Shown: one piece after another, positions 1 through 16,218 of the stretch
Layout of the letters: every line of letters begins with the position of its first letter
Position numbering within the stretch: position 1 is the stretch's first letter
UHGV virus genome: UHGV-0099062
Length of the DNA: 16,218 nucleotides
Origin: a virus
Strand: one strand, 5' to 3'
Notes under the pieces: model-generated
Databases searched by the model: none
What the model saw: only the letters and a program-made list of their open reading frames with translations
Told to the model about the DNA's origin: nothing
Position numbers and translations under genes: made by a program

Positions 1-2
1 TT

Positions 3-404
3 ATCTGCATCATCGTCTGCCTGTCATGGGCTGTTAATCATTACCGTGATAACGCAATCGCCTACAAAGAGCAGCGCGATAAGGCCGCATCCACAATTGC
101 TGACATGCAGAAGCGTCAACGTGATGTAGCAGAACTTGACGCCAGATACACAAAGGAGCTTGCTGATGCTAACGCGACTATCGAAAGTCTCCGTGCTGAT
201 GTTTCTGCTGGTCGTAAGCGCCTGCAAGTCGCCGCCACCTGTGCAAAGTCAACGACCGGAGCCAGCAGCATGGGCGATGGAGAAAGCCCAAGACTTACAG
301 CAGATGCTGAACTCAATTATTACCGTCTCAGAAGTGGAATCGACAGGATAACCGCGCAGGTTAACTACCTGCAGGAATACATCAGGACGCAATGCCTGAA
401 ATAA
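3..404 (+). CDS. Rz: Rz i-spanin (lysis), 5'-truncated by window edge
   Basis: Frame 3 is open from the window edge; translation [27 protein letters not shown]...[22 protein letters not shown] closely resembles lambda Rz as remembered ([28 protein letters not shown]). N-terminal TM segment present. The ORF track 105..404 is the internal-Met part of the same frame. Confidence 0.9.
166..351 (+). CDS. Rz1: Rz1 o-spanin, outer-membrane lipoprotein, embedded in +1 frame inside Rz
   Basis: ORF wholly inside Rz in another frame. [20 protein letters not shown] gives a signal peptide with lipobox V-S-A-C, followed by a proline-rich mature region ([13 protein letters not shown]), as in lambda Rz1. AAGGAG lies 8 nt upstream of the ATG at 166. 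The track start at 136 is a TTG; the lipoprotein-compatible start is 166. Confidence 0.8.
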
Positions 405-435
405 TTTTTTTGCAAATCACAAAGTCAATTTAATG

Positions 436-458
436 AGCCTCGCGATGCGGGGCTTTTT
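436..458 (+). terminator. Intrinsic terminator after Rz
   Basis: GC-rich hairpin AGCCTCGC-gat-GCGGGGCT (8 bp including one G-U) immediately followed by TTTTT. Confidence 0.6.
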
Positions 459-465
459 GCAATAA

Positions 466-490
466 ATGCGTACCGCAACGCATGTTTTTT
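466..490 (+). terminator. Second, tandem intrinsic terminator
   Basis: Perfect 6-bp stem ATGCGT / ACGCAT with a 6-nt loop, followed by GTTTTTT. Confidence 0.55.
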
Positions 491-605
491 ACACCGAACC
501 TGCCCCTTTGGAATGGGCCTTTGAGGATACCAGTTAGTGCTGGCGAGCCTCGGTGGGCTGGTTTCCTATGCGGCAAAGGTTCATTTCAAATGGTAGGTAA
601 ACGTT

Positions 606-1127
606 ATGAATATCGTGCCACTTAATTACAAAGGTGAAATTGTCAGTTTCAACACTGATGGTTGGATCAACGTCACAGGTGTTGCTGAGAGATTTGGAAA
701 ACGCATTGATAACTGGATGCGTTTGGCAGAAACGCTTGAATACGTTCGTGCTTTAGACGAAGCGTTGACCGGGAAAGAATCTCAAATTTTACATCCCTCA
801 CAATCGAGGTATGTAAAAACCAGCAAGGCACGAAAGGACAGGGGTGGTGGTACGTGGCTACATCCAAAACTTTCAGTTGCATTTGCCCGTTGGTGTGATG
901 CTCGTTTTGCTGTGTGGTGCGACCTGCACATTGATAGTCTGCTTCGCGGTGAACTGACTGAGCAGCAGAAATATGAGCAAGCATGTCGCATTCGCGATGA
1001 CCGGAAATCAAAAGCCAGCAATGGGGCAAGAGAGATGGCTCGCTGGCGATGGGATAAGCCGGTTATTGAAGCAAATGTTGAGTACTGGCGCGAGCAACTG
1101 CAGTTGACTCTCGATATCGCGTGCTGA
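606..1127 (+). CDS. KilA-N domain protein (phage regulatory / anti-repressor-like DNA-binding protein)
   Basis: 173-aa ORF with the characteristic KilA-N core (...GGTWLHPKLSVAFARWCDARFAVWCDLHID...). Sits between the lysis cassette and the packaging genes, a usual accessory-gene position in lambdoid/P22-like phages. Confidence 0.75.
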   Translation: MNIVPLNYKGEIVSFNTDGWINVTGVAERFGKRIDNWMRLAETLEYVRALDEALTGKESQILHPSQSRYVKTSKARKDRGGGTWLHPKLSVAFARWCDARFAVWCDLHIDSLLRGELTEQQKYEQACRIRDDRKSKASNGAREMARWRWDKPVIEANVEYWREQLQLTLDIAC

Positions 1128-1484
1128 TGGCAAACGCAAAACTGCGTTATCGGAAAAATCAAAGCATTACGAGAACTGAGCAACGGCTATCCATTACAAA
1201 GCCCATCTACGGGTGGGCTTGATAATGAAACCGGAATTTATTCTTGGCAACCAGTTACGGCAGTACCACGAAACAACCCAAGCCAGTAAGTGGGGAAATA
1301 ACACTGGCAGCCACTGAAAGATGAAGCTCCTGCCTTAAGGCAAAAAAGATTCTTTGTGGTGGCGGACTGATGGAAAGACATCGGTTATTGCAGAGACCAT
1401 TCAATGAGTGGTCTCGACAATGACTTATACCCTACACGGGATAACTTAACTGATATCCCTTTTAACGGATAAACGGAGCCAACA

Positions 1485-1727
1485 ATGGCAGAGATTATTC
1501 CCATGACTGAAGAACAGAAATTCCAGTTAGAGATTTACAAGCTGGTCATGAACCAGAACGCAGCCGCAGAAGAAGCATTTCAGTTCATTGGCACTGACGA
1601 GCTGAAGCTTGAGCTATTCAAAATTCACTTCCAGTCAGGTGGCGCTAATTCAGATATCACGACCCGCACTATCGAAGCGGTGCGTAAATCGAAGGAAGCG
1701 TTAGACCTGTTCACCACCGGAGCATGA
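1485..1727 (+). CDS. Hypothetical 80-aa protein immediately upstream of terS (same position as the 80-aa ORF before gene 3 in P22-like phages)
   Basis: Clean 80-aa ORF with a GGAG-type RBS (ACGGAGccaacaATG), co-oriented with and tightly spaced to terS. No recognisable motif. Confidence 0.6.
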   Translation: MAEIIPMTEEQKFQLEIYKLVMNQNAAAEEAFQFIGTDELKLELFKIHFQSGGANSDITTRTIEAVRKSKEALDLFTTGA

Positions 1728-1762
1728 TGCTCAACCTGAAATAACGATTAAGTGAGATGAAT

Positions 1763-2251
1763 ATGGCAGCACCAAAGGGCAACCGATTCTGGGAGGCCCG
1801 CAGTAGTCATGGGCGAAACCCTAAATTCGAATCGCCTGAGGCGCTGTGGGCTGCTTGTTGTGAATACTTCGAGTGGGCTGATGATAACCCGCTATGGGAG
1901 GGTAAGGTATTTTCATATCAGGGAGAAATAATTAAGGCTAATCTTCCTAAGATGCGAGCCATGACTATTTCAGGATTGTGTACCTTCCTTGATATCACCA
2001 GGCAAACATGGGGAACCTTCCGGTCAATGGAAGGTTTTTCTGACGTCACATCACGAGCGGAAGACATCATCTACGACCAGAAATTCTCTGGCGCAGCCGC
2101 TGACCTTCTCAACGCTAACATCATCGCCCGTGATTTGGGCCTCAAAGAGCAGTCGCAAGTTGAAGACGTGACACCTGATAAGGGAGATCGCGATAAGCGA
2201 CGCTCTCGTATCAAGGAGCTATTCAACCGTGGAACTGGACGCGATTCTTGA
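1763..2251 (+). CDS. terS: Terminase small subunit (P22 gene 3 type)
   Basis: [38 protein letters not shown]... is a typical enterobacterial podovirus TerS. Length from the second ATG is 162 aa, the size of P22 gp3. RBS spacing favours ATG 1763 over the track start 1757. The 3' end overlaps terL. Confidence 0.85.
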
Positions 2252-3725
2252 TAACCTGAGCGACGAAGAGCAAATCGAGTTGCTCGAGCTACTCGAAGAA
2301 GAAGAGAACTACCGGAACACACACCTGCTATATGAATTTACGCCATACAGCAAACAGCGTGAGTTCATCGACGCCGGGCATGACTATCCAGAGCGCTGTT
2401 TTATGGCTGGTAACCAGCTTGGTAAGTCATTTACTGGTGCTGCTGAAGTCGCGTTTCACCTTACCGGGCGTTATCCGGGCACAAAAGGCTATCCTGCTGA
2501 TGGTAAATATGGCGGTGAGTGGAAAGGTAAGCGTTTCTATGAGCCTGTTGTCTTCTGGATTGGCGGCGAGACAAACGAGACTGTAACCAAAACGACTCAA
2601 CGCATCCTGTGCGGTCGTATTGAAGAGAATGACGAGCCAGGCTACGGTTCCATACCGAAAGAAGACATCATTAGCTGGAAGAAGTCTCCTTTCTTTCCGA
2701 ACCTTGTTGATCATCTTCTGGTTAAGCATCACACGGCTGATGGCGTTGAAGATGGCATTTCAATCTGCTACTTCAAACCATACTCGCAAGGACGCGCTCG
2801 CTGGCAGGGTGACACAATCCACGGCGTGTGGTTTGACGAAGAGCCACCATACAGCATTTATGGCGAAGGGCTTACCCGTACCAACAAATACGGGCAATTC
2901 TCAATTCTGACGTTTACCCCGCTGATGGGGATGTCTGACGTTGTTACCAAGTTCCTGAAGAATCCCAGCAAGTCGCAGAAAGTGGTCAACATGACCATCT
3001 ATGACGCTGAGCACTACACCGACGAGCAGAAAGAGCAAATCATCGCATCTTATCCTGAGCATGAGAGAGAGGCGCGTGCTCGCGGTATTCCTACGATGGG
3101 TAGCGGTCGAATCTTCCAGATACCGGAAGAGACGATTAAGTGTCAGCCGTTCGAGTGTCCTGATCACTTCTACGTCATCAATGCAATGGACTTCGGATGG
3201 GATCACCCACAGGCACATATCCAGCTTTGGTGGGATAAAGACGAGGACGTGATTTATCTTTCTCGCGTCTGGAAGGCCAAACAGAAGAAGGCGACAGAGG
3301 CATGGAGTGCTGTTAAAGCATGGAGCAAAAACACCCCTACGGCTTGGCCTCATGACGGGCATCAGCACGAAAAGGGAGGCGGCGCTCAGCTCAAGGAACA
3401 ATACGCCGACGCTGGGTTCGACATGTTGCCAGATCATGCAACATGGCCTGATGGAGGTAATGCGGTCGAACCCGGGATAGCAGAGATACGCGACATGATG
3501 CTCGACGGTCGTTTCAAGGTATTTAACACCTGCGAGCCATTCTTTGAAGAGTTTCGCCTGTATCACCGCGATGAGAACGGGAAGATCGTCAAGCTAAATG
3601 ACGACATCCTTTCTGCTGTTCGCTATGGCTACATGATGAGGCGTTTTGCAATACAGATGCGAGACATCAAAGATCCTAAAGAGATTGATTACTCAAGCTA
3701 CAACATACCTTGCGGAGTTGGATGA
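2229..3725 (+). CDS. terL: Terminase large subunit (P22 gene 2 type; ATPase + nuclease)
   Basis: 498 aa. N-terminal ATPase region with a Walker A-like GNQLGKS and a Walker B-like WFDEEP motif. GTG start overlapping terS by 23 nt; AAGGAG 10 nt upstream. Stop TGA overlaps the portal ATG (ATGATG). Confidence 0.95.
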
Positions 3726-5926
3726 TGGCTGATGATAGAAAGATGACTGACTGGCATCGCAAGGTGCTGTGCAACTTTGATAATGCCTGGTCAGCAACGC
3801 AGGATATGCGAGAGCAGATTATTGAGGCTCAACGTTTCGTCCGGGTGTCCGGCGCACAGTGGGAAGGCAGCACAAACGCTGGTTACTCATTTGATGAAGG
3901 CAGGTTTGAGCATTACCCGCGCTTTGAACTGAATAAGATTGCCCGTGAATGTGATCGCATCATTGGCGAGTATCGACAGAATCGCATCAGCGTTAAATTC
4001 AGGCCGAAGGATGACAAGGCATCGGAAGCGTTAGCCGAAAAGATGAACGGCAAATTCCGCGCTGACTATCAGGAAACATCCGGTGGCGAAGCGTGTGATA
4101 ACGCATTTGATGATGCTGTAACGGGCGGATTCGGTTGTTTCCGCATGTGTGCCGATTACGAAGATGAAATGGACCCAAGTAACGAGCAGCGACGCATCAG
4201 CCTTCTTCCTGTTTACGACCCAGCGACATGCGTTTTCTTCGATCAGGACAGCAAGCAATATGACCGCTCTGATGCTATGTGGGCTATGGAAATGTTCTCC
4301 ATGACGCCTAAAGCGTTCGAGGCTGAATACCCTGATTCCATCGCGGCAAGCCTTTCTCGTGATGACACTGGTACTCAGTATGACTGGTCAACGCCTGACG
4401 CCATCTATGTTGGACGCTACTACGAAGTTCGCGTAGAGAAGGTGAAGCTCACAGCATGGCGTAACCCTGTTAGCGGAGAAACGGCAATCTATGATGAAGA
4501 TCAAATCAAAGATATTGTCGACGAGCTGACCGATGGCGCATTCGAACTGATTGGTGAGCGGACAGTGAAGAAACGCCGAGTTTATTGCGGTCTTCTGTCT
4601 GGCGCTGAATGGCTGGAAGAACCGAAGCGTATTCCGGGCGAACATATTCCTCTCATCCCGGTATATGGGCGTCGTTCATTTGTTGATAATCAGGAGCGAA
4701 TCGAAGGCCACGCAGCAAAAGCGATGGATGCACAGCGTCTTGAGAACCTGATGGTTTCCATGATTGCAGATAACGCTACTCAGGCTGGCGGCGATGGCAT
4801 TCCTGTAGTTGATGTTGACATGATTCCTGGTCCTCTTGCCACTCATTGGGCGGAGCGCAACAAAAAGCGCCCGGCGTTCCTGCCGATGGTCAGTCTGAAA
4901 AACAAAAACGGAGATATTACTGCGCAGGCTCAGGTCAGCAGTTATACACCTACAACACAAATGCCTCCTGCTCTTGCCGGGCTATTGCAGTACACCGGAA
5001 CTGCTATTCAGCAAATTACAGGTGCGTCGCAGCTTGAGAACATGCCGAGCAACGTCGCCACCGATACCGTTGATAGCATCTTTAACCGGATGGACACGCA
5101 GTCCTATATCTACATGGACAACATGGCTAAATCCATGCGTCGCGCTGGCGTTGTGTGGCTTTCTATGGCGCGTGAGGTCTATGGCAGTGATACGCCGATG
5201 CGTATCGTTAATGAGGACGGCAGCGATGACGTGGCGCTGATGACTGGTGAAGTGGTTGACCGTCAGACAGGGCAGGTTATCGCGCTTAATGACCTTTCGC
5301 AGGGCAACTATGAAGTGACTGTCGATGTCGGTCAGTCGTTCGCTACTCGTCGTGATGCAACGGTTAAGTCGTTACTTTCCATGCTGGCACTTATCCCACC
5401 AGGAACGCAGAAGCACGACCTTGTATCGTCGATGATTCTCGACAATATGGACGGCGAAGGGATGGACGACCTTAAAGAATACAACCGCAATCAGTTGCTT
5501 CTGTCTGGCGTTATCAAGCCGAGAACGCCTGAAGAACAGCAGATGGTTGAACAGGCGAAACAACAACAGGCCAGTCAGCCAGATCCGGCTATGGTTGCAG
5601 CGCAAGGTCAGCTTCTTGCAGGTCAGGCTGAATTGCAGAAAGCGCAGAACGAACAGGCAGCCATTCAGGTTAAAGCATTCCAGGCACAGACTGATGCTCA
5701 GGTTGCAGCGGCAAACGTTGTGAAAATCCTCGCATCTGCCGATAGCCAGCAGAAATCTGATATCCGCGAGGCTCTGAAACTGCTCGGACAGTTCCAGCAA
5801 CAGCAAGGAGACAATGCCCGTGCTGATGCAGAGCTTGTCCTGAAAAGTCAGGCACAGGGTCATGCGCAGCGAATGGACATCAGCAGCATCCTGCAAAAAT
5901 CAACCCAGCAACAATCACAGCAGTAA
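3725..5926 (+). CDS. gp1: Portal protein (P22 gene 1 family, divergent N-terminal two-thirds)
   Basis: 733 aa from ATG 3725 (GGAG 7 nt upstream; the track start 3710 is a TTG). Shares the P22-portal motif GEHIP.IPV and the C-terminal helical barrel region DPAMV.AQG.LL.GQAEL.KAQN with Q-rich tail. Position directly after terL. Confidence 0.9.
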   Translation: MADDRKMTDWHRKVLCNFDNAWSATQDMREQIIEAQRFVRVSGAQWEGSTNAGYSFDEGRFEHYPRFELNKIARECDRIIGEYRQNRISVKFRPKDDKASEALAEKMNGKFRADYQETSGGEACDNAFDDAVTGGFGCFRMCADYEDEMDPSNEQRRISLLPVYDPATCVFFDQDSKQYDRSDAMWAMEMFSMTPKAFEAEYPDSIAASLSRDDTGTQYDWSTPDAIYVGRYYEVRVEKVKLTAWRNPVSGETAIYDEDQIKDIVDELTDGAFELIGERTVKKRRVYCGLLSGAEWLEEPKRIPGEHIPLIPVYGRRSFVDNQERIEGHAAKAMDAQRLENLMVSMIADNATQAGGDGIPVVDVDMIPGPLATHWAERNKKRPAFLPMVSLKNKNGDITAQAQVSSYTPTTQMPPALAGLLQYTGTAIQQITGASQLENMPSNVATDTVDSIFNRMDTQSYIYMDNMAKSMRRAGVVWLSMAREVYGSDTPMRIVNEDGSDDVALMTGEVVDRQTGQVIALNDLSQGNYEVTVDVGQSFATRRDATVKSLLSMLALIPPGTQKHDLVSSMILDNMDGEGMDDLKEYNRNQLLLSGVIKPRTPEEQQMVEQAKQQQASQPDPAMVAAQGQLLAGQAELQKAQNEQAAIQVKAFQAQTDAQVAAANVVKILASADSQQKSDIREALKLLGQFQQQQGDNARADAELVLKSQAQGHAQRMDISSILQKSTQQQSQQ

Positions 5927-6016
5927 TTAACCAATAACGTGCAATGGCTGTCTTTATGAGGCCTGGCACCCTATTGCCTTCCGATGGGCTGAACATCGAG
6001 TAAACAGGGGTAACAA

Positions 6017-6910
6017 ATGGACCAGATGGCAGAAAACACACCAGAAGTTGAAATAGAAACCGATACATCAGAGCAGATTCCTGATGATGTCGAACTGGCT
6101 GAAGAAGTCGAAACAGAAGATGGCAGTGAGTCCTCCGGCAATGATGCAGAGGAAGCTACTGAAACTGATGACGACGAATCAGAACAGGAATTCTACTTTG
6201 GTGACGAAAAGCTGGATTCGCCAACCAGCGAAGATGGCGCTGAGCATGGACTGGTAAAACACCTGCGCAAGACGATTAAAGAGAAAGACCGCGAGCTGAA
6301 AGAGCTGATGCGTCAGTCCCAGAAACCCGTCGAGCAGCAGCCGGTAATCACTCAACCACCGCGAATGCCAAAACTGGATGATGAGGACATCGGTTTCGAT
6401 GAAGAAATCTACCAGCAACGCATGGCTAAGTGGGCGGAGGACAACGGCAAATACCAGGAGCAAGTACGAGAGCGGAAACGAGAGGAAGAGGCGCGTACCG
6501 CAACGCTTCAGCAGAAAGCAGCCAATTACATGCATAGAGTAAAAGCACTGAAAGTGGCTGGTTACCAGGATGCAGAGCAGGCTGTACGCGAAGATGTTCC
6601 TGTTCACATTCAGGACATGATCCTTCTTGAGTCAGAGAAGCCGGAAATCGTTGTTCTGGCACTCGGTCGCAACGCTGAACTGCGCAAGCAACTGGCAGAA
6701 GCTACCAACCCCGTAGCAATTGGTCGTCTGCTGGAACGTATCGAATCGAAGGCCAGAATCATGCCAAAAGCAAAAACCACGGCAGCCACAACCCCGACAG
6801 TTAAGGGGAGCAACGGCGCAGTAATCAATAACCTCGACAAACTGAAAGCCAAAGCGCTGGAAACTGGTGACTGGACGCCGTATTTCGCCGCTAAAAGGCA
6901 AAAAAAATAA
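6017..6910 (+). CDS. gp8: Scaffolding protein
   Basis: 297 aa, strongly acidic N-terminus (run of E/D), helical, basic C-terminal coat-binding-like tail (...KLKAKALETGDWTPYFAAKRQKK). Position between portal and coat as in P22-like phages. Confidence 0.8.
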   Translation: MDQMAENTPEVEIETDTSEQIPDDVELAEEVETEDGSESSGNDAEEATETDDDESEQEFYFGDEKLDSPTSEDGAEHGLVKHLRKTIKEKDRELKELMRQSQKPVEQQPVITQPPRMPKLDDEDIGFDEEIYQQRMAKWAEDNGKYQEQVRERKREEEARTATLQQKAANYMHRVKALKVAGYQDAEQAVREDVPVHIQDMILLESEKPEIVVLALGRNAELRKQLAEATNPVAIGRLLERIESKARIMPKAKTTAATTPTVKGSNGAVINNLDKLKAKALETGDWTPYFAAKRQKK

Positions 6911-6928
6911 CCTATCGGAGCATTAAGC

Positions 6929-8194
6929 ATGGCTAACCAATTAGTAAAAGACCTTGAAATCATGTTCGAAAACTACGTTGAAGGCTTTGAGGCCGCCTGC
7001 GTAGTTTCCCGTAACGCTAAAAAATTCCGTCCCGGTGATACAGCAATGCAGCGAGCAGGTGATGTTCTGTATCGTCCGCAGCATTACCACATGAACATTG
7101 AGGAGGGCTTGGACCTCAGCGAAAAAACATCAACAGCACTGGTTCAGCGCCTTGTTCCTTCTGTGTTCAAGGAGCCGAAAAACATTCTGTACACTCTGGA
7201 TGCGCGTGAAATGCGTGACCCTGAACATAAAACTGAAGCTGGTCGAGCCGCAGGTATGCGCCTTGCTGCACAGATTGACTCTGACCTGATTTCCATGGTC
7301 ACGCAGCGTGCTACTAACGTGGTCGCAGTTCCTGACTCAGCAACTGGCTCGCGTGGCCTTGCCTTGTGGAATGGTGCGGCAGATATTGATGCCACCATGA
7401 CGGCGATTGGTGTGCCGCAGGGTATCAACCGTCGCTCTTTCTGGAACCCCTTCAACTACAAAGACCTTGCTGGCGAGCTTGGTCACCGTGCCTACGCTCA
7501 GGGCGCAACCATGACAGCATACGAAAAAGCGCAAATCCCTCCGGTTGCTTCCTTCGATAGCTACAAGACCGATATTTCCGGTCGTGTTCCGGAGGGTAAG
7601 ACTGTAGAAAATGGCATTAAGCTGACTGAAGAACCTAAGCACAAGGTTGAAGCGAAAGATGTTAATGGTATGCCTGTTGATAACCGACAGGGGACAATTA
7701 AGGTATCTGCTGCGGGTTTGCAGGTTGGCGATGCGTTTACCATCGCAGGTGTGAATTCCGTACACCAGATCACCAAAGATACCACCGGGCAACCGCAGGT
7801 ATTCCGCGTTCTGGCAGTAGACACAGCAGGAACCACCGTAACAATCTCTCCGAAAATTCTGCCGCCTAACAACACGGATACCGCCAGCCGTCCATATGCA
7901 AACGTTGATGCTAATGCGGCAAATAATGCAGTAATCACCATTCTCAACAAAAAAGCCGCACCGGCTAACCTGTTCTGGGCTGATGGTTCTGTTGAGCTGA
8001 TGTACGGCAAACTGGCGTTCCCGACTGGTCAGGGTCCACAGGTAATGACTGCAACCACCGAGCAGGGCGCTACGCTGATCATGTCTTACGCCTTCGACCA
8101 CATCAAAGGCGTAACCACTGCGCGTTTCACCACTCTGTACGGTTGCTCTGTACTTGTTCCTGAATATACGGGCATCGTTATTGCCGGGCAGTAA
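6929..8194 (+). CDS. gp5: Major capsid (coat) protein, P22-like HK97 fold with insertion domain
   Basis: 421 aa. Position after scaffold; shares the VFWADGSVEL-type motif with P22 coat (NVFWADDAIRI as I remember it). GGAG RBS 9 nt upstream; followed by a strong terminator. Confidence 0.9.
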   Translation: MANQLVKDLEIMFENYVEGFEAACVVSRNAKKFRPGDTAMQRAGDVLYRPQHYHMNIEEGLDLSEKTSTALVQRLVPSVFKEPKNILYTLDAREMRDPEHKTEAGRAAGMRLAAQIDSDLISMVTQRATNVVAVPDSATGSRGLALWNGAADIDATMTAIGVPQGINRRSFWNPFNYKDLAGELGHRAYAQGATMTAYEKAQIPPVASFDSYKTDISGRVPEGKTVENGIKLTEEPKHKVEAKDVNGMPVDNRQGTIKVSAAGLQVGDAFTIAGVNSVHQITKDTTGQPQVFRVLAVDTAGTTVTISPKILPPNNTDTASRPYANVDANAANNAVITILNKKAAPANLFWADGSVELMYGKLAFPTGQGPQVMTATTEQGATLIMSYAFDHIKGVTTARFTTLYGCSVLVPEYTGIVIAGQ

Positions 8195-8201
8195 TTTTAT
8201 T

Positions 8202-8224
8202 GGGGCTTCGGCCCCATTTTTATT
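8202..8224 (+). terminator. Intrinsic terminator directly after the coat gene
   Basis: GGGGC-ttcg-GCCCC hairpin (5 bp, UUCG tetraloop) followed by ATTTTTATT, 8 nt after the coat stop codon. Confidence 0.7.
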
Positions 8225-8235
8225 GGGAGAAGACA

Positions 8236-8424
8236 ATGGCACGAACAATGCTCTATAAGCCTGGCAACATGATCACCTGTGGTCAGTTTGCTGTCGATTA
8301 CATCATCGTTGATGACGAAGAAGTTAAATCTCACCTGAAAAAAGGCTGGGTAAAAACTCCTGAAGAAACCGCAACGAAGCAAAAAGTGGCTAAGGCGGAA
8401 GAAGATGGCGAAAACGAAGGGTGA
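8236..8424 (+). CDS. Small hypothetical protein between coat and gp4 (62 aa)
   Basis: ATG at 8236 preceded by GGGAGA. The track start at 8200 is a TTG lying inside the terminator hairpin, so 8236 is preferred. 3' end overlaps the gp4 start by 20 nt. A small ORF at this position is common in non-P22 subtypes of P22-like phages. Confidence 0.55.
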   Translation: MARTMLYKPGNMITCGQFAVDYIIVDDEEVKSHLKKGWVKTPEETATKQKVAKAEEDGENEG

Positions 8425-8866
8425 TCTCGTTCTAAAGGCTTTACGAAAAGCCGGGCTGTATTCCAATGCCACGTTGACAGATGCTGACCCTCAGGCAATT
8501 GAAGATGCCATTAATGACCTCGAAGACATGATGGCAGCATGGCAGGCTAAAGGTATCGAGCTTGGATATCAGTTTGCTGATACAGAAAACGGCATCATGC
8601 CGTTACCTGACGATGATTCAGGTATCCCTGCATGGGCAAATGATGGCGTCGCTTTGAAACTCGCTGTGCAAGTGTGCATGGATAACGTCATTCAGCCGTC
8701 AGACGCTCTCCTTACCGCTGCTGACAGTGCATATCAAACAATCTGTATCGCTTTAACCAAAATACCACCACTTGAGCGGCGAAATGATATGCCTCGCGGG
8801 GCGGGGTTAAAAAGCGCGTTTACGTGGAATCGGTTTTACATCGAGAAAGATGATCCGAGTACGTGA
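8405..8866 (+). CDS. gp4: Head-completion / tail adaptor protein (P22 gp4 homolog)
   Basis: [47 protein letters not shown] matches the P22 gp4 N-terminus pattern (TKGDLV..ALRK.G...ATLTD.EPQ...A.DDLE.MMA.W) and its position. Confidence 0.9.
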   Translation: [153 protein letters not shown]

Positions 8867-8875
8867 GGTGAATAA

Positions 8876-10294
8876 ATGCCGATTCAGCAACTTCCGCTTA
8901 TGAAAGGTGTCGGCAAAGACTTTAGAAACGCCGACTATATCGACTATCTGCCAATGAATATGTTGGCTACACCCAAAGAAATCCTGAACAGCAGCGGATA
9001 TCTTCGCTCATTCCCTGGCATTGCCAAACGCTCTGATGTGAACGGTGTATCTCGCGGCGTCGAGTACAACATGGCGCAGAATGCTGTTTATCGCGTATGT
9101 GGTGGTAAGCTGTACAAAGGAGAAAGTGAAGTCGGTGACGTCGCCGGAAGTGGTCGCGTATCAATGGCGCATGGTCGAACATCTCAGGCTGTAGGCGTTA
9201 ATGGTCAACTGGTCGAGTATCGCTATGATGGCACGGTTAAAACCGTCTCAAACTGGCCTACAGACAGTGGATTCACGCAGTATGAGTTAGGCTCAGTCCG
9301 CGACATTACGCGCTTGCGTGGGCGTTATGCGTGGTCAAAAGACGGCACTGATTCATGGTTTATCACTGACCTTGAAGACGAATCGCATCCTGACCGTTAC
9401 AGCGCACAATATCGTGCCGAGTCTCAGCCGGACGGCATCATCGGTATCGGAACATGGCGAGACTTCATCGTCTGCTTTGGCTCATCGACGATTGAATATT
9501 TCTCCCTGACGGGCGCAACCACTGTTGGTGCCGCTTTGTATGTCGCACAACCATCGCTGATGGTGCAGAAAGGCATCGCCGGAACCTACTGCAAAACGCC
9601 GTTTGCTGATTCGTATGCGTTCATCAGCAATCCGGCAACAGGTGCGCCGTCTGTATACATCATCGGCTCCGGTCAGGTGTCACCAATCGCCAGCGCGAGC
9701 ATTGAGAAAATCCTCCGCTCCTACACTGCTGATGAACTGGCTGATGGCGTGATGGAATCGTTGCGCTTTGATGCTCATGAGTTGCTGATTATCCACCTTC
9801 CGCGCCACGTCCTAGTATATGACGCATCTTCAAGCGCTAATGGTCCGCAATGGTGTGTGCTGAAAACAGGCTTGTATGACGATGTGTACCGCGCTATCGA
9901 CTTCATTTACGAAGGCAATCAGATAACGTGCGGAGATAAGCTGGAATCGGTTATCGGCAAATTGCAGTTCGACATCAGCAGCCAGTATGGGCTACAGCAA
10001 GAACATATTTTATTTTCACCATTAATAAAGGCAGATAATGTCATTATTAATGACCTTGAATTAGAAACATCAGGCGGCGTGTGTGATAGAATAGATAAAA
10101 TATTTATATCAGCAACAACAGATGGAATAAATTACGGCAGGGAACAAATGGTCGTATTGCAATCTCCATTTGTATATGACAATCGAGTCTTATGGCGCAG
10201 GATTGGAAGAGTTAGACGTCTCATCGGTTTTAAATTCAGAGTTATTGCAAAAGGCCCGGTTACATTATCCGGACTGTCTATTCGTACAACATAA
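8876..10294 (+). CDS. gp10: Tail hub / head-completion protein (P22 gp10 homolog)
   Basis: 472 aa, the same length as P22 gp10, with near-identity over long stretches as remembered (MPIQQLP.MKG.GKDF.NADYIDYLP.NMLATPKEILNSSGYLRSFPGI...). The last ~100 codons are AT-rich. Confidence 0.95.
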   Translation: MPIQQLPLMKGVGKDFRNADYIDYLPMNMLATPKEILNSSGYLRSFPGIAKRSDVNGVSRGVEYNMAQNAVYRVCGGKLYKGESEVGDVAGSGRVSMAHGRTSQAVGVNGQLVEYRYDGTVKTVSNWPTDSGFTQYELGSVRDITRLRGRYAWSKDGTDSWFITDLEDESHPDRYSAQYRAESQPDGIIGIGTWRDFIVCFGSSTIEYFSLTGATTVGAALYVAQPSLMVQKGIAGTYCKTPFADSYAFISNPATGAPSVYIIGSGQVSPIASASIEKILRSYTADELADGVMESLRFDAHELLIIHLPRHVLVYDASSSANGPQWCVLKTGLYDDVYRAIDFIYEGNQITCGDKLESVIGKLQFDISSQYGLQQEHILFSPLIKADNVIINDLELETSGGVCDRIDKIFISATTDGINYGREQMVVLQSPFVYDNRVLWRRIGRVRRLIGFKFRVIAKGPVTLSGLSIRTT

Positions 10295-10315
10295 ATCGAA
10301 ACTTAAGGAGTAGAT

Positions 10316-10861
10316 ATGTTAAGTGAAGATATTAGAGATGTAGTTGGTTATGAGGGGCTTTATGCGGTAACTCGTGATGGTAGAGTTTACTCTCACTCAA
10401 GGATAATAAATACATGCCATGGGGCTACTCGATTAATGAAGGGTAGATGGCTGAAGCCAGCAAAGGATGGGGGCGGATATCTATTTGTTGGTCTCTGTAA
10501 GGATGGAGAGGTTAAACCAAAAAAAATACATCGAATTGTTGCTGAGGCATTTATTGAAAACAAAGAATCTAAACCATTCATCAACCATATAGATAATAAT
10601 AATCAAAATAATAATGTAGAAAATCTTGAATGGTGTACGCAACATGAAAACATGCAGCATTGCTCTAGAAGCGGTAGGGTGAAAATACCTCATTATGTGG
10701 GTTCTGAACATCCATCGTCCAAATTAAATGAAGATATAGTTCTGGTCATAAAAAATGATTTGATTACGCCAATTAGCGAGTTAGCTGCAAGATATAATGT
10801 GACTGTTCAGGCCATACACGCCATTAAAAAAGGGAAGACATGGAGGCATGTGAATGGCTGA
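10316..10861 (+). CDS. Free-standing HNH homing endonuclease (NUMOD4 + HNH_3 + C-terminal HTH)
   Basis: NUMOD4 motif [18 protein letters not shown]; HNH_3 core [46 protein letters not shown]; C-terminal HTH-like [45 protein letters not shown]. Strong RBS AAGGAG 7 nt upstream. Hand counts on 60-nt samples give about 22% GC here versus about 48-52% in flanking genes. Confidence 0.9.
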
Positions 10862-11555
10862 TCCCAATCTCAACGTGCCAGTAACTATCCAGGCCACCCG
10901 GCTAGACACATCAATCCTTCCACGCAATATATTCAGCCAGTCTTACCTGCTGTATGTCATTAATCAGGGGGCTGATGTCGGCGCAATTGCCGGGAAGGCA
11001 AATCAGGCTGGTCAGGGCGCTTACGATGCTCAGGTGAAAAACGATGAACAGGACGTCGAACTGGCAGATCACGATTCAAGAATCACCGCAAACACAAAAG
11101 CGATAAATCTCCTTGAGGTCAGGTTAACAACCGCCGAAGGGAAGATAGTCGTACTGCGTAGCGATGTTGATTACTTGCTGGATGAGGTTATCGATATTCA
11201 GGCGCATCTGGTCACTGTTGACAAAAGACTGGATGGCGTAGAAAGCGATGTATCTGACATTAAGAGTGATTACGTATCGAAAACCGTAACCAAATTGCAG
11301 TCTCTTGCGTCACCGCTGGATGTAAAAACATCATATTCAGTTGATGGAATTCAGGTTGTTGGAGCAAGAAATACCGGATGGACTGCAGCCACAGGTACAC
11401 CTCTTCTTGGCTCATTCAACGCTAACCAGTCATACACGGTCGGCACTACGTACACACAATCCGAAGTCGCAGCTATCGCTACAGGTTTGGAGCAGGCGCG
11501 GCAGCGTATTCTGGCGCTTGAAACAGCACTTAGATTACATGGGTTGATTGACTGA
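10854..11555 (+). CDS. gp26: Tail needle protein (P22 gp26 homolog), trimeric coiled-coil fibre
   Basis: 233 aa. [36 protein letters not shown]...[31 protein letters not shown] and C-terminal ...[21 protein letters not shown] match P22 gp26. Start overlaps the HNH stop (ATGGCTGA); stop overlaps the gp14 start (TGATG). Confidence 0.95.
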
Positions 11556-12010
11556 TGATTACATTCAAACCAACGCGAAACATCGACCTGATAGAAGCTG
11601 TCGGAAATCACCCTGACATTATTGCCGGAAGCAACAACGGTGATGGATACGACTATAAACATGATTGCCGTTACTTTGAGGTGAACGTGCACGGGCAGTT
11701 CGGCGGCATTGTTTACTATCAGGAGATTCAGCCGCTTACATTCGATTGCCACGCCATGTACCTGCCAGAGGTTCGCGGATTCAGCAAGGAAATCGGGCTG
11801 GCGTTCTGGCGATACATTCTGACTAACACCACCGTTCAGTGCGTCACATCGTTCGCTGCACGCAAATTCCGCCACGGGCAGATGTACTGCGCAATGATTG
11901 GCCTTAAGCGTGTAGGAACCATCAAGAAATACTTCAAAGGCGTGGATGACGTGACGTTTTACAGCGCCACACGCGAAGAACTAATCGACTTCCTGAATCA
12001 CGGGAGATAG
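11555..12010 (+). CDS. gp14: P22 gp14-like virion/head assembly protein
   Basis: 151-aa ORF at the position of P22 gene 14 between tail needle and ejection proteins; translationally coupled to gp26. Confidence 0.8.
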   Translation: MITFKPTRNIDLIEAVGNHPDIIAGSNNGDGYDYKHDCRYFEVNVHGQFGGIVYYQEIQPLTFDCHAMYLPEVRGFSKEIGLAFWRYILTNTTVQCVTSFAARKFRHGQMYCAMIGLKRVGTIKKYFKGVDDVTFYSATREELIDFLNHGR

Positions 12011-12012
12011 CC

Positions 12013-12705
12013 ATGTTATATGCATTTAAGCTGGGCAGAAAACTGCGCGGCGAGGAACCGTATTGCCCTGAAAAAGGCGGGAAAGGTGGCAGTTCTGATA
12101 AAAGTGCAAAGTATGCCGCAGAAGCTCAGAAGTATGCCGCAGACCTGCAAAATCAGCAGTTCAACACCATCATGAACAACCTGAAGCCGTTTACTCCTCT
12201 GGCTGGGAAGTATGTCGGCAGCCTTGAGAACTTATCGTCTCTGGAAGGGCAAGGTCAGGCACTTAACCAGTATTACAACTCTCAGCAGTATAAAGACCTT
12301 GCTGGTCAGGCTCGCTATCAGAGTCTGGCGGCAGCGGAAGCAACAGGTGGATTGGGTTCCACCGCAACCAGTAATCAGTTAGCAACAATCGCACCAACGC
12401 TTGGTCAGCAATGGCTGTCTGGACAAATGAACAATTACAACAACCTGGCAAATATCGGTCTTGGCGCTCTTCAGGGACAGGCAAACGCCGGGCAAACATA
12501 TGCCAACAACATGAGTCAGATTTCACAGCAAAGCGCGGCGCTGGCGGCGGCAAACGCCAACCGACCGTCAGCATTGCGGCAGGGTGTTAGTGGTGCTGCA
12601 TCCGGTGCGCTTTTGGGTGGTGGTATAGCCAGTGCTCTCGAGCTATCAACTCCGTGGGGTGCTGGTATCGGTGCTGGTCTTGGTCTGCTTGGTTCGCTGT
12701 TTTAA
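12013..12705 (+). CDS. gp7: Ejection (internal virion) protein, P22 gp7 homolog
   Basis: 230 aa. MLYAF.LGRKLRGEEP..PEKGGKGGSSDKSA.YAAEA.KYAADLQNQQFN and C-terminal ...WGAGIGAGLGLLGSLF match P22 gp7. Confidence 0.9.
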   Translation: MLYAFKLGRKLRGEEPYCPEKGGKGGSSDKSAKYAAEAQKYAADLQNQQFNTIMNNLKPFTPLAGKYVGSLENLSSLEGQGQALNQYYNSQQYKDLAGQARYQSLAAAEATGGLGSTATSNQLATIAPTLGQQWLSGQMNNYNNLANIGLGALQGQANAGQTYANNMSQISQQSAALAAANANRPSALRQGVSGAASGALLGGGIASALELSTPWGAGIGAGLGLLGSLF

Positions 12706-12715
12706 GGGGTAATCA

Positions 12716-14131
12716 ATGGCTACTTGGCAACAGGGTATTAATTCTGGTGGTTTTCTGGCTGGCATCGGTACGCAAAATGAGAATGCGCCAAAGGCAAGCG
12801 ACATTAACGCAACGCTTGGTCTGATCCGCGAAAACAATGAACTGGCTCGATCAGGTGCAAATAACGTTGGTCTGACCGCGTTACGTGGTCTGGCTGGAGT
12901 TGCTGATATTTATAAGCAGGAACAGCAACAGAAAGCTATTAGTGCGTTCAATAAGGTTCACGCTGATGCATGGGCTTCTGGTGATCCATCGGGACTATTT
13001 AAGTTTGCCCAGGAAAATCCAGCGTTTGTTGCACAGGCACAACAGGCGTTTTCCGGTCTTAATGAGCAGCAACGCAACGATATGGGCGAGTTAGCCATGA
13101 GGGCTAACGTCGCTCTTTCTCAGGGACCGGAAGCCTACAGTAAATTCATTACTGACAACAAGGACGGGTTAAATCGCGTGGGGGCGAATGCTGACTGGAT
13201 GATTCAGACAGGTATCCAGAATCCAGAGCAGCTATCACACATGCTGACTACTATGTCTCTCGGTGCGCTTGGACCAGAAAAGGCGTTTGCTGTTCAGGAT
13301 AAGATGGCTGGTCGTGAAATTGACCGAGGCAGGCTGGCAGAGACAATCCGCAGCAATCAGGCTGGAGAAGCACTTCAGGCGAGAGGGCAAAACCTTTCCT
13401 ATCAGTCAGCAATGACTGGACACAATATCGCAGCACAACGCTTGGCTCTGGATCAGCAAGAGTTCGGGTTTAAGATGCAGCAAGCACAGGAAAAGGCTCA
13501 GCAGTTGATTAGCGAAGCACCTAAGCTGTCAGTAAACATGGAAAAAGGCATCGAGACGGCTGTAAACAATGCTACAGCATCATCAAACTCAGCCAATTCT
13601 ATGAGTGCGCTTGCTCAACAGTTCAGAGCAGAAAAACCAACGACAGGTTTGTTCGGTAACGCACAGAACATGTTCGCAAAACTTACCGGAAGCGATACAA
13701 CATTGCGTGATTTGCGCATCCGCCAAAATGCCCTTGTTAACAGTCAGGTTCTTAAATTCCTACCTCCCGGCCCCGCAACGGATAAAGACGTTGAGATCGT
13801 TCGGCAGGGTGCACCAACTGACATGGATAACCCTGAGACGGTCGCAAGATGGCTTGATGCGATGGCAAACCTTGAGCGACGAAACGCGCAGTTTAATGAG
13901 TTTAAAGCCGAGTGGATGAGCGCGAATGGCAATCCAGGACAATCGCGTAATGGCGGTCAGATATTGGGGTTGGATGTTAAAAAAGGTGAATCATTGGGGA
14001 GTGCCGTTAAGCGGTATATGTCAATGAATACTGACGCAGCGCCAGCACAAGATTCGACACCTTCAGGAGAACCACGGAATCAGGTTGGATCATATACCTC
14101 AAAATCAGGCATTCAATTTACGGTGGAATGA
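12716..14131 (+). CDS. gp20: Ejection protein, P22 gp20 homolog
   Basis: 471 aa, the length of P22 gp20; position between gp7 and gp16; stop overlaps the gp16 start (ATGA). Confidence 0.9.
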
Positions 14132-15969
14132 TGAAAGTAACTGCAAACGGTAAGACATTTACCTTTCCTGATGGTACGAGCACCGAAGATATTGGCACCG
14201 CCATTGATGAGTATTTTGCTGGTCAGGCTGTTCAGCAACAAACAGTTAATCAGGCCAATAATGCACCAACACGGGAAGAACCATCATTGATGCAACAAGC
14301 TGGCGATTGGCTCACTGGTGGTCAAAGTGCAGGGCAAATTGCAGAACAGGCTGGTCGTGGTCTGGTAAACATACCATTTGACGTATTGCAGGGCGGCGCA
14401 AGTCTGATTAATGCAATCAGCCAGGGGCTTGGTGGACCCAAGGTTTTGGATGATGTTTATCGTCCAGTAGACAGACCGACAGACCCCTACGCACAAGCCG
14501 GTGAAACAATTGGTGGGTATTTAGTTCCAGGAGTTGGAACGGCAGGAAGCATGGCTATTGGATCACTGGCAGAGGCCGCAAATCAGAAAGGCGATTTCGC
14601 ACAAAATGCAGCTAAAAATGCCGGAGTTAACCTTGCCGCTCAGGGTGTTCTTTCCGCCGCAGCAAAGGGAATAGGGCGTGGAATAACGGCTATAAAAGGT
14701 GATATTGCGCCAGAAGTGGCGAAGAAAATTGCCACATCAGAATCGATGGGCGTGACACCAATGACATCTGATGTTATCCCGCCGAAAAATGCTTTCACTC
14801 GCGGCCTTACTCAGGATGCCGAGGGGGCTTTGCTCGGGACAGGCTCAAAGCGAGCGGAGCAATATGCAACGCGTAGTAAGCTGGTAAGTAATTATTTTGA
14901 CCGTTTTGGTGAGTACAACCCTGATGATGTAGTGAAATCTCTGACCACCACGTTAAGGGGGAGGAAGGATGCCGCTGGCGCTGTTATCAATGACGTCACC
15001 AATAAAATGGGTAATGCCGCAGTTGATACCACAAATACCATGAATGCTCTGAATACAGCGATCGCAAGACAGGAACGACTTGGGACGTCTGCCAATCAAA
15101 GCCTGCTTACATCCTTGCGTAACCTACGTGAAGAATTAGCAAACCCTGCAACTGATTTGGATGTTACGTTTGATCTCTTGCGTCAGCACAGAACAGCATT
15201 TAGATCTAATGTTCAGGGAGATGCTATGGTCTTCCCCAACCAGGCAAAAGCAGCTACCAATATGGTAGAGAATGCAATGTCAAAAGACCTTCGTAACGCA
15301 GTTGCTAAAAACCTCGGTGCATCAGACGCAGCAAAATACCTTAAAGCAAATTCCGATTATGCAAACGTTTATAATAAGGTGCTTAATAAAAACATTGCTA
15401 ACAAACTCAACAAGGCAAGCAGTGAAGCCAGTCCTGAACTTATAAATACCGTTGTATTAAGCAGAAAACCATCTGACGTGAAACGAATCTGGAGCGCACT
15501 GGATGATAAAGGGAAAGATGCTATGCGTGCAGCTTACGTCAGCAAAATAGCGGAAAAGGCCGGTGACTCTCCAGCCAAGTTCATCACTGAAGTTAATAAG
15601 CTGAAATCTCAGTCAGGCGGTGAAATTTACAACACTATTTTTTCTGGAAAGCACATGAAAGAACTTGATGCTCTTCATGAAGTTCTGCAGCAAACAGCAA
15701 GGTCAGACACCGCAAATGTAGTAACTCAGACGGGGCAATCGCAAGCCAACAGGATAAGGACGATTGGCGCAACTGCGACTCTTGGCGTATCAATGGGGCT
15801 TGAGGCTGGTTTCGGTGCAATGATGCGCTTGTATGAGTCCAAAGCAGCAAGGAATGCGCTCTTACGTCTGGCAAACACCAAAGCAGGAACACCAGCCTAT
15901 GAAAGAGCGTTGAGTAACGCTGCAAATGCCATCAGGCCGCTGCTTGCTACTGAGGCAACACAGCAGTAA
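14128..15969 (+). CDS. gp16: Ejection protein, P22 gp16 homolog
   Basis: 613 aa, close to P22 gp16 in size; last gene of the conserved ejection-protein trio. Confidence 0.9.
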
Positions 15970-15993
15970 CGTATGGGGAATTGGATTCAATCG

Positions 15994-16218
15994 TTAACAT
16001 TTTCTTTTTACTTTTCCAACAAAAGCTTTGGTTGAATCCATATTCCCATAACCAGAAATGGTTTTTGACATTAAAACTGTTCCAGTAGGATGTATTACCC
16101 ATGAGTCGATAACGCGTTGAGTTTCGCCATTCGCGCCGATTCCTATGATGGAGTTTTTAGACAATGCTGAACCGCCCCGGGAATCCTGGAGACTAAACTT
16201 CCTGAGAAAGAGGTAAAC
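15994..16218 (-). CDS. C-terminal 74 codons of a minus-strand gene that starts beyond the window; unknown accessory (moron-region) protein
   Basis: The reverse-complement frame is open from the window edge to a TAA at 15996..15994 (...SKNSIIGIGANGETQRVIDSWVIHPTGTVLMSKTISGYGNMDSTKAFVGKVKRKC*). The track does not list it because it has no start in the window. Local sequence is AT-rich; convergent with gp16. Confidence 0.4.
   Translation of the reverse strand, partial: VYLFLRKFSLQDSRGGSALSKNSIIGIGANGETQRVIDSWVIHPTGTVLMSKTISGYGNMDSTKAFVGKVKRKC

Follow-up and report, generated by a model that had tools for sequence, protein, structure and literature searches.

In phage T4, hairpins that sequester the ribosome-binding sites of I-TevI, mobE, gene e and soc restrict translation from read-through transcripts, and a late promoter within the hairpin lifts the restriction. 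In Pseudomonas phage D3, the gene for Orf11, the namesake of the ORF11CD3 domain, is co-oriented with and located inside the late (head-tail) operon. Phages P22 and phi80 carry a gene for Rha (ORF201 in P22) directly after the lysis gene Rz. In the part of PMC4936722 that cites Henthorn & Friedman (1995), Rha is described as a late-operon product that impairs phage growth in hosts deficient in IHF. P22F, which has its 3′ terminus 6 nt away from the start of rha, is an 89-nt plus-strand sncRNA that is found in infected cells only, was validated by RT-PCR and was represented by 926 and 2054 reads in P22-infected cells and outer-membrane vesicles (Naaz et al., 2026; PMC13397905). The same paper presents it as a new sncRNA that has "no known function" (PMC13397905).

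We analyzed a 16,218-nt stretch of virus genome UHGV-0099062 (the window), in which the slot used by rha in P22 and phi80 holds a gene for a KilA-N protein (Table 1). A reading made from the letters and open reading frames alone, the sequence-only reading, had proposed such a gene here. The list of open reading frames contains it, with an ATG start, and a Pfam profile search matched the 173-aa product to KilA-N (PF04383) with E=8.2e-22 and 77.5 bits (gathering cut-off, 23.8 bits), over profile positions 4-106 of 107. The KilA-N domain of the product has an alpha/beta fold that is related to the fungal APSES DNA-binding domain. Proteins with 100% identity are present in Emek (YP_006560618), HK544 (YP_007151669) and ev099, and the gene, which is already annotated, is ordinary by itself. 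That its product stands outside the lysis and morphogenesis machinery, as had also been claimed, was borne out. A search of NCBIfam gave no match, and no nuclease domain was found in the protein. As a candidate member of a defence system, it gave only a weak PADLOC match to PDC-S22, through the common KilA-N domain.

Table 1. Positions of genes, domains and RNA elements at the locus, numbered from the first nucleotide of the window.
Feature	Position	Strand	Evidence or remark
Rz i-spanin gene, 3′ part; last lysis gene	1-404	+	Pfam Phage_lysis, E=5.4e-35; PHROG 13, Rz-like spanin
Rz1 o-spanin ORF, embedded in Rz	136-351	+	ORF list; lipobox LLVVSAC
T1, intrinsic terminator after Rz	436-458	+	8-bp G+C-rich stem, 3-nt loop, U-run
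P0 hairpin	466-483	+	Stem 466-471/478-483, loop 472-477 (ACCGCA); fold and stem covariation
Pseudoknot 5′ strand, CCGCA in P0 loop	473-477	+	Complementary to 569-573; covaries across types
Long irregular hairpin	498-598	+	MFE fold; covariation
Anti-Shine-Dalgarno strand ACCUGCC	498-504	+	Pairs with 592-598 in MFE and centroid structures
P22F counterpart (P22 21301-21389)	512-600	+	Printed sequence, PMC13397905 Table 2
Asymmetric 3′ bulge AUGCGG	568-573	+	569-573 is the pseudoknot 3′ strand
Shine-Dalgarno region GGUAGGU of the KilA-N gene	592-598	+	AGG 8 nt before AUG; paired in leader fold
CDS, KilA-N + ORF11CD3 protein (Bro-network cargo gene)	606-1127	+	173 aa
KilA-N DNA-binding domain (predicted)	624-947	+	aa 7-114
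ORF11CD3 domain (profile-based)	969-1112	+	aa 122-169; predicted helical hairpin
3′ tail of cassette	1128-1191	+	Hairpin 1133-1148 without U-run (fold)
Conserved non-coding block outside cassette	1192-1484	+	P22G-homologous segment 1258-1400; 22-codon ORF 1404-1472
DUF2560/orf80	1485-1727		Downstream of KilA-N gene
terS, gp3	1757-2251		Downstream of KilA-N gene
terL	2229-3725		Downstream of KilA-N gene

The 50-aa C-terminal tail of the protein, which had been described as free of any recognizable motif, is by profile and homologue comparison an ORF11CD3 domain (PF10549), the module that also ends P22 Rha/ORF201. The 173-aa protein alone scores 16.2 bits (E=0.013), below the 25-bit gathering cut-off. 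Among 36 aligned full-length homologues, 26 match ORF11CD3 at E<=1e-3 (best, 2e-10), the C-terminal alignment with homologues is nearly gap-free, and precomputed Pfam lists PF10549 for homologues at 99-100% identity. Helices are predicted at residues 118-137 and 141-172. D3 Orf11 has the same two-domain architecture and is 44% identical to the protein over 98% of its length, but its gene lies between head-tail adaptor genes. P22 Rha likewise carries a C-terminal ORF11CD3 domain (E=9e-28) and is of similar size (178 aa from ATG); it differs in its N-terminal module, which is Phage_pRha rather than KilA-N. Pairwise BLASTP of P22 Rha against the 173-aa protein gave no significant similarity, the tails included; the kinship of the tails rests on the profile match and on D3 Orf11. 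The KilA-N protein may act as a modulator that binds DNA and would probably do harm when overproduced. A search for an IHF site as a tie to Rha biology returned one consensus match (1157-1169), which is at chance level.

Comparison of the interval between Rz and terS revealed that a hypervariable slot separates Rz from the packaging genes and that the gene is optional cargo there, replaced or missing in related phages. The flanks at 405-597 and 1192-1484 are present in thousands of E. coli prophages, with varied genes between them. In related phages the slot holds Rha, other KilA-N proteins, T5orf172/GIY-YIG-like proteins or, as read by eye, HNH/AP2-like proteins, or it is empty. When loci were anchored on Rz, the families of the first gene were Rha+ORF11CD3, KilA-N+ORF11CD3, KilA-N+P63C, T5orf172/MUG113 and others. 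This gene starts ~220 nt past an anchor near the Rz end, or ~202 nt past the Rz stop (402-404 in the window), and ~362 nt past the anchor in loci with a 143-bp insertion. Four loci with an empty slot (L033, L059, L069 and L072) lack the equivalent of window ~398-1191, joining ~397 to 1192. The cassette extends over ~459-1191; at its right-hand boundary, ~1188-1192, homology resumes with phages that carry other cargo or none. T1 (AGCCUCGC-GAU-GCGGGGCU followed by UUUU) is kept in all phages whatever fills the slot, its core is invariant in the alignment, and the annotations of phages Emek and HK544 list it as a Rho-independent terminator.

Two terminators had been placed upstream of the gene by the sequence-only reading. 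T1 stood, but the second (466-483) is the P0 hairpin of a leader RNA. Together with the 115-nt spacer at 491-605, which contains no convincing ORF, it forms one conserved structured RNA of ~135 nt (466-598). In the subtype found in the window, P0 is followed by six U residues (485-490), which accounts for the terminator call; most other leader types have no U-run there. In phage late regions, apparent "terminators" made of a hairpin and a U-run, and gaps the size of a promoter, should be viewed with caution, as they can be parts of structured leaders. The long hairpin consists of a basal stem formed by the anti-Shine-Dalgarno and Shine-Dalgarno (SD) strands, a ~17-bp middle stem, an AGGA/UCCU stem, a CCAG/CUGG stem and a variable apex that carries conserved GGCG and GGG. 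Its MFE is -56 kcal/mol (z=-3.9). The pseudoknotted core of the leader comprises an invariant AG.A/U.CU stem, a GUGNGA bulge that pairs with the P0 loop, and the apical GGCG...GGG.

Both the secondary structure and the pseudoknot of the leader are shown by covariation. Six leader sequence types, folded independently, reach one architecture. A first RNAalifold consensus on a plain MAFFT alignment was poor (-4.9 kcal/mol) because the 5′ arm was misaligned, which was solved by folding each type separately and aligning to a covariance model. With a model seeded on type A alone, we searched a first set of 89 loci; 63 of them had a single copy, which in every case ended at the cargo AUG. Counted in model-fitted alignments, a choice that leaves the pseudoknot and the independent MFE folds unaffected, compensatory pairs numbered 29 of 46 in this first set, 33 of 46 in an independent set of GTDB genomes from >20 enterobacterial genera, and 41 of 52 in the merged set (67 distinct sequences, >20 enterobacterial genera). 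In the merged set 87.8% of cells were paired, compared to 34-47% in slid controls, and none of 500 shuffles reached the observed score. The P0 stem covaries between UGCGU/ACGCA and GCGC/GCGC. Although absent from the search model, the pseudoknot was 100%, 96.6% and, in the merged set, 97.7% paired; its center pair is GC, UA, AU or CG in different sequences, and a divergent leader copy has the strands CUGACA/UGUCAG. The core RCCU/AGGU pairs were standard in 56/64, 63/64, 60/64 and 59/62 scored sequences. Within the helix, conservation is lowest in the basal anti-SD/SD stem, where gaps or a lack of pairing are common at the outer three pairs; the P22 stem has only ~3 bp.

The structure contains many G-U pairs, and the model gives 180 bits for the plus strand but 18.9 for the minus strand. 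Thus, the plus-strand RNA is the functional form. In the second set, 34 of 35 matches end at the cargo start codon; the exception (L112:4505-4641) is a decayed copy without a cargo ORF. The leader occurs in the model phages P22, HK022 and HK544, and a covariance-model search of the whole P22 genome found the rha leader and no extra copy. None of 4227 Rfam models, including C4, IsrK and phage RNAs, matched either strand of window 1-2400 at E<=1. What lends the locus its interest is its surroundings: a strongly covarying, pseudoknotted leader without an Rfam family stands before interchangeable Bro-network genes. No covariance-model match lies before D3 orf11, where the upstream fold has z=-0.06. 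Since proteins of the D3 Orf11 type occur elsewhere without the leader, the leader belongs to the slot and not to the protein family.

The P22 rha leader is also type A and is nearly identical to the leader in the window over the hairpin. P22F aligns with the type-A leader except in the last 10-15 nt before the start codon, and is the same RNA element, which spans the long hairpin from its upper part up to and including the SD. It differs in that the P0 hairpin and the anti-SD strand lie outside the published RNA. Published data show that this homologous RNA is transcribed from the plus strand and accumulates in P22-infected cells; the conserved fold, pseudoknot, SD occlusion, wide distribution and link to swappable cargo are not part of that report (PMC13397905). 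An orphan sRNA thereby gains a concrete candidate function. Because P22F stops short of the AUG, the hairpin may be cleaved off the mRNA or act in trans.

An explanation that joins these results is that the slot carries interchangeable cargo on the late-operon transcript and that the leader gates its translation; we put its probability at about 60%. The KilA-N gene would be one of many Bro-network cargos in the slot that follows the lysis genes in lambdoid and P22-like phages. The cassette would have no promoter of its own and would be transcribed from the late operon only, by a Q-antiterminated late transcript that reads through T1 (436-458), and the ~135-nt leader (466-598) would set its expression at the RNA level. 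Pairing of 498-504 with 592-598, as modeled, would occlude the ribosome-binding site and so repress translation, which we propose is low or delayed from the abundant late mRNA. Cleavage of the 5′ arm at a P22F-type 5′ end could then remove the anti-SD strand and free the ribosome-binding site, so that RNA processing would activate translation. In the fold of an RNA that begins at 512, the SD is largely unpaired. The proposed arrangement resembles the T4 hairpins in that the ribosome-binding site of an accessory gene, often one for a nuclease, is occluded in read-through RNA. Unlike those hairpins, the leader contains no internal promoter evident in a sigma-70-like consensus scan, and it is bigger, has a pseudoknot and forms a conserved family that precedes unrelated cargo genes. 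One RNA with many cargos offers a tractable handle on the control of probably toxic DNA-binding and nuclease accessory genes in temperate phages.

A bolder version, which we regard as speculative and rather doubtful, makes the leader a sensing riboregulator of a new class, in which a ligand-bound pseudoknotted core switches the cargo, with the freed P22F as a product that acts in trans. The ligand could be a small molecule or else a protein of phage or host origin, for example RNase III or IHF. The leader would then not be a constitutive damper, and the cargo could be any Bro-network gene, whether DNA-binding, anti-repressor-like or nuclease. If this is true, the leader would be a modular "plug-in" expression port for late-operon accessory genes in enterobacterial temperate phages.

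The accumulation of the 89-nt RNA in P22-infected cells and outer-membrane vesicles (PMC13397905), together with the high stability of the hairpin, would also fit a gene for a trans-acting sRNA of the P22F type, with host or phage targets and only an incidental position before the KilA-N gene. We consider this unlikely, as the element ends at the cargo start codon and takes the SD of the gene into its basal helix, is missing where the slot is empty, and in L014 moves with cargo to another position in the late operon. Roles in trans and as a cis-acting leader can coexist.

Equally unlikely, in our view, is that leader and cargo form a selfish, homing-type mobile cassette, in which the KilA-N/ORF11CD3 protein serves as the DNA-targeting module, perhaps after domestication, and the leader limits expression, in the manner of free-standing phage homing-endonuclease genes. 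The literature associates Bro-N, KilA-N and T5orf172 proteins both with homing endonucleases and with "Bro gene mobilisation" (PMC8096241; PMC10111431). The leader also stands before T5orf172/GIY-YIG-like proteins and before proteins read by eye as HNH/AP2-like, cassettes occur in tandem in L091 and L112, and L014 has an extra leader copy at another late-operon site, before a 54-aa ORF that appears by eye to be an AP2/HNH-like remnant. Against it, the 173-aa protein has no nuclease domain. The idea is compatible with the leader mechanism rather than an alternative to it.

Two further explanations are improbable. In the first, the leader couples translation through a uORF of 17-23 codons that begins at an apical GUG or AUG (in the window, from GUG 537 to UAG 594-596), and the ribosome that reads it exposes the SD of the cargo. 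Such a ribosome would melt the 3′ arm of the leader. An apical start codon is present in 63 of 67 distinct leaders, with the ORF ending within 20 nt of the cargo start, overlapping it (AUGA) or fused with it. In P22 the uORF is in frame with rha, so that "ORF201" was annotated from its GTG; the leader thus accounts for the mis-annotated N-terminal extension of this protein. However, two of the three frames are open across the 3′ arm in most sequences, which leaves the count of uORFs with little power. In addition, L120 and L112b have lost the start codon and read GCG instead, L101 and L116 have none there, the putative SD of the uORF is itself paired, and the peptide is not conserved between types while the base pairing is.

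In the second, the gene is a classical moron, transcribed from a promoter of its own in 491-605 while the prophage is repressed, and insulated from the late operon by two terminators. T1 and the hairpin with U6 upstream would suit this, as would the optional nature of the DNA, which lies between genes that are adjacent in other phages. The moron bor occupies the neighboring slot of lambda, and, as in lambdoid morons of the Hendrix/Juhala definition such as bor, the DNA at this lysis/packaging junction is missing from related phages. This much of the moron proposal in the sequence-only reading holds; the promoter that it suggested is not supported. A crude consensus scan for sigma-70-like sites detected none on the plus strand of 405-605, and the 115 nt that had been offered as a promoter region are leader RNA, not gene-specific regulatory DNA. 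By-eye promoter candidates in single leader types (TTTACA-N17-GAATGG; TTTCAC-N17-TATTAC) were poor and not conserved between types. Only ~7 nt separate T1 from P0, which leaves no space for a promoter there. The constraint on 466-598 as RNA, in both arms and through the P0-loop pseudoknot, implies a transcript that begins upstream of 466. An identical leader type also stands before unrelated genes. The GC content of the gene (0.42-0.52) is not atypical when compared to its flanks (0.43-0.55), and, unlike in lambdoid morons, no promoter/terminator pair was detected and the gene points the same way as the late operon. No hairpin-plus-U-run terminator was found downstream of the gene, where the hairpins at 1133-1148 and 1199-1220 lack U-runs. 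The sole terminator-like site near the 3′ side of the gene is on the minus strand. The leader evidence instead points toward expression solely from the antiterminated late transcript.

That the leader is only a DNA "linker" for homologous recombination at a mosaic boundary, with no function as RNA, is very improbable: a linker predicts sequence identity, whereas leader types that differ by ~40% remain paired through 41 compensatory pairs and a covarying pseudoknot, and the G-U pairs give a strand-specific structure. What the idea captures is the precision of the swaps, on which the leader system is also informative: cargo is exchanged exactly at the leader/ATGAA junction and at ~1188-1192, and identical leaders stand 5′ of different cargo genes.

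The window is the late region of a P22-like (Lederbergvirus-type) phage, with the open reading frame under study lying between the end of Rz and DUF2560/orf80. As the sequence-only reading held, this frame encodes a KilA-N domain: the Pfam profile matches aa 7-114 with 77.5 bits against a cut-off of 23.8 (E=8.2e-22). The 173-aa product is 100% identical to orf173 of Salmonella phage Emek, annotated 'KilA-N domain-containing protein, similar to Orf11 of Pseudomonas phage D3', to gp62 of siphovirus HK544 and to a protein of phage ev099. Versions that are ~85% identical occur in further P22-like phages of Salmonella and E. coli, and in each of 138 complete E. coli genomes a single place covers 80% or more of window 405-1484. 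By itself, the gene is an unremarkable, previously annotated one encoding a protein of unknown function. Its 50-aa tail, in which no motif had been recognized, is ORF11CD3. Although the tail alone matches this Pfam family weakly (aa 122-169, 16.2 bits, E=0.013), three lines of homology identify it: D3 Orf11, the family's namesake, aligns end to end (44% identity, 98% of length); almost every database homologue, those of 99-100% identity among them, has KilA-N plus ORF11CD3 in precomputed Pfam assignments; and ORF11CD3 is found at E<=1e-3 in 26 of 36 aligned full-length homologues.

The gene occupies a slot filled by exchangeable cargo. Thousands of E. coli prophages share its flanks (405-597 and 1192-1484) around differing genes. 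In 80 IMG/VR loci gathered via the Rz gene, the gene following Rz begins at a constant distance of ~220 nt past an anchor near the Rz end (~202 nt past the Rz stop), or of ~362 nt when a 143-bp insertion is present. This insertion, between the Rz stop and T1 (the intrinsic terminator after Rz), was seen in a subset of phages: E212 and ~20 IMG/VR loci. Cargos comprise Rha with ORF11CD3 (the P22 ORF201 type and two others) or with another tail; KilA-N with ORF11CD3 (the window, and a different one in O157:H7), with P63C (HK022) or with another tail; a T5orf172/MUG113 (GIY-YIG-like) protein; and an unassigned 198-aa protein. Further cargos in other genera resemble, by eye, Bro-N and HNH/AP2 proteins. 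KilA-N, Phage_pRha and ORF11CD3, the Pfam-assigned cargos, are members of the domain-swapping 'Bro network', and T5orf172/GIY-YIG-like domains have been linked to Bro-N and KilA-N proteins (PMC10111431, PMC8096241). In phages with an empty slot, homology to the window ends at ~397 and resumes at 1192. The right boundary is the same for every cargo type, while the left lies just after T1 where the leader type differs, or at the start codon where the leader is shared and the cargo differs. Thus, the mobile unit consists of leader, coding sequence and a 64-nt tail. Among known proteins, the two nearest relatives are P22 Rha, which shares slot, leader and C-terminal domain with the window gene but has a different DNA-binding head, and D3 Orf11, which shares the domain architecture but has a different genomic context and no leader.

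Features of the window and of related loci (window coordinates unless a locus or genome is named)
Feature	Coordinates	Remark
Rz1 o-spanin	136-351	+1-frame ORF embedded in Rz, as expected; lipoprotein box LLVVSAC
Promoter-like site	401-428	minus strand; TTGACT-16-AATTAT; directed back into Rz
Rz stop	402-404	
T1	436-458	
Mobile unit	~459-1191	
P0 hairpin	466-483	
Long hairpin	498-598	anti-SD 498-504; Shine-Dalgarno 592-598
Pseudoknot	473-477 with 569-573	CCGCA/UGCGG
P22F counterpart	~512-600	
KilA-N gene	606-1127	plus strand
IHF consensus match	1157-1169	WATCAANNNNTTR; cassette 3' tail
Right cassette boundary	1188-1192	
Conserved non-coding block	1192-1484	
P22G homology	1258-1400	
Terminator-like hairpin, U-run	1327-1346	minus strand; downstream of KilA-N gene
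22-codon ORF	1404-1472	MSGLDNDLYPTRDNLTDIPFNG
DUF2560/orf80	1485-1727	
terS gp3	1757-2251	
terL	2229-3725	then portal gene, remaining morphogenesis genes
143-bp insertion	L004:1905-2080	phage E212
Tandem leaders	L091:3513-3648, 4840-4974	Pantoea prophage
Tandem leaders	L112:3283-3421, 4505-4641	Pantoea prophage
Second, diverged leader	L014:1863-1999	between Q and holin genes
P22F	P22 21301-21389	plus strand
Annotated ORF201 GTG	L003:1554 (P22 21326)	leader apical loop
Probable rha ATG	L003:1623 (P22 21395)	

When aligned, the regions upstream of different cargos fell into several sequence types that are ~40% divergent and keep complementary changes. Separate folding of six types, those of the window and P22 plus four B/C variants, gave one architecture: the short hairpin P0 followed by a long irregular hairpin, at whose base a CCU-containing strand pairs with the AGG of the cargo Shine-Dalgarno. 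The window leader folds at -56 kcal/mol (z=-3.9). A covariance model trained on type-A sequences alone detected a single copy in each of 63 loci out of 89, its 3′ end falling at the cargo AUG every time, and scored 180 bits on the plus strand versus 18.9 on the minus strand. Among 37 distinct sequences, 29 of 46 pairs showed compensatory double changes and 86.7% of cells were paired, compared to ~35-44% with partners slid. An independent sample of 33 loci, obtained by scanning one genome per species for an exact pattern, contained the element in 30 (second covariance model), with 33/46 pairs compensatory and 85.7% of cells paired. These 30 come from ~20 named genera, including Raoultella, Pantoea, Rahnella, Pluralibacter, Citrobacter, Shimwellia, Buttiauxella, Enterobacter, Brenneria and Symbiopectobacterium. 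In the merged set of 67 distinct sequences, compensatory changes occurred at 41 of 52 pairs, 87.8% of cells were paired (34-47% in slid controls), and none of 500 shuffles reached the observed covariation score. We put the probability of a genuine RNA structure at roughly 0.9. A search of Rfam gave nothing for the region at a cut-off as loose as E<=1. The leader is a new and well-supported family of structured RNAs whose general kind, the cis-acting 5′ leader, is known. GTDB metagenome bins assigned to Nanosynbacter, Bacillota, Cellvibrionaceae and Collinsella (L096, L111, L095 and L113) contain the leader within near-identical enterobacterial phage sequence, likely reflecting bin contamination.

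The P0 loop is complementary to an asymmetric bulge of 6-7 nt in the 3′ arm of the long hairpin, and both strands covary: UCGCA/UGCGA, UCUCAC/GUGAGA, UCACAC/GUGUGA, CCCAC/GUGGG and UCGCAC/GUGCGA in other leaders, UUCUCG/CGAGAA in the HK022 type and CUGACA/UGUCAG in the highly diverged L014 copy. Since this pseudoknot was left out of the covariance models, the alignments were not fitted to it; its pairing nonetheless holds at 100% (197 cells), 96.6% (174 cells) and, for the merged set, 97.7%, with GC, UA, AU or CG as its central pair. G-U pairs are frequent and the model scores differ between the strands, which shows that the plus-strand RNA is the functional form.

Cassettes also occur outside the usual arrangement. 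Two Pantoea prophages carry tandem leader-plus-cargo cassettes, the second copy in L112 lacking both P0 and a cargo ORF and appearing decayed. The second leader of L014 (41.7 bits) lies directly 5′ of a 54-aa ORF that by eye resembles an AP2/HNH-type remnant. The tandem and ectopic copies and the nuclease-like cargos suggest a homing-type mobile cassette, which is compatible with a leader mechanism.

A text search with a 22-nt piece of the hairpin located a small-RNA sequencing study of P22-infected Salmonella, in which a novel 89-nt RNA, P22F, was represented by 926 reads from the cytosol and 2054 from vesicles but by no read from uninfected cells, was validated by RT-PCR, ends 6 nt from the rha start codon and was reported with 'no known function' (Naaz et al., 2026; PMC13397905). 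P22F corresponds to the upper long hairpin through the Shine-Dalgarno, and the rha leader is the sole copy of the element that the covariance model detects in the whole P22 genome. The element is therefore transcribed in lytic growth and yields a stable fragment. A trans-acting role for this RNA is possible in addition to a leader role; taken alone, it does not account for why the element joins the start codon at a fixed point, is missing where the slot is empty and, in L014, has moved along with cargo to a different place in the late operon.

Coupling through a leader peptide begun in the apical loop would accord with an apical start codon whose ORF reaches the Shine-Dalgarno or AUG in 63 of 67 leaders. 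Against this, two of the three frames are open in any case, and several genera have lost the start codon. In P22, the GTG annotated as the start of ORF201 is such an apical codon, in frame with rha; the true start is probably the ATG 69 nt downstream, making the 23-codon extension an annotation artefact. Calls of 189-230 aa for the KilA-N protein in some databases may have a similar cause.

The gene had been read as a moron behind two terminators. It is indeed optional cargo, but a promoter of its own is not supported: a consensus scan found no sigma-70-like site on the plus strand of 405-605, and the covarying RNA begins only ~7 nt past T1. T1 stands as a terminator, whereas the second (466-483 plus U6) is the P0 hairpin of the leader, and its U-run is missing from most other leader types. 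That the region is only a DNA linker for recombination is contradicted by the covariation.

The lack of a promoter-like site and the start of the RNA so close to T1 suggest that the cassette is read by Q-modified polymerase, which would pass T1; the gene would thus be expressed late. As long as the leader is intact, its basal helix would hold the Shine-Dalgarno, throttling or delaying translation from a very abundant late mRNA. The P22F 5′ end lies within the 5′ arm, downstream of the anti-SD, and window RNA folded from 512 on keeps the upper hairpin with the Shine-Dalgarno essentially unpaired. A cut there, for which RNase III or RNase E would be the obvious candidates, would detach the anti-SD and open the site. 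Such tight control would suit cargo that is harmful when over-made, as KilA is named for host killing and several cargos are nuclease-like. Rha, likewise, is reported to block phage growth in IHF-deficient hosts (PMC4936722). On balance, we lean slightly toward the leader gating translation. Its conserved unpaired and junction nucleotides (AG.A/U.CU, GUGNGA, apical GGCG and GGG) would allow for a specific protein or ligand as partner. A sensing switch seems rather unlikely. For function, the nearest parallel is found in T4-type accessory and homing-endonuclease genes, whose hairpins sequester the RBS; the parallel is imperfect, as the window element shows no internal promoter, contains a pseudoknot and forms a conserved family.

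Several features lie near the cassette. The exact IHF consensus match, the only one in the window, is not above chance (0.72 expected). The minus-strand promoter-like and terminator-like sites have no obvious minus-strand gene. Downstream of the slot, the second conserved non-coding block is common to phages with any cargo or none, and part of it is homologous to the 3′ two-thirds of P22G, another reported P22 small RNA. The 22-codon ORF, which has no family match, is the counterpart of P22 'ORF25', with a conserved N-terminal MSGLDN.LY. The whole intergenic region (1128-1484) folds far better than shuffled sequences (z=-5.9).

Follow-up and report, generated by a model that had tools for sequence, protein, structure and literature searches.

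A Low-GC gp10 3′ Segment Co-Inherited with a Free-Standing HNH Gene Suggests a Mobile Cassette in P22-like Phages

The tail hub gene gp10 of the P22-like phage or prophage described here ends in a divergent low-GC segment, and this segment and the HNH gene that immediately follows it always co-occur. The two are inherited as one block of ~0.9 kb, which is identical between prophages with differing flanks and is present in at least four gp10 backbone lineages, and they share the composition of a low-GC genome. Judged from sequence comparison, gp10 combines an HK620-like body with a 3′ end of foreign origin. It is likely that positions ~9995–10918 constitute a mobile cassette, composed of the foreign gp10 end, a leader with a ribosome-binding site, and the HNH gene, which has been spread by endonuclease-driven conversion.

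The stretch of DNA that was analysed (the window) comprises 16,218 nucleotides of the virus genome UHGV-0099062. It belongs to a P22-like phage or prophage in the HK620/CUS-3 group (Lederbergvirus) and covers the late (virion) operon, in which Pfam hits were obtained for KilA-N, the small and large terminases, portal, coat, gp4, gp10, gp14 (DUF2824), gp7, and gp20. The closest deposited phages are Escherichia phages HZ41, HK620, and CUS-3, with ~93–95% identity. The gp10 gene (8876–10294, plus strand) encodes the tail hub/packaged-DNA stabilisation protein of 472 aa (Pfam Phage_stabilise, E = 7e-281), whose matches in the PDB are Sf6 gp8 and P22 gp10, and the ORF of the tail needle protein gp26 is located at 10854–11555. 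The last large ORF (14128–15969) has no Pfam match and is assigned as a gp16-like ejection protein by position.

Base Composition and Sequence Break in gp10

The AT-rich character of the gp10 3′ end, to which a first-pass annotation of this DNA had drawn attention, was confirmed by shifts in GC content, GC3, and identity at this place. The GC content of gp10 falls from 51% over 8876–9990 to 36% over 9991–10294, and the low-GC island runs on from the gp10 end across the HNH gene to 10850. The block values given in that annotation for gp10 were reproduced on recounting (48.3% at 9181–9240, 41.7% at 9961–10020, 33.3% at 10021–10080, 30.0% at 10081–10140, and 40.3% at 10141–10294), and the jump to ~52% claimed for the start of gp26 was measured as 53.3% over 10854–10913. 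The ~22% ascribed to the HNH gene proved too low, as the ORF at 10316–10861 has 37.7% GC and a value of 20% is reached by one 60-nt block only (10555–10614). With a window mean of 48.7%, 304-nt intervals of 36.2% GC or less make up 1.2% of all such intervals, and every one of them starts within 9991–10570, i.e., inside the island. The only 300-nt bins below 41% GC in the whole window are those at 9901–10800, and ~10000–10850 is the sole low-GC region of these 16 kb; a mild dip at 15001–15600 (41–44% GC), within the last large ORF, is far weaker. In frame, codons 377–472 of gp10 have a GC3 of 25%, compared with 54% for the remainder of the gene and 57–60% for the same codons of gp10 from HK620, 683R2, and UPF_BP1. 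Across the cassette-type gp10 ends GC3 amounts to 18–25% and in the HNH gene to 30%, compared with 54–60% elsewhere. No promoter or terminator above shuffled expectation was detected in the AT-rich tract.

Identity to HK620-type gp10 drops from ~95% to ~54% across 9987–10005. Three gp10 genes were used for this comparison, of which those of HK620 and UPF_BP1 are without an endonuclease gene at the gp10–gp26 site and that of 683R2 is accompanied by a different one. In steps of 60 nt, their identity to the window is 90–100% through 9955, 75–82% at 9956–10015, and 45–62% from there to the stop codon, so that the collapse over the last ~100 codons, for which the first-pass annotation had suggested looking, is indeed seen. 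In the comparison with HK620, the maximum chi-square test places the breakpoint at 9987, as 47 of the 1112 nt before it and 140 of the 307 nt after it differ (Fisher p = 2e-65), and the 5′ boundary of the foreign DNA therefore falls within gp10, as had been claimed. At the protein level, identity to HK620 gp10 is ~99% for the first 376 residues and 62% for the last 96; over the 3′ segment, nucleotide identity to HK620 is 54%, dN is 0.35, and dS is saturated.

The gene can thus be divided into an HK620-type part of ordinary composition (8876–9987; 51% GC, GC3 54%), a left junction zone of the cassette (9975–10005), defined by maximum chi-square breakpoints and a variable-site map, and the divergent, HNH-linked 3′ segment (10006–10294, codons 377–472; 36% GC, GC3 25%), all on the plus strand. 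The HK620-type part is 93–96% identical at the nucleotide level to gp10 of E. coli elements with and without the endonuclease gene alike and shows no grouping by its presence. The cassette starts directly after a conserved coding block, GKLQFDISSQY..QQEH, and the left breakpoints against HK620 differ slightly by subtype (9987 in the window, 10005 in HZ41, and 9975 in O111, by maximum chi-square); a Buttiauxella-type backbone switches at the equivalent position of the gp10 gene, about 1130–1140. Among the deposited phages compared, HZ41 alone has the low-GC gp10 end (87% identity), and HZ41 also carries an HNH gene at this site.

The HNH Gene and Related Endonuclease Genes

The ORF at 10316–10861 (plus strand) encodes a protein of 181 aa with a NUMOD4 domain at residues 7–60 (Pfam 2.6e-8, 34.4 bits against a cut-off of 23.4), an HNH_3 domain at residues 70–114 (Pfam 9.4e-9, 35.2 bits against a cut-off of 24.8), and a helix-turn-helix-like tail at the C-terminus. 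I-HmuI (PDB 1u3e) matches this protein with E = 5e-12, and the motif NHID...NLEW..HEN aligns with the catalytic region of I-HmuI. The gene is best read as a free-standing, I-HmuI-like (NUMOD4 + HNH_3) putative homing endonuclease gene. It is placed between the gp10 stop and the gp26 start behind a conserved leader, ATCGAAACTTAAGGAGTAGAT (10295–10315, plus strand), in which the Shine-Dalgarno sequence AAGGAG (10305–10310) lies 5 nt upstream of the ATG. The last codons of the ORF (..WRHVNG) provide a GGAGG ahead of the gp26 ATG, and the end of the ORF overlaps the gp26 start by 8 nt. No intron or other RNA family was matched in Rfam at E ≤ 1 in 9500–11300, and a location of the HNH gene in a group I intron was ruled out by this result together with the ribosome-binding site of its own. 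No remnant of an original gp10 3′ end was found downstream of the HNH gene, the ORF of which goes directly into gp26.

Against relatives that are 80–86% identical, the HNH gene has a dN/dS of ~0.05, and such strong purifying selection indicates that the ORF encodes a working protein; the gp10 3′ segment has a dN/dS of 0.09 among the cassette alleles. Three HNH subtypes can be distinguished (those of the window, of HZ41/SCU-124, and of O111), which are only 44–56% identical to each other in amino acid sequence but have the same leader and agree in their first ~30 and last six residues. The gp10 segments beside them, on the other hand, are 85–98% identical, which means that the endonuclease core has been swapped within a conserved frame and that the unit is not strictly clonal. 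The leader is kept in all three subtypes, in distant lineages, and in a paralogous endonuclease gene at the 5′ side of gp10.

In phage UPF_BP1 and in some E. coli prophages, this second NUMOD4-HNH gene, encoding 194 aa, separates gp4 from gp10 (outside the window; L009 2893–3618 and 3566–4984, L004 1918–3868, and L012 1198–3289). Upstream of it lies a 93-nt remnant of an ordinary gp10 5′ end, 98% identical to HK620 and followed by stop codons, and downstream of it a complete gp10 with only ~60% identity over its first ~120 nt, an arrangement that mirrors the cassette of the window. The leader region (AAATCGAAAC..AAGGAGTAGATATG) is common to the 3′-site and 5′-site genes (window 10295–10400; L004 1896–2060; L001 2920–3080). 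The 5′-site and HZ41-type HNH proteins are near identical over the first 47 residues and only ~55% identical over the remainder, which points to domain shuffling among these paralogues. In OZ040490, gp10 is bracketed by both endonuclease genes. Furthermore, in phage vB_EcoP-683R2 the gp10–gp26 junction is occupied by an unrelated HNH_3+AP2 ORF (L002 2922–3416), annotated as 'endolysin', beside a gp10 end of normal GC content, and the final ~14 nt of gp10 (AGGATTGAGTAATG) recur at the 3′ end of this ORF. This junction is thus a recurrent insertion site for different endonuclease families.

Linkage and Block Inheritance

A survey of 5,426 complete E. coli genomes returned 914 with a match to the gp10/gp26 region. 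The AT-rich gp10 allele is present in 56 of these 914, and a NUMOD4-HNH gene lies immediately downstream in 56 of 56. The gene is annotated in 53 of them; in the other three, IS1 (E. coli M160133; L006 3342–4039) or IS3 (ETEC6333/6334; L005 3378–4606) is inserted in the leader or the HNH 5′ end with the HNH sequence still there, and these insertions explain all three seeming exceptions. In IMG/VR, the cassette-type gp10 pattern was found in 26 contigs and the HNH-leader pattern in 26, giving 29 contigs in total, and both parts are present in every readable one. The same pairing occurs in phage HZ41 and in three more distant P22-like lineages. The first-pass annotation had raised the case of an AT-rich gp10 end that lacks a downstream HNH gene, and none was encountered among the 56 E. 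coli genomes or the readable IMG/VR contigs. As for normal gp10 ends, distant blastn could overlook very divergent HNH genes adjoining them, and the HNH-AP2 gene of 683R2 is one case of an unrelated type. The insertion is polymorphic for presence and absence at a fixed site, as gp10 abuts gp26 directly in HK620, CUS-3, Sf6, P22, and others.

Sequence flanking the endonuclease gene is co-inherited with it, as can be seen from identical tracts in diverged flanks and from incongruent trees. The window is identical to the E. coli prophage OZ501607 over 9995–10903 and to KE40 and AF46 over 9995–10918, and it has one difference from PEC011 over 9944–10918. The tracts shared with these four prophages are 909–975 nt long with the HNH gene at their centre, and they are flanked by sequence with 4–11 differences per 100 nt in the remainder of gp10 and up to 16 in gp26 past the tract; at a background divergence of 6.5%, the chance expectation for an identical run of 909 nt is ~2e-27. 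In addition, HZ41 and E. coli A39 are identical over 9998–10875 save for one difference. The ends of the tracts differ by tens of bases, which may be explained by independent conversion or recombination events that were resolved just beyond the non-homologous core. At the right end, the identical tract and the junction alignment show that the first ~50–65 nt of gp26 (10854–10918, plus strand) have moved with the window-type cassette, which carries along a private variant of the gp26 start, MADPNLN instead of MADSNLN. The first ~55 nt of gp26 (10854–10915) exist in several shuffled variants among phages, whatever the endonuclease status.

The block has also entered other backbones. HNH homologues with 76–86% identity to that of the window occupy the equivalent position between gp10 and gp26 in the P22-like elements L029, L030, and L032, the gp10 proteins of which are only 71–79% identical to that of the window in their N-parts and 86–89% identical in their C-parts; the GC content of these C-parts is 37–41%, compared with 53%. 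The N-part of L029 gp10 is 96% identical in amino acid sequence to gp10 of a Buttiauxella prophage that lacks the endonuclease gene, whereas its C-part is 66% identical to that protein and 89% identical to the window. In neighbour-joining trees with bootstrap, built on a simple distance measure, the N-parts of the window, HZ41, and O111 fall together with those of HK620 and Sf6, and that of L029 with Buttiauxella. In the C-part tree, all six alleles linked to the endonuclease gene are united in a single clade (100% bootstrap) that branches outside the remaining Enterobacterales sequences, among them those of APSE and Proteus phage Brookers. The separate phylogenies of the two gp10 parts that the first-pass annotation had called for are therefore incongruent.

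The same patterns could in principle have been produced by ordinary mosaicism, in which the C-terminal module was swapped by general recombination and the HNH gene sits at the module boundary without any causal role. P22-like gp10 and gp26 are highly mosaic, the gp10 body shows star-like identities of 93–96%, the gp26 5′ variants are shuffled irrespective of the endonuclease gene, and nuclease genes are known at exchange boundaries (PMC10055350). We nevertheless consider this explanation improbable, because no dataset that was analysed contains an exception to the linkage in either direction, because the identical tracts have the HNH gene in their middle and only short flanks beside it, and because strong purifying selection on the HNH ORF is unexpected for an inert passenger. 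Transfer of the cassette driven by the endonuclease accounts better for these observations; it is deduced from patterns in populations, and part of these patterns could stem from ordinary homologous recombination between P22-like prophages, which are highly mosaic.

Origin of the gp10 3′ Segment

Ordinarily, no part of gp10 is better conserved than its last 96 residues. The C-parts of HK620 and APSE-7 gp10 are 74% identical and their N-parts 57%, and the corresponding values for HK620 and Brookers are 78% and 51%. In contrast, the C-terminus encoded by the cassette is only 56–67% identical in amino acid sequence to all sampled gp10 proteins, including those of the low-GC elements APSE, Brookers, and L014. 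Searches for a donor by blastn in distant mode against phages returned HZ41 only, and tblastn against phages gave identities of at most 68% beyond HZ41. The protein database contained copies of the cassette or hits of at most 71%, and no match above 65% was found among 185,579 species-representative genomes, one per species. The hit of 71%, in L013, was rejected as a donor because it is an error-ridden copy of the cassette itself, and short gp10 C-terminal ORFs on the long contigs P0010 and P0012, considered as split genes, turned out to be frameshifted or unrelated P22-like genes.

The segment probably derives from an unsampled low-GC P22-like phage. A foreign origin is favoured over recoding in place by the near-equal distance of the allele from all lineages, by a GC3 that matches the HNH gene, and by the dN/dS of 0.09. 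Divergence in place would mean that a local gp10 end evolved fast after the arrival of the endonuclease, under selection for escape from cleavage and AT-biased mutation. The lack of a donor among the species-representative genomes would fit such a course, as would the otherwise high conservation of the C-terminus, which makes it a plausible endonuclease target, and the bias of the substitutions from HK620 to the window (69 GC-to-AT and 31 AT-to-GC). However, a recoded local allele would be expected to lie nearest to HK620 or P22, and this one does not; it branches outside every sampled Enterobacterales gp10 C-terminus, its dN of 0.35 is far above what immunity would need while dN/dS within the cassette clade is normal, and its GC3 fits a common origin with the adjoining HNH gene. 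We therefore regard divergence in place as very unlikely.

Structural co-adaptation, by which the gp10 C-terminus was swapped to suit the gp26 N-terminus or another partner and the HNH linkage is incidental, is hardly credible, as its one support, the movement of the first ~50 nt of gp26 with the window-type cassette, is countered by the occurrence of the same gp10 end with the 702-nt HK620-type needle, with the 849-nt knob type (A39, M160133), and with P22-like or other needle types (L030, L032, L063), and by the Sf6 tail structure, in which the needle is contacted by propeller blade 2 and not by the C-terminal extension (PMC9728967). In the Sf6 tail, the N- and C-terminal extensions build the apical insertion domain (PMC9728967).

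Proposed Mechanism of Cassette Transfer

A possible mechanism for the spread of the cassette by endonuclease-driven conversion begins with a cassette-bearing and a cassette-free P22-like genome meeting in one cell, either by co-infection or by infection of a lysogen. The cassette-free allele may then be nicked or cut by the endonuclease, either within or close to the 3′ end of gp10 or where gp10 meets gp26, and repair would copy the endonuclease gene out of the cassette-bearing genome. On the left side, 290 nt that are ~54% identical to the recipient could allow resolution only upstream of ~10005; because this stretch would be too divergent to recombine, the whole AT-rich gp10 end would always be brought along. 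On the right side, homology resumes from the gp26 ATG, and conversion tracts could stop within 20–65 nt. The AT-rich gp10 segment probably renders the carrier resistant to its own enzyme. An endonuclease target at the gp10 end is possible, and since carriers resemble HK620 as far as ~10005 and from the gp26 start onward, any target spared in carriers would overlap the equivalent of 10006–10294 or the gp10–gp26 junction. The first-pass annotation had proposed gene conversion that replaces the gp10 C-terminus along with the endonuclease. Co-transfer of the two is supported by the present data, but a variable conversion tract from a recent donor is not; as only the last 10–60 nt on either side vary, the segment is rather a fixed and old component of the cassette.

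A further reading, to which we assign less than even weight, is that the AT-rich gp10 end is the immunity determinant of the cassette, not a passive passenger, and that the nuclease recognises the gp10 C-terminal coding region. The cassette may then provide a functional, cleavage-resistant substitute for its own target, and the nuclease and the resistant allele may have lasted together through at least three exchanged cores and entered at least four P22-like lineages. The mirror-image cassette at the gp10 5′ end, with its HNH gene, recoded N-terminus, and 93-nt remnant of the old start, may work alike. If this reading is true, prophage copies of the cassette could act against superinfecting relatives.

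The cassette accounts for one sharp mosaic boundary in gp10, and its presence shows that the tail hub tolerates a C-terminus with 38% divergence. The locus offers a tractable system for asking if conversion between prophages and infecting phages is driven by HNH enzymes of the free-standing type.

Comparison with Known Systems

No earlier description of an endonuclease gene at the gp10–gp26 site of P22-like phages was found in the searchable literature. The closest parallel is provided by the T-even phages, in which free-standing endonucleases cleave at sites hundreds of bp away from the genes that encode them, and the stretch between is co-converted, resulting in marker exclusion (PMC2988022). 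As in those phages, the endonuclease gene of the window lies between essential genes, and the neighbouring segment differs between carriers and non-carriers and is co-inherited with the gene. In contrast to the T-even systems, the element resides in a temperate P22-like podovirus or prophage, and the putative enzyme is of the NUMOD4-HNH type and not a GIY-YIG Seg or Mob enzyme. The segment is a fixed block of 290 nt that is ~46% divergent and compositionally foreign, whereas the T-even tract is graded.

I-HmuI and I-HmuII, intron-encoded HNH nicking enzymes of the Bacillus phages SPO1 and SP82, show homology to the protein of the window in the N-terminal DNA-binding and HNH regions and have been linked with the exclusion of flanking markers. 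The layout of an N-terminal domain, an HNH motif, and a C-terminal helix-turn-helix-like tail is shared with I-HmuI. Contrary to I-HmuI, the HNH gene of the window lies outside any intron and has its own ribosome-binding site between two ORFs. In the HEG islands reported from ICP1 and further phages, endonuclease genes likewise adjoin essential structural genes and bound exchanged blocks of high identity (PMC10055350), and domain shuffling among paralogues is a further likeness. The block described here differs in being small (~0.9 kb) and in including a partial gene, and gp10 is flanked by two endonuclease genes in one related genome only, OZ040490.

The cassette counts as one more case of intronless homing with co-conversion, a kind of system already known; as the principle is established in T-even phages, the conceptual advance is modest. 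It provides a population-level case, from the temperate P22-like phages and prophages of E. coli and its relatives, of a selfish endonuclease gene tied permanently to a stretch of foreign sequence in an essential virion gene.

Follow-up and report, generated by a model that had tools for sequence, protein, structure and literature searches.

Gene content of the window

The stretch of DNA analysed here in full (the window; 16,218 nucleotides, UHGV virus genome UHGV-0099062) is the late region, devoted to lysis and virion assembly, of a P22-like Escherichia coli prophage. The genes are as follows.

105–404: Rz
606–1127: KilA-N gene
1485–1727: DUF2560 gene
1757–2251: gp3, small terminase
2229–3725: large-terminase ORF, named by synteny with a related annotated prophage
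After the large terminase: portal, scaffold and coat ORFs, assigned by order and size match to a related annotated prophage
8405–8866: gp4
8876–10294, plus strand: gp10, tail hub or packaged-DNA stabilisation protein (Pfam Phage_stabilise, E = 7e-281)
10316–10861, plus strand: endonuclease ORF (181 aa, ATG start)
10854–11555, plus strand: gp26, tail needle (PHROG 1219, E = 2.4e-112)
3' of gp26, in this order: gp14-like DUF2824 gene, gp7 and gp20, all three matched by Pfam
After gp20: ORF at the gp16 position, without a Pfam match and named by synteny

A preliminary description of this DNA had placed a 181-aa ORF, taken to be a homing endonuclease gene (HEG), at 10316–10861 between gp10 and gp26. 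Its coordinates are confirmed, and Pfam and PHROG confirm its neighbours. A 651-nt stretch around this ORF is found with 100% identity in three E. coli chromosomes, including KE40 and NRZ105822, and with 99.8% identity in a fourth (PEC011). Two minus-strand ORFs (10393..10584 and 10481..10711) were taken as chance ORFs, since the domain matches fall in the plus-strand frame.

An I-HmuI-like endonuclease

Three domains can be placed on the protein.

10334–10495, plus strand: NUMOD4 N-terminal DNA-binding beta domain, aa 7–60 (Pfam PF07463; beta strands 6–70 in the model)
10523–10657, plus strand: HNH_3 catalytic beta-beta-alpha-metal motif, aa 70–114 (Pfam PF13392)
10730–10855, plus strand: C-terminal helical (HTH-like) DNA-binding domain, aa 139–180 (model and I-HmuI profile alignment)

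All three had been proposed in the preliminary description. The Pfam search recovered the first two above their cut-offs: NUMOD4 (PF07463, E = 2.6e-8) scored 34.4 bits where 23.4 are needed, and HNH_3 (PF13392, E = 9.4e-9) scored 35.2 bits where 24.8 are needed. The C-terminal helix-turn-helix (HTH) matched no Pfam family at E ≤ 1, and is seen by the I-HmuI profile and in the structural model. The whole protein matches PHROG 59 ("HNH endonuclease") with E = 2.9e-52.

A profile of 54 homologues matched I-HmuI (1U3E) with E = 3.5e-32 over query residues 5–178, a span that takes in the C-terminal HTH domain of I-HmuI. The AlphaFold2 model (mean pLDDT 90.8) consists of an N-terminal beta domain, a beta-beta-alpha core and four C-terminal helices (139–147, 153–160, 164–172 and 177–180; pLDDT ~85–96 for 139–180). 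In a Foldseek search of the PDB with this model, the only significant match was 1u3e_M (E = 2.6e-8, probability 1.00, 182 columns), the runner-up having an E-value of 0.058. In addition, residues H91 (10586–10588), N103 and N112 align with H75, N87 and N96 of I-HmuI. These three residues are invariant in 14 homologues; in the set of 54 sequences, H91 and N103 are invariant and N112 nearly so. By Pfam, profile and predicted fold, the 181-aa protein is to be classed as a member of the I-HmuI-like HNH family, and its putative C-terminal HTH domain is supported by profile and predicted structure. Moreover, the dN/dS ratio of the endonuclease is 0.05–0.39 wherever dS is measurable (not saturated), which points to purifying selection on the gene.

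Expression signals around the endonuclease gene

The signals on either side of the gene are the following.

10295–10315, plus strand: 21-nt spacer from the gp10 stop to the endonuclease ATG, carrying the endonuclease Shine–Dalgarno sequence (SD)
10842–10846, plus strand: gp26 SD GGAGG, read from the sequence, within endonuclease codons W176–R177 and 7 nt 5' of the gp26 ATG

As the preliminary description had it, the endonuclease has its own SD (AAGGAG, 10305–10310, 5 nt 5' of the ATG), and its stop overlaps the gp26 start (ATGGCTGA, 10854–10861). The spacer has an equal length in every HEG-positive locus examined, with 18 of its 21 positions invariant. This conservation exceeds what the SD alone would require. 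An RNA hairpin masking the endonuclease SD was also looked for, and the fold of 10255–10360 was no better than that of shuffles (z = 0.5).

The same description had made gp26 translation dependent on the intruding gene, which need not be so: gp26 keeps its own GGAGG, and the SD region TGGAGGCAT is kept in all HEG clades. With a good SD of its own, gp26 may be coupled to the translation of the endonuclease, and such coupling is not required.

Between 9500 and 11300, no promoter-like site was found on the plus strand and no terminator-like site was found. Two promoter-like matches were present on the minus strand, fewer than shuffles give. No Rfam family at all matched the same interval at E ≤ 1. 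An endonuclease encoded in a group I or group II intron was ruled out on this ground, and also because gp10 and gp26 are each intact next to the ORF, which has its own SD. The endonuclease gene is therefore free-standing and promoterless, with neither intron RNA, plus-strand promoter nor terminator, and is presumably read through from the late promoter.

Extent and composition of the acquired tract

The tract that distinguishes the window from HEG-less relatives is larger than the ORF. Its parts are as follows.

8876–10005, plus strand: conserved part of gp10, the left homology arm, common with HEG-less prophages
10006–10294, plus strand: last 96 codons of gp10, an AT-rich allele linked to the HEG
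9995–10903, plus strand: putative laterally transferred patch (co-conversion tract), made of the gp10 C-terminus, the spacer, the HEG and the gp26 start
10854–11555, plus strand: gp26, of which the first ~50 nt lie within the patch and the remainder forms the right homology arm

The ORF had been described as sharply AT-rich, with ~22% GC against ~50% in the flanks. It is indeed AT-rich, but at 37.7% GC overall (GC3 0.30), a value of 20% being the local minimum (the 60-nt window at 10549). Its upstream flank is just as AT-rich, the last ~290 nt of gp10 having 37.4% GC and a GC3 of 0.29. By comparison, GC3 is 0.54 in the rest of gp10 and 0.46 in gp26. Judged by GC3 (0.29–0.30 vs. 0.54 and 0.46), the composition of the patch is evidently foreign. 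In every carrier, including those with distant backbones, the GC3 switch occurs in gp10 ~95–120 codons 5' of the stop. Although the clades appear to be old, GC3 within the patch stays at 0.2–0.4 in all backbones.

The comparison of filled and empty sites with HEG-less E. coli AF10 gives break points at 10006 and ~10907. To the left, 9896–10005 shows a single mismatch with AF10. From there, the AT-rich gp10 end has only ~55% nucleotide identity and 60–62% amino acid identity with the HK620/AF10 allele. To the right, gp26 shows 14 mismatches with AF10 in nt 9–53, then none to nt 382. The acquired tract can accordingly be put at ~900 bp, from ~10006 in gp10 to ~50 nt (~18 codons) into gp26. The preliminary description had called the insertion precise; its edges lie inside both neighbouring genes. 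In annotation, the "insertion" should be drawn from ~10006 to ~10903 and not around the ORF alone.

We also searched for a low-GC donor of the gp10 C-terminus. A word-indexed protein search with its 95 aa gave only short fragments, the best of which is an identical partial protein from Salmonella. Using tblastn against the phage collection, nothing closer than 69.5% was found except HZ41.

Empty sites and prevalence

The locus is shorter by 560 nt in HK620 and in most relatives, where gp10 and gp26 overlap by one base (TAATG), in agreement with the adjacency of the two genes expected from the preliminary description. The HEG is absent from ~94% of relatives, P22 and HK620 included. A presence/absence polymorphism at gp10|gp26 is clear among close relatives when their sequences are compared, and an AT-rich ORF missing from most of them does not have the features of a conserved core gene.

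To estimate prevalence, a 2-kb query running from the 3' part of gp10 into the 5' part of gp26 was compared by megablast with 5,426 complete E. coli genomes, of which ~915 matched. The AT-rich gp10 end was found in 56 of the 5,426 genomes, i.e. 56 of the ~915 with a locus match (~6%). The HEG was counted with a concatenated query of endonuclease variants, only full-length copies being counted. Such copies occur in exactly 56 E. coli genomes, which divide into the window type (4), the HZ41 type (16) and the O111 type (36). The accessions of the two lists of 56 agree wherever both lists show them. Given this agreement in counts and accessions, linkage between the AT-rich gp10 end and the HEG is 56 out of 56. 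Among five carrier loci that were opened, the HEG follows gp10 in all five, one of them with an inserted IS1; IS-disrupted copies of the HEG exist. One carrier of the O111 type is E. coli O111:H- 11128, the genome of which was reportedly published in 2009.

Neither the 5,426 E. coli genomes nor the phage collection yielded an AT-rich gp10 end that lacked the HEG, so that the classic succession of invasion, decay and loss cannot be seen here. HZ41 stands alone among 50,697 phage records in combining the AT-rich gp10 end with a homologue at gp10|gp26. In a scan with one genome per species, no close copy of the HEG was found, the matches listed being distant (≤42%) and mostly from Firmicutes. The suggestion that such a gene would be an oddity among P22-like phages is not borne out, with a homologue at gp10|gp26 in 56 of the ~915 complete E. 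coli genomes.

RefSeq names the HEG proteins "NUMOD4 domain-containing protein" or "HNH endonuclease", by automatic annotation only. WP_042048397.1 labels a CDS whose DNA is 100% identical to the window ORF, and WP_021514124.1 and WP_000947776.1 are family members at the gp10|gp26 locus of E. coli P22-like prophages. In a literature search on homing, HNH and NUMOD4 genes of P22-like phages or Lederbergvirus, of incomplete coverage, no description was found of the element, of its linkage to the gp10 end or of its clades. The kind of endonuclease is well known, and its gene carries automatic labels in dozens of genomes.

Several clades at one site

Three deeply diverged E. coli HEG clades (44–56% amino acid identity) occupy the identical gp10|gp26 site. 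All homologues from 99% down to 48% identity (P0001–P0009 and IMG/VR L098–L101) lie between gp10 and gp26. All of them have the 21-nt spacer and a HEG stop that overlaps the start of gp26, in most loci by 8 nt, and they adjoin very different gp26 types (233, 255, 317 and 323 aa). The endonucleases at this site are 42–86% identical to each other. The gp10 ends linked to them share 80–98% amino acid identity among themselves and 56–63% with HEG-less alleles. Hence three HEG clades combine with nearly the same gp10 C-terminus.

Other genes of this kind occur at the same place or close to it. An unrelated HNH-AP2 HEG lies at the gp10|gp26 junction beside an ordinary gp10 end, and the gp4|gp10 junction, too, harbours related HEGs. 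Another HNH gene located at gp10|gp26 carries the wrong label of endolysin. On the sequences compared, the HEG is a recurrent minority resident of the gp10|gp26 site. The divergence between the clades, with saturated dS, indicates that the element has resided there for a long time, and vertical descent could account for part of its persistence.

Evidence for movement

We then compared the window with other carriers of the window-type gene, namely L097 (NRZ105822) and the IMG/VR sequences L098 and L099. Across gp10 nt 1–1124, these three differ from the window by 4.9–6.5%. L097 shows 0 mismatches with the window over 9995–10903, and L098 shows 0 over 9995–10918. L099 has three mismatches in the tract (10741, 10895 and 10898), with its left edge at 10001. 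L098 and L099 diverge sharply again within ~20–60 nt of the gp26 start. At a divergence of 5.5%, the chance of 900 matching bases is ~1e-22. Such a near-identical tract in backbones that are 5–6.5% diverged therefore indicates recent lateral spread.

A similar pattern is seen in the HZ41-type clade, where HZ41 and L004 differ at only 2 positions in 10000–10899 (window-equivalent coordinates) and carry different gp26 genes. Between the window and L006, dN is 0.10–0.11 for the HEG and the gp10 C-terminus, against 0.27 for the N-terminal part of gp10 and 0.22 for the gp26 N-terminus. Between the window and HZ41, the flanks have a dS of ~0.3, while the endonucleases have a dN of 0.45. Taken together, these comparisons show that the patch has spread laterally and that one clade has replaced another at a single site. 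The HEG and its patch thus have a history different from that of the flanking genes, as expected of a co-conversion tract acquired by lateral transfer.

Proposed mechanism and alternative explanations

We consider it probable that a free-standing I-HmuI-type HNH homing endonuclease has invaded the gp10–gp26 junction of the late operon and is spreading by homing. The preliminary description had likewise seen a selfish free-standing homing endonuclease in a structural operon. That view is upheld by the domains, profile and predicted fold of the protein, by the polymorphism of filled and empty sites, by the foreign composition and by the near-identical patch in diverged backbones.

The HEG would be part of the late transcript of the structural genes and would use its own SD for translation, so that the enzyme would be made late in infection. 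HEG-positive and HEG-less P22-like genomes may come to share a cell when two phages infect it together or when a lysogen is infected. The enzyme would then nick or cut the HEG-less genome near the gp10/gp26 junction, and repair would copy the HEG from the HEG-positive genome. The left crossover would have to fall upstream of ~10006, because recombination would fail across the last 290 nt of gp10, where identity is only ~55%, and the gp10 C-terminus would always be co-converted. The right crossover would occur within the conserved 5' end (first codons) of gp26. A left crossover forced in this way would explain why the left boundary is fixed and the linkage complete, and the gp10 end need not itself be the target. 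Finally, the 3' end of the HEG would provide the SD and the start overlap for gp26, which would keep the essential operon working. Movement of this kind is documented for T4 MobE, with the adjacent gene being nicked (PMC2790892). Comparable behaviour is implied for the I-HmuI-like enzymes of Skunavirus by the clustering of their insertion sites and by marker exclusion (PMC12724721).

P22-like phages are highly mosaic, and ordinary homologous recombination could therefore also move a 900-bp patch. The gp10 C-terminal domain would then be a passive module exchanged by such recombination, and the HEG, inactive or of no consequence, would be a passenger tied to that domain by the lack of homology. 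The gp10 C-terminal alleles do fall into two classes (56–63% amino acid identity between them, 80–98% within the HEG-linked class), and the left break point lies just where homology ends. The locus also meets host defences, as TaiEcC targets gp26 (PMC11364771). However, a mere passenger fits poorly with catalytic residues and a full domain set that are kept across clades 44–86% identical, with dN/dS well below 1. Moreover, the association of three HEG clades with nearly the same gp10 C-terminus means that turnover of the HEG is independent of the gp10 end, and the HNH-AP2 HEG beside an ordinary gp10 end points to the junction itself as a HEG site. We therefore regard a passive exchange as unlikely.

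The presence of several deep clades at one site, as for I-HmuI and I-HmuII in SPO1/SP82, could also be explained by an enzyme that serves mainly in competition. It would cut rival P22-like genomes during co-infection or superinfection of induced lysogens and favour its flanking markers, with or without efficient homing. Marker exclusion by I-HmuI-like HNH enzymes of Skunavirus (PMC12724721) agrees with such a role. This role is nevertheless compatible with homing rather than exclusive of it, and since no promoter was found for the HEG, its expression from a repressed prophage is improbable. As an explanation in its own right, competition seems to us quite unlikely. As for a packaging-associated HNH working with the terminase, as in HK97-like cos phages, the encoding of an HNH protein within a morphogenesis operon would fit. 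This explanation is effectively refuted by the family of the protein (HNH_3 with NUMOD4 and HTH, not the small PF01844 type), by the position of the gene ~6.6 kb downstream of the large-terminase ORF (2229..3725, assigned by synteny) and above all by its absence from viable relatives (it is missing from ~94% of relatives, P22 and HK620 among them).

An extension of the homing explanation, possible in our view though doubtful, is that at least three I-HmuI-like lineages compete for this one tail-operon site, each cutting rival or empty-site genomes (marker exclusion, as for I-HmuI/I-HmuII). The AT-rich last 96 codons of gp10 would then be a captured, cleavage-immune allele. If this were true, a selfish nuclease would be what drives the exchange of domains in an essential structural gene, in temperate phages as well as in their prophages.

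The gp10|gp26 locus is in any case a compact natural system, with one site, three diverged clades and a piece of an essential tail gene that would be obligatorily co-converted. It offers hundreds of sequenced empty sites and at least one isolated carrier phage (HZ41), and could show how much of the mosaicism of P22-like structural genes is nuclease-driven and how much is passive. For specialists, its interest lies in the obligatory co-conversion of a tail-hub domain, in the three old clades at one site and in the clean evidence of recent spread.

Comparison with known systems

That free-standing homing endonucleases inhabit virulent phages of the T4, T7, SPO1 and Skunavirus types is textbook knowledge. 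To our knowledge, their dynamics in temperate phages and prophages have been much less studied.

The HNH enzymes related to HK97 gp74 are small, are encoded beside the terminase genes and are needed for cos cleavage; the gp10|gp26 HEG differs from them in Pfam family, architecture and location. Among intergenic elements, T4 MobE, a free-standing HNH HEG, is similar in being promoterless, dependent on read-through and located between two conserved genes (nrdA and nrdB), and its transcription by read-through has been shown (PMC2790892). On moving, MobE also co-converts flanking DNA, as we propose for the gp10|gp26 HEG (PMC2790892). The phage type and the invaded genes differ, and the target of MobE has been mapped experimentally.

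The I-HmuI-like HNH genes of lactococcal Skunavirus are likewise free-standing, present or absent between close relatives and clustered by insertion site (PMC12724721). Their sites include morphogenesis regions, and marker exclusion has been demonstrated (PMC12724721). In contrast to the present element, they reside in virulent phages of Gram-positive hosts, at sites that are not homologous to gp10|gp26.

The protein itself finds its closest counterparts in the I-HmuI-like HNH family, which includes I-HmuII, I-BasI and I-TwoI. [quoted passage not shown] The two proteins have ~26% sequence identity, and Asn90 of the present family replaces Asp74 of I-HmuI, next to the catalytic histidine. Nevertheless, I-HmuI from the Bacillus phage SPO1 (1U3E) shares the three-part architecture over its full length, with NUMOD4, HNH_3 and a C-terminal helix-turn-helix.

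Spacer and composition of the gp10 end linked to endonuclease genes

The NUMOD4 + HNH_3 homing endonuclease gene (HEG) of the window is preceded by a short spacer that follows the tail hub gene gp10:

Window 10295-10315: 21-nt spacer, ATCGAAACnnnAGGAGTAGAT

Although amino acid identity between the endonuclease clades is only 44-86%, 18 of the 21 spacer positions are invariant across them, unlike the flanking codons, which show synonymous variation. We looked for an RNA structure signal at this spacer and found none. It is possible that the spacer is an autoregulatory or recognition site.

In all backbones, the GC3 of the HEG-linked C-terminus of gp10 (window 10006-10294; equivalents in the compared loci L001, L004-L013 and L098-L101) stays at 0.19-0.38, also in those where the remainder of gp10 has values as high as 0.66. 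This end shows no sign of amelioration, although dS is saturated between the HEG clades.

Endonuclease genes on either side of gp10

The junction between gp10 and the tail needle gene gp26 is also occupied in Escherichia phage vB_EcoP-683R2 (ON470594; locus L002), by a gene unrelated to the window HEG and annotated there as "endolysin":

L002 2098-2592: HNH_3 + AP2 endonuclease gene, 164 aa

This gene adjoins an ordinary gp10 end with normal GC. Its final codons (R-I-E) and TAATG duplicate the usual gp10 terminus, and the coupling to gp26 is thus rebuilt. It appears that HEGs of different families share the gp10-gp26 junction as an insertion hotspot.

A related NUMOD4-HNH gene lies between gp4 and gp10:

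L010 151-735
L094 2852-3576
Salmonella phage UPF_BP1 20433-20951

It shares 41-52% amino acid identity with the gp10-gp26 variants, and 88% identity with the HZ41-type gene over the first ~135 nt. A duplicated stub of the gp10 5' end (93 nt) precedes it. At least 16 additional genomes of E. coli have the gene; the ES5 copy is broken into two ORFs and has probably decayed.

Disrupted copies and candidate accessory genes

Two types of endonuclease gene from the gp10-gp26 junction are disrupted by insertion sequences:

L009 2122-2891: IS1 in the HZ41-type gene, shortly past its start (E. coli M160133)
L095 1568-2796: IS3-family element in the O111-type gene (ETEC6333/6334)

Prophage maintenance thus does not require the gene.

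Window 606-1127: KilA-N domain ORF (E=8e-22), flanked by the lysis gene Rz and by DUF2560/small terminase

In the related carrier prophage of E. coli NRZ105822, this position holds just a hypothetical gene of 50 aa, so the KilA-N ORF looks like another accessory insertion. This prophage type also has a second gene annotated as HNH ("HNH endonuclease signature motif containing protein"), which adjoins a frameshifted rusA:

L097 493-1017: second HNH gene, nin region

Homologues at other genome positions

Homologues with ~45% identity also occur in two other isolated phages, elsewhere in the genome:

Escherichia phage N7 35994-36503
Salmonella phage ST-35 33048-33557

In N7, gp10 is not adjacent to the homologue; the gp10 DNA of this phage is of the P22 type.

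Follow-up and report, generated by a model that had tools for sequence, protein, structure and literature searches.

Salmonella lysogens carrying imm434 exclude phage P22, a property called Hex for "heterologous exclusion" (PMC3564112). In vitro, an internal fragment of the Hex protein protects the repressors of 434 and P22 from RecA-stimulated cleavage, deletion of hex increases spontaneous induction 30-fold in recA+ hosts, and the fragment complements that deletion in part (PMC3564112). The full-length protein is toxic when overexpressed, and the internal fragment is the form that was assayed (PMC3564112). The Hex family has no Pfam model and no solved structure and comprises about 124 clusters at 50% identity. 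The SieA protein of P22 crosses the inner membrane several times and has an FxRYPxEAxxFNK motif, and its gene is carried between gene 16 and gene 9 by a third of P22-like phages (PMC10883804). The third element relevant to the locus described here is the insertion sequence IS629, of the IS3 family. The full 1310-bp element starts with TGAACCGCCCCGGGAATCCTGGAGA and finishes with TCTCCAGGAAACCCGGGGCGGTTCA, with TG...CA ends and terminal repeats of 25 nt, the right one being TGAACCGCCCCGGGTTTCCTGGAGA in full copies. In reference copies of IS629, the transposase is of the IS3 family and is encoded by orfAB, with a programmed frameshift. A full copy of the 1310-bp element matches, at 100% identity, the LC567824.1 feature "insertion sequence: IS3 family IS629."

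In the stretch of DNA that we analyzed ("the window," 16,218 nucleotides of UHGV-0099062), we recognized the late (virion) operon of a P22-like element, either phage or prophage. At the end of the window opposite to gene 16, Rz (105-404), a lysis gene, is followed by accessory genes coding for a KilA-N domain protein (606-1127, plus strand) and a DUF2560 protein (1485-1727, plus strand), both located between Rz and the small terminase gene. Next come the genes for the gp3 small terminase, the large terminase, the P22 portal, the scaffold, the coat, gp4 and gp10 (8876-10294), and then those for an HNH/NUMOD4 endonuclease, the needle protein (10854-11555), gp14, gp7, gp20 and gp16. The endonuclease-like ORF codes for 181 residues with NUMOD4 and HNH_3 domains typical of homing endonucleases (10316-10861, plus strand). 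It sits between the gp10 and needle genes, overlaps the start of the latter, and is missing from most prophages with an identical gp16; the L005 prophage harbors a different HNH gene one position upstream of that slot. Gene 16 (14128-15969, plus strand) is the final late-operon gene ahead of the accessory region. It encodes a DNA ejection protein of 613 residues of the P22 gp16 family, for which PF26808 is recorded for exactly this product, and its homologues in Escherichia coli prophages are annotated "DNA transfer protein" or "P22-gp16 family."

The GC content drops from 0.489 in positions 1-15969 to 0.344 in 15970-16100 (0.384 in 15970-16167), in agreement with the AT-rich turn that the initial annotation had noted directly after the gp16 stop. 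The same annotation had placed the start of a variable accessory region here, and this was borne out by prophages with identical gp16 proteins, which carry very different sets of genes before the tailspike gene. The stop codon of gene 16 and that of the convergent frame are separated by a 24-nt spacer (15970-15993), whose sequence is the same in intact E. coli prophages and is replaced by another in Salmonella prophages where another gene follows.

On the minus strand, one frame reads through 74 open codons from 16218 to 15994, closing with a TAA at 15994-15996; the other two frames of this strand are full of stops. The open frame reported initially was thus reproduced. Its first 17 codons (16168-16218, VYLFLRKFSLQDSRGGS), however, correspond to the left end of IS629 in antisense, and the 57 codons from 15994 to 16167 are true gene codons. 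As its first 17 codons belong to IS629, the 74-codon frame is a chimera rather than an intact gene. The convergent minus-strand gene proposed at first is therefore real in part: its 3′ end lies 25 nt past the gp16 stop, but the gene is cut at 16167/16168 and does not continue beyond the window.

The remnant (15994-16167, minus strand), ALSKNSIIGIGANGETQRVIDSWVIHPTGTVLMSKTISGYGNMDSTKAFVGKVKRKC, represents the 3′-terminal 57 codons plus the TAA stop of a 129-codon gene of the Hex family. Its sequence shows 100% identity with the 3′ half of the uninterrupted gene of E. coli Ecol_276 (L001 6095-6463/6484) and 97% with gp14 (orf129) of the Salmonella phage vB_SemP_Emek, and its translation is identical to residues 73 to 129 of the intact allele. 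The C-terminal Cys (KRKC) is kept, and the leader and the first Cys were lost to the IS. The remnant is devoid of a promoter, a ribosome-binding site, the GTG start and a signal peptide, which argues that it is dead and yields no functional product. By sequence comparison, the window copy is a pseudogene fragment. Because it is still 100% identical to intact alleles, the insertion appears to be recent.

The remaining 51 nt of the window (16168-16218, plus strand) correspond to the terminal inverted repeat TGAACCGCCCCGGGAATCCTGGAGA and the leader of IS629, being identical at 51 of 51 positions to the first 51 nt of the 1310-bp element, although a match of 51 nt does not separate IS629 from its near-identical relatives. 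The window thus comprises 4% of the element. Positions 16168-16192 are the left terminal repeat of full copies and begin with the 5′-TG characteristic of the family. The orientation is such that orfA would be found just past the window, its ATG lying 4 nt beyond the window end in reference copies. The likeness to IS629 includes the TG terminus and the whole 25-nt terminal repeat; what sets this copy apart is its insertion site, which is found in none of 5,426 complete E. coli genomes.

We searched those 5,426 genomes with positions 15900-16218. Positions 15900-16168 were matched in 131 genomes at 98.5 to 100% identity, all of these matches being P22-like prophages in which gp16 is followed by a "hypothetical protein," and no match crossed the 16168 boundary. 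By comparison, a 53-nt query that includes the IS629 end was found at 12,289 places in 3,253 of the 5,426 genomes, on chromosomes and plasmids. In alignments with the uninterrupted Ecol_276 prophage (L001) and phage Emek (L002), the match is perfect through GACAATGCT, which ends at 16168, and the sequences are unrelated beyond that point. The homology break falls exactly on the terminal base of the IS, and the junction is uncertain by one base because T16168 could belong to either the gene or the IS. In an uninterrupted gene, position 16167 is joined directly to TTGTAAGCC. We propose that IS629 inserted at around codon 72 or 73 of the 129-codon accessory gene, with its left end filling positions 16168-16218. 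Taken together, the alignments make it very probable that 15994-16167 is the dead 3′ half of an accessory (moron) gene of a P22-like prophage of the Lederbergvirus type, cut by IS629.

The position of the window end can be accounted for in the same way. A look-up of the 74-residue edge product found it in two contigs of the 10- to 20-kb size class, and in none that extends past the end base. One of them, L017 (ENA ERZ28664083 scaffold_1483, 14,878 bp), agrees with the window in every base over its last 10,225 nt and terminates exactly where the window does. This shared end indicates that short-read assemblies broke in a multicopy IS, and the window ends at 16218 because the assembler was unable to cross it. 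The components of the locus are all of known kinds. There is nothing unusual in this inactivated gene, another accessory gene of a prophage that IS629 has knocked out, and the insertion explains why the contig stops there. It also calls for caution, as open frames that touch a contig edge may be IS chimeras.

The initial annotation had described an inverted repeat next to the gene ends, 15973-15990 versus 16033-16050 with 15 of 18 matches, which we confirmed. The arms can be extended to 19 nt (15972-15990 and 16032-16050; 84% complementary), and they enclose an AT-rich loop of 41 nt. When the region was shuffled 300 times at the mononucleotide level, an 18-mer repeat as good as this one arose twice. 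Its described geometry needs correction, since the repeat is centered at around 16011 and not on the AAGCTT sequence, which is found at 16023-16028 in a separate small palindrome within the loop (16017-16034). Neither does the repeat span both gene ends: its left arm falls within the 24-nt spacer, and its right arm within the minus-strand coding sequence. Folding of the RNA compared with shuffled sequences gave z = -3.6 for the plus strand and z = -1.9 for the minus strand. P22 late transcription must cross this site to reach the tailspike gene, which counts against a terminator.

Other explanations for these features were weighed. The first reading of the locus took it for a convergent accessory gene that is intact, its 5′ part merely lying beyond the window edge, and the fact that the frame is open up to the final base of the window agrees with it. 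Nevertheless, the homology to the intact gene ends at 16168, 72 codons before its start, and what remains is the 51 nt of IS629. An early stop or the lack of a start codon beyond 16218 had been named as signs of a chance open stretch. If IS629 continues as in the reference copies, the frame would indeed close after 28 further codons, none of them ATG or GTG, which would agree in part with those signs. The intact-gene reading is already refuted by the alignment and has next to no chance of being correct. It is very improbable that the join between gene and IS is an assembly artefact, that is, a chimeric contig end, with the gene being intact in the real genome. The window does stop within a repeat, where assemblers misbehave, and the junction was found in no complete E. 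coli genome, nor did exact scans of viral, genome and JGI metagenome contig collections match the left junction. In contrast, the homology breaks off right at the terminal TG of the IS, where transposition would place the junction, the identical junction is present on two contigs that differ in length, and nothing else is appended at the junction. The coincidence between the homology break and the terminal TG thus favors real transposition over a chimeric join. As to the nature of that event, an IS-associated deletion rather than a simple insertion is possible. A simple insertion would join the right end of IS629 to TTGTAAGCCATGCC and the remaining gene sequence; the predicted right junction (the IS right end, 0 to 8 nt, and the rest of the gene) had no match in metagenome and viral contigs. 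Finally, the inverted repeat might be a functional RNA element, a terminator or a 3′ stabilizer, at the convergent junction, which we regard as unlikely. A repeat beyond chance expectation, a plus-strand fold that stands out from shuffled sequences with G-U pairs that favor that strand, and a stem that in Emek can still pair through G-U pairs in spite of one substitution in each arm (two in total) are in its favor. However, neither strand has a U-tract, the loop is long (41 nt) and the stem AT-rich, and a terminator scan of 15700-16218 identified no terminator-like site on either strand, which speaks against the bidirectional terminator suggested at first. Moreover, the left arm is missing in Salmonella prophages in which the gene has a different downstream neighbor, as in L021, the annotators of Emek marked terminators elsewhere in the region and none here, and the available alleles, at 98 to 100% identity, are too alike for covariation.

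The intact gene has 129 codons on the minus strand, with its 3′ end located 25 nt past the gp16 stop. It follows an identical gp16 in at least eight independent contigs (L005-L007, L009-L012 and L014) and is also present in phages Emek and ST-35, with diverged alleles in further E. coli and Salmonella prophages. It is always located in the variable region that separates gene 16 from the tailspike gene (gene 9). The near-identical orthologues Emek gp14 (orf129) and E. coli WP_001334102.1 occupy the same position with 97 to 100% DNA identity over the shared part and, unlike the window copy, are uninterrupted. The gene starts with GTG, with AAGGAGG 5 nt upstream; translation from this codon gives a protein of 129 residues whose leader peptide is complete, in line with the annotation of phage Emek. 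The RefSeq entry WP_001334102.1 (L001 6463-6484, E. coli Ecol_276) has an ATG start and 122 residues, and its start was probably placed seven codons too late, judging from the sequence.

The intact gene points in the same direction as mnt, antisense to the late operon, a layout typical of genes expressed from the prophage, sieA being one example. The order mnt, Rap1a-like gene, Hex-like gene is often found. In several related prophages (L007 8272-8607, L009, L014 and L018-L020), the gene immediately upstream of the intact Hex-like one, in the same orientation as it and mnt, encodes a Rap1a-like protein of 111 residues. This protein matches the Pfam family Rap1a of type VI secretion immunity proteins (E = 1.2e-14) and has a signal-peptide-like N terminus. 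The presence of a homologue of type VI secretion immunity proteins as prophage cargo in the immI region may merit attention.

The Pfam and PADLOC searches advised for the complete gene were run with the intact prophage alleles and returned no match: there was none to Pfam profiles and none to PADLOC-DB families at E values up to 10. An NCBIfam search gave nothing but a subthreshold leader-peptide match. The PHROGs search assigned the intact protein to phrog_2651 (E = 4.6e-60), a family of unknown function. Using tblastn in phage genomes, we identified Emek and ST-35 as well as full-length matches with 28% identity in 434, Sf6, HK446, HK633 and Sf101. These more distant matches correspond to the gene just downstream of cI, which is annotated "repressor protection protein" (Hex) in 434 and is gene 38 in Sf6 (L016 2501-2905). 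BLASTP aligned the intact protein with 434 Hex over its full length (E = 7e-13), and a profile-sequence comparison with hhalign gave a probability of 98.5% (E = 1.5e-15) over 128 columns. From these alignments, the intact protein appears as a clear distant homologue of 434 Hex and Sf6 gp38. The initial annotation had anticipated genes of the superinfection exclusion type after gene 16, and the intact gene is indeed homologous to an exclusion gene, 434 hex (PMC3564112). The gene after gene 16 in this lineage of P22-like prophages thus belongs to the Hex family, which is poorly understood and without a Pfam model.

The intact allele aligns end to end with 434 Hex and Sf6 gp38, with 28 to 30% identity and a similar length. 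They share an AxA sequence followed by ECW after a hydrophobic N terminus, an ETW/DSW strand, and the C-terminal sequence STK[AS]FVG.V..C, the last two of which are both present in the window remnant. There are differences as well. The 434 and Sf6 genes are found directly downstream of cI, in the PRM operon, whereas the window gene and all its near-identical alleles follow gene 16, and the window copy is truncated and unable to function. With P22 sieA, the Hex-like gene shares the slot between genes 16 and 9, the orientation antisense to the late operon, and a presumed expression from the prophage (PMC10883804). The two proteins have no sequence relationship: by inspection, the intact Hex-like protein lacks the FxRYPxEAxxFNK motif, and, apart from a leader of 18 residues, it is predicted to be all-beta and free of transmembrane helices.

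An exhaustive HMM search yielded 124 family representatives after clustering at 50% identity, nearly all of 120 to 140 residues. A Pfam search with ten diverse members returned nothing relevant, and the few long proteins that matched weakly are unrelated repeat proteins. Among the 104 full-length representatives, 101 have a hydrophobic N terminus, which in 98 is closely followed by C-[WFY], and 96 have a Cys within the last six residues. The residues at positions -3 and -1 before the conserved x-C-W are A, V or S and A or S, respectively, which fits signal peptidase I. The intact alleles similarly have a signal-peptide-like N terminus (AxA, then ECW), one N-terminal Cys and one C-terminal Cys. 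A lipoprotein was rejected because there is no lipobox, the residue that precedes the conserved Cys being usually E, D, K or Q. AlphaFold2 modeled the intact protein with a pLDDT of 87.5 and nine strands after residue 18, and this confident model predicts an eight-stranded up-and-down beta-barrel. An outer-membrane barrel appears unlikely, as several strands have four to six residues, there is no C-terminal aromatic residue, and the terminal cysteines are paired. From the sequence and the model, we infer a small exported barrel that would be closed by a disulfide bond between its N- and C-terminal ends.

As regards function, the following concerns the intact relatives and not the window remnant. 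For the Hex family, exclusion from the periplasm is suggested by the leader, the paired terminal cysteines and the predicted barrel, together with the presence in the sieA slot. We tentatively favor such a role for the intact protein, which may act against incoming P22-like phages, on the grounds of its leader peptide, its paired cysteines, its location in the sieA slot and the neighboring homologue of type VI secretion immunity proteins with a signal-peptide-like N terminus. This has to be reconciled with the one biochemical study available, which gives Hex a cytoplasmic role that does not fit with export, and any function deduced from Hex has to be read in the light of an identity of 28%. 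As the main alternative, the intact protein might act as proposed for 434 Hex, by a cytoplasmic "repressor protection" that dampens RecA-stimulated cleavage of the prophage repressor. The phenotype of the 434 hex deletion, the in vitro cleavage experiments and the partial complementation argue for this (PMC3564112). In contrast, the signal-peptide-like N terminus and the paired terminal cysteines are conserved in the family, full-length Hex is toxic and the sole assayed form is an internal fragment, and the gene is unlinked to the repressor gene, being found in the immI/sieA slot beside the signal-peptide-like Rap1a-like protein. We therefore consider repressor protection by the intact protein improbable. 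A more general proposal than the periplasmic role that we favor for the intact protein, and a more doubtful one, is that the Hex family might consist of widespread Sec-exported, disulfide-closed eight-stranded barrels that would act in the periplasm to exclude P22-like phages, through interference with the gp7/gp20/gp16 ejection conduit. If so, its members would be slotted behind cI or in the sieA position, their mechanism would be unlike that of the inner-membrane protein SieA, and the cytoplasmic role of Hex would need to be read anew.

The 434 Hex protein itself (L015 2501-2905) begins with MIRIAALLSILLTTSANS followed by ECW and ends with GTCNQ. It thus has the leader-like N terminus and the terminal cysteines of the family, which is awkward for its published cytoplasmic action, and these features could explain the toxicity of the full-length protein.

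A sister prophage with an identical gp16 (L011, GCA_964040345.1) has also been disrupted by an IS3-family element (HTH_Tnp_1 and rve domains; positions 3812-5025), which argues that IS hits are recurrent in this lineage of P22-like prophages. That element cut the gene 20 homologue short and fused it to early-region genes. Decayed Hex-like alleles are common (P0012, P0014, P0016-P0018 and P0020-P0022). Those in P0016 and P0018 are frameshifted, alleles with foreign C termini suggest other insertions or rearrangements, and P0012 represents 642 member sequences.
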